Of a stretch of 52,509 nucleotides of DNA, positions 1 to 52,509 are shown piece by piece (positions within the stretch are counted from its first letter, which is position 1; the number at the start of each line of letters is the position of its first letter). The DNA lies in the NCBI GenBank assembly GCA_040751795.1, contig JBFMHR010000006.1, positions 1 through 52,509 on the forward strand, written 5' to 3'. Origin of the DNA: Thermoplasmatota archaeon (GTDB lineage: Archaea > Thermoplasmatota > Thermoplasmata > UBA10834). A program made the position numbers and the translations under genes. The notes beneath the pieces were generated by a model. The model saw only the letters and a program-made list of their open reading frames with translations. It did not search any database and was not told the DNA's origin.

Positions 1-132
1 CGGTTCAGCCCCGGCGCGTCCCGGCATGACGTGATGATGGCCCTCTGCGACCCCGTGAGGGGCGCACGGCCGGAGCCGAACGGGACGAGTCAGCTGTCGA
101 AGTGGTCAGAAGGGTTACCACCCGACTTTTGA
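1..132 (+). CDS. probable 3' end of an unidentified gene running in from the left edge
   Basis: Frame open from base 1 (RFSPGASRHD...GLPPDF) to TGA at 130-132, convergent with the PIN gene; no recognisable motif. Confidence 0.3.
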   Translation, partial: RFSPGASRHDVMMALCDPVRGARPEPNGTSQLSKWSEGLPPDF

Positions 133-153
133 CAGAACCTCCAGAACACTCCC

Positions 154-1236
154 TCAGGACAGGACGGCCCTGCAGAGCGCCTGCTGCCTCGAGACCTCGG
201 CGTGGGCCCTCTCGTCCTCGAATAGGACCTTCACCCTCTCCGCCCCGTAGTCGCCGCTGTTCTTCCCGGCCCACTCGCCCAGGATGGTGAGGCCGGCGTT
301 CTCGATGGAGAGGGCGCCGAAGGTGACGGCGAGGTCGTGGAGCAGGTCCGAGACGGCCCATGGGTCGATCCTCCCGTGCCTCGGGAGCTCGTGCGGGTAG
401 TCCAGCTGCAGCGACATCAGCTCGCTCGTCCTCGCGTGGTTCATCATGTCCTCGTCGGCCGTGAGCAGGAGGACGTCGTAGTCCCCCTCCTTCGCCCACG
501 AGCCGTACGACTGGGCGATCTCTATGTCGTTGCGCTCCTTCCCCCGCACCGGGGTCCCCTTGATCCTCAGCGCCCGCAGCTCCGCCATCAGGTAGTTCAT
601 CTCGTTGAACGCCAGCTTCGCGAGCCTCTCCCTCCTCCCGCTCGCGTTCCTGAACTCCTGGAGGAGCTCCTTGTGCGCGAAGAGCTGCCCGAGCGCCTCG
701 ATCTCCCCCCTGGAGTACTTGTGCGTTATGCGCGAGTCGACCTCCACCTGGACGATCTCGCTGAGGACGTACCTGAAGTCAGGCGCCTCGACGGACCTCC
801 CCGAATCCGGGTCCCTCAGGGGCATCCCCCGCGACAGGAACCTGTAGTAGAGGATGTTGGTGTCGACCGCGACGAACACGGGCCTGGGCCTCTTGTTGGG
901 GTCCCTGGACGAGTCCCTGAGCTCCAGGAGCTGCCGCGCGGCCTCCGCCTGGTTCCTGTACCTGACGAAGCCGGAGGTGAGGAGACAGGTCTTGAGGTCG
1001 TTGTAGGTCGGGAGCTCGTCCCCGCTCACGGACCTGTCCGTGGGCTTGCGCTCCATGCGCGCCCGGTCGAAGTCCTCGTAGGGGACGATGTCCTTGAGCT
1101 CCGGCCTCCTCACGTCCAGCGTGAACAGCCCGAGGTCGAAGAACGGGTAGGAGACGTGCAGGTACCTCGTGTCGCCCGAGTGGATGCAGTTGGTCAGTAT
1201 CTGCAGCTCCCGCCTCCCCATGACGAGCGCCTTCAC
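154..1236 (-). CDS. PIN-domain protein (putative ribonuclease), ~360 aa
   Basis: PIN motifs VAVDTNILY, EIVQVE, NDIEI, LLTADEDM; GTG start at 1236 overlaps the CARF stop (GTGA) and follows GGAGGAGG; the longer 154..1767 ORF N-terminus is shadow frame. Confidence 0.8.
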   Translation of the reverse strand: MKALVMGRRELQILTNCIHSGDTRYLHVSYPFFDLGLFTLDVRRPELKDIVPYEDFDRARMERKPTDRSVSGDELPTYNDLKTCLLTSGFVRYRNQAEAARQLLELRDSSRDPNKRPRPVFVAVDTNILYYRFLSRGMPLRDPDSGRSVEAPDFRYVLSEIVQVEVDSRITHKYSRGEIEALGQLFAHKELLQEFRNASGRRERLAKLAFNEMNYLMAELRALRIKGTPVRGKERNDIEIAQSYGSWAKEGDYDVLLLTADEDMMNHARTSELMSLQLDYPHELPRHGRIDPWAVSDLLHDLAVTFGALSIENAGLTILGEWAGKNSGDYGAERVKVLFEDERAHAEVSRQQALCRAVLS

Positions 1237-1709
1237 CTCCACACCTCCTCCTTGAGGTCGACGAAGTGCTGCAGCTGGTAGGGTATCATCGGGTACGGGT
1301 TCGAGGCGTTCCTCATGTCCTCCAGGTAGAGGTAGAAGACGTGGTCGACCTGCTTCTGCCAGGCGGATATCAGGGCCGAGGAGATGACCGCCTTCCTGCC
1401 CGGGGTGATGTCTATCGCGACCTCGTTCCCGGCGGACCTCTCCCTCTCCATGGCGGCCGTGATCCTCTTCCCGGACGAGAGGAAGTCCCCCTCCTCGATC
1501 CTCTCCGAGACGACCTCCAGCTCCTTCCCGTAGGAGCGGGCGACCAGCTTCACCCAGCCCGTCAGCGCCTCCCCGTCCCTCTCCCTCCCCTGCGTGACGA
1601 AGAGGTACAGCCTGTCGGGGACGTAGCCCCTGCACATGGCCGCCCAGAGGCCGTTCAGGACGGGCCACCGGCTCACCCCGGTCATGGTGATGTAGACCTT
1701 GTCCGCCAT
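1233..1709 (-). CDS. stand-alone CARF-domain protein (Crn1 ring-nuclease-like motifs)
   Basis: N-terminal YITMTGVS strand-loop and DITPGRK motif typical of the CARF Rossmann fold; 158 aa, no effector domain. Confidence 0.75.
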   Translation of the reverse strand: MADKVYITMTGVSRWPVLNGLWAAMCRGYVPDRLYLFVTQGRERDGEALTGWVKLVARSYGKELEVVSERIEEGDFLSSGKRITAAMERERSAGNEVAIDITPGRKAVISSALISAWQKQVDHVFYLYLEDMRNASNPYPMIPYQLQHFVDLKEEVWR

Positions 1710-1802
1710 CTCCGCTCCCCGTGTAATCGCCGAGGATGGTGATATATGCGACTGTGGGGGCCCCCACCCTTAATAGGCCCCCAGGCCGTTCCGTCCCATG
1801 CC

Positions 1803-2777
1803 ATGAAGCAAGAGGTGCTCTATCTTTCGCGGGGGGACGTCGAGGCGGTCGGCCTCGAGATGTCCACCGTGGTCGACGCCGTCGAGGCCGTGTTCAGGGA
1901 GAAGGGCGAGGGGCGCATCGAGATGCCCCCGAAGCCGGGCATACACCCGGTCCAGGACTCGTTCATACACGCGATGCCCGCCTACGTCCCGGGCATGGGG
2001 GCCGCTGGGGTCAAGTGGGTGAGCGGCTTCCCGAGCAACCTGCAGAAGCGCCTGCCCTACATATCGGGCCTGCTGGTCCTGAACGACCCGGAGACGGGCA
2101 TCCCGACGTGCGTCATGGACGCCACCTGGGTCACTGCCAAGAGGACCGGCGCGGCGACCGCGGTCGCGGCCAAGTACCTCGCCCGCGAGGACTCGAGGAC
2201 CATGGGCGTCCTCGGCTGCGGCGTCCAGGGGAGGACCAACCTCGAGGCGATGCTGGTCGTGTGCGACTCCATAGAGCACGTGAAGGCCTACGACACGGAC
2301 CACAGGGCGCTCTACAAGTACGCCGACGAGATGAAGTCGGAGCACGGCGTCACGGTTACGACGGTCGGGTCCCCCAGGAACGCGGTTGAGGGGTGCGACG
2401 TGGTCGTCACGGCGGGCCCCATACTGAAGCACCCGACCCCCGTGATCGAGGCGAGGTGGTTCGGGGAGGGCGCCTTCGCCTGCCCGCTCGACTTCGACTC
2501 CTACTGGAAGGACGAGGCGATGCACGCGGCGGACAAGTTCTGCACCGACGACAGGGGCCAGCTGGACTACTACAGGACCGTGGGCTACTTCGGCGGCATA
2601 CCCGAGGTGCACGCGGACCTGGGCGAGGTCGTCACGGGCAGGAGGCCGGGCAGGGAGGGCGACTCGGAGAGGACCATGTCCATGAACCTCGGCGTCGCGA
2701 TAGAGGACATGGCCACCGCGGTGAGGATCCTCGACAAGGCCAAGGCGAAGGGGGCCGGGACGTGGCTCCCGCTCTGA
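1803..2777 (+). CDS. ornithine cyclodeaminase/mu-crystallin family protein (archaeal alanine dehydrogenase-like)
   Basis: AMPAY, GVKWVS, RTGAA, GCGVQG NAD-binding and GVAIED motifs. Confidence 0.9.
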   Translation: MKQEVLYLSRGDVEAVGLEMSTVVDAVEAVFREKGEGRIEMPPKPGIHPVQDSFIHAMPAYVPGMGAAGVKWVSGFPSNLQKRLPYISGLLVLNDPETGIPTCVMDATWVTAKRTGAATAVAAKYLAREDSRTMGVLGCGVQGRTNLEAMLVVCDSIEHVKAYDTDHRALYKYADEMKSEHGVTVTTVGSPRNAVEGCDVVVTAGPILKHPTPVIEARWFGEGAFACPLDFDSYWKDEAMHAADKFCTDDRGQLDYYRTVGYFGGIPEVHADLGEVVTGRRPGREGDSERTMSMNLGVAIEDMATAVRILDKAKAKGAGTWLPL

Positions 2778-2839
2778 GGCCCGCGGGACAACCTTAGTAA
2801 CGGATGAGCGCGTTTACAGGCCCGCTGGAGAGTCGGAGC

Positions 2840-3406
2840 GTGCCGCACAGGTTCAAGGCCGAGGGCGACTTCGTCAGGAGGCTCGACCGCCCTGAGAGGC
2901 GGAGGGCCATGCCCCCCGAGGACATCATGCAGCGGATGAACCTGTCCAGGGGCGACACCCTCGTCGACGTCGGGGCCGGCATCGGCTACTTCTCGATCCC
3001 GCTCTCGGCGAAGGTGAGGGAGGTGCTGGCCGTGGACATCGAGCCCAAGATGCTCCGAGTCCTCGAGGACAGGGCCGCCCGCAGGCGCAGGCCGAACATA
3101 CGCACGCTGGTCGGCGACGCCCTCTCCCTCCCGCTCCCGGACCGCTCCGCGGACAGGGCGTTCATGGCCTTCGTCTACCACGAGATGGCCCTCCCCGCGC
3201 TCGTCCTCGAGGAGGTGTCGCGCGTCCTCCGCCCGGGAGGCAGGCTCACGGTCGTGGACTTCCAGAAGTGGGAGACCCCCTTCGGGCCACCGGTCGAGGA
3301 GAGGAAGACCCCGCAGCACGTCGAGCGGCGCGCGAGGAAGCGCTTCTGGATGGAGGCCCTCTACAGCGAGGCCGTCTACTACCAGATGGAGTTCAGAAGG
3401 CTGTGA
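2840..3406 (+). CDS. class I SAM-dependent methyltransferase
   Basis: VDVGAGIG motif I, AVDIEP, GDALSLP, RVLRPGG; start uncertain (2804 ATG or 2840 GTG). Confidence 0.85.
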   Translation: MPHRFKAEGDFVRRLDRPERRRAMPPEDIMQRMNLSRGDTLVDVGAGIGYFSIPLSAKVREVLAVDIEPKMLRVLEDRAARRRRPNIRTLVGDALSLPLPDRSADRAFMAFVYHEMALPALVLEEVSRVLRPGGRLTVVDFQKWETPFGPPVEERKTPQHVERRARKRFWMEALYSEAVYYQMEFRRL

Positions 3407-3415
3407 TGGGAGGGC

Positions 3416-3491
3416 TGGCGCCCCGGTCGGGATTCGGACCCGAGTCCCGAGCTCGACAGGCTCGGATGATAGGCCGCTACACTACCGGGGC
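3416..3491 (-). tRNA. tRNA-Asp(GUC), CCA encoded
   Basis: Reverse complement GCCCCGG...CGAGC-CTGTCGA-GCTCG...TCGGG-TCCGAAT-CCCGA-CCGGGGC-G-CCA folds as a cloverleaf with anticodon GTC. Confidence 0.93.
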
Positions 3492-3611
3492 ATGTTATGG
3501 ATGCCCTGGACCAGCTCGCTCCGACGCTGTGGATTGAGGCAAAAGCGAAGGGCGTATTTAAGCGTTGGTCACCAGGCCGAGGGCGCGCGGGAGGGTGTCT
3601 GGACGGGCCGG

Positions 3612-3821
3612 TCAGGCCTTCTTCTCCTCTGGAGGGGCGGCTGCGGCCCCCGCCTCGGGCGCCGGCGGCGGCGCGGGCTTGTCCTTGAACTCGTCCGCGG
3701 GCTTGGTCGTGTACACGCCGCAGGAGGGGCAGTAGAACATGACGAAGTCGTCGTCCATGTCGTCGGCCTTGAGCTCCTTGCCGCACATCCTGCACTTCGC
3801 CCTCATCTCGTGAAGCTTCAT
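3612..3821 (-). CDS. small zinc-ribbon protein with Pro/Ala-rich tail
   Basis: CRMC...CPSC pair, GC3-rich codons, co-oriented downstream of NAC. Confidence 0.7.
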   Translation of the reverse strand: MKLHEMRAKCRMCGKELKADDMDDDFVMFYCPSCGVYTTKPADEFKDKPAPPPAPEAGAAAAPPEEKKA

Positions 3822-3879
3822 GGGACCAGATCCTGAGCGGACTCCGAACACACAGGGGCACAATAAGCTTTGCCCGGCC

Positions 3880-4248
3880 TCACCTGGAGGCCATCAGCTT
3901 GAGTATCGCCTCGGCCGGGGCGCCGTCGCACTCCTCGAGCGCCTTCCTCGCCTCCGCGGCGGAGCAGCCGGTCTGCGACGCCACGAGCTTGACGTCCTCG
4001 TCGGGTATGCCGCCCTGCTGCTCGGCATCGTCGCGCCTCCTCTCGCGCTCCTTGGGCTCCCCCACGACCTGGTAGGTCTTCTGGCCCTGGACCGTCATGG
4101 CCGTCACTGCCGCGCCCTTGATGACGATCTCCTTCGTCCTGGTCCTGATGACGACCTCCTCGACGTCGGGGATGTCCTCCTGGGATATCCCCATGCGCTT
4201 CATCATCGCCTTCATCTGACGAGGGTTCATCCGCCCGCCTGGCATCAT
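3880..4248 (-). CDS. nac: nascent polypeptide-associated complex protein
   Basis: MNPRQMKAMMKRMGI N-terminus, DVEEVVI, C-terminal UBA-like DVKLVASQTG...AEAILKL. Confidence 0.93.
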   Translation of the reverse strand: MMPGGRMNPRQMKAMMKRMGISQEDIPDVEEVVIRTRTKEIVIKGAAVTAMTVQGQKTYQVVGEPKERERRRDDAEQQGGIPDEDVKLVASQTGCSAAEARKALEECDGAPAEAILKLMASR

Positions 4249-4362
4249 GTGAGTAGGCACCTTCCGCTCTGTCGCCCCGGACAACTCGCCAGGCTCATAA
4301 AAGGGTTGTGTCTGCGTCGGCGGTAAATACCCGCTCGCGGATGCATCGTCCGGTTGAGGGGC

Positions 4363-4992
4363 ATGGAGCAACCACAGGAACGGAAGAATGGAAGGAAGAC
4401 CCTGCTGGTGGTCGTGGTGGCCGCGGTCGCAGCGATCCTGCTGCTGTCCGCGCTGGCCGCGTTCTACCACTCGCAGGCGATGGACTACAGGGACGCCAAG
4501 TACAAGGCCCAGTACGTCCTGGTGCAGGACATACTCGGGACGATACCGATGGCCGAGGAGAACATCACCGACGCAGTGGACGACCTCCTGGACAACGGCT
4601 GGAGGCGCTCGGCCGCTATGACGGCCTCGGCGCTGGCCGCCGGCCTCTCCGAGGCGAGCCACTCGATACAGGTGATGTATCCCGGCGGCGACGGCAGGAA
4701 CACCGTGTTCGGCAACCTGAGCGCGGCCTTCGCCGCCCTGTCCCAGGGGGCGTACGAGGCCTACGTGGAGCTGTCGTCCGAGGTGGGCCCCCTCGAGGAG
4801 CACGACCTCGGCGCGGAGACTGACGCCGACCTGAGGGCGGCGCTCGCGTCGCTGGACGAGGTCTCGGCGCAGGTGGCGGAGGGCGTCGACCCGGCCGTGG
4901 ACTGGACGACCGACCCGTACGACCTCCTCGACGGCATGGACCTCGACGCGCTCGACGCGGCGGCGGCCGCCCTCTCGGCCACCTTCGCGTGA
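4363..4992 (+). CDS. hypothetical membrane-anchored acidic helical protein
   Basis: Basic residues then a hydrophobic segment (TLLVVVVAAVAAILLLSALAAF), acidic remainder, strong codon bias. Confidence 0.65.
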   Translation: MEQPQERKNGRKTLLVVVVAAVAAILLLSALAAFYHSQAMDYRDAKYKAQYVLVQDILGTIPMAEENITDAVDDLLDNGWRRSAAMTASALAAGLSEASHSIQVMYPGGDGRNTVFGNLSAAFAALSQGAYEAYVELSSEVGPLEEHDLGAETDADLRAALASLDEVSAQVAEGVDPAVDWTTDPYDLLDGMDLDALDAAAAALSATFA

Positions 4993-5094
4993 GCCTGCGC
5001 GCGACATTACCAACCTCGATTCCGGGATGCGAAGTTTTTATACCGTCCCGGAATCATAGACGGCCCAGCGGAGCAGAGCGGTCGGTGTTTGACA

Positions 5095-5586
5095 ATGGCC
5101 GGGATGGAGAAGGACCTCATGGATGCCCAGGAGCTCATGGCTGCCGGGGAGTTCGACAAGGCCGTCGCGAAGTACAACAAGGTCATCAAGGCGGACCCGA
5201 AGTGCGCTGAGGCCCACTTCGGCAAGGCGGAGGCCTCGGTCGGGGTGCCCAAGCTCACCCCGGAGGAGGTCATGGAGTCCTACAAGAAGGCGGTCGAGCT
5301 CGACCCGAAGAACCCGATCTACCAGTCGTCCTACGGCGCCTACCTCGTGGAGATAGGCAGGTTCAACGAGGCGGAGGCCGCCTACGTCAAGGCCGCGGAG
5401 CTGGACCCGGACAACGCCCGCTACTACTTCTCGGAGTTCGGTGTGGAGTACACCCTGAGGGCGCCCGTGGTCATGGAGAAGTTCCTGGACGACAACACCA
5501 GGGACATGATCATGAGGAAGGGCCTGAAGTACCTGCTCAAGGCCGCTGGCATGAGCGAGGACGACGCGAAGCGCCTCATGAAGTGA
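5095..5586 (+). CDS. tetratricopeptide-repeat protein
   Basis: Repeated TPR signatures (YNKVIKADP, YKKAVELDP, YVKAAELDP). Confidence 0.85.
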   Translation: MAGMEKDLMDAQELMAAGEFDKAVAKYNKVIKADPKCAEAHFGKAEASVGVPKLTPEEVMESYKKAVELDPKNPIYQSSYGAYLVEIGRFNEAEAAYVKAAELDPDNARYYFSEFGVEYTLRAPVVMEKFLDDNTRDMIMRKGLKYLLKAAGMSEDDAKRLMK

Positions 5587-5604
5587 CGCCCCGCCCGGAC
5601 CTCC

Positions 5605-5739
5605 CTACTTCTTCCCCGCGCAGGCCCTGCACACCCTCGTCATCGGGTCCGAGCACGAGGGGCAGACGAGCCTCCCGCAGAGCGGGCAGTTGGCCGCGGC
5701 CGGTCCCCCGCAGAGGCTGCACAAACCGATCATCGACAT
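5605..5739 (-). CDS. 44-aa eight-cysteine zinc-finger microprotein (absent from the ORF track)
   Basis: Translates as MSMIGLCSLCGGPAAANCPLCGRLVCPSCSDPMTRVCRACAGKK*; four CxxC pairs; fills the gap downstream of pgp on the same strand. Confidence 0.75.
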   Translation of the reverse strand: MSMIGLCSLCGGPAAANCPLCGRLVCPSCSDPMTRVCRACAGKK

Positions 5740-5782
5740 GGCACGTGGCTGACGTCCCCACGCGGGCTTAATGCCTCGCCCA

Positions 5783-6490
5783 TCAGGGGAGCCCCAGCCA
5801 CTCCAGCGCCTCGAGCACGCCCTGCCCGTTGCTCCCCGCGGCGACGTACGATGCGGAGGCCTTGGTCCGCTCGTCCGCGTTGCCTATCGCGACGCCCCAG
5901 CCGCACCCCTCGATCATCCTGATGTCGTTCTCGGAGTCGCCTATGGCCGCGGCCCGGTCCATCCCGATCCCGAGGACCTCGCAGGCCTTCCTCACCCCGA
6001 CGGCCTTGTCCATCCCCTCGGACATCACGTGGATCGCCCAGCCGGTGGTCTGGACCTCGACCTTCATGGGCCTCAGGAGCTCCCTCACCAGGCCGACGTC
6101 CAGGTCCTGCTTCATGCCCACCTCGGTCTCCCTCCACCTGTCGGTGAAGAGCCTCTCGGCCCCCGGCAGCTCCCTCCTCAGGAGCTCCCACGCCTCGTTG
6201 GGCGCAGCGGGGTCCCCGAGGACCCACACGCGCTGCCTGTGGCACACGACCCCGCCGTTCTCGGCGATGACCGGGCCCCTGAAGCCCATGTAGTTGGATA
6301 CCGCGTACGCGATCGGGAGCACGTTCCCGCTCGCCAGCATGACGTCCACCCCTGAGTCCTGCACCCGCCTCAGCGCGGCGACCGCCTCGAGGCTCATCCT
6401 CCTGGTGTCGTCCGTGAGTGTGCCGTCGATGTCGACCACGACCGCCCTCACGTCGCCGCGCGAGGGCCGCCCGCGCTCACCTGTCCTCAA
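5783..6490 (-). CDS. pgp: phosphoglycolate phosphatase (HAD Cof-type, archaeal)
   Basis: VDIDGTL, ASGN, AENGG, GDSEND motifs; start TTG 6490 or GTG 6451. Confidence 0.88.
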   Translation of the reverse strand: MRTGERGRPSRGDVRAVVVDIDGTLTDDTRRMSLEAVAALRRVQDSGVDVMLASGNVLPIAYAVSNYMGFRGPVIAENGGVVCHRQRVWVLGDPAAPNEAWELLRRELPGAERLFTDRWRETEVGMKQDLDVGLVRELLRPMKVEVQTTGWAIHVMSEGMDKAVGVRKACEVLGIGMDRAAAIGDSENDIRMIEGCGWGVAIGNADERTKASASYVAAGSNGQGVLEALEWLGLP

Positions 6491-7370
6491 CCGCCCTCAG
6501 CTCACCAAGGGTAGTGTCGCGCTCGGCAAAAGCGTTGTGCTTGTGGATCGACTCCTCGCTCTCGCTCCTGACGGTGACGCGGACCGAGTCGGGGAGGTCG
6601 TGGTACCTGTCGAGGAGCTTCCCCAGTATGTCCCTGACGACGTCCTCCACGAACTTGGGGTTCCTGTGCGCGTCGAGGACCACCCTAGCCTCGTCCTCGC
6701 GCTTCAGTATGCCGTAGGTGGGGCTGCTGAGGGCGCCCTCGACTATGGAGACGAGGTCGTCCGCCTCGACCTCCACGTGCTCGGGCACCTCGATCATGAG
6801 CGTGGTGATGTTGCGCTGGTTGTGGGAGATCATCGGGGCCCCCCTGGCCTCCGCGTGGCCGGGCGAGTCCGCGCCGACCATGCTCGCGACGGTCTCCATG
6901 GCGCACGGGCAGGCCGTCATCCCCGCCACCTCGACGCCGACGAGCTTCATGACGCCGTTCCCGCGCCTCGCCGTCGCCCTCGCCATCAGCTTGAACGGCT
7001 CCAGGGTGCTCCACCCGCTGGACGTGGACCTCTCCAGGAAGTAGTCGGCCTCCATCCGCACCTCGGCGTAGCTCGCGTACTCGTGCCTCTCCAGGAGCGC
7101 CCTGCATATGTCCGCCGCGAGCTCCTCGAGGCTCCCCACGTCCCTCCTCACGCCCTCGTCGATCATCTCGGTTATGATCTCGACGTTCCGGGACATGTGG
7201 GACCCCTTCTGGCTGGAGGGGAGGTCGACGAAGACGTCGATCGAGGCGGTGAGGTGGTTGTCCCTGCCGTTCCTGTGGACCATCACGGGCTTCTTCACCC
7301 CGGTGATGCCCACCCTGGTCAGGCGGAACCCGTTCTCGATGCGGCGGCTCTGCACGTCCAGATGCTTCAT
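6477..7370 (-). CDS. mptA: GTP cyclohydrolase IV / FolE2 family
   Basis: DVQ N-terminus, KGSHMSR, TACPCA, SHNQR, KFVEDVVR, ESIHKHNA. Confidence 0.92.
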   Translation of the reverse strand: MKHLDVQSRRIENGFRLTRVGITGVKKPVMVHRNGRDNHLTASIDVFVDLPSSQKGSHMSRNVEIITEMIDEGVRRDVGSLEELAADICRALLERHEYASYAEVRMEADYFLERSTSSGWSTLEPFKLMARATARRGNGVMKLVGVEVAGMTACPCAMETVASMVGADSPGHAEARGAPMISHNQRNITTLMIEVPEHVEVEADDLVSIVEGALSSPTYGILKREDEARVVLDAHRNPKFVEDVVRDILGKLLDRYHDLPDSVRVTVRSESEESIHKHNAFAERDTTLGELRAVEDR

Positions 7371-7454
7371 CCGTGTCGAAAATCGGTATCCTGGGGCGGC
7401 TAATAAACCATGGAGATTCAACTACCCCGACGGTAGCATAGCCATGGTTCATAA

Positions 7455-8150
7455 TCACTCGTACTGCTGGCACCTGTGGCAGTAGTACCTGTTGTACTCA
7501 GGCACGTACGTGAGGGGCCCGCCGCACCTGGGGCACGCCCTCCCGGGCATCGCGGGCGCCGCGGGGGCCGCCGCCGCGGCCGTCCGGACGGCCTTGGCCT
7601 CCCTCTGCTCCTTTATCGCGACGAGCTGGAACGCCGCCCCGAAGACCATCGTCCCGAGCATCGCCAGGACCACCAGCATCATGTCCGTCACGTCGAGCCA
7701 GATCAGGCCTATCCCCACCAGGAGGCCGCCCACGACCGAGGTGACCACGCCTATGGCCTCCTCGGCGAACACCAGGGTCACGACGAACGCCGCCGCGGCG
7801 AGCACCGCCGATATCACGAAGTCCCCGATCACCGCGGAGGCGACCACGTACGTCAGCAGGCCCGCGACCACGCCGAGCCCGAGCTGCGCGAGGAACACGA
7901 ACAGGGCGCTCCCTATCACCGCCCCGAGGACGCTCACCACGAGCCCGACCAGCACCCCCCCGACCGCCGTCCCGAAGACGAACCCGAATATGCCGCCTAT
8001 CGCGCCCCCGACGAAGGACATCACGTGCTTCCACGCGACCCTCCCGGCGAAGGCGAGCACGAAGCCGAGGCAGAGCACGACCGCCCCTATCAGGAGCAGG
8101 AGCTCCGGGCTGGTGTTCTCCTCGAATCCCGGCGGGCCCTGCTGCATCAT
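7455..8150 (-). CDS. Gly-rich multi-pass membrane protein (DUF4203-like) with C-terminal zinc ribbon
   Basis: About seven hydrophobic segments followed by CPRCGGPLTYVPEYNRYYCHRC. Confidence 0.75.
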   Translation of the reverse strand: MMQQGPPGFEENTSPELLLLIGAVVLCLGFVLAFAGRVAWKHVMSFVGGAIGGIFGFVFGTAVGGVLVGLVVSVLGAVIGSALFVFLAQLGLGVVAGLLTYVVASAVIGDFVISAVLAAAAFVVTLVFAEEAIGVVTSVVGGLLVGIGLIWLDVTDMMLVVLAMLGTMVFGAAFQLVAIKEQREAKAVRTAAAAAPAAPAMPGRACPRCGGPLTYVPEYNRYYCHRCQQYE

Positions 8151-8236
8151 GCTACCGCCTTCGAATCCCGCTCCCCGGTAATAACCCTTCGGCATCCTCG
8201 CAACCTCTATCTGCGGCGAAGCCCTTGGCCGTCCCG

Positions 8237-8884
8237 ATGATCTGCGGCGTGGACGAGGCCGGCAGGGGGCCGGTCATCGGGCCGCTCGTGGTGTGCGGCG
8301 TCGCGGTCGAGTCGGACGCGGAGCTCAGGGCAATCGGCGTCAGGGACTCGAAGAGGCTCTCGGCCAGCAGGCGCGCCGAGATGGAGCCGAGGATACGCAG
8401 CGTCGCGAGGGTGGAGGTCGTGGAGGTCCAGGCGGAGGAGATCGACGCCCTCAGGGAGTCCATGACCATGAACGAGCTGGAGGCGAGGGTCTTCGCCACC
8501 ATCATCGAGCGCCTCTCGCCGGGGACGGCCTACGTCGACGCGGCCGACGCGGACGAGGCGGAGTTCGGCCGCATGGTCCAGGCACAGCTTAGGTGCGGGG
8601 CGCTCATGCACTCGAGGCACAGGGCGGACGAGACGTTCCCCGTGGTGTCGGCCGCGTCGGTCGTCGCGAAGGTCGCGAGGGACGCGAGGGTCAGGGAGAT
8701 CGAGGCGGAGATAGGGAGGCCGATAGGCTCGGGCTACACCTCGGACCCGAAGACGGTCTCGTTCCTCAGGGGCTGGATAGGGGAGAGGGGCTCGCTCCCG
8801 CCGCACACGAGGAGGTCGTGGGCGACCTCCCAAAACCTAATGATGCTGAACGGCCTGCGGAGGCTGGACTCTTTCGAGGGATGA
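8237..8884 (+). CDS. rnhB: ribonuclease HII
   Basis: GVDEAGRGPVIGPL, RDSKRL, VSAASVVAKV, GSGY motifs. Confidence 0.96.
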   Translation: MICGVDEAGRGPVIGPLVVCGVAVESDAELRAIGVRDSKRLSASRRAEMEPRIRSVARVEVVEVQAEEIDALRESMTMNELEARVFATIIERLSPGTAYVDAADADEAEFGRMVQAQLRCGALMHSRHRADETFPVVSAASVVAKVARDARVREIEAEIGRPIGSGYTSDPKTVSFLRGWIGERGSLPPHTRRSWATSQNLMMLNGLRRLDSFEG

Positions 8885-9219
8885 CATTGGTCGAGGAGCT
8901 GCTGGCCGAGGCCATAGCGCGCTTCAACAGGAAGGTCGAGGAGGACCCGGAGCTGAAGAGGGAGCTCACGGGGATGAGGAGGTCCGTGCAGCTGGAGCTC
9001 GAGGGCTCGGACTGGTACTACTTCGTGCTCGAGGACGCGAGGGTCGACGGCTACCGCAAGGGGCGCATCGAGGCGCCGGACATCAGGGTCATATCGACGG
9101 CGGAGGTCCTGAGGCAGCTCTGGACCAAGGAGCTGAGGCCGATGAAGGCCATAGCGACGAGGAGGCTGCAGATCAAGGGCTCCATCGACGACCTCCTGAG
9201 GTTCAAGAAGTTCTTCTGA
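8881..9219 (+). CDS. SCP2 sterol/lipid-binding domain protein
   Basis: ATGA overlap with the rnhB stop; PDIRV...LRPMKAIATRRLQIKGSIDDLL fits the SCP2 C-terminus. Confidence 0.8.
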   Translation: MTLVEELLAEAIARFNRKVEEDPELKRELTGMRRSVQLELEGSDWYYFVLEDARVDGYRKGRIEAPDIRVISTAEVLRQLWTKELRPMKAIATRRLQIKGSIDDLLRFKKFF

Positions 9220-9242
9220 GCCCAGCGCGCCACATGGATAGG

Positions 9243-9250
9243 TTTAACTA
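9243..9250 (+). promoter_or_regulatory. TATA box of tRNA-iMet
   Basis: TTTAACTA about 25-30 nt upstream of the tRNA 5' end in otherwise GC-rich DNA. Confidence 0.55.
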
Positions 9251-9273
9251 CACGGTCACCATATGCACGAAAC

Positions 9274-9348
9274 AGCGGGGTGGGGTAGTTTGGTAATCCC
9301 ATCAGGCTCATAACCTGAAGATCATTGGTTCAAATCCAATCCCCGCTA
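9274..9348 (+). tRNA. initiator tRNA-Met(CAU), CCA not encoded
   Basis: AGCGGGG/CCCCGCT acceptor stem with A1-U72, TCAGG-CTCATAA-CCTGA anticodon arm, GTTCAAATC T-loop. Confidence 0.92.
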
Positions 9349-9385
9349 CGGTCCATTTAATGCTTATTATAAAAATACGATTATC

Positions 9386-10519
9386 TTATAATCCCCTGAG
9401 CTTGCGGACCTTGTGCCCCTGAGTGACCCGCCCCATGTCTGCGGCCCTGATGGCGTCCGCTCCTGAGACGGTCAGTATCCAGCTCGCGCTCCAGAAGCCG
9501 TTGTCGTTCAACCTCAGACCGGTGAATCGGACTCGTCTGGATAGGCCCAGTCTGCCGACGAGCCCCGCGACCTGGTCGAGCACCTCGCTCCTGCACATGG
9601 CGCGGCAGTAGCCCAGCGCGTCGACGGAGAACAGGCTCAACGTCGAGAGAGCGCCGAGTGTCATCCGCCTCCCAGATCCTCTTCCGCATATGCCCCTTGG
9701 TATGGCGGACATGTCCAGATCGGTGTGTCTGGATTGACCGACAACCAGGAGGGAGTTCGAGGCACTCGCGACGCATCCCTCCCCGTCGAACCATGGCTGC
9801 ACCGCCGATATGAGGGTCGCCTCGTCGCGGGAGCCAAGCACCCACTCTGGCAGACTGACTGGCACTGCGGACTTCTCCCCCTGCGGCACACCGTTCTCAA
9901 CCAACCACTCCGCGACGAACCTCGAGCAGATGAACCCCCGGATAGCCCTGGCGCCGTTCCCCGGCTCCTGCGGCGGCCCCATGTCGTACAGGAAGACGTC
10001 CCTGCAGAGCGACCTGAAGTGCTCGTACAGGTCCGTCTCGTGGTCAGCGAAGGTGATGTTGACCATCCCCGCGTCGAACCGGTTGTGCTTGATCCAGACG
10101 GACCCCTCCGCCATGACGTAGGACACGATCGCCGCCGCCTTCCTCCTCAGCGCGTCGTCCCGCTCCAGCTCCTCCCTCGTGGGCAGCCTCAGCCTCCCCC
10201 TGCACATCTCCCTGTGAACGCCCGCCGCATAGGAGTTCGCCCAGGTTCTGTCCTTGATGCTCGCGGCCGCCCTGACCTCCTCCTCGAGCTCCCCGTCTCC
10301 CGCCAGCTCCAGCATCCTCTCCATCACCGACACGGGGAGCGTCAGCCTCCCGGTCCGGTAGTAGTGCACCGATGACTTCGGCACCTCCAGCCCCTTCGCT
10401 AGCCCCTCGAGCGTGCCGAACCCGGCCGCGGCGGCCTCGACCAGCCTCCTCTGCAGGCTCCCCGGCAGCTGGACCCTCTCCTCCCTCCTGTGCGCGCCCC
10501 TCGTCCCCCTCGGACACAT
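9386..10519 (-). CDS. free-standing HTH + LAGLIDADG (intein DOD-type) endonuclease-like protein
   Basis: Cro/XRE-like HTH (TLEGLAKGLEVPKSSVHYYRTG), two LAGLIDADG-like helices (IVSYVMAEGSV; AVQPWFDGEGCV) and linker WLVENGVPQGEKS...LPEWV; no intein splicing termini. Confidence 0.75.
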   Translation of the reverse strand: MCPRGTRGAHRREERVQLPGSLQRRLVEAAAAGFGTLEGLAKGLEVPKSSVHYYRTGRLTLPVSVMERMLELAGDGELEEEVRAAASIKDRTWANSYAAGVHREMCRGRLRLPTREELERDDALRRKAAAIVSYVMAEGSVWIKHNRFDAGMVNITFADHETDLYEHFRSLCRDVFLYDMGPPQEPGNGARAIRGFICSRFVAEWLVENGVPQGEKSAVPVSLPEWVLGSRDEATLISAVQPWFDGEGCVASASNSLLVVGQSRHTDLDMSAIPRGICGRGSGRRMTLGALSTLSLFSVDALGYCRAMCRSEVLDQVAGLVGRLGLSRRVRFTGLRLNDNGFWSASWILTVSGADAIRAADMGRVTQGHKVRKLRGL

Positions 10520-10639
10520 GCTATCGCAGGGGGGACGCCGCCGGGCCAGATATCGGCCAGCACTGCACGCAGGCTACGTCCAGGCGCGCGCCCGCAGCTG
10601 TCGAAATCATGAAATATCCGCCACGTCACATACCTCCGC

Positions 10640-10879
10640 GTGACGCCGCACCCCACCTGCCAAGGAGAGAAGAAGGACAGGAAGCTGTGCCCGACGTGCC
10701 TGTACTGGGACCCGCGCCCCGAGGACGGCTCCGGCCCGGGCCTGGGCTACTGCAGCGAGAGGGACATAGTCACCTCCGTGAGGTGCGAGTGCGAGTTCTT
10801 CGAGCAGGCGACCAAGACCAAGGTCGAGGCCAGGGACAGGGCCATCTATGGCCAGATAGACGAGGAGTCCGAGGAGTAG
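10640..10879 (+). CDS. small Cys-rich hypothetical protein (possible metal binding)
   Basis: CPTCLYW...GYC...CECEFF, acidic tail, good codon bias; TATA-like TGAAATAT about 25 nt upstream. Confidence 0.65.
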   Translation: MTPHPTCQGEKKDRKLCPTCLYWDPRPEDGSGPGLGYCSERDIVTSVRCECEFFEQATKTKVEARDRAIYGQIDEESEE

Positions 10880-10946
10880 GGGGCCCGCGCACCCAGAAAC
10901 CCTTAAATGGCCGCAACCTTGTGACTTACCGGCTGGTGTGTTCCCG

Positions 10947-12137
10947 ATGAAGGCTGTCATCCTGGCTGCTGGCGAGGGGATGAGGCTCAGGCCACTTACG
11001 GTCTCCGAGCCCAAGGTCATGATACCCGTCGCCAACAGGCCGATCCTGGAGTATGTCGTCGAGGCGCTCGTGAGGAACGATGTCGAGGACATCGTCATGG
11101 TCGTGGGGTACAGGAAGGAGCGCATCATGTCCCACTTCGAGGACGGGCGCAAGTTCGGCGCCAAGATCGAGTACGTGGTGCAGGAGAAGCAGCTAGGCAA
11201 CGCCCACGCCCTCGCCTGCGCCAGGGACAGGGTCTCAGGCGAGTTCCTCGTCCTCCCGGGCGACAACATCGTCGACGCGCAGGCCATCGGTGACCTCCTC
11301 AGGGCGGGCAAGTGCCAGACGGCCCTCGTGGCCGAGAGCGAGAACCCGTCGAAGTACGGTGTCGTGACGATCGAGAAGGAGAGCATCGGGGGCGTCGTCG
11401 AGAAGCCCCACGAGATGATCTCCAACATCGTCCTCACGGGCGTCTACTGCCTCTGCGACAAGATCTTCAGGCACATCGACGCGAACGTCTCCCAGGGGGA
11501 GTACGGCCTCAGCAACGCGGTCAACGCCAGCCTGAGCGAGAGGCCCGTCACGCCCATCTTCTCCACCGGCCTCTGGATCGACGCGGTCTACCCGTGGGAC
11601 CTCCTGGAGCTCAACGCGGCGGCGCTCGAGCACCTCCCCGCGCGCACCTCAGGCAAGATCGAGCCGCAGGTCCAGATACACGGGCCCGTGGGCATCGGGG
11701 ACGAGACGGTCATCCGCTCCGGCACGACGATCTACGGCCCGGTCCTCATCGGCGACGGCTGCGAGATCGGCCCGAACGTCACCATATTCCCGTCCACCAG
11801 CATCGGCAACAGCGTGCTCGTGGAGCCCTTCACGATGGTCAAGAACAGCATTGTCATGAGCAACTGCAGCATCGGGGCGCACTCGTACCTCTCGCACTGC
11901 GTCCTCGGCTACGGGACCAGGTCGCAGTCGCACCTGATGGCCCCGGGGGCGGAGTCGTACGTGAACATCTCCGACGAGTTCTTCAAGGTCCCGCACATCG
12001 GCTCGATCGTGGGCGAGGACACCACCTTCGGCACCGGCGTGGTCGTCGAGCCGGGCACGGTGGTCGGGGCGGGCTGCAAGGTGTCCAGCGGGGCCAAGAT
12101 CATCAGGAACCTGCCCAACAGGTCCCTAGTGACGTAG
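10947..12137 (+). CDS. glmU: bifunctional sugar-1-phosphate nucleotidyltransferase/acetyltransferase (GlmU-like)
   Basis: ILAAGEGMRLRPLT, VEKP, C-terminal hexapeptide repeats; adjacent to glmS. Confidence 0.85.
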   Translation: MKAVILAAGEGMRLRPLTVSEPKVMIPVANRPILEYVVEALVRNDVEDIVMVVGYRKERIMSHFEDGRKFGAKIEYVVQEKQLGNAHALACARDRVSGEFLVLPGDNIVDAQAIGDLLRAGKCQTALVAESENPSKYGVVTIEKESIGGVVEKPHEMISNIVLTGVYCLCDKIFRHIDANVSQGEYGLSNAVNASLSERPVTPIFSTGLWIDAVYPWDLLELNAAALEHLPARTSGKIEPQVQIHGPVGIGDETVIRSGTTIYGPVLIGDGCEIGPNVTIFPSTSIGNSVLVEPFTMVKNSIVMSNCSIGAHSYLSHCVLGYGTRSQSHLMAPGAESYVNISDEFFKVPHIGSIVGEDTTFGTGVVVEPGTVVGAGCKVSSGAKIIRNLPNRSLVT

Positions 12138-12148
12138 GTGTTGTCCGG

Positions 12149-13939
12149 ATGTGCGGTATCGTGGGTTACGCGGGCCAGCGCAGGGCGCAGCCCATCCTCG
12201 TCGACAGCCTGAAGAGGCTGGAGTACAGGGGCTACGACTCCGCCGGGATAGCGGTCGTGGGCAAGGGGCTCCAGGTCTTCAAGAGCGAGGGCGAGATCGC
12301 GGTCCTCGAGAGGGACATGCCGGAGATGGACGGCTCCCTCGGGATAGCGCACACGAGGTGGGCGACCCAGGGCAGGCCCACCACCGAGAACGCGCACCCG
12401 TTCCAGGACTGCACCGGGAGGCTGGCCATAGTCCACAACGGGATCATCAGCAACTTCATGGACCTCAGGGAGTCGCTCGAGGCCGCGGGCCACAGGTTCA
12501 CCTCGGAGACCGACACCGAGGTCTTCGCACACCTGGTCGAGTCGGAGCTCAGGGGCGACCTCACGGAGGCGGTCCAGAGGGCCGTGGCCAGGGTCGAGGG
12601 CACCTACGCCTTCGCCGTCGTGGCGGAGGGCGGGGACGCGGTCGTCGCGACAAGGCGGGAGAGCCCGCTGGTGGTCGGCCTCGGCAACGGGGAGAACTTC
12701 GTCGCGAGCGACGTGACGGCGCTGCTGAAGCACACCAACCGGATGCTCTACGTCGAGGACGGGGAGGTCGTCAGGGTCACGAAGGACTCCGTGAGGATCG
12801 TGGACGCGTCCGGGAGGGAGGTCACCAGGGAGCCGCAGAAGGTGATGTGGAGCCTCGAGGACGCGGAGAAGGGCGGGTACCCCCACTTCATGCTCAAGGA
12901 GATCTTCGAGCAGCCCAGCGCGATACACGACTCCCTCCTCGGGAGGGTGGAGACCCTCGACGCGGAGCCGTTCTTCGCGGGCAGCGCCTTCTCGAACGTG
13001 AAGATCGTCGCGTGCGGCACCTCGTACCACGCCGGCCTCGTCGGCAAGTACATCATCGAGGAGCTGGCCAAGATCCCGACGACCGTCCAGATCTCCTCGG
13101 AGTACAGGTACTCGTCGGTGTCGAGGGAGAGCCCGCTCATGGTGCTGATAACCCAGAGCGGGGAGACCCTCGACACGATGGCGGCTGCGAGGGAGGCGAG
13201 GAAGCGGGGCAACAGGACCGTCGCGGTAGCGAACGTCATGGGCTCCGCCATCACGAGGGAGGTGGACCACGTCATCTACACCAGGGCCGGCCCGGAGATC
13301 GGGGTCGCGGCCACGAAGACCTTCGTCACCCAGCTCGTCGCCCTCTACATCCTCGCGATGGACCTGGGCTCGCAGAACAGGACCCTGAGCGCGCTCGCGA
13401 AGCGGGCGGCGATAGGTCAGCTCAGGAGCCTCCCGAGGGCCGTCCAGGACGTCCTGAACAAGGCCCCGGAGATCGAGGCGCTCGCGAGGAAGTACCACGC
13501 GGCCCGGGACATGTTCTTCATCGGCAGGAACATCAACTACCCCGTCGCCCTCGAGGGGGCGCTCAAGACCAAGGAGATCTCCTACATCCACGGCGAGGGC
13601 TACCCCGCGGGCGAGCTGAAGCACGGCCCCCTGGCCCTGATATCGAAGGATTCCCCGGTGGTGGCGATAGCCGTCAGGGACCACACCTACGACAAGATGC
13701 TCGGCAACATCGGCGAGGTCTCGGCGAGGGGGAGCCCGGTCATCGCCATCGGCTTCGAGGGGGACACCGAGCTGGCCAAGTTCGCGGATGACGTGGTGTA
13801 CATCAGGGAGATACCGCCCCTGTTCTCCCCCGTGCCCGTGATAGTCGCATTGCAGCTCTTCTCCTACTATCTGGCCAGGGAGCGCGGCTGCCCGATCGAC
13901 AAGCCGAGGAACATAGCCAAGACCGTCACGGTGGACTGA
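12149..13939 (+). CDS. glmS: glutamine--fructose-6-phosphate transaminase
   Basis: MCGIVG start, LEYRGYDSAG, HTRWAT, QSGETLDT, ELKHGP, PRNIAKTVTV. Confidence 0.97.
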   Translation: MCGIVGYAGQRRAQPILVDSLKRLEYRGYDSAGIAVVGKGLQVFKSEGEIAVLERDMPEMDGSLGIAHTRWATQGRPTTENAHPFQDCTGRLAIVHNGIISNFMDLRESLEAAGHRFTSETDTEVFAHLVESELRGDLTEAVQRAVARVEGTYAFAVVAEGGDAVVATRRESPLVVGLGNGENFVASDVTALLKHTNRMLYVEDGEVVRVTKDSVRIVDASGREVTREPQKVMWSLEDAEKGGYPHFMLKEIFEQPSAIHDSLLGRVETLDAEPFFAGSAFSNVKIVACGTSYHAGLVGKYIIEELAKIPTTVQISSEYRYSSVSRESPLMVLITQSGETLDTMAAAREARKRGNRTVAVANVMGSAITREVDHVIYTRAGPEIGVAATKTFVTQLVALYILAMDLGSQNRTLSALAKRAAIGQLRSLPRAVQDVLNKAPEIEALARKYHAARDMFFIGRNINYPVALEGALKTKEISYIHGEGYPAGELKHGPLALISKDSPVVAIAVRDHTYDKMLGNIGEVSARGSPVIAIGFEGDTELAKFADDVVYIREIPPLFSPVPVIVALQLFSYYLARERGCPIDKPRNIAKTVTVD

Positions 13940-13942
13940 GCC

Positions 13943-14941
13943 TCACTCCAGCCTCTCGGGGCACACGTCCTTCCTGGAGCAGTGCCTGCACTTGCCGGGC
14001 CTGTCGTGGTTCCTGTGCGCCTCGCCGGTCTGCACGATCGCCCTCATCTCGGCGAGCTTGTCCACCAGCAGCTTCCTGAGGTCCTCGTTGTACTCGACCT
14101 GGTCCTCCCTCTCCGGGTACTTGAGGAGGCCGTAGGGCGGGGCCTTGCCCATGGTCTCCTCGATGAGGAGGCAGTAGGCGGCCACCTGGAGGGTGTGGGA
14201 GAACAGGGGCCCCTGGGGCGTCCTCCCCCTCTTCTCCTCCACCGGTATGATGTTGTCGGCGAGCTTGATCACGTAGTCCGGCCTGCCGGAGAGCCCGTAC
14301 CTCTCGGACTTGAAGACCTTCGACTCGTCCATGTCGATGTACTCGATCTTCCCCTTCACCCTGAACTCGTGGCGCAGGGACTCGGCTATGCTCGTCGCGG
14401 ACAGGGACCTCCGCAGGAAGAAGGTCGCTGCCATGAGCCAGATGATCGCCATGATCTCCAGGACCTGGGCGAGCACCGGGTCCTCCTGCAGGAACACGAT
14501 GGCGTTCACGGCCACTATGGCCGCGACTATGGCGAAGGTGAGTATCAGCTTCTCGTAGTCGAGGATCTTGCTCTCGACCGTGGACCTGGAGGCCTTGTAC
14601 AGGAAGAACGCCGCCGCCAGGACCCAGATGAGAGCCACGGCCCCGAGTATCTCGCCGAAGGAGACTGACTCCTCGAAGGGCATGAGCTCGAGGCCCATGA
14701 TGGCTATGAGCGACGCGACGACCGCGTACCAGAACACCAGGCGCTCGGACTCCTTGGCGCTCCTCTCCCCCGAGTCGATCCTCCACAGGGTCTCGCCGAG
14801 CCTCTCGTGCTCCTCGATGCCCTTCCTGGTGGTCGTGTCCTGGACGTCGTGCTTCTTGCTCAGCCACCAGCTCATCGGGCAGTAGCTGTACTTCTCCAGA
14901 TCGCCGGCGGAGATGTAGCCCCGTCCGGACGGCTCGGCCAT
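13943..14941 (-). CDS. solo Cas4-family Fe-S nuclease with a four-transmembrane-helix insertion
   Basis: ISAGDLEKYSYCP (Cys1), GIEEH, GRPDY, VEEK, QVAAY, C-terminal CRHC-x5-C; four hydrophobic helices between motif I and motif II. Confidence 0.88.
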   Translation of the reverse strand: MAEPSGRGYISAGDLEKYSYCPMSWWLSKKHDVQDTTTRKGIEEHERLGETLWRIDSGERSAKESERLVFWYAVVASLIAIMGLELMPFEESVSFGEILGAVALIWVLAAAFFLYKASRSTVESKILDYEKLILTFAIVAAIVAVNAIVFLQEDPVLAQVLEIMAIIWLMAATFFLRRSLSATSIAESLRHEFRVKGKIEYIDMDESKVFKSERYGLSGRPDYVIKLADNIIPVEEKRGRTPQGPLFSHTLQVAAYCLLIEETMGKAPPYGLLKYPEREDQVEYNEDLRKLLVDKLAEMRAIVQTGEAHRNHDRPGKCRHCSRKDVCPERLE

Positions 14942-14948
14942 GCGGCGA

Positions 14949-15752
14949 CTATGAGTGTCCCTGGTCAATAAACTTTGCCGGGTGCCCGTGCTGGGCCGCC
15001 GTCTCCTCGCCCTCGGCGAAGTGGGAGCCGTCCAGGAGCACTATCCCCTCGGGCGGCTCGATCCCCTCGACGTACCCGAACCAGTACACGACCGCGCCCG
15101 TGCCGAACATCTCGGTGTAGGGCTTCAGCTGCTTCTTCACGTTCTTCCTGAGCTCGATCTCGTCCCCGAAGGACGCCTTCGACTCGATCCAGAACACCTT
15201 GGTCCCGTTGATCTGTATGGGCTTGTCCAGGAGGCAGTCCGGCGTCTTCTTGTGCGTCGCCCTCAGGTCCGCCTCGGTCCTGTAGGTGACGCACCTCCTG
15301 TCGAGCCAGTCCTGGAGCTGCTTCTCGCCCCACTTCCCCCTCTCGGTCTGCACATCCGAGCCCTTGGGGGAGTAGATGATGTCCTCCTCCGCCACCCTCC
15401 TGAGCTCCTTCCGGAGCCTCTGGTCCCTGCAGGAGTCGGGGTCGCGGATGTACTTCCAGTACGACTTCCTCGTGAGCCCTATCTCCGGGGCGAGCATGAG
15501 CCCCAGCAGGACCGGCGGGAAGTTCATGGTCCTCGCGAGGTGCGCGATCGAGTCGCCGTGCTTCCAGTCCTTGGCGATCTTCTTGATGTCCTTCTTGACG
15601 ATGTAGAACCTGCGCGTGGCGTCCCTGACGGTCCGCTGCGTGTACATGACGAGAAGGAGCTCCCTGTCGAGCCCCATTGACTGTGAGAGCCTGTCGATGT
15701 CCTTCGGATTCCTGAGCCTAAAATAGATGTCCTTGTAGTCTTCGTACTTCAT
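14949..15752 (-). CDS. CDIN1/C15orf41-family (TPD domain) PD-(D/E)xK nuclease
   Basis: KTPDCLL, WIESKASFGD, QLKPY, GAVVYWFG motifs; helical/HTH-like N-terminal half. Confidence 0.85.
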   Translation of the reverse strand: MKYEDYKDIYFRLRNPKDIDRLSQSMGLDRELLLVMYTQRTVRDATRRFYIVKKDIKKIAKDWKHGDSIAHLARTMNFPPVLLGLMLAPEIGLTRKSYWKYIRDPDSCRDQRLRKELRRVAEEDIIYSPKGSDVQTERGKWGEKQLQDWLDRRCVTYRTEADLRATHKKTPDCLLDKPIQINGTKVFWIESKASFGDEIELRKNVKKQLKPYTEMFGTGAVVYWFGYVEGIEPPEGIVLLDGSHFAEGEETAAQHGHPAKFIDQGHS

Positions 15753-15940
15753 TAGTCCACTGTCCAGCATCGTGCTGAACGAACAGTTCGCAACGTTTCT
15801 GCTGGCGGCAACTATCCCCGGTTGTCTATATATTACTTTGCGACGGACGCACGCCGGCCAAGGGCCCCCAGGAGGCGCAAGGTTGAATACGGCGGAAGTC
15901 ATGGAGCGGAGTCCCCAGAGCGTTTTTGGGAGGTGTCTCG

Positions 15941-17038
15941 TTGCCGGAGGGCGGAGCCAGGAAGGTCATAATGCCGGCGAGGTACGTCCAGGGCCCGGGG
16001 GTCCTGGCCCAGCTCGGCGTCCACGTCAGGCAGCACGGGTCGAAGCCCTTCGTCGTGAGCGGCAGGACCAGCTGGTCCCGCGTCAAGGCCAGGGTGCAGG
16101 CCAGCCTCCTGCAGGCCGGCGTGCCGCTCGCGGGCCACGACGACACCGTCACCGAGTGCACCCACGCCAAGATCAACGAGGTCGCGGACAGGGTCGGGTC
16201 CCTGGAGGCGGACATAATCATAGGCTGCGGCGGCGGGAAGGCCGTCGACACGGCCAAGGCCGTCTCGGAGAAGCTTCAGCTGCCCGTCGTCACGGTCCCC
16301 ACCCAGTGCGCCACGAACGCCGACCAGATGGCCGACGCGGTGGTGTTCTCCGAGGACCACAGGTTCCTGGAGGACGTCTACCTCTCCCAGGCGCCCGTGC
16401 TGGTCCTCGTCGACACGGACATCGTCGCCAGGGCGCCCCCGATGTACCTCGTCCAGGGCATGGGCGACGCCCTCGCCTGCGGGTTCGAGAAGCCCGCCTA
16501 CGCCGAGGCGATGAGGGCCAGGAAGGGGCAGGAGCAGGCGACCAACGCCGCGCTCGAGGTCAACCTCAGGTGCTTCCAGACGCTGATGGCCCACGGCGCC
16601 CAGGCCAAGAGGGACGTCGAGGCCGGCAGGGTGACGGAGGCGGTCGAGGCGGTCGTCGAGGCGATCAAGCTCCAGAGCGGCTTCGGGTTCGGGGGAGGGG
16701 GCTGCGCCGCCGCGCACGCGGTCCACAACGGCCTCACCGTTGTCCCGGGCCTCGCGAGGAAGCACGGGGAGATAGTCGCGTTCGGCACTCTCGTCCAGAT
16801 GGTCCTCGAGAAGCGGCCCATGGGGGAGGTGGAGAGGGTCATGAGGTGGTGCCGGGAGCTGGGCCTGCCCATAAGGCTGAGCGACCTTGGGAGGCTCGAC
16901 CTGTCCCAGCTGCCGAAGGCGGCCGAGAAGGCGTGCGACCCCGGCGACAGCATGGCCAACATGCCCTTCCCGGTGACCCCGGGCATGGTCCTCCTGGCGA
17001 TCCACGAGGTCGACTCCCTCGCCGCCCGGCTGGGATGA
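15941..17038 (+). CDS. gldA: glycerol dehydrogenase-like protein
   Basis: PARYVQGPG, GGGKAVDT, VPT, GMGDAL, HAVHNGLT, HGEIV; TTG start after GGAGGTG. Confidence 0.82.
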   Translation: MPEGGARKVIMPARYVQGPGVLAQLGVHVRQHGSKPFVVSGRTSWSRVKARVQASLLQAGVPLAGHDDTVTECTHAKINEVADRVGSLEADIIIGCGGGKAVDTAKAVSEKLQLPVVTVPTQCATNADQMADAVVFSEDHRFLEDVYLSQAPVLVLVDTDIVARAPPMYLVQGMGDALACGFEKPAYAEAMRARKGQEQATNAALEVNLRCFQTLMAHGAQAKRDVEAGRVTEAVEAVVEAIKLQSGFGFGGGGCAAAHAVHNGLTVVPGLARKHGEIVAFGTLVQMVLEKRPMGEVERVMRWCRELGLPIRLSDLGRLDLSQLPKAAEKACDPGDSMANMPFPVTPGMVLLAIHEVDSLAARLG

Positions 17039-17167
17039 GCCACTGGCTTGGCCCGCCCTCACGACTGGCCGTGCTCCAGGCTCAGGAAAGGATATATAAC
17101 CCGAACGCGATTCTTCAGGTGTCGCCCCAGCGGCGGCAGAAGGGATGAACTAAAGGAGGTTTTCGAA

Positions 17168-17806
17168 ATGACCAGCACGTTGAACACGTTTATAGCGTCA
17201 GGGAACACACCGCCATGGCTCCCGAGGGAGGTCGCCGACGGGAGGAGGTTCGCATGGTGGGCGGAGATAATGTTCCTGCTCGCTGCTCTGATATGGTTCA
17301 TCATCGCGATAGTCGAGGTCACGATGTACGTGATCGACGGAGGGGTGGGGAGGATCGCGTTCGGCATATTCGGCTTCTTCGCGCTCCTGATCTGCTTCCT
17401 CGCCGCGGTGTTCATGAAGAAGACGGTCATGGACGCCATCGACCAGGGCAGGTTCCACGACGCCAAGAACGACTCGCTCGTGTGGATAATCATCGGGTTC
17501 TTCGGCTTCGCGCTCCCGTCCATACTCCTGATGCTCACCTACATGAAGATCGGGGACGCGCTCGCGCAGCAGGCCCCCGCAGGGTACCAGCCCTACGCCC
17601 CGGGGACCGTGACGGCCCAGCAGCCGGGGCAGCCGTACGCCCCGCCGCCGGTGCCGCCGCCGCAGCCCGCCCCGCCGGCCGCCGCCGCGCAGCACCCCCA
17701 GCACCCGCAGCACCAGCACCAGCCGATGGCGAAGTGCAAGAACTGCAACGTCCAGTTCCCGATGTTCATGCACAACTGCCCGAACTGCGGCGCTCCCAAG
17801 GAATGA
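17168..17806 (+). CDS. membrane protein with Pro/Gln-rich linker and C-terminal zinc ribbon
   Basis: AAGGAGGT RBS, three hydrophobic segments, PQ-rich linker, CKNC...CPNCG. Confidence 0.75.
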   Translation: MTSTLNTFIASGNTPPWLPREVADGRRFAWWAEIMFLLAALIWFIIAIVEVTMYVIDGGVGRIAFGIFGFFALLICFLAAVFMKKTVMDAIDQGRFHDAKNDSLVWIIIGFFGFALPSILLMLTYMKIGDALAQQAPAGYQPYAPGTVTAQQPGQPYAPPPVPPPQPAPPAAAAQHPQHPQHQHQPMAKCKNCNVQFPMFMHNCPNCGAPKE

Positions 17807-17859
17807 GCAGAAACACTTAACCCCCTTCCCTCTTTTACACCCCGCAGGCAGTGGGGACC

Positions 17860-18579
17860 ATGACAGAGCTCCTCTACATGAAGGACATCGAGTCGAACTA
17901 CATCCGCGAGTTCGAGGCGGCCGTGGTCGAGCGCGGGTTCGACTACGTCGTCCTCGACAGGACCGCCTTCTACCCCCTGGGCGGGGGCCAGCCCTCGGAC
18001 ACGGGCAGGCTCGAGTGGCCCGGGGGCGGTGCCGACGTCCGCGAGGTGACCAAGAAGGAGGGGGTGAGGCACCACCTCGTGCAGAACCCCGAGCTGGTCC
18101 CGGACAGGGTCAAGGGCGTCGTCGACTGGGACAAGAGGTACGGGCACATGCGGATGCACACGGCGCAGCACATCGTCTCCGGGGTCGTATACGACCTATG
18201 GAAGGCCCGCACCGTGGGCAACCAGCTCTACCACGACCGCTCGAGGATAGACTTCGCCCCGATCAAGTTCACGGACGGGATGGTCGCCGAGCTGGAGGCG
18301 AGGACCAACGAGATCCTCGCCACCGGCGCGAAGGTGGAGATAGCCACCGAGGACAGGTCGGAGCTGGAGAGGAGCGTGGACTCGCAGAGGGCCAACCTGG
18401 ACCTCCTCCCCAAGTCGGTCCGGGAGCTGAGGGTCGTGAGGGTGCCCGACTACGACGTCTGCCCGTGCGCGGGGACCCACGTGCGCTCCCTGGCCGAGAT
18501 AGGGAGGATCAAGGTAGTCAAGAGGGAGAACAAGGGGAAGGACCGGGAGCGCATCACCTACGAGCTCATCGCGCCCTGA
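17860..18579 (+). CDS. alaX: alanyl-tRNA editing protein AlaX-M
   Basis: LDRTAFYPLGGGQPSDTG, HTAQH, CAGTHV zinc motifs. Confidence 0.93.
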   Translation: MTELLYMKDIESNYIREFEAAVVERGFDYVVLDRTAFYPLGGGQPSDTGRLEWPGGGADVREVTKKEGVRHHLVQNPELVPDRVKGVVDWDKRYGHMRMHTAQHIVSGVVYDLWKARTVGNQLYHDRSRIDFAPIKFTDGMVAELEARTNEILATGAKVEIATEDRSELERSVDSQRANLDLLPKSVRELRVVRVPDYDVCPCAGTHVRSLAEIGRIKVVKRENKGKDRERITYELIAP

Positions 18580-18643
18580 ACCGGCGGCAAACCCACTAAA
18601 CGCTTAAGTAAGGATGCCGCGGATATTTTCCCGGGAGGCCGAA

Positions 18644-18883
18644 ATGGTAGAGGTTGGCACCGTCGCGGGCATATCGAAGCTGTCCATATGGCTGAGCGGG
18701 GCCTTCGCGGTGGTGAGCATCGGGCTGTTGTACATGTACATAGCCATGACCGATGCCTCCTCGCCGCAGAAGGTCCTGTGGTCCGCTGGCCTGTCGATGG
18801 CCGTGGCGTTCGTGTTCCTCGTCTCATGGACCGTCGCAAGGGACGTCGTCCGGGAGAAGGAGCGCGAGCACAGGCGGGTCTGA
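18644..18883 (+). CDS. small two-TM membrane protein
   Basis: GGAGG RBS, two hydrophobic helices, charged C-terminus; TTAAGTA promoter-like sequence upstream. Confidence 0.6.
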   Translation: MVEVGTVAGISKLSIWLSGAFAVVSIGLLYMYIAMTDASSPQKVLWSAGLSMAVAFVFLVSWTVARDVVREKEREHRRV

Positions 18884-18896
18884 GCTGCAGGAGCGG

Positions 18897-20057
18897 TCAG
18901 GCCTTGCCGTTGGGGGGTCCGGCCTCCGACTTCTCCCCGTTCTCTACGGAGCCCAGCAGGAGCTCCATCAGGTCGGCGACCTTCATCCCGGGCACCGTCC
19001 TCAGCTGCGTCTCGCAGAACGGGCAGCAGGTGACGAGCGTGGTCGCGCCCGTGGACTTCGCCTCCTCGATCCTCTTCGATGCGAGGTCCTTGGACAGCTT
19101 CGGGAACGCCGACTGGAGTCCGGCCCCGGCGCCGCAGCACCGCGACTCCATGCCGTGGTTGGGCATCTCGGCCAGGGGCGCCATCGCCCTGAGCATCTCT
19201 CTCGGCTCCTCGAAGACGCCCCCGAGCCTGCCCAGGTGGCACGGGTCGTGGTAAGTCATCCTCTCCGTGGACCTCTTGACCTTCAGTCTGCCGCTCTTGA
19301 CCAGGTCGGCTATCTCCTTGGTGATGTGCACGACCTCGATCTTCGAGCCGTGGTCCTGTAGCGACTTCTTGAGAGTGGTGTAGCAGCCGGGGCAGGCGGT
19401 GACGATCCTCTTCACCCCTAGCGCCTCGAACCTCTCGACGTTCTTCCTCGCGAGCTCCTCGTACCCCTCGGTCTGGCCGACGCGCAGGAGGGTCGATCCG
19501 CAGCACGGCTCGTCCTGCCCCATCGTGGCGAACCTGACGCCCGCCCTCTGGAGGAGCTTTGCGCTGGCGACCAGGCTGGGCACCAGCGGCTTCATGACCG
19601 CGGAGGTGCACCCGGCGAAGAACAGCACGTCCTGCGCGCCCGGCGCGGCCTTCGGGATGTTCAGGCCCTTGGTCCACTTGTTCCTCGCGCTCCTGGGCTG
19701 GAACCAGGGGTTGCCGTAGTTCTTCAGGCTCGCGGCCAGGGACGCGTGCTCCTTCATCGGCTCGACGCCGTGCTTCAGGAGGTACTCCCTGAAGGCCCTC
19801 GTGTGCTCCGTGTTCTTGAGGGCGCACCACCTGTCGCAGTTGCCGCACAGGGTGCACTCGAAGGCCGCCTCGACGACGGCCGGTGAGACCTCGAACTTGC
19901 CCTGGAGGAGCCCCAGCATGGTCCTGTTCCTCCCCTTCATGCACAGCGTCTTGACCTTCCTGGTCTGGTAGACGGGGCACCCGCGCTCGCAGAAGCCGCA
20001 CGAGGTGCCGAAGCAGGTCTCGAGCTCCTCCTTCATCTGCTCGAGGGTGTTGTTCAC
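18897..20057 (-). CDS. Fe-S oxidoreductase with CCG domains (GlcF/HdrD-like)
   Basis: CGFCERGCP, CTLCGNCDRWC, two CCG motifs, YHDPCHLGR, TCCPFC; GTGA overlap with the upstream gene. Confidence 0.9.
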   Translation of the reverse strand: MNNTLEQMKEELETCFGTSCGFCERGCPVYQTRKVKTLCMKGRNRTMLGLLQGKFEVSPAVVEAAFECTLCGNCDRWCALKNTEHTRAFREYLLKHGVEPMKEHASLAASLKNYGNPWFQPRSARNKWTKGLNIPKAAPGAQDVLFFAGCTSAVMKPLVPSLVASAKLLQRAGVRFATMGQDEPCCGSTLLRVGQTEGYEELARKNVERFEALGVKRIVTACPGCYTTLKKSLQDHGSKIEVVHITKEIADLVKSGRLKVKRSTERMTYHDPCHLGRLGGVFEEPREMLRAMAPLAEMPNHGMESRCCGAGAGLQSAFPKLSKDLASKRIEEAKSTGATTLVTCCPFCETQLRTVPGMKVADLMELLLGSVENGEKSEAGPPNGKA

Positions 20058-21496
20058 TCCGACCCCTCCCTCGGGAACTTCTTGCCCGGGTTCAGTATCC
20101 CCTTGGGGTCGAAGAGCTCCTTGATCTCCCTCATGTACCTGAGGGATGCGCCGTGCTCAAGCTCCAGGTACGGCGCCTTCTGGTGCGTGTCGCTCATGAA
20201 TGTGCTCATGGTGCCCTCGAAGGCGATGGCCATCTTGCTGAGCTCGTCGTGGAACTCCCTGAACCTCTTGACCTCTTCCGCGTCCCGGTAGTCGACGTAC
20301 ACCGCGCACGACAGGGAGAAGCCGATGCTGTTCGGGTGCTCCAGGTAGGCGTTCATGCCTATGATGTCCAGCCTGTGCCTCTCCGCCACCTCGACGAACT
20401 TGTGGTAGAACTCCTCGAGCCTGCCGACCGGCACTCCCGGGTCCGCGGCCCCGAACTTCTTCTTCGTCTGGGAGTCGGGCCACTTCTGCTTGAAGGGCTC
20501 GAACTCGAGCGTGTACTTCGAGGTCCACCAGCTCTCGACCAGCTCCCTCTCCTCCACGAGCTGCGCCTCGAACTCCTTGGCCAGCCTGACGGCCTCGTCC
20601 CTCTGGAAGTCGACTACCGCCTTGTCGCCAGCGAAGGATATCGCCAGGAGCGCCTCGCCCCAGGCGGGTATCTCCGGGTCCCTCCCGTGCTTCTGCTTGT
20701 ACGTCTGGGTGTAGAACCTCAGCCTGCGCTTGCAGTTGATGTGGGCAGCCTCGATGCACAGCCCCGCCTTCAGGAGCCTGCTCAGGTAGTCGACCGCCGC
20801 CCCGAGCCTCGGGAAGACGAGCATGTCCACGCGCCTGGTCGCCGGGAGGGGCTCCAGCTTGAGCGTGGCCTCGGTGATGACCCCGAGCGTCCCCTCGCTG
20901 CCCGCGAGGAGGTCCTTGAGCTTGTAGCCTGACGATGTGAAGTGCGCCTTCCTGTGGCCGAGCTCCAGGACCTCACCGGTGCCAGTCACGATCTCAGCAC
21001 TCAGGAGGCAGTTCAGGATCTTGCCGTACCTCACCCCGAATGTGGAGTCGTTGTCGCAGGCGATCGCCGAGCCCACGGTGCTGACCCACTTCGACTCGGG
21101 CTGGTGGGGTAGCCACAGGTCGTACGGGTGGACAGCGTCGTTGACCTCCTGGAGGGTCGCGCCGGCCTGCACCCTGATGGTCTGGTTCTTGGGGTCGACC
21201 TCGACCACGGAGTTCATGGTGGTGGTATCGATGTATATGCCGCCGTACATGGGGACGGCGCCGCCGAGCATCCCCGTCAGGCCGCCGCCGGCGGTGACCG
21301 GGACGCCGTGCTCGTAGGCGACCTTGATGGCCCTCTGGACGTCCCTCGTCGTCCTCGGCAGGACCACGACGTCCGGGGGCACGAACTCGTCCGGCGTCCT
21401 GGGGCTCCAGTCCGCCCCGTAGACGAACCTCTCTGCGGGGTCGACCAGCACCTTCTCCTTGCCGAGCGCGGCGACGAGCTCGTCGGTGTAAGACAT
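20054..21496 (-). CDS. FAD-linked oxidoreductase (GlcD/D-lactate dehydrogenase/VAO family)
   Basis: PDVVVLP, GGGLTG, GSEGTLGVITE, FDPKGILNPGK. Confidence 0.88.
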   Translation of the reverse strand: MSYTDELVAALGKEKVLVDPAERFVYGADWSPRTPDEFVPPDVVVLPRTTRDVQRAIKVAYEHGVPVTAGGGLTGMLGGAVPMYGGIYIDTTTMNSVVEVDPKNQTIRVQAGATLQEVNDAVHPYDLWLPHQPESKWVSTVGSAIACDNDSTFGVRYGKILNCLLSAEIVTGTGEVLELGHRKAHFTSSGYKLKDLLAGSEGTLGVITEATLKLEPLPATRRVDMLVFPRLGAAVDYLSRLLKAGLCIEAAHINCKRRLRFYTQTYKQKHGRDPEIPAWGEALLAISFAGDKAVVDFQRDEAVRLAKEFEAQLVEERELVESWWTSKYTLEFEPFKQKWPDSQTKKKFGAADPGVPVGRLEEFYHKFVEVAERHRLDIIGMNAYLEHPNSIGFSLSCAVYVDYRDAEEVKRFREFHDELSKMAIAFEGTMSTFMSDTHQKAPYLELEHGASLRYMREIKELFDPKGILNPGKKFPREGSE

Positions 21497-21638
21497 GGCT
21501 GAACGCTGGAGAGGCTTCGGGGTACTAAAGACTGATTGACGTACATTCATGGGTGCCCGGCCCGGGGGGCCCACGGGCGAGCATCAATATCCCCCGAGCG
21601 CATTATGCCGTCCGAGCGCGCTGCGGGAGTCTGAGAGG

Positions 21639-22535
21639 ATGACGGAGAAGGCTGCTGAGAACGGGCTGCTGTTCGGCCTGGAGATGCCATCGTCGTACAC
21701 GAGCCTCGAGGAGGCGTCGAACAGGGCCCTGGAGGCCGGGCTGGCGGGCTACCCGAGGGCCAAGAGGATGCTGGAGCTGCTGGGCTCGGACGAGGAGCTG
21801 AACACGCTCCTGAACCTGGCGAACTTCATCGCGGTGAAGAAGCTGGGGTACAACGACCACGGCCCCATCCATGCGAGGATAGTCGCGGCGAACGGGATCA
21901 CGATACTCAAGATACTGATCGAGAGCGGGAAGCTCGAGCTGGACTCGGTCAAGGGGCTGGGGATGACCGAGGACGACGCCCACCTCATAGTGCTCTCGGG
22001 CTGCATCCTCCACGACATAGGCAACGCGGTCCACAGGGTCGAGCACGAGACCTTCAGCGTCATGTACGGCAAGTCGATCCTAGAGAGGCTCCTGCCGGAG
22101 ATATACCCCGACACCGCGCAGAGGACCGGGGTGATGCAGCAGATACTCCACACGCTCTTCGCGCACGACGAGGGGGAGAACGCCCTCACGGTGGAGGCGG
22201 CCATCGTCGTGATCGCGGACGGGTGCGACATCACCAAGGGCAGGGGCAGGCTGGCCTACGACCTTGGCAAGCACGACATACACTCCATATCCGCGCTGTC
22301 GATAGAGACCGTGGACATCCGGAAGGGGAAGGAGAAGCTCATCGAGATCCACGTCAAGATGTCCAACTCGGCCGGCATATACCAGCTCCAGGAGACCCTG
22401 GGCAAGAAGGTCGCCGAGAGCCCCCTCAAGGACCACATCGAGATCGTCGCGGAGCTCGTGCACCCCAAGTCGAGGCAGGAGCTCCAGGTCTTCGACAGGA
22501 TAGTCTTCTCCGACGGGAGGTACAGGAACGCCTAG
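21639..22535 (+). CDS. HD-domain metal-dependent phosphohydrolase
   Basis: YNDHGPIH, LHDIGN, IADGCD motifs. Confidence 0.88.
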   Translation: MTEKAAENGLLFGLEMPSSYTSLEEASNRALEAGLAGYPRAKRMLELLGSDEELNTLLNLANFIAVKKLGYNDHGPIHARIVAANGITILKILIESGKLELDSVKGLGMTEDDAHLIVLSGCILHDIGNAVHRVEHETFSVMYGKSILERLLPEIYPDTAQRTGVMQQILHTLFAHDEGENALTVEAAIVVIADGCDITKGRGRLAYDLGKHDIHSISALSIETVDIRKGKEKLIEIHVKMSNSAGIYQLQETLGKKVAESPLKDHIEIVAELVHPKSRQELQVFDRIVFSDGRYRNA

Positions 22536-23386
22536 AGGGAGAAGAGCGGGATGGCCACGATCAGCATGGCCAGGGCCGCGCACTGCAGCACGTTCAGCCT
22601 CTCCTTCAGCCTGACCTTCGCGGCCGCGATCGTGAGCACGGGGTAGAGGTTGGTTATCGGCGACACTATGGAGACGTTGCCGTTCGCGAATGCGAGGTAC
22701 ATCGTTATGCCGCCCGCGGTGAGGAACAGCATCGAGAGCTCCAGTATCCTCAGGTCGGCCTTCGGCATCTCGAAGCGCCCCTTCGTCGTGAGGAGCCAGT
22801 AGGCTATCCACATGGTCGGGCACACGGCCGCGTACACGCCTATGAAGTTGGTGTCGCCTATGACGTCGATGGCGCCCTTGGCCACCGTCGCCGAGGTGCC
22901 CCAGAAGAAGAGCGAGCAGACGGCGAAGACGACGCCCAGGAGCTCCGTCCTCCTCCCGTCCCCGTTGCCCGGGCTGTAGGTGAACATGAGCATCCCCGCC
23001 ACCACGAGCGCCACGCCCGCCCCCTCACCGTAGCTCATCTCCTCGCCGAGGAAGAGGAGCGCGAGGAGGACCGTCCAGGGGGCGTAGGCGCCGGCGACCG
23101 TGCCGACGATGCTCACCTTCCCGTGCTTCAGCGCCTCGTAGAAGGTTATGTACGCGGCCCCGGACAGGGCGGCCGCGACGGCGGCCTGCACCCACGGCCA
23201 CGCCTCGAACGAGGTGTCGCCGTGGAAGAGCACCCAGTAGACCGCCCATATGATGCCGAGGTTGCCCCCGAAGAGGAGGAGGTAGTTGGCCGACGAGAGC
23301 TGGGTCCTGGTCTCCTTGACGAAGACCTGTCCCAGTCCGTAGAAGAGGATCGTCGCGAGCGAGAAAGGCAGCCAACCGATGTCCAT
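22532..23386 (-). CDS. EamA/DMT family transporter
   Basis: Ten hydrophobic segments in two repeats (GKVSIV / GNVSIV; LFLGE / RLKER). Confidence 0.9.
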   Translation of the reverse strand: MDIGWLPFSLATILFYGLGQVFVKETRTQLSSANYLLLFGGNLGIIWAVYWVLFHGDTSFEAWPWVQAAVAAALSGAAYITFYEALKHGKVSIVGTVAGAYAPWTVLLALLFLGEEMSYGEGAGVALVVAGMLMFTYSPGNGDGRRTELLGVVFAVCSLFFWGTSATVAKGAIDVIGDTNFIGVYAAVCPTMWIAYWLLTTKGRFEMPKADLRILELSMLFLTAGGITMYLAFANGNVSIVSPITNLYPVLTIAAAKVRLKERLNVLQCAALAMLIVAIPLFSL

Positions 23387-23496
23387 CTATCCGCCTGGAT
23401 GCCCCTTCCCTAGAAATACCTTTTGAGCCCCGGACCCCGCCCGAGGGGCAACATAGATAGGCGGGCAATGAGCTTCGAAGGCGTAGGTCGACCACC

Positions 23497-24291
23497 ATGA
23501 CGCCGCCGATAGCCCTGCTGGGGATACCGTTCGACGACCAGTCCTCCTTCGAGAGGGGGTCCGCCAAGGCCCCGTCCTTCATCCGGGACGCGTGGCGCAG
23601 CCGCGCGTCCAACCTCTACAGCGAGGACCTCACCCTCGTCGACGAGTCGCTGGTCCACGACGCGGGGGACGTGGCGTTCGCGCACGGGGAGGACCCGTTC
23701 GCGGAGATCGAGAGGAGGCTCGACGGGCTCCTCGCGGAGGGGTACAGGCCGCTGTGCCTGGGAGGGGACCACTCCGTCACGTACCCGATCGTCAGGTCCG
23801 TTTCGCGGGTGCACGGCAAGCTGGACATCCTCCACTTCGACGCCCACCCGGACCTCTACGAGGACTACGAGGGGAACAGGCTCTCCCACGCCTGCCCGTT
23901 CGCCAGGGTCATGGAGGAGGGCCTCGCGGGCCGGCTCGTCCAGGTCGGCGTCCGTTCGATGACCCCTCCGCAGCGCGAGCAGGCGGAGCGGTACGGCGTC
24001 GAGGTGGTCGACATGCGGTCCTTCAGGGACGGCCTCGGGCTGGAGTTCTCTGGACCGGTCTATCTCTCGTTCGACGTCGACGGGCTGGACCCCGCCTTCG
24101 CGCCGGGGGTGTCGCACAGGCAGCCAGGCGGCCTGTCGGCCCGCCAGGCGCTGGGCGTGATACAGGCCTTCGGGGGCAGGCTGGTCGGCGCCGACATAGT
24201 CGAGTTCAACCCCCTCTTCGACACGCCTGGGATGACGGACGCGGTCTGCGCGAAGCTGCTGAAGGAGATCGCCGCCAGGATGGCGCGGTGA
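23497..24291 (+). CDS. speB: agmatinase (ureohydrolase family)
   Basis: GGDHS, DAHPD, SHAC, SFDVDGLDP, DIVEFNP. Confidence 0.88.
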   Translation: MTPPIALLGIPFDDQSSFERGSAKAPSFIRDAWRSRASNLYSEDLTLVDESLVHDAGDVAFAHGEDPFAEIERRLDGLLAEGYRPLCLGGDHSVTYPIVRSVSRVHGKLDILHFDAHPDLYEDYEGNRLSHACPFARVMEEGLAGRLVQVGVRSMTPPQREQAERYGVEVVDMRSFRDGLGLEFSGPVYLSFDVDGLDPAFAPGVSHRQPGGLSARQALGVIQAFGGRLVGADIVEFNPLFDTPGMTDAVCAKLLKEIAARMAR

Positions 24292-24334
24292 AAGGTTATT
24301 ATCCGGGCTGGTTCTTCGGAGGCCCGGTCTTATC

Positions 24335-26365
24335 ATGGGCATCGGGAAGGCAGTCAAGGAGGAGCTCTCCGGCTCCGTCGCGAAGTCTTACGTCGCAGGC
24401 ATCACCTGCTACCACAGGGTCCACGCGTCCCCGATGATGGACGCCGCGGCCCAGCACCTCAAGGGCGTACTCGACACGTTCGGCATGGACGAGGTCAGGA
24501 TCGAGCGCTACCCCTCGGACGGCCGCAGGAAGTACTGGACATACGTCTCCGCCCTGGCGTGGAGCTGCAGGGGCGCCGAGCTGAGGATGGTCGAGCCCGC
24601 GGAGAAGGTCCTCGCGCGGTTCGCCGACATCCCCCAGTCGCTCCACACATACAGCAAGGCGACGCCCCGCGGCGGCGTGACCGCGGAGCTGGTCGACGTC
24701 GGGAAGGGGACATCGGACGAGGACTACCGCGGGAAGAAGGTCAAGGGCAGGCTCGTCCTCGCGACGGGGAGGGGCAGGGCGGTCCACCTCCAGGCGGTCC
24801 TGAAGCGGGGCGCGGCCGGCGTGGTCACCGACGGCCTCTCGTACGAGTTCCAGGGGGTGCGCGAGAGCACCGACATCCCGGACGCCCACGCGTACCAGGG
24901 CATCTGGCCGACCGCGGAGGAGGCCAGGAGGACGACCTTCGGCTTCTCCCTCAGCAAGCGCCAGGGGAACGAGCTGAGGAAGCACCTGGCCAGCGGGAAG
25001 AGGGTGCGGCTCCATGCGGAGGTCGACGCCGAGCTGTCGAAGGGCAGCTACTCCGTGCTCACGGCCACGGTACGCGGGTCGGAGGCGCCCAAGGACGAGG
25101 TGTTCCTGGTCGCCCACCTGTGCCACCCCAGGCCGAGCGCGAACGACAACGCCTCGGGCAGCGGGCTGCTGGTGGAGGTCGCGAGGACGATAACCGCTCT
25201 GATCAAGGCGGGCAAGATCCCGAGGCCGAAGCGGACCATCAGGTTCCTGTGGGTGCCCGAGACGAACGGCTCGGTGGCCTTCCTCTCCAAGCACCCTGAG
25301 CTGTACCCCCGCCTCAAGGCGGGCATCAACCTGGACATGATCGGGGAGGACCAGGCGCTCTGCAGGTCCACCCTCATCATGGACTCCACGCCGGACTCTG
25401 TCCCGTCCTACCTCAACGACTTCGTGTTCTCCATGATCAGGCAGGCGAACGCCGAGTACGACCCGATGGTCAGGCTCGGGATGTCCAGCAACTTCAGGTT
25501 CGACAGGACCGCGTACTCCGGCGGGAGCGACCACACCGAGTTCGGGGAGTCGACCGTGGGGGCGCCGTGCGTCGCGATGACGCAGTGGCCGGACATGTTC
25601 TACCACACCAGCCTCGACACCCTGGACAATGTGAGCGAGGACAGCCTCAGGAGGGTCGGCTGGACGACGGCCGTGTCGGCCGTCACCCTCGCCGACGCGG
25701 GCGAGGAGACGGTCCACCGCCTCGCGGTGCTGACCTCGACCGAGGGCATGAAGCGGATATCGGAGGCGGTGGAGAAGGCCTCGTCGGAGCTCATGGACGC
25801 GCGCAGGTCCGCCAAGGGCCGCCGCGCCAAGGAGGCCGCCGCGAGGCTCGCCATGTACCACCGGTCGAGGCTCTCCCACATCGCCAGGAGGGACGCGGCC
25901 GCGGTGCGCTCGCTCAGCAGGCTCGACCCGGAGTCCGGCTCCGACGCCTTCGTCGAGGCGCAGGCGGCCGCGGTGACGGAGCACGGCTCGAGGGAGCTGG
26001 AGAGGCTGAACAGGGTCATCGACTCGGCCGTGGACGCTTCCTCCGCCGACGCCCTCATGCGCAAGGGCCATTCGGAGGCGGAGGAGAGGGCGAAGGGGAT
26101 AGTCCCCATCCGCCTGTTCAAGGGGAGCCTCGACCACGAGGCGATGCCCGAGGTGCTCGGGGAGAGGAGGTGCGCCTGGCACGACGACGCGGAGAAGAGG
26201 GACCCCCTGTTCCCCAAGAAGATGTTCGAGGCCGTGAACCTGATGGACGGCGAGCGGGACCTGTGCGAGATCACGGAGTTCGTGTCGTCCGAGTACACAC
26301 CCACGGACATCAGCGACGTCATACGGTACGTGTCCGACCTGAGGGCGGCCCGTCTGGTGCGCTGA
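24335..26365 (+). CDS. M28-family/DUF4910 aminopeptidase-like protein with PA domain
   Basis: AHLCHP, ANDNASG, VPETNG, NLDMIG, GSDH, YHTSLD; C-terminal winged-helix-like MDGERDL. Confidence 0.85.
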   Translation: MGIGKAVKEELSGSVAKSYVAGITCYHRVHASPMMDAAAQHLKGVLDTFGMDEVRIERYPSDGRRKYWTYVSALAWSCRGAELRMVEPAEKVLARFADIPQSLHTYSKATPRGGVTAELVDVGKGTSDEDYRGKKVKGRLVLATGRGRAVHLQAVLKRGAAGVVTDGLSYEFQGVRESTDIPDAHAYQGIWPTAEEARRTTFGFSLSKRQGNELRKHLASGKRVRLHAEVDAELSKGSYSVLTATVRGSEAPKDEVFLVAHLCHPRPSANDNASGSGLLVEVARTITALIKAGKIPRPKRTIRFLWVPETNGSVAFLSKHPELYPRLKAGINLDMIGEDQALCRSTLIMDSTPDSVPSYLNDFVFSMIRQANAEYDPMVRLGMSSNFRFDRTAYSGGSDHTEFGESTVGAPCVAMTQWPDMFYHTSLDTLDNVSEDSLRRVGWTTAVSAVTLADAGEETVHRLAVLTSTEGMKRISEAVEKASSELMDARRSAKGRRAKEAAARLAMYHRSRLSHIARRDAAAVRSLSRLDPESGSDAFVEAQAAAVTEHGSRELERLNRVIDSAVDASSADALMRKGHSEAEERAKGIVPIRLFKGSLDHEAMPEVLGERRCAWHDDAEKRDPLFPKKMFEAVNLMDGERDLCEITEFVSSEYTPTDISDVIRYVSDLRAARLVR

Positions 26366-26421
26366 GGCGGCCTGCCAGGCATGCAATCGGAAAAGGAAGG
26401 AAGTGGTTTGGAGGGAAGGGC

Positions 26422-27822
26422 CTAGGCGCCCCTCCTCCTCATCGCGAAGGCGACGACGACCACCGCGACTATCACGATGATCATCATCAGCACGATGAGC
26501 CCGCTGGCGTTGGCGCCGGCCTCCTCTTCTGAGGGCGCCTCGAAGCTGGTGTACGCCGTGTACACGGGGTCGTGCACCACCCTGTAGCCGTTCCACTGCG
26601 GGAAGGACACCGCGTACCAGAGCGGGTAGGCGTTGAACCCGTCCTCGTTCGTGGGGGAGAGGCTCCTCTCCGCCAGGTCCAGCGGCCCGTCGTAGACAGA
26701 CTGCACGTAGTCGCTCAGGGCGTAGGCGAATATGCTCATGGCGCCGGCCGCGAAGCCCAGCTGCCATGCGACCAGGACGAGGTCGACCAGCCTCGCGCCG
26801 ACGATGGCGTTCATCGCGTCCTCGTCGTCCCTGATGACGTAGTCGGTGGTCTCGTTTATGAGGTCGAACGTGCCGCGGGTGCCGACCTCCAGGGCCCTCT
26901 CGCTGTCGTCGCCCACCTTCAGGACGATGTCCTCGTCGACTGGGGCGTTGATGTCGGGGTCGATCGCGCTCCCGGTCGCGTTCCCCGAGGCCCCCTGGTA
27001 CTTGGACGTGAAGACCGTCACGAAGTGGACCACGCTCAGCCCCATGTTCTCGGGCAGGTTGTGCGGGTCGGCCTCTATCGGTATTCCCAGCAGGATGAGC
27101 CAGAGCTCCGTGACCTCGCCTATCGTGTACCACGTCTCCGCGCGGACCTCGCCGCTGTCCGGGTCCATGGTGACCTCGTACGTCACGGTGAGCTCGCTGA
27201 ACTTCGCGATCCAGCCCGTCGCGAAGATCGCGCTGGCGAGGAAGTTCTCCGTGACGAAGGCGTACAGGTTCCTGTACTGGATGCCGAACCTGTAGTGGCC
27301 CTCGCCGAGCTTCTCCACCGCCTGGACCTCGACCTCCGGCGGGTACGCCTCGTCCAGCGCCGCCGCGACCCCGAACGGTATGATGTAGTAGACCTTCTCG
27401 TTCCCCGGGTCCGGCAGCCCGTTCTGGCCGGGGCCGGTCCCGTTGTATGTGTCGTCGAAGGCCATGAGGAAGGCGAACACCGCGCCGATGAACACCTCGT
27501 TCCCCTCAGGCGTGAAGTAGTGGATCCCGAACAGCTGGAACGGGACGTTCCCCGTGCCGTTCTCGTTCTCGACCATGTTCAGCGCCAGGAGGAACGCCGA
27601 GACGTTCTCGTAGTTCACATACGAGGCCGAGAAGGTCACGTCGTCCCCCGCGGGGCTCTGGGCCTCGATGGACTCGTTGGTCCAGTACTCCTCCTCGAAG
27701 GAGTGGCCGAACACGGCCACCTCGTCCCCTTCCTGCCAGGTCTCCGGCGGGAAGGCGCTTGCGCTGGAGACCAGCATGGCGCACAAGGCTAAGCTTGCCA
27801 CTGCAACGAGCACTCTCTTCAT
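26422..27822 (-). CDS. secreted acidic cell-surface protein with C-terminal membrane anchor
   Basis: Signal peptide ending ASA-F, acidic body with N-x-S/T sequons, terminal TM helix followed by RRR. Confidence 0.8.
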   Translation of the reverse strand: MKRVLVAVASLALCAMLVSSASAFPPETWQEGDEVAVFGHSFEEEYWTNESIEAQSPAGDDVTFSASYVNYENVSAFLLALNMVENENGTGNVPFQLFGIHYFTPEGNEVFIGAVFAFLMAFDDTYNGTGPGQNGLPDPGNEKVYYIIPFGVAAALDEAYPPEVEVQAVEKLGEGHYRFGIQYRNLYAFVTENFLASAIFATGWIAKFSELTVTYEVTMDPDSGEVRAETWYTIGEVTELWLILLGIPIEADPHNLPENMGLSVVHFVTVFTSKYQGASGNATGSAIDPDINAPVDEDIVLKVGDDSERALEVGTRGTFDLINETTDYVIRDDEDAMNAIVGARLVDLVLVAWQLGFAAGAMSIFAYALSDYVQSVYDGPLDLAERSLSPTNEDGFNAYPLWYAVSFPQWNGYRVVHDPVYTAYTSFEAPSEEEAGANASGLIVLMMIIVIVAVVVVAFAMRRRGA

Positions 27823-27921
27823 GTGCATCACCATCTTCATGCCCGGAGGCCGTCCGGGCATCCTGGCAGGCGGATGGCCGTCGGGGGGGTTAATCCTTTC
27901 CGCCCGCGCCGGCCAGGGGTG

Positions 27922-28176
27922 TCAGCGCAGCCCCTTCGCCCTCTCGTCCTTCTCGAAGAGGGTCCTCCCCCTGCAGTCTATCCTGAGGACCCTGTGGTAG
28001 GGGATGCTGGCCTCGTCGGTCTCGAAGAACTGCCTCCCGAGGGAGCGTATGGCCCCGCCGCCGATCCTGAGGTTGTCGCCTGGCGCGCCCCTGTGGATGT
28101 ACCATATGACCGCCTCGGCGAGCGACTCTCCCTCCGTCCACATCAGCCGGTTCAGGACCTCCCTCGGGAAGACCAT
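27922..28176 (-). CDS. DUF504/UPF0248 (MJ1316-like) putative RNA-binding protein
   Basis: REVLNRLMW, YIHRGAP, IPYHRVL motifs. Confidence 0.85.
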   Translation of the reverse strand: MVFPREVLNRLMWTEGESLAEAVIWYIHRGAPGDNLRIGGGAIRSLGRQFFETDEASIPYHRVLRIDCRGRTLFEKDERAKGLR

Positions 28177-28266
28177 CGGCCTGGAGTCGGCCTGGGGCGT
28201 AATCATCCTTTCGACCGCTGGCCTGAGGACAGGGACGGGAAGGGCGTTTGAGGGGTTTCGCGCGTC

Positions 28267-29466
28267 TCACAGGGCCTTGAGCTTCTCCTCGATCTTGTCG
28301 GCCAGCTCGCGGACCTGGTCGAAGTGCTCCTGCTTCGGCGGCCCCTTCGGGTCGACGACGCCCAGCACCTCTATCTTCGACCCGCCGAGGAGCTCCTGGA
28401 CGTGCTTCACCGCCCCGCCGGACCATCCGTGCGAGGTCAGGAGCGCCGTGTACTTCGTCGGGGCCCTCAGCTGCTTGACCAGGAGGGTCGCGTACGCGCC
28501 CACCGGGTGCATCATGTTGAGGACCGTCGGGGCGCCCACCACGACCACCGGCGTGTCGACGAGCTCCTTCGCGACGTGGCCTATCTCCGTCACGGTCAGG
28601 TCGACGATGTTGACGATGACCCCCTTCGCGACGAGCTCGCTGTTGAGCGCGTTCACGAGCTTCTCGGTGCTGCCCCACATGGACACGTAGACGATGGCGA
28701 CCTTCTTCTCCATCTTCTCGCCGGTCCAGGCGGTGTACGGTCCGAGTATGACCTCTGGATCCCTCCAGATGACGCCGTGCGACGGGGCGATCATCTTGAC
28801 CCCGAGGTTCTTGACCTTCTCCACGGCCGTCGCGCCCTGCCTCCTGAAGGGCATCATGATCTCCGCGAAGTAGAGCTTGGCCATGTCCAGGGCCAGCTCG
28901 TCCCCCATCTCGTCGGAGTAGAACGGCCCGTCGGCCACGTGCGAGCCGAAGAAGTCGCACGGGAAAAGGATCCCGTCCTCCTCGAGGTACGTGAAGATCG
29001 TCTCCGGCCAGTGCAGCCAGGGCGCGTCCACGAACCTCAGGGTCTTGCCGCCGAGCTCCAGCTTCGAGCTCTCGTCGACTACCATGATCCTCTCTGGGTC
29101 GATGCCGAAGTACATCATGGCGGCCTCCTTCCCCTTCGCGCTCGTGACGAGCTTCGCCCCCTTGGCGACCTCGAGCACGTACCTTCCCGCGTCGGCGTGG
29201 TCCGGCTCCGCGTGGTTCATGACGACGTAGTCTATCTTCGAGACGTCGGTCCTCTCCGAGAGCTTCGCGAGGAGCTCCTCGTCGAAGCCAGGGTTGACCG
29301 TGTCTATGAGGGCGGTCTTCTCGGAGCCGACCACGAGGTACGCGTTGTAGCTCGTGCCGTGCGGCAGGGGTATGAGCCCGTCGAAGAGCCTCCGGTTGTG
29401 GTGCTTCACCCCTACCCAGAACACGTTGGGCGCGATCGATATGGTCCCTTTCGGTGTCTCAGCCAT
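28267..29466 (-). CDS. fprA: flavodiiron protein (A-type flavoprotein)
   Basis: GTSYNAY, HAEPDH, HWPET, CDFFGSH, PSHG, flavodoxin SMWGST. Confidence 0.93.
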   Translation of the reverse strand: MAETPKGTISIAPNVFWVGVKHHNRRLFDGLIPLPHGTSYNAYLVVGSEKTALIDTVNPGFDEELLAKLSERTDVSKIDYVVMNHAEPDHADAGRYVLEVAKGAKLVTSAKGKEAAMMYFGIDPERIMVVDESSKLELGGKTLRFVDAPWLHWPETIFTYLEEDGILFPCDFFGSHVADGPFYSDEMGDELALDMAKLYFAEIMMPFRRQGATAVEKVKNLGVKMIAPSHGVIWRDPEVILGPYTAWTGEKMEKKVAIVYVSMWGSTEKLVNALNSELVAKGVIVNIVDLTVTEIGHVAKELVDTPVVVVGAPTVLNMMHPVGAYATLLVKQLRAPTKYTALLTSHGWSGGAVKHVQELLGGSKIEVLGVVDPKGPPKQEHFDQVRELADKIEEKLKAL

Positions 29467-29594
29467 TCCCGAACACCTCTGAGGCAGGTTAACCGTTCGG
29501 GGTTCATAGCCTTGTTGCCGTTCTCCTCCGCCAGCGTGGCAATAGATTGAAAAGGGGGTAACGCTTTGGACACGCGGGCCGAGGTGCCATCGCC

Positions 29595-30122
29595 ATGGAC
29601 TTGAGGTCGAAGATCAAGCGGGTCCCGGAGTTCAAGGGGGTCGTCTTCTGGGACATCACCCCCCTGCTGAGGGACAAGCACGCGTTCAGGCAGTGCATAA
29701 AGGACCTGGCCGACCACTTCAGGGGCGACGACATAAGCGTCGTCGTCTCCAACGAGGCCAGGGGGTTCATCATCGGCGCCCCGGTCGCTCACGAGCTCGG
29801 CGTCGGCTTCGTCCCGATAAGGAAGAAGGGGAAGCTCCCCCCGAAGGTGCGGGCCCTGAGCTACTCGAAGGAGTACGAGTCGGACGTCATAGAGATCAGG
29901 GACGACGGCATCGAGCCAGGGGACAGGGTCCTCCTTGTCGACGACCTCCTCGCCACCGGAGGCACCATCAAGGCCAACGCCGACCTGGTGGAGGACCTCG
30001 GGGGCAAGGTCGTCGGCATGGGTTTCCTGGTGGAGCTGGAGTACCTGAAGCCGAGGGAGCACCTCGGCGACAGGTACCACATACACTCGCTCATCAGGCT
30101 CGAGAACACCGGCGAGCTCTGA
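29595..30122 (+). CDS. apt: adenine phosphoribosyltransferase
   Basis: FWDITPLL, EARGF, RKKGKLP, VDDLLATGGT. Confidence 0.93.
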   Translation: MDLRSKIKRVPEFKGVVFWDITPLLRDKHAFRQCIKDLADHFRGDDISVVVSNEARGFIIGAPVAHELGVGFVPIRKKGKLPPKVRALSYSKEYESDVIEIRDDGIEPGDRVLLVDDLLATGGTIKANADLVEDLGGKVVGMGFLVELEYLKPREHLGDRYHIHSLIRLENTGEL

Positions 30123-30180
30123 ACGTCCTTCGAAGCCCGGAGACGAAGTTTCAATTACCCGTCAGTCGTTCACAAAAGCC

Positions 30181-30738
30181 ATGGCGCTCGAGGCGCTGAA
30201 GGCGTCGCTGGCCGACTCCCCCATAGTCATGCGGGGGGAGTACGAATACCTGGTGCACCCGCTCACGGACGGCATACCCAAGGTCGACCCCGCCCTGCTC
30301 GAGGAGGCCGTGGACGCGCTCGTGCAGATCGGGGACTTCGACTGCGACACGATCGTGACCATCGAGGCCCTGGGGATCCCGCTGGCCACGGCCCTCTCCC
30401 TGAGGACGGGGAAGCCCTTCAACGTCGTCAGGAAGAAGATGTACGGCCTCCCCGGCGAGGTCAACCTGGCCCAGGTGACGGGCTACTCGAAGGCGACGCT
30501 CTTCATCAACGGGATACAGCCGGGCGAGCGCGTGACCATAGTCGACGACGTCATCAGCACGGGCGGGACGCTGTGGGCCCTGGTCGAGGCGCTGAAGAAG
30601 ATGCAGGTGAAGGTCGTCGACATCCTCGTCGTCCTGGAGAAGACCGACAAGAAGTCGGAGATCGAGAGGAAGATAGGGTGCCCGATCAAGACCCTCGTCA
30701 AGGTCGAGGTCGTCGAGGGCAGGGTCCGGGTCCTCTGA
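30181..30738 (+). CDS. hpt: archaeal hypoxanthine/guanine phosphoribosyltransferase
   Basis: VHPLTDG, RKKMYGLPGE, TGYS, VDDVISTGGT. Confidence 0.88.
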   Translation: MALEALKASLADSPIVMRGEYEYLVHPLTDGIPKVDPALLEEAVDALVQIGDFDCDTIVTIEALGIPLATALSLRTGKPFNVVRKKMYGLPGEVNLAQVTGYSKATLFINGIQPGERVTIVDDVISTGGTLWALVEALKKMQVKVVDILVVLEKTDKKSEIERKIGCPIKTLVKVEVVEGRVRVL

Positions 30739-30874
30739 TCGGGTTTCTCCCCAAAAAGGGCATATCGAACCAGACATGACTCTTTGTTTCTCGATTTAGA
30801 GTAGATGCCCTCCGCCGCCCTCGAAGCCTGCCTGCAGCCGAAAGGGGCACCATCCCGCAGGCCCTCGTGACATC

Positions 30875-32257
30875 GTGTCCGAGCTCGGCCTGCTAGCATC
30901 GGTGGCGGCCTCCGCCGCGGCGGGGTCGGCGCTGGGCTTCGCCACGGGGCTCGTCCCGGGGCTGCACGTCAACAACATCGCGGCCGCCGCGGTGGCCTAT
31001 GCGGGGTCGTTCCTCGGCCTGTTCGCGCTCCTCGGCGGGGCGACCGGCTCGGGCGAGGCCGGGCTCATGCTGTCCTGCTTCCTCGTCTCCGCGCTCGTGT
31101 CCCACGGCTTCTCCGAGGCCGTCCCCAACACGTACGTCGGGATACCGTCGGGGGACGCGATAACCGTCCTGCCGGCCCACAGGCTGGCGAAGGCCGGGCT
31201 CGGGTGGGCGGCGGTGAGGTCCTCCATCGACGGGAGCCTCGCCGGCGTCCTTCTGGGCGCCGCGGCCCTCGTCCCCATCTCGGTGATCCTGGGCCCAGCG
31301 GTGGGCGCCTACGCCCTCCTGAGGGGGGTGATGGGGCTCCTGATACTCCTGCTGTCTTCCGTGTTGGTGCTCTCGGACGGCCTGGCAGTGCCGGCTGCGC
31401 GGCACAGGAACGCCGCGAGGGCGGCCCGGATGGCGAAGATACTCGCCGTGTTCCTCGCCTCGGGGACTCTGGGCTTCGTGGTCCTCGACACGAACTACTT
31501 CGCCGCGGTCATGCCGGGCTGCCAGGCCCCGTTCGTCCCGAGGTCCTCGCTGCTCCTGCCCCTCTTCGCGGGCCTGTTCGGCATGCCCACCCTCATGCTC
31601 AGCCTCGGCAGCGCGGGCTCCCGCGACCCTGGCGCCACGCTCGCCCGCAAGGTGCGGGAGCCATCCAGGCTGAGGGGCTCCGCGATGTCGCTGGTCGGGG
31701 GAGTGCTGGTCGGGTGGATCCCGGGGCTGACGTCCGGCTCCTCGGCGACCATCTGCTCCTCCGCCCTGCGCGGGCCCGCTGAGGAGGCGGGCGACGTAGA
31801 GGGCTCGATGCGCTTCATCTGGCTCTACTCCGCGATATCGTCCGCGGGGGCGGTGCTATCGGTGGGCGCGCTCTTCACCATCCTCCGGTCGAGGAGCGGC
31901 GTCATGGACGCCGTGTCGCGCTTCATCTCCCCGGAGCCGGTCGGCCAGTCGCTCCCCGACTTGGTGGCGCCTTCCGCGCTCCTCCTGTCCATGGTGCTCT
32001 CCGCGCTGCTATCGTACAGCGCGATGTCCGTCATGAGGGAGCGGCTGCGCGCGGTGGGCAGGGCGCTCTGCTCGAGGAAGCTGGCGATCGGCGCCGCAGT
32101 CTTCGTCGTCTCGCTCGTCGCGGCGCTGACGGGGCTGCGCGGGCTCCTGCTGCTGGCGACCGCGTGCTGCCTGGGGGTGCTCCCTCCTCTGATCGGCGTG
32201 AGGAGGATACACCTCATGGGCTGCCTGCTCGTTCCGATATCCGTCACATTCCTCTAG
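30875..32257 (+). CDS. TctA/DUF112-family membrane permease
   Basis: GLVPGLHVN, LPAHRL, GWIPG repeat, many TM helices, GVRRIHLMG. Confidence 0.85.
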   Translation: MSELGLLASVAASAAAGSALGFATGLVPGLHVNNIAAAAVAYAGSFLGLFALLGGATGSGEAGLMLSCFLVSALVSHGFSEAVPNTYVGIPSGDAITVLPAHRLAKAGLGWAAVRSSIDGSLAGVLLGAAALVPISVILGPAVGAYALLRGVMGLLILLLSSVLVLSDGLAVPAARHRNAARAARMAKILAVFLASGTLGFVVLDTNYFAAVMPGCQAPFVPRSSLLLPLFAGLFGMPTLMLSLGSAGSRDPGATLARKVREPSRLRGSAMSLVGGVLVGWIPGLTSGSSATICSSALRGPAEEAGDVEGSMRFIWLYSAISSAGAVLSVGALFTILRSRSGVMDAVSRFISPEPVGQSLPDLVAPSALLLSMVLSALLSYSAMSVMRERLRAVGRALCSRKLAIGAAVFVVSLVAALTGLRGLLLLATACCLGVLPPLIGVRRIHLMGCLLVPISVTFL

Positions 32258-32380
32258 CGGCCGCGCCGACGCCTGCCGCCATGGCTCCGCCTGGACAGCA
32301 GTGTTGATAGAAGGTGGAAGGACCCCGTCTTCTTCTCCCCCCGTTAAAAATGGCGGGGACCCATCTCCGGCCCTGGCCGG

Positions 32381-32866
32381 TTAATCTTCCTCTTTAGGAA
32401 GAGGCCAGGGTTCAATACCCAGCTTGATGGGCCCGCCTGCCCAAGGCGGGCGCCCTTCCACCTTTATTGTGATCTCCTCGCCCGTGTCGAGGTTCTCGAT
32501 GTGCCATGCCTCCAGCACGGCCGCGTCGTCCTCCTCCACGAGCTCCCCGGTGACGTTGACCCTGTCGCCGACCGCGACCACGTCCCTGACCGTGACCTCC
32601 TGGGTGAGCCAGTACCACCACGGCCCGAACTTGACCTGGACCAGCTCGCCGTCGCGGGCCTCGAGCATGAAGGAGCCAGCGCGCTCGTCGCTGAGGTCGC
32701 AGTCGCCGTCGCTCTCCTCGTCGCAGCAAACGAACTCGGTGACCTCGCCCTCGATCGAGACGAGGTCATAGTCGGGGCTGTCGTCGAGCGCGATGGTGAC
32801 AGGCACAGCTACCAGTCCTAGCACTGCGACAGCTAATGCGGGCATGGCGAACTTAGAGCCGAACAT
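32381..32866 (-). CDS. exported acidic OB-fold-like protein
   Basis: N-terminal hydrophobic signal, IEGEV, VKFGPWWY, GDRVNVTGE, GRPPW. Confidence 0.65.
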   Translation of the reverse strand: MFGSKFAMPALAVAVLGLVAVPVTIALDDSPDYDLVSIEGEVTEFVCCDEESDGDCDLSDERAGSFMLEARDGELVQVKFGPWWYWLTQEVTVRDVVAVGDRVNVTGELVEEDDAAVLEAWHIENLDTGEEITIKVEGRPPWAGGPIKLGIEPWPLPKEED

Positions 32867-32944
32867 GCGCGCTCCTACCCCCTCAGTTCTGAGTACCCGT
32901 TTCGGCTTCATCGTATATAAACATATCCAATACTGACTACCTCT

Positions 32945-35641
32945 TTAGAACAAGCCTCGAAATTTGCCGTTCTTAACGCCGTTTTCGAACCCCTCCGCGA
33001 GCAGCCGCGCGCGGTCCCACCCGAGGGGCATGAGCACCGTCTCCGCGGCCCTCAGGAGCAGGTCGACGTAGGCCCCGGGGTCGTACTCGCCCTCGGACGC
33101 GAACGGCTCCGCCCTCACCCTCCTGCCGAGGTCCCTGCTCCCGCGCCAGGTGATCACGTAGCTCAGCAGCTCCCCCGGGTTCACCTCGAGGCCGTGCGAG
33201 CCCAGCTGGTCCAGGGCCGCCACGGCGTCGTTGACCTGCCTGTAGTCGCCGAGCGGCTTCGACACCCTCCTGGTGACGAGGAGCCTGTCCATGGGCACCG
33301 TCCCGGAGAGCGTTTCGTCCACGTACCTGTCCACCACCCCTAGCGCCTCGGGGACGAGCTCCGCCAGCATCCTGGAGTCGTCGGCCCTCGAGAGCCGCGC
33401 CAGCATGTCCCGTTGCATGTCGGCCACTAGGCCGCAGGTGTCCCTGCGCCTCAGCTCTATCCCGCGGAGCTTGAGCCTCCCGTCCTCGAAGAGGCCGTAG
33501 TACCTGTTGAGGGCGCCGACGCCCCGCGTCTTGTCCGGCAGGAAGGCGATCCACTTGTAGACGCCCTCCGGCTCGAGGGGTATCCCGATGTGGCCGGAGA
33601 CGTGCTCGCAGAACCTCCTCGGGTCGCCGCCCCCCTTCAGCCAGAGCGAGTCGACTATGCCGTGCAGTATCTCGAAGCCGTGCGCCTCCGCGATCTCCGA
33701 CGCCTGGAGCATCAGCTCCCTGCCGTACGCGTTGATCGCCTCGTGGCACTCGATCCTCCCGAAGCGCGCGTTCCTGTAGCCGGTGTAGCCGAAGCAGTTG
33801 TGCGTCACGATGCCGTTCGCCAGCGCGAAGCCGTGCACCGGCTCGGCCACGGAGAAGCAGTAGACGTGCGCGCTCGTCGGCTCGGCGCGGCCGGCGCCCT
33901 CGACCGTCGCCGCGTCGCCGGCGCGGCCGTAGAGGGGCGGCAGCAGGGGGAGCCGGTCGCCCCTGGCGACCCTGTCGGCCCTCCTCACGGCCATCCCATC
34001 CTCCCCGACGACCAGGCACGGGTGGTCGGGCGTCGCCAGCACCTCCCCGTGGCTCGTCTCGAGCCGCACCATCCTCCCCGGCGCGGGGAACCTGAAGACT
34101 GCGGTGACGGTCTTCAGCTCGGGCTGCATCTCATCGTCGAGCCCGAACAGCTGGATCCTCGGCCCCGGGGCCAGCTCCCCGCACCTCCCGCCGCACTCGC
34201 GGTCCACGACCTCCGATATCGGGCGCACGTCGAACCTGCCGTCGCGCTTGAAGGGCACCTCGGTCGAGCCGTCCAGGCAGGTCACGAGGAGCCACTTGAG
34301 TATGTCCACGCGCTCCCTGTAGCCCCCGACGTCCCCGACGCCCTCGCGCACGAGCCTCTTCAGCCTGGTCCTCCTCTCTATGACCGGCTTGAGCACCCGC
34401 GGTATCAGGCCGACGCGCCTGTCGCATGTGCCGTAGCCGAGCACCGGGACCCTCCTGGAAGGGTCGGGGCAGCAGCCGCACATGAGCGTCTCCGGGGAGA
34501 TGTTGAACCTGACCATGATGTTCGGGTAGAGGGAGGTGAAGTCCACCTCCAGCACCCGGTCGTGCACCCCCACGACCGGCTCGTAGATGAACCCCCCGCG
34601 GTCGGAGACGATCAGCTCCTGGGCGGTCTTGAACTCCTCGGGGACGTTCTTCTTCCAGAGGACGAGGCACCCGTCCCTGAGCGCCTGGTCGACCTCCATG
34701 GAGCTTATGGTGCTCCCGGGCGAGAGCCTCGCCAGCTCCTGCAGGGGGACCGCGGAGACGCGCGAGAGGTCGATGAGCCCTTCGAGGCCGCTCTCGGCGT
34801 ACATGAACGAGTTCTCCCGGTCGATGTGCACCCTCCCCTTGAGCGAGTAGGAGGGCGGCTTGTACTTGATCTGGCCGTAGGTGAAGTACGACTTCCCCCT
34901 GCGCTCGGTGTCGGGGCGGTCGTCGTCCCTGCCGAGCCGCAGCGAGCCAAGCCCGACGGCCTTCGCCTTCTTGTACAGGAAGGGTATCGCGAACGCGTCC
35001 CCGCCGTCGGTGTAGACGATGTCCGGGTCCGCCTCCGCCAGGAGCTCCTCTACGCCCCTGAGGACGCGCTCCTCGTCGCCGTCCACGCCGTCCCCGCCGA
35101 CCGTCGCCCCGAGGAGCCGGTCGTCGAGGCCTGGCACCCCGTGCTTCGTCGCGGAGCGGACGGCCAGCACCGTCTCCCTCAGAGGGGGTCTCTCGTACTC
35201 GAACGCGAAGCGGTCCTCGCACATCACGGGCGCGGGCCTTAGCTCCATCAGGCCCATCGGGAACAGCCCCCTCCCGGAGAGGAACCGCTGGCTGAACCTC
35301 AGGTCGACGTTGAACAGGGAGAAGTCCCGGTACCTCCCGCGGTTGTCGATCGTGTGCGCGACGTCCTCTATGCGCGAGTACTCCTTGACCGGGACCGAGA
35401 GCACCTCGCGCGGCTCCTCGCCGAGCCAGGTGCTCTTCATCTCGCGCCCCACGGGGCCGACCGCGTCGAGTATGGGCAGCGCCCCCTCGAGGTCGTCCAT
35501 GGCCCCCGCGCTCCCGTGCGCGTAGATCCTCGGGACGAAGCCCCTCTCGACGACCCTCTGCGGGCCCCTCCTGGTCCTCACCCAGTAGACGAGCGCGTTC
35601 TCGTCGTAGTCGGGGTAGATGTCCAGCAGCCAGCCCCTCAT
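32945..35641 (-). CDS. polB2: family B DNA polymerase, PolB2 group, intein-containing
   Basis: DFTSLYPNIM motif A, spliced KWLLVT/CFGYTGY motif B, HGIVDS in place of YGDTDS, KLRGIE; exonuclease motifs degenerate. Confidence 0.92.
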   Translation of the reverse strand: MRGWLLDIYPDYDENALVYWVRTRRGPQRVVERGFVPRIYAHGSAGAMDDLEGALPILDAVGPVGREMKSTWLGEEPREVLSVPVKEYSRIEDVAHTIDNRGRYRDFSLFNVDLRFSQRFLSGRGLFPMGLMELRPAPVMCEDRFAFEYERPPLRETVLAVRSATKHGVPGLDDRLLGATVGGDGVDGDEERVLRGVEELLAEADPDIVYTDGGDAFAIPFLYKKAKAVGLGSLRLGRDDDRPDTERRGKSYFTYGQIKYKPPSYSLKGRVHIDRENSFMYAESGLEGLIDLSRVSAVPLQELARLSPGSTISSMEVDQALRDGCLVLWKKNVPEEFKTAQELIVSDRGGFIYEPVVGVHDRVLEVDFTSLYPNIMVRFNISPETLMCGCCPDPSRRVPVLGYGTCDRRVGLIPRVLKPVIERRTRLKRLVREGVGDVGGYRERVDILKWLLVTCLDGSTEVPFKRDGRFDVRPISEVVDRECGGRCGELAPGPRIQLFGLDDEMQPELKTVTAVFRFPAPGRMVRLETSHGEVLATPDHPCLVVGEDGMAVRRADRVARGDRLPLLPPLYGRAGDAATVEGAGRAEPTSAHVYCFSVAEPVHGFALANGIVTHNCFGYTGYRNARFGRIECHEAINAYGRELMLQASEIAEAHGFEILHGIVDSLWLKGGGDPRRFCEHVSGHIGIPLEPEGVYKWIAFLPDKTRGVGALNRYYGLFEDGRLKLRGIELRRRDTCGLVADMQRDMLARLSRADDSRMLAELVPEALGVVDRYVDETLSGTVPMDRLLVTRRVSKPLGDYRQVNDAVAALDQLGSHGLEVNPGELLSYVITWRGSRDLGRRVRAEPFASEGEYDPGAYVDLLLRAAETVLMPLGWDRARLLAEGFENGVKNGKFRGLF
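33797..34279 (-). mobile_element. 161-aa mini-intein (no endonuclease) in PolB2 motif B
   Basis: Starts CLDGSTEV, block B ATPDHP, block F VYCFSV, ends IVTHN followed by Cys; removal restores KWLLVTCFGYTGY. Confidence 0.93.
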
Positions 35642-35919
35642 CCCTCGGGCTCACCGTTCCCGAGAACCCCGTCCTGCCCCCCCTTCTCCTTCCTGAGCCT
35701 GGCCAGCTCCTTCTCGTGCTCCAGGAGCATGGACAGCAGCGCCGACTCGGTCGGGTCCATGCTGATCGCGTAGGTCGCGGCGGAGGCGTGCATCCTGGCC
35801 TTGTCCATGAGCTCGTCGAACGCCTCGCGGTCGCCCTTCCTCAGGGCCCGCCTGAAGTCGCTCCACTGCTGCGCCATGGCCTCTAGGGCCAGCCTATATG
35901 TGGGGACCGTCCTCCCCGT
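35638..35919 (-). CDS. small helical PolB2-associated protein (arCOG07300-like)
   Basis: (T/M)GRTVPTYR...WSDFRRALRKGDREAFDEL...LLSMLLE; ATGA overlap with polB2; family-typical start position reads ACG, first ATG at 35877. Confidence 0.82.
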   Translation of the reverse strand, partial: TGRTVPTYRLALEAMAQQWSDFRRALRKGDREAFDELMDKARMHASAATYAISMDPTESALLSMLLEHEKELARLRKEKGGQDGVLGNGEPEG

Positions 35920-36664
35920 GTGAATCCCCCCTGAAGTCCTGCAGCGTCGTCTGGTTCCACGGCACCGGGCGGAAGATGGCCGAGCGCCCCTCCCTCGGCA
36001 GCCTGACCAGCACGCCGTCCCTGCGCTCCCGCATGTCGACGACGGTGTCGGCCTCCGACCTCAGGAGGCTGGCCATCCTCTCGTTGTGCGGGACATGGCC
36101 GGGCGTGCGCTCCGTCACCAGCGATATCGTCTCGTGGCCCCTGGTCACCCGCCTGATGCTCTCAGCGCACCTCCTCAGCAGCTGGTGCGCCTCCATCCAC
36201 CTCATGTCCTTGTCCAGGAACATGTCCGCGATGGACGACACGACGACCACCGCGGGCGAGCTCTCCCCGACCTCCTCCTCCAGCCTCTCGTCTATGAGCG
36301 TGACGAGCTGGTACGCGGTGAAGGCCCTGGATATGTTCACCCTCGAGAGCACGTCCCTCCTGTCGAGGCGCATGCGCTTGCAGAGCGCGCTCAGGGCGTA
36401 CGGGTCGACGGAGTTCCCCCCGTCGATCCACACGACCTCCTCGTCCAGCTCCGCGACGGCCTTTACGCAGAGGAGGTGGACCAGGTTCGACGGGTAGCCG
36501 CTGTCCCCCTCGAAGAGCGCGACCTGGGACGACCTGAAGCCGCCCACCAGGGCGTCTATGGGCGCCACCGAGGTGCGCAGAACGCGCTCGATCTGGAGCG
36601 GTTCGCACCCGAGCGGGTGCACCTCGGCGATGTCTGGGGCTGAGGCTATCCTCTGGACCTGCAA
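35894..36664 (-). CDS. inactivated RecA/RadA-like protein of the PolB2 operon
   Basis: TSVAPIDALVGG, degenerate Walker A (EGDSGYPS), WIDGGNSVDPY, SRAFTAYQL, QTTL C-terminal motif. Confidence 0.82.
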   Translation of the reverse strand: MQVQRIASAPDIAEVHPLGCEPLQIERVLRTSVAPIDALVGGFRSSQVALFEGDSGYPSNLVHLLCVKAVAELDEEVVWIDGGNSVDPYALSALCKRMRLDRRDVLSRVNISRAFTAYQLVTLIDERLEEEVGESSPAVVVVSSIADMFLDKDMRWMEAHQLLRRCAESIRRVTRGHETISLVTERTPGHVPHNERMASLLRSEADTVVDMRERRDGVLVRLPREGRSAIFRPVPWNQTTLQDFRGDSHGEDGPHI

Positions 36665-36668
36665 TGCG

Positions 36669-36697
36669 TCACCGGCGCTGATTCAATCCGCCGGTGA
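36669..36697. promoter_or_regulatory. palindrome between the TATA box and start of the PolB2 operon (putative operator)
   Basis: TCACCGGCG-N11-CGCCGGTGA perfect 9-bp arms; minus-strand CCTTAAC TATA-like element at about 36701-36707. Confidence 0.5.
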
Positions 36698-36839
36698 GGA
36701 GTTAAGGCGATGGAGGGGGGAGTCGGGTGAAACTAGTCGGTCGGATAAAAGCCAGCGCGCAGCCGCTGCGATTCGGCCGGAGTCCGTATGGAACCCGGCC
36801 GGTGCGATCGTGCGCTGGACTGCGAACCATAGACCAATG

Positions 36840-36847
36840 TTTAAGTA
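36840..36847 (+). promoter_or_regulatory. TATA box of the membrane/coiled-coil/KaiC-like gene
   Basis: TTTAAGTA in an AT-rich patch upstream of the CDS. Confidence 0.5.
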
Positions 36848-36917
36848 TCCATATCCTCCTCTTCAAATCGTACCATTACACTGATTGATAACGGCCGAAC
36901 CGGATGGGCTGAGAGTT

Positions 36918-39776
36918 ATGCCGACAAAGTCCAAGACAACGAGGCCGACCGCTTCACCGAAGCCGAAGAAGGCCCCCCGCAAGCGTGACGACTACCCCGA
37001 CGACATCGACGAACGGGAGGTGTCTCGCTCCAGGAAGGCTGCAATGCTCCAGCTCCGGATGGGCAGGCTCGCGCACGTCCTGAGCATAGTGTCCGGCCTG
37101 GCCCTCGCCGCGACCGCGGTCCTCGCGTACCTCCTGGTAAACTGGGACTACCTGGCGACGGCCCCGGAGTACGTGACGGTCCTGAAGTGGGTCGTCCCCC
37201 TCGCCGCCAGCCTGCTGGTGGCGGGGCTCGCGCTCGCCTTCAAGTGGGAGCCGTACTTCGCCGACAGGAGCGACTCCCACTTCATCGTGAGCTTCGCGGC
37301 CGTGGCCGTCCCCGCGCTGCTCATCGTGATGATCGTCCTCGACGAGTGGGGGTACCTCGCGCTGGGCAGGCCGGACTGGCTGTACCCTGCGTCCCTGCTC
37401 GGCATGAGCCTGACCTTCATCTCCCTCGCCATGGCGTGGGAGGGGCACGGCAGAAGGAAGATAATCAGCATCGCAGCCGCCGCCTTCCCGCCGGCCCTGC
37501 TCGTGTTCCCAATCGTATGGCACTTCCCCGAGACCGAGCTCGCGAGCATCCTCCCCATGGCCTACCTGGGCAGCGCGGTCGCGATGCAGCTCAGCGGCTC
37601 CATGCTGCACATCATATCCAGCTCCACGTCCGTGCAGGAGCGCGAGGTCCTCAAGGCGAGCGACGGCAAGCTCAAGGTGCTCCTCGAGGAGGTCGACAAG
37701 CGCAGGGAGGCCCTCGAGTACCGCGAGGACGCGATGCGCTCCAGGGAGTCGGACCTCGAGGCCTACGAGAAGAGGCTCACCGAGGAGATGGCGTCCATCG
37801 ACGAGAGGAAGAAGCAGACCGAGGCGATGGAGGCCGAGGCCGGGATCCGCGTCGACAACGCGAGGAGGGCCAGCGACGAGCTCGCCCGGAAGGAGGCGGA
37901 GATCGAGGGGAAGCTGGAGGCCATGCGGCTCAGCCAGGCCGACCTGGACATCCAGACGAAGGACCTCGAGAAGGGCCTCAGGGCCGTCGCGGCGAGGGAG
38001 CAGAAGGTCGCCGTGAGGGAGGGCGAGGTCGGCAAGCTGGAGCTGGAGACACAGGCCAGGGAGAGGGAGTCGAAGAACAAGATCACCGAGATACAGGGCA
38101 TGGAGGCCGAGCTCGACGTCTGGGACAAGGAGCTCCAGGCGCTCCAGAAGGCGCTCGCGGAGAGGGAGAAGCAGGTCAGCGTGAGGGAGGGCTCCGTGGA
38201 CCTGAAGGGCATCCAGCTCCTGGCCGCCAAGCAGCAGCTGGGCAAGGTCGCGGCCGAGAAGACCTCCGTCAAGACGCTCGAGCAGGAGCTCCTCATGCGG
38301 CAGGAGTCCCTGTCGGAGAGGGAGATAGCCCTCAAGGCCAGGGAGGAGGAGCTCAGGAAGTCGTCCGAGCGCGCCCAGAGGCTCATAGAGCGCTCGGACA
38401 GGCAGATGAACGAGCTCGTGGACAAGGAGGCCCTCATACTGCAGCGCGAGAAGGTCCTCGCGTCCAAGGAGGCGGAGCTCAAGAGCGCGCTCACCGGCCT
38501 CAACGACCAGCTGGCCGAGGCGCAGCGCGCCCGGACCGCGGTCAGCGACCGTGAGAAGCAGTACCTGTCCCTCACCGAGGCCACCAGGACCAAGATGGTC
38601 GACATGACCTCCAAGGAGCAGGAGGTCGAGCGCAAGGCGGCCGCCCTCGCGAGGCGCGAGGAGAGCGCCGCCGAGCTGGAGAAGAGGCTGAAGGCGGAGC
38701 AGGACCAGATGAACTCGAAGCTCAGGATGCTCCTCGAGAAGGAGAAGGACCTCAAGGCCGCGGAGGCCAAGGTCGCCGTGAGGCAGGCGGAGCTGGAGTC
38801 GATGGAGCGGGAGACGCTCGTGACCGTCGACGAGGTGGAGCGGTTCAGGCACGAGCCGGCGCCCGCCGAGGAGGACCAGTCGTACAAGGCCCTCGAGGTG
38901 AGGGAGAGGCACCTGCGCGAGAAGGAGCAGGAGATGAAGTCCAGGCTCTACCAGCGCGAGAAGGAGCTGGAGCAGCGCGAGCACGCCCTGCAGGCCCGCC
39001 TGAGGCAGGACCTGGACGAGATGGAGGCCGAGGTGGAGACCGAGGTCGTCGAGGAGAAGGTCAAGACGGGCATAGAGCGCCTGGACGACCTGCTCCTGGG
39101 CGGGATGCCGTTCTCGTCGAACGTGCTCTTCGTCGGGCCGCCTTTCATAGGCAAGGAGACCGCGATGCTGCTGCTCGTCGCCGAGGGGCTGAAGAAGGGC
39201 GTCCCCGCCATCATCGTGACGACCTCGAGGCCGCCGCACGAGATCGCCATGGACATGGCCCCGATACTCCCGACCTTCATGGAGTTCGAGCAGCTGGGCC
39301 TGGTGTACTGGGTGGACGCGTCAGGGCTCGCGCAGGACTCCGCGCCGAGGAGGAACTCCGTCAAGGTGAGGTCGGCCGACGACTTCCCGGGGATACTCAA
39401 GGCCCTGGACTCGTCCGTCAAGGCCGTCCAGGCGAGCGGCAGGAAGTACTTCAGGCTCGCGTACATGTCCCTCTCGATGAGCATCACCAGCGCCGAGGAG
39501 AAGAAGGCCGTCCAGTTCGTCCAGGAGCTCTCGAGCAAGGTGCGGCAGGCCCGCTCCGTGGCCGCGTACGCGATCGAGAGGGGGATGCACACGGACCAGC
39601 AGCTCGGGTCGATACAGGCGCAGATGACGGGCGCGATACACTTCAAGACGGAGAAGCAGAAGACGCTCATCAGCGTCGAGGGCGTCTGCGACGCCCAGAC
39701 CAGGAACTGGATCGACTACAGGCACACGAACAAGGCGCTGATGATCGGGGCATTTTCGCTCGAGCGGATAAGATAG
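36918..39776 (+). CDS. six-TM + long coiled coil + C-terminal KaiC/RAD55-like domain protein
   Basis: Six hydrophobic helices, ~470 aa E/K/R/L heptad-rich region, KTGIERLDDLLLGGMP, GPPFIGKE, ERGMH. Confidence 0.85.
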   Translation: MPTKSKTTRPTASPKPKKAPRKRDDYPDDIDEREVSRSRKAAMLQLRMGRLAHVLSIVSGLALAATAVLAYLLVNWDYLATAPEYVTVLKWVVPLAASLLVAGLALAFKWEPYFADRSDSHFIVSFAAVAVPALLIVMIVLDEWGYLALGRPDWLYPASLLGMSLTFISLAMAWEGHGRRKIISIAAAAFPPALLVFPIVWHFPETELASILPMAYLGSAVAMQLSGSMLHIISSSTSVQEREVLKASDGKLKVLLEEVDKRREALEYREDAMRSRESDLEAYEKRLTEEMASIDERKKQTEAMEAEAGIRVDNARRASDELARKEAEIEGKLEAMRLSQADLDIQTKDLEKGLRAVAAREQKVAVREGEVGKLELETQARERESKNKITEIQGMEAELDVWDKELQALQKALAEREKQVSVREGSVDLKGIQLLAAKQQLGKVAAEKTSVKTLEQELLMRQESLSEREIALKAREEELRKSSERAQRLIERSDRQMNELVDKEALILQREKVLASKEAELKSALTGLNDQLAEAQRARTAVSDREKQYLSLTEATRTKMVDMTSKEQEVERKAAALARREESAAELEKRLKAEQDQMNSKLRMLLEKEKDLKAAEAKVAVRQAELESMERETLVTVDEVERFRHEPAPAEEDQSYKALEVRERHLREKEQEMKSRLYQREKELEQREHALQARLRQDLDEMEAEVETEVVEEKVKTGIERLDDLLLGGMPFSSNVLFVGPPFIGKETAMLLLVAEGLKKGVPAIIVTTSRPPHEIAMDMAPILPTFMEFEQLGLVYWVDASGLAQDSAPRRNSVKVRSADDFPGILKALDSSVKAVQASGRKYFRLAYMSLSMSITSAEEKKAVQFVQELSSKVRQARSVAAYAIERGMHTDQQLGSIQAQMTGAIHFKTEKQKTLISVEGVCDAQTRNWIDYRHTNKALMIGAFSLERIR

Positions 39777-39819
39777 TCATATACCCGGCCCGCACGTCCC
39801 CGGCGCAGGAGTCCAGGAC

Positions 39820-40782
39820 TTGATACGCCTAGGCAACGGGATAGTGCTCGAGGAGGGGGGGCGCAGGTTCAGGTTCGACCCCAGGAGGACGGTCCAGGGG
39901 GACCTGAACCTGGTGTCGCACGCCCACTCGGACCACATACCGTCCTCGTTCCGCACCTTGGAGGTCGCGTGCTCGGAGGTCACGCGCGACCTCGTCGTGA
40001 TGAGGCGGAGGAAGGAGCTTGCCGTCGTCAGCGACCCGTCGGTCACGGTCCTGGAGGCGGGCCACATCCCCGGCTCCAGCATGTTCCTCGTGTCGGGCGA
40101 GAGGAGCGTGCTGTACACCGGCGACTTCTGCACCAGGAAGAAGGCGCACCTGGGGCCGGCGAGGCCTGTCAAGTGCGACGAGCTCGTGATCGAGGCCACG
40201 TACGGGAGGCCCCGGTACGTCTTCCCCGACCACGAGGAGGTCCTGGGGATCGCCCGTGACTGGCTCGAGGACCTCATCGGCCACGGCAGGTCCGCGGTGC
40301 TGTACGCATACCCGCTGGGGAAGTCCCAGGAGCTCTCGATCGCCTTCCGCGACCTCCCTCTGCGGCTGCACCCCTCCATCGCTGAGAGCAACAGGGTACT
40401 GGGCAGGCACGGCTACGACCTCTGCGTCGACGAGATGGACGAGCGCTCGTCCAGTGGGCCGGTCGTCTACGTCACCTCCGGGACGGGGAAGGACCAGGAG
40501 AGGGTCCTCAGGATGAGGAAGGAGGGGGCGAAGGCCGCGGCGTTCTCCGGATGGGCGCTGGACAGGAGGTTCTCCTACGCAACGACGGTGGACGAGGGCT
40601 TCCCGCTCTCGGACCACTGCGGCTACGACGAGCTGATGTGGTTCGTCGAGAAGTGCTCTCCGCAGGCCGTCTACACGACGCACGGGTTCGACAGGGCGTT
40701 CGCCGCCTCGGTGAGGAAGGAGCTGGGCATCGAGGCGAGGCCGCTCGTGGCGAAGCAGAGGACGGTCGACCAGTTCTGCTGA
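39820..40782 (+). CDS. metallo-beta-lactamase/beta-CASP nuclease
   Basis: SHAHSDH, AGHIPGS, YTGDF, IEATYG, YPLGKSQ, LSDH, THG. Confidence 0.88.
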   Translation: MIRLGNGIVLEEGGRRFRFDPRRTVQGDLNLVSHAHSDHIPSSFRTLEVACSEVTRDLVVMRRRKELAVVSDPSVTVLEAGHIPGSSMFLVSGERSVLYTGDFCTRKKAHLGPARPVKCDELVIEATYGRPRYVFPDHEEVLGIARDWLEDLIGHGRSAVLYAYPLGKSQELSIAFRDLPLRLHPSIAESNRVLGRHGYDLCVDEMDERSSSGPVVYVTSGTGKDQERVLRMRKEGAKAAAFSGWALDRRFSYATTVDEGFPLSDHCGYDELMWFVEKCSPQAVYTTHGFDRAFAASVRKELGIEARPLVAKQRTVDQFC

Positions 40783-40783
40783 C

Positions 40784-41752
40784 TCACTCCTCCGAGGTGG
40801 TCCATCCCTTCTCGTACGTGCCGGGGGGCATGAACACCCTGGAGACGTCTATCGCGAAGCCCTCGGCCCTCCTCATGACCTCCTCGGCGTCCATGAGCGC
40901 GTGGCCGAGCGCCACGCCCTCCCCGCTGAGGGTCATGACCGCGACGAGGCCGCCCTTGCGTATGTCCTGGTCGAGCGTGACTATCCCGGGCATCGCGACG
41001 TTCGCCCCGTGGCAGACCGCGTCGACCGCGGAGTCCTTTATCTCGACCTTCGGGACCTGGGCGAGCAGGACCTCCATGGGCCTGAGCATCCTCGCGAGCG
41101 CCGAGCCGTCGCCCTGCCTGTGCGCCTCCATCGCGTCCCTGAGGTCGTGGAGCTGGACCGCGTCCTTCTCCGTGAGCGCGCCGGCCCTGGTCCTCCTGAG
41201 GTCCTGCAGGTGCGCCCCGGCCGCGAGGGCGTCGCCCATGTCGACGGCCAGGCTCCTGATGTAGGTGCCGGCGTCGCACTCGACGTCGAAGAGGACGTCC
41301 CTCCCGGACACCTCCAGCACCGTGAGCCGGTGGACCCTCCTGGTCCTCTGCTCCCTCTTGACCGCCGAGCGCATCGGCGGCGTCTGGAAGATCTCGTCCG
41401 TGAACTCGGCGACGGCCGCGTCGAGCCTCCTCCGGTCGACGTTGCCGTGCATCCTCATCACCCCGACGTAGGCCTTGGTGCCGTAGTGGAGCACGTCCAT
41501 GGCGCGGACCGAAGTGCCGACGCCGACCGGGAGGACGCCCGTGACCCTGGGGTCCAGCGTGCCCCCGTGGGCGGCCTTCTCCGCACCCATGACGTCCTTG
41601 GCCCAGGTGGTGACCTGGTGAGATGTGGGGCCCGAGGGCTTGTCTATGACGACGACGCCGTCGCGGAGGAGGTCCTCGACTGTGCGCTGGCCGGGCTCCT
41701 TCCCCGCGCCGGACCTGAAGGCCTTCTTAGCCTTGACGAGAGTCTTCCCCAT
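40784..41752 (-). CDS. cbf5: RNA-guided pseudouridine synthase Cbf5
   Basis: DKPSGPTSH, HGGTLDPRVTGVL, QTPP, GTYIRSL, C-terminal PUA domain. Confidence 0.95.
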   Translation of the reverse strand: MGKTLVKAKKAFRSGAGKEPGQRTVEDLLRDGVVVIDKPSGPTSHQVTTWAKDVMGAEKAAHGGTLDPRVTGVLPVGVGTSVRAMDVLHYGTKAYVGVMRMHGNVDRRRLDAAVAEFTDEIFQTPPMRSAVKREQRTRRVHRLTVLEVSGRDVLFDVECDAGTYIRSLAVDMGDALAAGAHLQDLRRTRAGALTEKDAVQLHDLRDAMEAHRQGDGSALARMLRPMEVLLAQVPKVEIKDSAVDAVCHGANVAMPGIVTLDQDIRKGGLVAVMTLSGEGVALGHALMDAEEVMRRAEGFAIDVSRVFMPPGTYEKGWTTSEE

Positions 41753-42281
41753 GCTTCCTCCGGGCCTCCTTGACTATGACGTCCGCGAGCTCCTCCGGGG
41801 ACATCGCCCCTGACTCGAGCCACAGGTCGTACGAAACGCAGCTGGACGGGTCGATGCCGTAGTACGCCTTGTACCTCTTCCTCTCCGATCGCTCCCTCGA
41901 GCGCATCTCCGAGAGGACCTCGGCGTACTCCTTCCCCTCGCGCTGGGAGATCCTCGTAGCCCTGACCTCCTCGGACGCGTCGATGTAGACGGTGAGGGCG
42001 GGTATGCCCCTCATCCTGATGAGCGCGGCGGTGAGCCTCCCCTCCAGGACAACGTCCGCCTTCGACTCCGCGATGTCGAGGGTCCTCCGGTCGAGCTCCT
42101 TGTCTATGGTCTCGTCCTCCTCAGCGAGGGAGCCGAAGACGTCCAGCCCGACGCCCCTCTCCTCCGCCATCCTCCTGAAGACCTGGCCGACGAGGATGAG
42201 CTCGTACCCGAGGGCCTTCGCCACCAGGGCGGAGACGGTGGTCTTCCCGCTTCCTGGGGGGCCGGAGACAGCGATCCTCAT
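41727..42281 (-). CDS. cmk: cytidylate kinase (archaeal type)
   Basis: ISG-like VSGPPGSGKTT, VLEGRL, RYKAYYGID; conserved position before cbf5. Confidence 0.92.
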   Translation of the reverse strand: MRIAVSGPPGSGKTTVSALVAKALGYELILVGQVFRRMAEERGVGLDVFGSLAEEDETIDKELDRRTLDIAESKADVVLEGRLTAALIRMRGIPALTVYIDASEEVRATRISQREGKEYAEVLSEMRSRERSERKRYKAYYGIDPSSCVSYDLWLESGAMSPEELADVIVKEARRKHGEDSRQG

Positions 42282-42294
42282 GGGGACACTCCCG

Positions 42295-42999
42295 TCAAGG
42301 AGCCTTCTCCTCGGCCTTAACCCCTTCGCCATGGTCGAGCCGCCTGAGCCTCCTCGTGAAGGTGAAGAGCTTCAGGCACCTCTGCAGGACCTGCCCGAAG
42401 GGCAGGGTCATGAGCGAGTAGAGCAGGACCCAGTTGGGGAGGAGGTTCGAGTTCTCCATGTTCGCGTCGAACTCCCACGGGACCGAGAAGACGGTCGAGC
42501 CGAGGCCCATGTAGACGAAGTTCGCGAGCCACGCGAAGATCGGGATGATGACGATCATGGTCACGGGCATCAGCTTGAACTGGGACTGCGAGGTCTTCAG
42601 CGACTGCGCCATCATCTCCGGCTGCATCTCCATGAGCTTCTTGAGCTTGAAGGTGTTGTTGCTGGTCCTGGCCTCCCTGAGCTCCTTGTTGAAGGCCGCG
42701 GATATCCGCTGGCTCCTCGCCTGGGCGACCCAGTCGATGAGGAAGTGCCTCACGGTGACGCTGAAGAAGGTCATGATCAGGCCGGTGAGAAGGAGGGTGA
42801 CGATGGGTATCTCGCCGCCGAAGCCCACGAGGGGCTCGAGGCCGTAGCCCACGTACCTCCCGAGCGCCTCCCTGATGTTGGGGTCGAAGAGCACGAATAT
42901 GGCGACCATGAAGGCCAGCAGGAGCATGAGCTGGCCGCCCATGTCGGGCTTGTAGGGCGGCTTCCCGCCCGCGCCCCCGGAGCCGGCAGCGCCAGCCAT
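42295..42999 (-). CDS. DUF106/EMC3/TMCO1 family membrane insertase (Oxa1 superfamily)
   Basis: TM-coiled coil-TM layout, QFKLMPVTMIVIIPIFAW, WVLLY; follows secY. Confidence 0.88.
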   Translation of the reverse strand: MAGAAGSGGAGGKPPYKPDMGGQLMLLLAFMVAIFVLFDPNIREALGRYVGYGLEPLVGFGGEIPIVTLLLTGLIMTFFSVTVRHFLIDWVAQARSQRISAAFNKELREARTSNNTFKLKKLMEMQPEMMAQSLKTSQSQFKLMPVTMIVIIPIFAWLANFVYMGLGSTVFSVPWEFDANMENSNLLPNWVLLYSLMTLPFGQVLQRCLKLFTFTRRLRRLDHGEGVKAEEKAP

Positions 43000-43002
43000 G
43001 GC

Positions 43003-44577
43003 CTACTCCCCGCCGAAGAAGCCCCTCAGCACGGGGTGCATCTCCATCATCTGCTCCCTCCCTATGGCGTCGTACAGGTTGATCATGATGCCCACGGCCA
43101 GCAGCACGCCCGTCCCGGACGCGTTGCCCACCGTCCCTATCAGGTCCGCGCCCGCCGCGAGGGCGCCCACCGTGGCGCCGGATATCACCGTGACGACGGG
43201 GATGTACCTCTCCAGCACCCTCTTGAGCACCCGCGGGTCCCTCCTGAAGCCGGGGATCTGCATCCCGCTCGACTCTATCTGGGACGCGACGGCCTCCGGG
43301 CCCATGTTCGTGGTCTCTATCCAGAACTTCGCGAACAGTATGGAGCCGAGGATCATGACCGTGACGTAGACGATGACGTGTATGCCTATCTGCAGCCTGG
43401 TCTTGTCGAGCCCCAGGGCACCGAGGTACTGGTCGCTGAGGAGCGGCAGCAGCCAGTCGCTGAAGCCGTTCACCGTCGACAGGTAGTACGCCAGGCCGCC
43501 TGAGGGCGTCGTCGCCCCCGGCTCGTAGTAGCCGAGCATCCAGTTCTCGCCGAGGAGCGGGACGTTCATGAAGCTCGGGTGGCTCCAGAAGAGCATCGAG
43601 AACATGCTCACGTTCGCCAGCAGCGCGGCCATCAGGATGACCGGGATGTTGGACGCGTAGATGAGCTTGATCGGGTACCTTCCCCTCGCGCCCCTCGCCC
43701 CGCCGTGCGCCAGCGGCAGCTCGATCCTGCTCGACTCCGTGTACGCGACGAACAGGAAGATCACTATCGTGCCGATGAGCGCGACCATGGGGTTGGGCTG
43801 CGCCAGGAATATCTGCTCGTAGCCCGTGCTGGACAGCTCCCCAGCAGACAGGTGGTGGAATATGTAGATCGTCTTGGGTATCGTGCCCGCGGGCGGGTTG
43901 TCGGTGCTCATCGCCGCCGTCGGGTCCGCGGCGTGCCAGTTGAGCGTCCCCGTGAATATCTGCTGGGCGACGCCCGCCGCGATGAAGAGCGATATGCCGC
44001 TCCCGATGCCCCACTTGGACACGACCTCGTCCATCAGGAACACGAGGTAGGAGCCCACGAACAGCTGCGCTATGATGAGCGTGCGGGCTATGTTCTCGCC
44101 GTTGTTCCCGAAGAGGGAGTCCATCCCGTCGGAGAACTTGGCGGACGGCTCCATGAAGCCGTACACCTGGGGCACCGACTCCACGAGTATCATGATGAGG
44201 ACCAGGAGCTTCTGGGTGCCCTGGTAGATCGCCTTGTCCTCCTCGTTCTTGAGGTTGAGCTTGATGATCTTCGCGCCGGTGAAGAGCTGCATGATGATGG
44301 AGCCCGTGACGATGGGCCCGATGCCGAGGTGCATCAGCGAGAACTGCGCGCCGGCCAGGATCGCCCTGTACTGGGCGAACAGGTCCACCCTCTGTTCCAC
44401 GTCGAGGCCGTAGATCACGACGTTGGTCATCGCGAAGTACAGCACGAGAATGAGGATGACCCACATCATCTTCGTCCGGAAGTGGACGTGTCCCTCAGGC
44501 CTCGTGACGGCCGGGAGCCGGTCCGTCACTGGCTTGAGCTTGTAGAGCATGCTCTTCTCTTCTTTCGCCTCAGCCAT
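43003..44577 (-). CDS. secY: preprotein translocase subunit SecY
   Basis: LGIGPIVT, KWGIGSGISLFI, YASNIP, IPGFRR, GTGVLL. Confidence 0.97.
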   Translation of the reverse strand: MAEAKEEKSMLYKLKPVTDRLPAVTRPEGHVHFRTKMMWVILILVLYFAMTNVVIYGLDVEQRVDLFAQYRAILAGAQFSLMHLGIGPIVTGSIIMQLFTGAKIIKLNLKNEEDKAIYQGTQKLLVLIMILVESVPQVYGFMEPSAKFSDGMDSLFGNNGENIARTLIIAQLFVGSYLVFLMDEVVSKWGIGSGISLFIAAGVAQQIFTGTLNWHAADPTAAMSTDNPPAGTIPKTIYIFHHLSAGELSSTGYEQIFLAQPNPMVALIGTIVIFLFVAYTESSRIELPLAHGGARGARGRYPIKLIYASNIPVILMAALLANVSMFSMLFWSHPSFMNVPLLGENWMLGYYEPGATTPSGGLAYYLSTVNGFSDWLLPLLSDQYLGALGLDKTRLQIGIHVIVYVTVMILGSILFAKFWIETTNMGPEAVASQIESSGMQIPGFRRDPRVLKRVLERYIPVVTVISGATVGALAAGADLIGTVGNASGTGVLLAVGIMINLYDAIGREQMMEMHPVLRGFFGGE

Positions 44578-44652
44578 CAGCACCCTTCCTTACAGGTCCG
44601 CTCTCGTTCGCCGCAGGGGCCCGCGCCGCAGCAGCGGCTGCGCCCCCGAGTC

Positions 44653-45081
44653 TCATTCGCCCTTTATCAGTTCCCCGCCGGCGGCCTTCAGCTTCTCCGC
44701 GGCCTTCGCCGACGCCTCCGCGACCCTCACCGACACCGGCGTCCCGATCCTGCCCGACCCGAGCAGCTTGTCGACGCCCATCCTGGTGAGGTCCACGGAC
44801 CACTTGCCGCCCTTCTCCGTCGCGAAGCCGTCCCTGGCCAGCGCCGGGAGCGACTCCTCGACCTCCGAGAGGTTCATCGTGACCTTGCTGACGACTACGG
44901 ATTGAGGTCTCTTGAACCCGTGGTGGCCGAAATGGTCCGGCATGTACTTAACCGTGCTTATCCACTTGTGCTTGTGGAGGCCCGCGTTCCCGCGCCCTCC
45001 GCGGAGGCCAGCGCCCCTCCCGGCCTTCTTGCCGCGGCCGTGGGTCCTGCTGCCCCTGAACTTGCTAGTCCTGCTGACCAT
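44653..45081 (-). CDS. rpl15: 50S ribosomal protein uL15
   Basis: RGSRTHGRG, GGRGNAG, KLLGSG. Confidence 0.95.
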   Translation of the reverse strand: MVSRTSKFRGSRTHGRGKKAGRGAGLRGGRGNAGLHKHKWISTVKYMPDHFGHHGFKRPQSVVVSKVTMNLSEVEESLPALARDGFATEKGGKWSVDLTRMGVDKLLGSGRIGTPVSVRVAEASAKAAEKLKAAGGELIKGE

Positions 45082-45570
45082 CTACTTCGCCCCCTTGGGC
45101 TTGGGGAGCATGCGGTCGACCAGCTTGTCGATCTCGGCCCCCCTGTACCCGAGCGCCCCTCCGTCCACGAAGGAGATCTTGGCGCCCCTGTAGCCGCCCC
45201 TCGGCGGGGACAGCCTCATGACCGGCTTCAGCCCCTTGACGTCGGAGAGCCTCGCCTCGCCCTTCTCGACCGCCTTCGCGAGCGAGAGTATGGAGGCGTG
45301 CTTGGAGTTCTCCTTCACGTACGAGTCGGTGAGCCTGGCGCCCCCCGCGACCTCGCCCCTGTGGAACAGGAGCCTCGCGACCGTCTCGTGCCCGACCTCG
45401 CCCCAGGTGACGTAGTCCTTGACCACCTGGAGCATGCCCTTGGTCGTCTCGTCCTGCGGGAGCAGGACGCAGTGGTTGGGCCTGTTGAGCCTGAGCATCT
45501 CCATCGTCTCCACGGCGTCGCGCCTGACCCTGGCGTGGCCGCGGACCCTGACGACCGCCACGGCCGCCAC
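45082..45570 (-). CDS. rpl30: 50S ribosomal protein uL30
   Basis: AVVRVRG, KDYVTWGE, RLSPPRGG; GTG start. Confidence 0.95.
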   Translation of the reverse strand: MAAVAVVRVRGHARVRRDAVETMEMLRLNRPNHCVLLPQDETTKGMLQVVKDYVTWGEVGHETVARLLFHRGEVAGGARLTDSYVKENSKHASILSLAKAVEKGEARLSDVKGLKPVMRLSPPRGGYRGAKISFVDGGALGYRGAEIDKLVDRMLPKPKGAK

Positions 45571-46290
45571 CTAGCTCCCCTCCTTCTGCTCCGTGGGGGG
45601 CGCGTCCTCGGCGCTCTCCTCGACCACGTACGGCGACGGGGCCGCCTGTATCCTGGTCGGGCCCGACACGATGTTGAGCCTCTCCTTCTGCTCGCCCGTG
45701 ACCCTCACCTGCGAGGTGGTCCTGAGGGCCTCGAACGCCGCTATTGAGTAGTTGATGGTGGTCTTGGTGTGCCCCTTGGTGAAGCCCCACGCGTCCTCGA
45801 CGCCCGCCATCTTGATGACGCTCTTGGCGATCTTGCCCACCGCGAGGCCTGTGCCCCTCGGCGCCGGCTTGACCGTCACGACGACGGAGCCGGCGCGGCC
45901 CACGACGTCGAACGGGAGCGAGTGGGGCGTGCCGCAGCCGCACTCCCACGAGCCGCAGCCCCTCTTGACCTCGATCATGTTCAGCTTGGCGACGTCGATC
46001 GCGGCGCGTATCGCCGGGCCGACCTCCTTGCCCTTGAACCTGCCGAGGCCCACGAACCCGTCCTGGTTGCCCACCACGACGGTGATCGCGAACCTGACCC
46101 TCCTTCCCGAGTCGGTCATCCTCTGGACCATGTTGACGTCCAGCACCTCGTCCGCCAGCTCGGGGAGGAGTATGTCCACGATCTCCGGCTCCCTGAGCGG
46201 GAGCCTGGTCCTGAGCGCGTCGCTCATCGTGGTAACCTCCCCGGCCGCCACGAGCCTCCCCAGCCTAGTCCTGGGGGTCCAGTCGGCCAT
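45571..46290 (-). CDS. rps5: 30S ribosomal protein uS5
   Basis: [27 protein letters not shown]. Confidence 0.96.
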
Positions 46291-46793
46291 CACTCACCAC
46301 CTCCGATCTTCCTCTTGACTTCCTCGAACGCCGCGGCCGCCCCCTCGCGCAGGTGCTTCCCCGCGACGCGGTCGTCCGCCGGCAGCATCCCGTCGCCGTG
46401 CGGTATCTCCACGCCGGCGTCGATCAGCCCCTTGAGGGCGGCGAACATCAGGCTGCCCTTGGTGGGCTCCCTGAGGCCTATGTCCAGCACGGCCTCCTCT
46501 ACGCCCTTCTCCTTCGCCCTCGTCCCCGCCAGCAGCCCGGTCAGGTACGCCCCCGGCGAGTTCTTCCCCGGGAGGGTCCAGCCGAGCTTGGCGAGCTCCT
46601 TCGACACGGCCGACGCGACCACGAAGTCGGCGCCGTCCCTGTACTCGATGAACTGGACGCTCATGCCCCTGTTGGACTTCCTGACCACCGCCCTCGGTAC
46701 GCCGCTCCTCAGCAGCGCCGCCCTGTGCCTGTAGTCGGTGCGCCCCTCGCGCCTCCTCCTGAACGCTACCCTGTGCCTCGGTCCCTTGGCCAT
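46290..46793 (-). CDS. rpl18: 50S ribosomal protein uL18
   Basis: [20 protein letters not shown]; start 46793 or 46799. Confidence 0.95.
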
Positions 46794-46798
46794 CGTCA

Positions 46799-47248
46799 TC
46801 ACTCCTTGATCACGCCTTCGGACCTGAGGTGCGAGTCGAGGTGCGACCTGCTCTTGAACACGCCGCCCTTCGCCTGCATGTAGTACTTCCTGTAGGTCCC
46901 GGTGTCGATCCTCCCGTCGTCCCTGAGCTCCCTCAGGCGCTTCCTGATGGGCCTTATGGCCTGCATCCAGATCTCCTTGGAGGGCTTCCTCGCGTGCTTC
47001 TTGCCCCTCCTCGAGCCCTGGCCGCTCCTCCGCCCCTTGGCCTTCTGGGCCTTGCGGTAGTTGGCCCTGCCCCTGGAGACGCCCTTCTTCTGGGTCGCGG
47101 CGATCGTCCCGGACGCGATCAGCGTCCTGACGTCCGCGCGCGTGATCGCGTCGGCCACGTCCTCGGCCCTGTTCGGGTCTATCCAGACCCTCGTCTGGCC
47201 GCACTTGAGCAGCTCCGCGGCGACGCGCTTCTGGTACTTGAGGTCCAT
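46799..47248 (-). CDS. rpl19e: 50S ribosomal protein eL19
   Basis: QKRVAAELLKCG, RVWIDP, AKGGVF; start 47248 or 47254. Confidence 0.95.
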   Translation of the reverse strand: MDLKYQKRVAAELLKCGQTRVWIDPNRAEDVADAITRADVRTLIASGTIAATQKKGVSRGRANYRKAQKAKGRRSGQGSRRGKKHARKPSKEIWMQAIRPIRKRLRELRDDGRIDTGTYRKYYMQAKGGVFKSRSHLDSHLRSEGVIKE

Positions 47249-47250
47249 TG

Positions 47251-48024
47251 TCATCCGCTCCTGTTGAGGACCCGGACCTTGAGCTCGTCGGCCTTCGCCT
47301 CGATCTCGAGCCTCTTCTTCATCCCGACCTTGTGGGCGACCCTGGCCGCCTCGGTCTCGGGGTTGATCTTCTGGAGGTCCTTGACGTTGTGGACCATGAC
47401 CTCCTTGAATCCCGACGGGTGCAGGAACCTGGCCCCCTTGGGCGAGCCGTACCCTATCGAGACCACGTTGCGCCTGTAGCCGTAGTGCTGGCGCATCTTG
47501 GAGTGCATGCCCCTCGGCTTCCGCCACTTGGCGCCCTGGAGCCTCTTCCTCTTGTACCACTCCTGCCTGAGGAACTCCGGCCTCCTCCCGTCGACCTCGG
47601 AGCGCTTGGCGAGCGCGTCGAGCGTCGCCTTCGAGAGCTTGGGCTTCAGCTTGACCCTGTAGCCCTCCTCCTCGTCCTCGATCTCGACCTCCGGCTCCTC
47701 CTCCTTCTCCTCGGCCACCTCCTCGTCGGCCTTGGCCTTCACCTTGCGGGCCTTGGGCCTGGGGGCCGGCTCCTCGCCGGCCTCCTCCTCAGGCTCCTCC
47801 TCGTCGGCGCCGACCTCGACGCCCAGGTCCTCGCGCCAGTGCTCGATCGTCTTCGGCCCGACCCCCTTGAGGTGCTCGTGGATCTCCTCCACGCGCTCCT
47901 CGCTGGCCAGGGCCTCCGCGAGCGCGTCGACGTCCTCGATGCCTATGGCCTCGAGCTTCGCGACGTACTCCTCCTTGAACATCCTGAGCTCCATGAACTC
48001 CTTGACCTTGTCCTTGTCAGCCAT
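47251..48024 (-). CDS. rpl32e: 50S ribosomal protein eL32 with N-terminal HhH-like and acidic extension
   Basis: PEFLRQEW, WRKPRG, HPSGF, RVLN core; ~130 extra N-terminal residues. Confidence 0.95.
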   Translation of the reverse strand: MADKDKVKEFMELRMFKEEYVAKLEAIGIEDVDALAEALASEERVEEIHEHLKGVGPKTIEHWREDLGVEVGADEEEPEEEAGEEPAPRPKARKVKAKADEEVAEEKEEEPEVEIEDEEEGYRVKLKPKLSKATLDALAKRSEVDGRRPEFLRQEWYKRKRLQGAKWRKPRGMHSKMRQHYGYRRNVVSIGYGSPKGARFLHPSGFKEVMVHNVKDLQKINPETEAARVAHKVGMKKRLEIEAKADELKVRVLNRSG

Positions 48025-48030
48025 GCGACG

Positions 48031-48573
48031 TCACCTCCCCGGTTTCTCTGTTATGTAGATGCCGTCCTGGAAGATCCTCGGGTCGAAGCCGCGGATCTTG
48101 GTGGCGCGCTCTATGTTCGCCGCCGTCTGGCCGACCTCCTCCACGTCCGGCCCGTTCAGGACGACCTGGTCCCCCTTGACGGTGACCTTCGTCGCCCCGA
48201 GAATGTCGGTCTTCCTGGGGCTCTTCTCCCCGAGGAAGTTCTCGATGACGAACGTGTCGCCCTTCACCGACGCCTTGATCGGGAAGTGCGCGTAGACGAT
48301 CTTCATCTTGTACTCGAAGCCCTGCGTGACGCCGACGATCATGTTCCTCAGGTGGGCCGCGTAGGTCCCGACCAGCGCCCTCTCCTTCGCCCTCATCGTG
48401 GCGCAGGAGATGACGACGTCGCTCCCCTTCTTGGCTATGGCGACCCTCGGGTCGTGGAGCCTCCTGGACACCTCGCCCTTGGGGCCCTTGACCTTCACGA
48501 CGGGCCCGTCCAAGGTGACATGGACCTTCTCCGGCACCTTGACCTCGTCCTTGACAATCCCTTCAGTCTTCAT
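48031..48573 (-). CDS. rpl6: 50S ribosomal protein uL6
   Basis: VKGPKG, YAHFP, NFLGEK, DPRIFQDGIY. Confidence 0.96.
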   Translation of the reverse strand: MKTEGIVKDEVKVPEKVHVTLDGPVVKVKGPKGEVSRRLHDPRVAIAKKGSDVVISCATMRAKERALVGTYAAHLRNMIVGVTQGFEYKMKIVYAHFPIKASVKGDTFVIENFLGEKSPRKTDILGATKVTVKGDQVVLNGPDVEEVGQTAANIERATKIRGFDPRIFQDGIYITEKPGR

Positions 48574-48583
48574 GCCAGGCACC

Positions 48584-48973
48584 TCAGTACACATAGGCGA
48601 GGAGCTTGCCCCCCACGCCGTCCTTCTTCGCGTCCGCGTGGCTGAGCACTCCCTTCGTCGTCGAGATGATCAGCACGCCGAAGTCCTGCGCCGGGAGGTA
48701 CCTTGCCTCGTACCTCTCCAGGTCGGTCTTCTTGACGGAGTACCGGGGCCTGATGACCCCGCAGTCGTTTATCTGGCCGGCGAGGACGACCTTGAACATG
48801 CCGCTCCTCCCGTCGGAGACGAGCTCGAACTGGCTGATGTAGCCGTGCTGCTCCATCACCTTGAGCACCCTCCCGACGAGCTTCGAGGAGGGCCTGATGT
48901 AGCACTCCCCCTTGCCGACCTTCTCCGCGTTCTTGATGGTGGCCATCGCGTCGTTGAGTGTATCCTGCTGCAT
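48584..48973 (-). CDS. rps8: 30S ribosomal protein uS8
   Basis: [19 protein letters not shown]. Confidence 0.96.
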
Positions 48974-48984
48974 GTGTGGTCACC

Positions 48985-49131
48985 TCACGAGTACTTCCTG
49001 AACCCTATCTGGGGAGCGATCTCCCTGAAGCACTGCCTGCACAGGTGGAGCCCGTACCTCCGCACGATGCCCCTCTTCCTGCCGCACCTGAGGCAGCCCT
49101 CCTTCCTTCCGAACTGCTTCTTGGGCTTCAA
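48985..49131 (-). CDS. rps14: 30S ribosomal protein uS14
   Basis: CLRCG...LCRQCFRE...GFRKY; TTG start overlapping the uL5 stop. Confidence 0.93.
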
Positions 49132-49640
49132 TCGACCACCTCCACGTTGTACTTGGACCTGGCGAACTCCTGCCCCTCGGCCCTGGTGATCCTGTGTACC
49201 TTGGGGAGCGAGCGCTTCATGACCCTCCGGGCCCTGACGCGCCTGCCCGGCCTGCCGAGCGAGACGCAGACGTCGAACCCGAAGATGCCTATCTCGGGGT
49301 CGTACTTCATGCCGGGGAAGTCGGTGTAGTCCTGGACTCCGAAGGAGAAGTTGCCCTCGGGGTCGAAGGACCACTCGGGGATCCTGTTCTCCCTGATGTC
49401 CAGGGCCTTCCTGACGAACTCCTCGGCCTCCTTGTCCCTCAGGGTGACCTTGCAGCCGATCTGCATGCCCTCCCTGATGCCGAGGTCCCTGTTGGTCGTC
49501 TTCGCGGTGGTCCTCACGGGCTTCCTCCCGGTGACCATCTTCAGGACCTTCTCCGCCTTCAGGAGCCTCTCCCCGGCGTCGCCCACACCGATGTTGATGA
49601 CGGCCTTCTCGAGCCTGATCTCCCTCATCTTCTGGCTCAT
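49128..49640 (-). CDS. rpl5: 50S ribosomal protein uL5
   Basis: [28 protein letters not shown]. Confidence 0.96.
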
Positions 49641-50347
49641 GCGACCTTCGCCTCCATCAGCCTGACCTCGGGGACCTTGTCGCCGACGACGAACACGTTC
49701 TCCTTGACCGTCGACGGGCCCTCCTTGAAGGTGACTATGTTCGAGGCGGAGCCGCGCTTGATCTGGTACGCCTCGATGGTCTGCACCGCGCCGGGGTGCG
49801 AGCCGCCCGTGAGGAGCGCGAGGCTCCCCTTGTCGAGCTTGAACGCCTTGAGGACCCTCTGCGACGGCACCTCGATCTTCAGCACGTCGCCGGTCTTGTA
49901 CTGGTCCTTCGGGAGCAGTATGTTCCTCCCGTCGTGGAGGGTGACCTGGGTCTTGCCGCCGCGGACGGTGGTCTTGTGGTCGACCCTCGCGAGCTTCCAG
50001 CCGCTCTCGTTCTCGTCTATCGGCACGAGCTGCAGCCTGCCCTTGTAGTCGATGAGCATCCTGTAGCTGGCCTTGATGTCCTTGACCGTCAGGACGTCCA
50101 TCAGCCCGACGGGGAACTTCGGGTCCGTCACGACCCTTCCGTCGACGAGCACGTTCCTGCCGCCCAGTATGAACCTGGCCTCCCTCGCGTTGTCGCAGAG
50201 CTTGAGCATGTCCCTGAGCACGGTGCCCACGGGGACGCTCTCGAGCGTCCCGTGCGGGCCCGGCCTGGGCTTCGACACCCAGTGCGAGGTCTTCCTCGGG
50301 ACGGTCCAGGTCCTAGGCGCAGTCATCCTCTTCATGTGCTTCTTCAT
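49637..50347 (-). CDS. rps4e: 30S ribosomal protein eS4
   Basis: [28 protein letters not shown]. Confidence 0.95.
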
Positions 50348-50730
50348 TCGCCCCTCGCCCCCTTCAGTCCGTCGAGCTTCTCCTTCCTCCACGGGTCGGA
50401 CAGGTCGAGCTTCGTTATCACGACGTCGGACGGGTCCACGACCCTCTGCTTCTGGGTCCCGTCCGCCTTCGCGACCGTGATGTTCTCTATGATGATCTTG
50501 CACTCGCGCAGGTCCACCTTGGCGACCTTGGACTCGACGTCGCGCACGCCCTCGCCGCCCCTGAGGACCTTCACCGTGTCCCCCTTCCTGACCGTCAGGG
50601 AGCGGACGTTGTACTCCCTCATCAGCGTCGAGTCGAGGTGGGCCGAGACCATGCGCCTCTTCCTGTGGAGGGGCGCCTCGGTCCTCGCCTTCCTCTGCTT
50701 CCTGGCCTTGGTGCTGTTAGTCGTGGTCAT
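50344..50730 (-). CDS. rpl24: 50S ribosomal protein uL24
   Basis: RKQRK, APLH, VRKGDTVKVLRG. Confidence 0.95.
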   Translation of the reverse strand: MTTTNSTKARKQRKARTEAPLHRKRRMVSAHLDSTLMREYNVRSLTVRKGDTVKVLRGGEGVRDVESKVAKVDLRECKIIIENITVAKADGTQKQRVVDPSDVVITKLDLSDPWRKEKLDGLKGARGE

Positions 50731-50742
50731 GCCGATCAACCC

Positions 50743-51141
50743 TCACACTATCATCGAGGCCGTGGCCGCGATCCTGGGCCACCTCTCCGCCGCCTCCCTC
50801 GCGACGGGCCCCTTTATGTCCGTGCCCTTCGTCTCGCCCGTGTCCGTGACTATGACCACGGCGTTGTCCTCGAACTGGACCATGGTCCCCTCGGGCCTCC
50901 TGAAGGGCCTCTTCTGCCTCACGATGACGGCCCGCATGAGCTGCTTCCTCGTCTCGGGGGTGCCCTTCTTGACCGTGACGATCATGACGTCGCCCAGGCC
51001 AGCGCTCGGGTACCTCCTCTTCACGCCGTGGTAGTTCAGGACCGCGACCACCTGGACAATCTTCGCTCCCGTGTTGTCGATGCAGTCCAGCCTCGCGCCC
51101 GTGGGTATTCCCCTCGTCTGCCTTCCCGGAAGTCCCTTCAT
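50743..51141 (-). CDS. rpl14: 50S ribosomal protein uL14
   Basis: DNTGAK, VKKGTP, FEDNAVV, KGPVARE. Confidence 0.96.
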
Positions 51142-51151
51142 CCTGGCCACC

Positions 51152-51511
51152 TCACTTCCTGTTCTCCACTACGACGAACGAGACACGCTTGCTCAGCGGC
51201 CTGCACTCCATTATGCCGACCTCGTCCCCGGCCTTGGCCTGCATGCACGGGGGCGAGTGCGCAAGGTACCTGCTGGACCTCTTCTCGTACCTCTCGTACT
51301 TGGGGAGGTACTTCAGGTACTCCCTCTCCACGACGACCGTCCCCTGCATCTTCGCAGACACGACGGTGCCCGTGAGCTGGGTGCCCCTGACCGGCAGCGT
51401 GCCGTGCCACGGGCACTCCGAGTCCTTGCAGCTCTCCGCGGGCGGCTTGACGTCCAGCCCTATGTCGTTCACCGCTGGCGCCTCTGCCGCCTTCTTGACC
51501 TTCTCCGCCAT
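51152..51511 (-). CDS. rps17: 30S ribosomal protein uS17
   Basis: [20 protein letters not shown]. Confidence 0.96.
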
Positions 51512-51528
51512 CGCTATTCACCTCGCCT

Positions 51529-51792
51529 TCATCTGACCTTCTTGATCCTGTCCTCGGGTCTGAACCTGATGTCCTTCCCGGAGACCCTGTGGGTCGCGCG
51601 CCCCTCCGCGAAGAGGAACTCGCAGCAGTCCTTGGGCACGACCTTCTCGGAGCCGCCGACGTCGACCTTGAGCGTGTTCCTCGTCTCGTCCACGACCCTC
51701 CCCTTCAGGCCTATGAACGAGGCGCACGTCGAGTCCAGCACCTCCACCTCGAGCCCTATGAACTCCCGTCTCCGGAAATCTCCTTCCTTCAT
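51529..51792 (-). CDS. rnp1: ribonuclease P protein component 1 (Rpp29)
   Basis: EFIGLEVEV, GRVVDETRNT, RPEDRIK; canonical position before uS17. Confidence 0.92.
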   Translation of the reverse strand: MKEGDFRRREFIGLEVEVLDSTCASFIGLKGRVVDETRNTLKVDVGGSEKVVPKDCCEFLFAEGRATHRVSGKDIRFRPEDRIKKVR

Positions 51793-51799
51793 GCTCGGT

Positions 51800-52099
51800 T
51801 TACCTGCTGTCCACGGAGAAGCCCAGCTCCTCCAGGACCTCCCTGACCTTCTTCTTGTGGTCGCCCTGGAGCTCGATCCGGCCGTCCTTGTACGTGCCTC
51901 CGGCGGCGCAGCGGGTCTTGAGCTTCTTCGCGAGGTCGTCCATGTCGATCTCGCTGGAGTTGATACCCTCGATCACTGTCATCACCTTGCCGTAGCGGCG
52001 CGTGTCCGTAAGGATACGGATCTGCTGCTGCTCCTTGGCGATCTGCTCACACATGCAGAGTTCTTCTGGCAGTCCACAAACCGAGCAAATACCGGCCAT
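51800..52099 (-). CDS. translation initiation factor aIF1 (SUI1 homolog)
   Basis: CSVCGLPEELCMC, RRYGK, IELQGDH; TAATG overlap with the uL29 stop. Confidence 0.94.
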   Translation of the reverse strand: MAGICSVCGLPEELCMCEQIAKEQQQIRILTDTRRYGKVMTVIEGINSSEIDMDDLAKKLKTRCAAGGTYKDGRIELQGDHKKKVREVLEELGFSVDSR

Positions 52100-52413
52100 T
52101 ACTTCTTCTCCTCCTTCGTTCCAGCTCTCTTCTCCATCTTCTTCCCGGACCGGGCCTCCCCGGGCTTCTTCCCGCCCTTCGGGCCCTTGGTCTTCGCGGG
52201 GGCGGCCCTGCCGGCCCGCTCCTGCTCGAGCATCACTGTGTGTATCCTGGCGACGCTGGTCCTGAGCGCCCGGATCTTGCCGGGGCTCGCGGGCGCGCCG
52301 CCCATCGCCGCGACGCCGCGCTCGTGCATCAGCTCGTCGCTGAGCTCCTTGAACTTGGCGCGGACGTCCTCGGGCCTCATGGCCCTCAGTTCCTTGGCCT
52401 TCAGGAGGGCCAT
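52099..52413 (-). CDS. rpl29: 50S ribosomal protein uL29 with basic C-terminal extension
   Basis: MALLKAKELRAM, PGKIRALRTSVARIHT. Confidence 0.93.
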   Translation of the reverse strand: MALLKAKELRAMRPEDVRAKFKELSDELMHERGVAAMGGAPASPGKIRALRTSVARIHTVMLEQERAGRAAPAKTKGPKGGKKPGEARSGKKMEKRAGTKEEKK

Positions 52414-52416
52414 GCC

Positions 52417-52509
52417 TCACTCCCCCTTGGGCTCGGGCGCTGGCTCGGCCGGCGCCTCGGGCGCGGCCGGTTCAGGGGCCGCCGGCCCGGGGGCCTTCTC
52501 GGCCTCCGC
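52417..52509 (-). CDS. rps3: 3' end of 30S ribosomal protein uS3 (partial, Ala/Pro/Glu tail)
   Basis: Open frame AEAEKAPGP...PKGE* at the window edge; identity from synteny only. Confidence 0.6.
   Translation of the reverse strand, partial: AEAEKAPGPAAPEPAAPEAPAEPAPEPKGE

Follow-up and report, generated by a model that had tools for sequence, protein, structure and literature searches.

Organization of the locus

The window, i.e., the whole 52,509-nucleotide stretch of DNA analysed here (contig JBFMHR010000006.1 of Thermoplasmatota archaeon assembly GCA_040751795.1), contains two adjacent genes on the minus strand. Gene A (14949..15752) encodes a 267-aa protein of the C15orf41/CDIN1 family (Pfam TPD; P0001), recognized by its match to the profile PF14811. 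Gene B (13943..14941) encodes a 332-aa solo member of the Cas4 family of Fe-S nucleases, split by a membrane insert (P0002) and recognized by its match to TIGR00372. The stop codon of gene A (TAG, 14949-14951) is followed by 7 nt (tcgccgc) and then by the ATG of gene B at 14941. The pair is bounded on one side by glmS (12149..13939, plus strand; GATase and SIS domains), a convergent neighbour outside the feature whose end lies 3 nt from the gene B stop, and on the other by a divergent gene of the Fe-ADH family upstream of gene A. The initial annotation had described two co-oriented reading frames 7 nt apart, with a convergent glmS and a divergent promoter region as bounds, and the genes were confirmed in this layout.

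The genes around the pair are of the housekeeping type (RNase HII, glmS, a GlmU-like transferase, Fe-ADH, AlaX-like, IF-2B, and PurP). The GC content of the pair is 0.63-0.64 and that of the flanks is no different. An origin by horizontal transfer or from a mobile element was considered and rejected, given the lack of a composition shift, the lack of repeats, and the housekeeping flanks.

Gene A, a homologue of CDIN1/C15orf41

Gene A matched the Pfam TPD profile (PF14811) over residues 110-241 with an E-value of 8e-44 and 149.3 bits (cut-off 27). Among 32 aligned homologues, E143, K169-T170-P171-D172, S191, and K192 were invariant, and E190 was kept in at least 90%. Relatives of gene A are named 'C15orf41 family protein' by NCBI, and a TPD gene is also present in Methanosarcina acetivorans. 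In the AlphaFold2 model (mean pLDDT 91.5), residues 1-123 are all-helical and form a predicted HTH-like N-terminal half (15426-15752, minus strand). The PD-(D/E)xK domain, delimited by the profile and the conserved residues, follows at 15030-15425 (minus strand), and the tail at 14952-15011 (minus strand) is unconserved in the alignment and modelled with low confidence. Structural comparison (VIA-align) placed residues 128-247 with restriction-endonuclease-fold domains (Z 6-8) and residues 1-48 with homeodomains at Z 5.3-6.2, a range often reached by chance; a weak match to HTH_Cbp1 (E 0.009) was also obtained. A sequence search of solved structures returned only a chance-level match (E 0.15) and no solved CDIN1 chain, and Foldseek comparison of the model with the PDB gave no match at E<=0.001. 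The best explanation of gene A is a protein in which a helical, HTH-like and putatively DNA-binding half is joined to a PD-(D/E)xK domain with intact active-site residues, from which we infer a nuclease activity.

The human protein CDIN1/C15orf41 combines an HTH region with a PD-(D/E)xK domain, an arrangement that gene A would share if its putative HTH is real. PMC7092493 had already reported orthologues of C15orf41 in Euryarchaeota. That paper describes Codanin-1 from animals and certain protists, and C15orf41 as the older protein; since Codanin-1 is an animal and protist protein, none is expected in this archaeon. For human CDIN1, PMC7261414 reports that no nuclease activity was found, either alone or with a Codanin-1 fragment.

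The Holliday junction resolvase Hjc was tried as an identity for gene A and rejected, the scores being 15.5 bits against NF040854 (cut-off 70; E 0.011) and 12.5 against PF01870 (cut-off 21.1). The two belong to the same PD-(D/E)xK fold class (1gef, Z 5.5), but the helical half at the N-terminus of gene A is additional to Hjc.

Gene B, a Cas4 split by predicted membrane hairpins

Gene B scored above the cut-offs of both the NCBIfam cas4 profile TIGR00372 (87.2 bits, cut-off 65) and Pfam Cas_Cas4 PF01930 (42.2 bits, cut-off 22.7), and because of the membrane insert the Cas4 profile match is limited to residues ~166-328. C21, D222, K237, Q252, C318, C321, and C327 were invariant among 31 homologues, and H45, E235, and Y256 were kept in at least 90% of them. 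When P0002 and its 83 matches were considered together, the N-terminal Cys and the CxxCx5C motif were present in most of the 84 sequences, and most of the exceptions look truncated. The N-terminal segment of the nuclease (residues 1-60; 14762..14941, minus strand), defined by alignment, contains C21 (14879-14881), the first of the cluster cysteines, together with H45, which is nearly invariant. The catalytic core with the C-terminal CxxCx5C (residues 183-332; 13946..14395, minus strand), defined by profiles and alignment, carries D222, E235-x-K237, Q252xxxY256, C318, C321, and C327.

The AlphaFold2 model of gene B (mean pLDDT 87.9) gave 16 Foldseek matches at E<=0.001 in the PDB, led by Cas4, Dna2, MGME1, and ACE1, and it also resembles the nuclease domains of EXO5 and AdnAB. 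Its best structural matches were CRISPR-associated Cas4 proteins, namely those of type I-C (8D3Q/8D3L; 8d3q_J, E 8.2e-6, TM-score 0.52 on the target), SSO0001 (4IC1; 4ic1_D, E 1.2e-5), and a Cas4-Cas1 fusion (7MI5; 7mi5_A, E 1.1e-4). Gene B has the RecB-type motifs (D...ExK...QxxxY) and the cluster cysteines (C...CxxCx5C) in common with CRISPR Cas4.

The membrane insert separates the N-terminal Cys/His segment from the catalytic core. Hydropathy revealed four hydrophobic helices between residues ~65 and ~175, and the AlphaFold2 model placed helices at 36-85, 92-119, 123-148, and 155-193. The insert is a tandem repeat of a hairpin of about 60 residues: hairpin 1 (TM1 and TM2; residues 61-121; 14579..14761, minus strand) and hairpin 2 (TM3 and TM4; residues 122-182; 14396..14578, minus strand) were delimited by hydropathy, AlphaFold2, and hhalign, which aligned one with the other at a probability of 98.5% (E 3e-15). 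With these hairpins inserted in its nuclease domain, gene B would be an integral membrane protein. The mean number of K+R is 9.9 in the N-terminus, 0.5 in loop 1, 3.0 in loop 2, 0.6 in loop 3, and 5.3 after TM4; from the even number of helices and this positive-inside pattern we infer a topology in which both halves of the nuclease lie on the cytoplasmic face. The number of hairpin copies varies from ~1 to 4 across Thermoplasmatota (2 to 8 TM), and protein length from 260 to 600 aa. For example, L087 has one hairpin, and L083 and L084 combine a threefold repeat of hairpin 1 with hairpin 2. Over this range of lengths the N-terminal Cys and CxxCx5C are kept. The gene identities read in the initial annotation, with the TPD and downstream ExK residues of the PD-(D/E)xK motif in gene A and the PD...EEK...QxxxY residues in gene B, and its view of gene B as membrane-embedded, were all borne out, the last as a prediction from hydropathy and AlphaFold2.

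Solo Cas4 proteins are common in archaea. Like gene B, those described (PMC12501428; solo-cas4 class, Hudaiberdiev et al. 2017, PMC5704561) have a Cas4 domain and four cluster cysteines and lie away from cas genes; in contrast to them, gene B has two predicted transmembrane hairpins within the nuclease domain. Rentz et al. 2025 (PMC12501428) report that the Solo-Cas4 of Methanosarcina mazei Go1 is a metal-dependent Fe-S nuclease acting on DNA, and that it assembles into a large oligomer. We found no description of a membrane-embedded Cas4 in the literature on Cas4 and archaeal solo Cas4. In its main text, the 2017 survey of Cas4 (PMC5704561) never uses the word 'transmembrane'; its supplementary trees and neighbourhood files might list such proteins. 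Gene B is a membrane-split solo Cas4 apparently without a published description.

Relationship of gene B to CRISPR and to defence

In contrast to CRISPR Cas4, gene B has no nearby Cas1, Cas2, or array, is present independently of Cas1, and carries the membrane insert. A search of the window for CRISPR-like tandem arrays found only four short repeats and no array, so the absence of a local CRISPR context noted in the initial annotation was correct. On another contig of the same genome, a 583-aa ORF encodes a Cas1 fused to a Cas4 domain of its own. The existence of this Cas1 gene and the score of gene B above the cas4 equivalog cut-off would suit an unlinked Cas4 that aids CRISPR adaptation in trans. 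However, the Cas1 of this genome already has its fused Cas4 domain, and Cas1 was found in 7/61 relatives and, within the host family (f1), in 0/36 other genomes, whereas gene B was found in 53/61 relatives. This phyletic pattern leaves the in-trans explanation close to refuted and extremely improbable. Proteins of this type are named 'CRISPR-associated protein Cas4' in public records, and the name is misleading since their presence does not track Cas1.

It could also be supposed that the pair acts in defence against viruses or plasmids, or that gene B does so by itself, by destroying DNA entering through the membrane. Cas4 proteins are linked with immunity, anchoring in the membrane would put the nuclease at the entry point of foreign DNA, and gene B has a weak match to DruK (Druantia; E 5e-7). 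We regard such a role as very improbable, since the distribution is near-universal, single-copy, and along family groupings, which fits vertical descent, and since the neighbours are housekeeping genes and not a defence island and no composition anomaly is seen. In PADLOC-DB 2.0, no one described system was matched by both proteins, gene A having no match and gene B matching the Cas4 models besides the weak DruK match. A search for viral relatives of gene B in IMG/VR gave 94 pattern matches, of which 0 were confirmed.

Adjacency and phyletic distribution of the two genes

Genes A and B are adjacent in all 41 genomes that have both in five families of Thermoplasmata (f1, 31 genomes; f2, 3; f8, 2; f21, 4; f23, 1), and in 66/72 informative metagenome loci among the best 80, all of which are at least 48% identical to gene A. 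In these adjacent pairs the two genes are on the same strand with gaps of 7 to ~100 nt, and gene B has diverged to 36-39% identity. Elsewhere, 12 genomes from ten further families of the class carry both genes at separate positions. The same holds for at least 70 genomes from the phylum's other classes, a count taken from best matches with 119 weaker ones set aside. In several families one gene persists without the other: TPD was found in 23/23 genomes of family f6 and Cas4 in 1/23 (a weak match), and Cas4 in 11/11 genomes of f24 and 3/3 of f14, with TPD in 0/11 and 0/3, respectively. The synteny with glmS is kept in f13 without TPD.

In a Cas4 tree of 35 four-TM sequences, the 15 sequences from adjacent pairs fell on one side of one branch. 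The branch is moderately supported (SH-aLRT 80) in a tree from a quick search, rooted only at the midpoint. This grouping fits a single juxtaposition, i.e., one change, and the association is therefore without independent replication. No fused TPD protein was found in the range of 469-2000 aa, and three long open frames around TPD genes held no second Pfam domain. A prediction of the complex of the two proteins gave a score of 0.00 with the verdict 'no answer', which speaks neither for nor against binding. No paper on the neighbourhood of the archaeal TPD gene was found in the literature.

These patterns bear on the possibility that the CDIN1-like protein and the membrane Cas4 form, at least in the five families, a co-transcribed operon and a two-nuclease module acting on DNA at the membrane. 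The common strand with the 7-nt gap, the adjacency in 41/41 genomes and 66/72 metagenome loci, and the intact nuclease motifs of both proteins speak for it, and CDIN1 may need a partner, as suggested in PMC7261414. However, the adjacency appears to trace to one evolutionary event only, the genes are apart in at least 82 genomes and several families have just one, synteny is just as strong for the unrelated housekeeping genes around the pair, and a conserved promoter-like element precedes gene B; the lack of a fused form counts weakly in the same direction. On balance such a module seems unlikely. Of the two-gene unit proposed in the initial annotation, the gene identities, motifs, membrane insert, and absence of CRISPR stood, but a self-contained and undescribed two-nuclease system did not. 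Adjacency in this lineage only, which the initial annotation had itself named as an argument against such a system, is largely what was found, i.e., five families of one class and an apparently single origin.

Promoter-like elements

The 3' end of gene A contains a BRE/TATA promoter-like element, GGCAAAGTTTATTGA (14965..14979, minus strand), with the first base of its TTTATT 31 nt upstream of the gene B ATG. An exact match occurs nowhere else in the window (0.02 matches expected), and the A/T run at the element is kept in 23/25 loci of family f1. A second, putative promoter-like sequence, AAAGTAATATATA (15827..15839, minus strand), lies upstream of gene A, between it and the divergent gene, and may serve both directions. 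With a conserved promoter-like element before gene B, its separate transcription is plausible, and the 7-nt gap is no proof of one transcript.

Discussion

Based on the results of this study, the pair is probably a stable syntenic neighbourhood of two independent old genes of the housekeeping type, one of them a membrane-tethered solo Cas4, and not an obligate two-component system. Both genes are intact and chromosomal in this uncultured Thermoplasmata archaeon, and each probably encodes an old, vertically inherited, housekeeping-type DNA enzyme. The two halves of gene B are predicted to reassemble at the cytoplasmic face around the four-cysteine Fe-S site, which would make it a membrane-tethered cytoplasmic nuclease. 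It would presumably act as a metal-dependent 5'-3' exo/endonuclease that reaches only DNA at the membrane, the tether holding it off the bulk nucleoid; candidate substrates are entering DNA ends, DNA caught at the division site, and peripheral plasmid or viral DNA. Genes A and B were probably joined once, in the ancestor of the five families and within a conserved housekeeping block, and have remained adjacent since, with gene B retaining its own promoter-like element; the single joining, the conserved block, and this element are the grounds for reading the pair as a stable syntenic neighbourhood. However, the perfect adjacency in spite of the divergence of gene B, the shared strand, and the short gaps could reflect selection for co-expression. 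A functional link of the two genes would be restricted to five families at most.

Soluble Cas4 proteins are reported to oligomerise, and loss of the human CDIN1 protein leads to chromatin bridges between daughter nuclei. By analogy, the hairpin-split Cas4 might form a core membrane ring of Thermoplasmatota, with 2 to 8 helices per subunit, which would process incoming or division-trapped DNA with the CDIN1 homologue as its partner in the five families; we offer this as a speculative idea that is itself improbable.

Under the favoured reading, a syntenic neighbourhood of two independent genes, a Cas4 built into the membrane throughout the lineage would restrict the sites open to this kind of nuclease, and its localisation can be tested. 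The route to a membrane anchor is unusual because the hairpins are inserted within the catalytic domain and not added at an end, and their copy number varies from ~1 to 4 within an otherwise conserved enzyme. The stable neighbourhood in five families makes the membrane Cas4 a candidate partner of CDIN1, and according to the phyletic data not a general one. If the partner reading were true, the pair would provide the first tractable prokaryotic handle on the role of CDIN1.

Organization of the locus

Gene A, a TPD gene of the C15orf41/CDIN1 family, is a minus-strand ORF of 267 aa (14949-15752, stop TAG), and gene B, a solo Cas4-family gene split by a membrane insert, is a minus-strand ORF of 332 aa (13943-14941, start ATG at 14941). 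The two co-oriented genes 7 nt apart and the bounding convergent glmS described in the initial annotation were both confirmed. The glmS gene (12149-13939, plus; glutamine amidotransferase and two SIS domains) ends 3 nt from the stop of gene B, and a divergent Fe-ADH-family gene lies upstream of gene A. In GC content (0.63-0.64), the pair resembles its flanks. A 252-aa protein encoded at 17048-17806 (plus), without Pfam match, has hydrophobic helices, a proline/glutamine-rich stretch with a tandem repeat (17588-17667) and, at the C-terminus, a zinc-ribbon-like CxxC...CxxC end. In families f2, f8, f21 and f23 it is the conserved divergent neighbor of TPD.

Phyletic distribution and gene neighborhood

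Of 61 related genomes, 54 had TPD and 53 had gene B; because these genomes are incomplete, absences count as "not found". Both genes, gene B with its membrane part, occurred in 48. They were adjacent in 36 of these, cases cut by contig ends included (f1, 31/31; f2, 3/3; f8, 2/2), and apart in 12 from ten families (f3, f4, f5, f9, f10, f12, f13, f15, f17 and f18); in one of these 12 genomes a single contig carried both genes at a distance of 341 kb. TPD was present without membrane Cas4 in genomes G043 and G056 (f6, 99% complete), G044 (f7), G048 and G060 (f11, with C-terminal Cas4-domain matches only) and G034 (a fragment), and gene B without TPD in G051 (f14) and G053 (f16), both 99% complete, and in the partial G025. 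A phylum sample of 201 genomes (completeness 85% or higher) contained TPD in 115 and matches to the gene B profile, ordinary Cas4 domains included, in 147, and it added five adjacent pairs (f21, 4/4; f23, 1/1). Other classes contributed 70 genomes with both genes; among the matches listed, the best ones were neighbors in none of these genomes and shared a contig in one only, 1.5 Mb apart. Several families had essentially one gene: TPD in 23/23 and Cas4 in 1/23 (weak) for f6, full-length Cas4 in 11/11 and TPD in 0/11 for f24, and Cas4 versus TPD in 3/3 versus 0/3 (f14), 2/2 versus 0/2 (f20) and 8/8 versus 0/8 (f28). The proposed self-contained two-nuclease system is poorly supported in view of these separated and single-gene cases; among the matches listed, the suggested neighborhood and co-occurrence analysis upheld adjacency only in f1, f2, f8, f21 and f23.

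In a gene B tree of 35 four-TM sequences (quick search, midpoint root only; five rows with other hairpin numbers left out), all 15 adjacent rows fell on one side of a branch (SH-aLRT 80). Adjacency required one state change versus a mean of 11.5 for shuffled labels, and none of 500 shuffles was as low. This pattern fits a single juxtaposition of the genes that would have been followed by vertical descent. The adjacent clade is common in nature, since of 553 metagenome loci for gene A the top 80 included 66 adjacent ones (6 apart, 8 contig-cut), although all 80 were at least 48% identical to gene A and the sample is not independent of that clade.

The conserved neighbors comprised RNase HII, an SCP2-like protein, a GlmU-like transferase, glmS, Fe-ADH, an AlaX-like protein, IF-2B and PurP. 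The order membrane zinc-ribbon protein, TPD, Cas4, glmS, transferase was common to f1, f2, f21 and f23, with the Fe-ADH gene intervening between the zinc-ribbon protein and TPD in f1, and transferase-glmS-Cas4 was retained without TPD in f13. Because the whole block is syntenic, conserved adjacency by itself argues only weakly for coupling. A working partnership of genes A and B in the five families in which they adjoin is possible, though rather improbable.

Other genes were also observed in this neighborhood. A conserved ORF of about 109 aa without Pfam match lies convergent right after the membrane Cas4 (L058:6538-6867, minus). With its counterparts (L049, L051, L053, L054, L055, L057, L059 and L076), this ORF was seen in eight loci from six families of the class (f3, f8, f10, f12, f15 and f16) and in one other-class locus. 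In many cases another conserved ORF, of about 178 aa and likewise without Pfam match, comes after it. In f14 (L056:4971-8936, L074), where TPD was not found, co-oriented genes for metallo-beta-lactamase-fold, DUF3198 and PLD-like proteins, the last carrying a lamin-tail domain, come after the membrane Cas4. The PLD-like gene also adjoins Cas4 in f15 (L049), and in two other families (L063, L067) the beta-lactamase-fold gene occurs close to TPD.

Putative promoter of gene B

In the window (65% GC), A/T-only runs of at least 6 bases were depleted (25 vs about 54 in shuffles), and many of them sit 29-46 nt upstream of long ORFs; such runs can serve as a promoter signature in this GC-rich genome. 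The promoter-like element GGCAAAGTTTATTGA (14965-14979, minus) contains TTTATT, which begins 31 nt before the gene B ATG within the last codons of gene A, and it is the only exact match of its motif in the window (expected 0.02). The A/T run at this position was conserved in 23 of 25 f1 loci, in most of which the TPD stop is downstream of the run, and the gene A tail encoded over it was not conserved. AAA-N-TATA-like elements also precede gene B in families with TPD elsewhere. Archaeal promoters use BRE/TATA elements, and by comparison with these the data fit a gene B with its own putative promoter and a very short leader. The only near copy of the motif in the window (3860-3874, minus, 2 mismatches) immediately precedes a small ORF (3612-3863) that encodes two CxxC pairs.

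Gene A

Gene A matched Pfam TPD PF14811 (C15orf41/CDIN1 family) at E 8e-44 (149 bits, cut-off 27), and its relatives are named "C15orf41 family protein" in public records. Across 32 homologues (identity 39-87%), E143, K169-T170-P171-D172, S191 and K192 were invariant and E190 was conserved in at least 90%. Because these motif residues are conserved, the PD-(D/E)xK site is judged intact from the alignment, as the initial annotation had held for the catalytic residues of both genes. The AlphaFold2 model (mean pLDDT 91.5, low confidence in the last 20 residues only) gave matches in the suggestive range only, for residues 128-247 to restriction-endonuclease-fold domains (Z 6-8) and for residues 1-48 to homeodomains (Z 5-6). 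Foldseek returned no match at E<=0.001 for the model, and no chain among solved structures matched the sequence. Orthologues in Euryarchaeota have been reported by Swickley et al. (PMC7092493), and Shroff et al. (PMC7261414) detected no nuclease activity for human CDIN1. Many f27/f42 genomes carry a divergent branch of TPD (PF14811, E about 1e-20) in open frames of about 350-400 aa; one such ORF in f42 (L170:2041-3174) has roughly 160 extra N-terminal residues without Pfam match.

Gene B and the membrane-form Cas4 family

Gene B scored 87.2 bits against the NCBIfam cas4 equivalog (cut-off 65) and 42.2 bits against Pfam Cas_Cas4 (cut-off 22.7), with the profile matches confined to residues ~166-328. 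In 31 homologues (identity 28-69%), C21, D222, K237, Q252, C318, C321 and C327 were invariant and H45, E235 and Y256 nearly so; by alignment, these positions include the predicted RecB-type motifs and four cluster cysteines. The membrane-embedded character claimed earlier was borne out by hydropathy, which predicted four hydrophobic helices separating an N-terminal Cys/His segment from the core. In the model (mean pLDDT 87.9, pTM 0.78), helices 36-85, 92-119, 123-148 and 155-193 precede a beta-sheet core, and the top structural matches were Cas4 chains (8d3q_J, E 8e-6; 4ic1_D, E 1e-5; 7mi5_A), followed by Dna2, MGME1, EXO5 and AdnAB. The two hairpins matched each other in hhalign (probability 98.5%, E 3e-15) and are accordingly copies of one module. 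Mean K+R was 9.9 at the N-terminus, 0.5, 3.0 and 0.6 in loops 1 to 3 and 5.3 after TM4, and because this distribution is a positive-inside pattern, both nuclease halves are predicted to be cytoplasmic. Fe-S clusters need cytoplasmic assembly, in agreement with this prediction.

The membrane-form Cas4 is a family and no oddity. Gene B had 481 relatives at E<=1e-5 in a 90%-clustered database, many named "CRISPR-associated protein Cas4", and 1275 matches at E<=0.001 (78 at E<=1e-30) in a 50%-representative library. The best 83 matches formed length groups of about 260-285, 320-345, 390-410 and 500-600 aa, across which the N-terminal Cys and CxxCx5C were conserved and hydrophobic peaks, by a rough hydropathy count, rose with length. 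Hairpin copy number ranges from about one to four, since in two ~565-aa proteins the four-TM profile matched its hairpin-1 segment three times, followed by hairpin 2 and the core, and in a 275-aa protein it skipped one hairpin. The atlas clusters closest to gene B were archaeal, most often Thermoplasmatota. The rank-8 cluster is bacterial (324 hypothetical proteins of about 356 aa, mostly from Planctomycetota); its members resemble gene B by language-model features (score 0.92, 188/256 shared) and are a possible bacterial counterpart.

Independence from CRISPR and comparison with defense systems

The absence of CRISPR context noted initially was corroborated: no CRISPR-like array was detected in the window, and Cas1 of the own genome is on another contig. 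On that contig (C52; L002:430-2181, minus), a 583-aa ORF holds Cas4 (PF01930, E 1.7e-13) and then Cas1 (PF01867, E 4e-89), so the CRISPR adaptation gene present has its own fused Cas4. Cas1 was found in 7/61 related genomes versus 53/61 for gene B, and was not found in 36/36 other genomes of the own family. That gene B serves CRISPR as a trans-acting component is accordingly unlikely. PADLOC had no model for gene A, and its matches for gene B were limited to Cas4 models and, weakly, DruK; a defense role of the pair or of gene B is likewise unlikely.

Implications

Solo Cas4 was already known, as was the archaeal TPD gene. Interruption of a Cas4 domain by repeated transmembrane hairpins is apparently unreported, as no report was found in the literature searched and "transmembrane" has 0 occurrences in the main text of the Cas4 phylogenomics paper (Hudaiberdiev et al. 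2017, PMC5704561). The nearest experimental guide to gene B is Solo-Cas4 of M. mazei, which, according to PMC12501428, has an Fe-S cluster, metal-dependent cleavage, a large oligomeric form and a preference for supercoiled DNA, but is soluble, whereas gene B is predicted to be tethered. The best-supported reading is that genes A and B are two independent, vertically inherited DNA enzymes that became neighbors through one event. Gene B would be a membrane-tethered cytoplasmic Cas4-type nuclease, and the tether may confine this potentially dangerous enzyme to DNA at the cell periphery.
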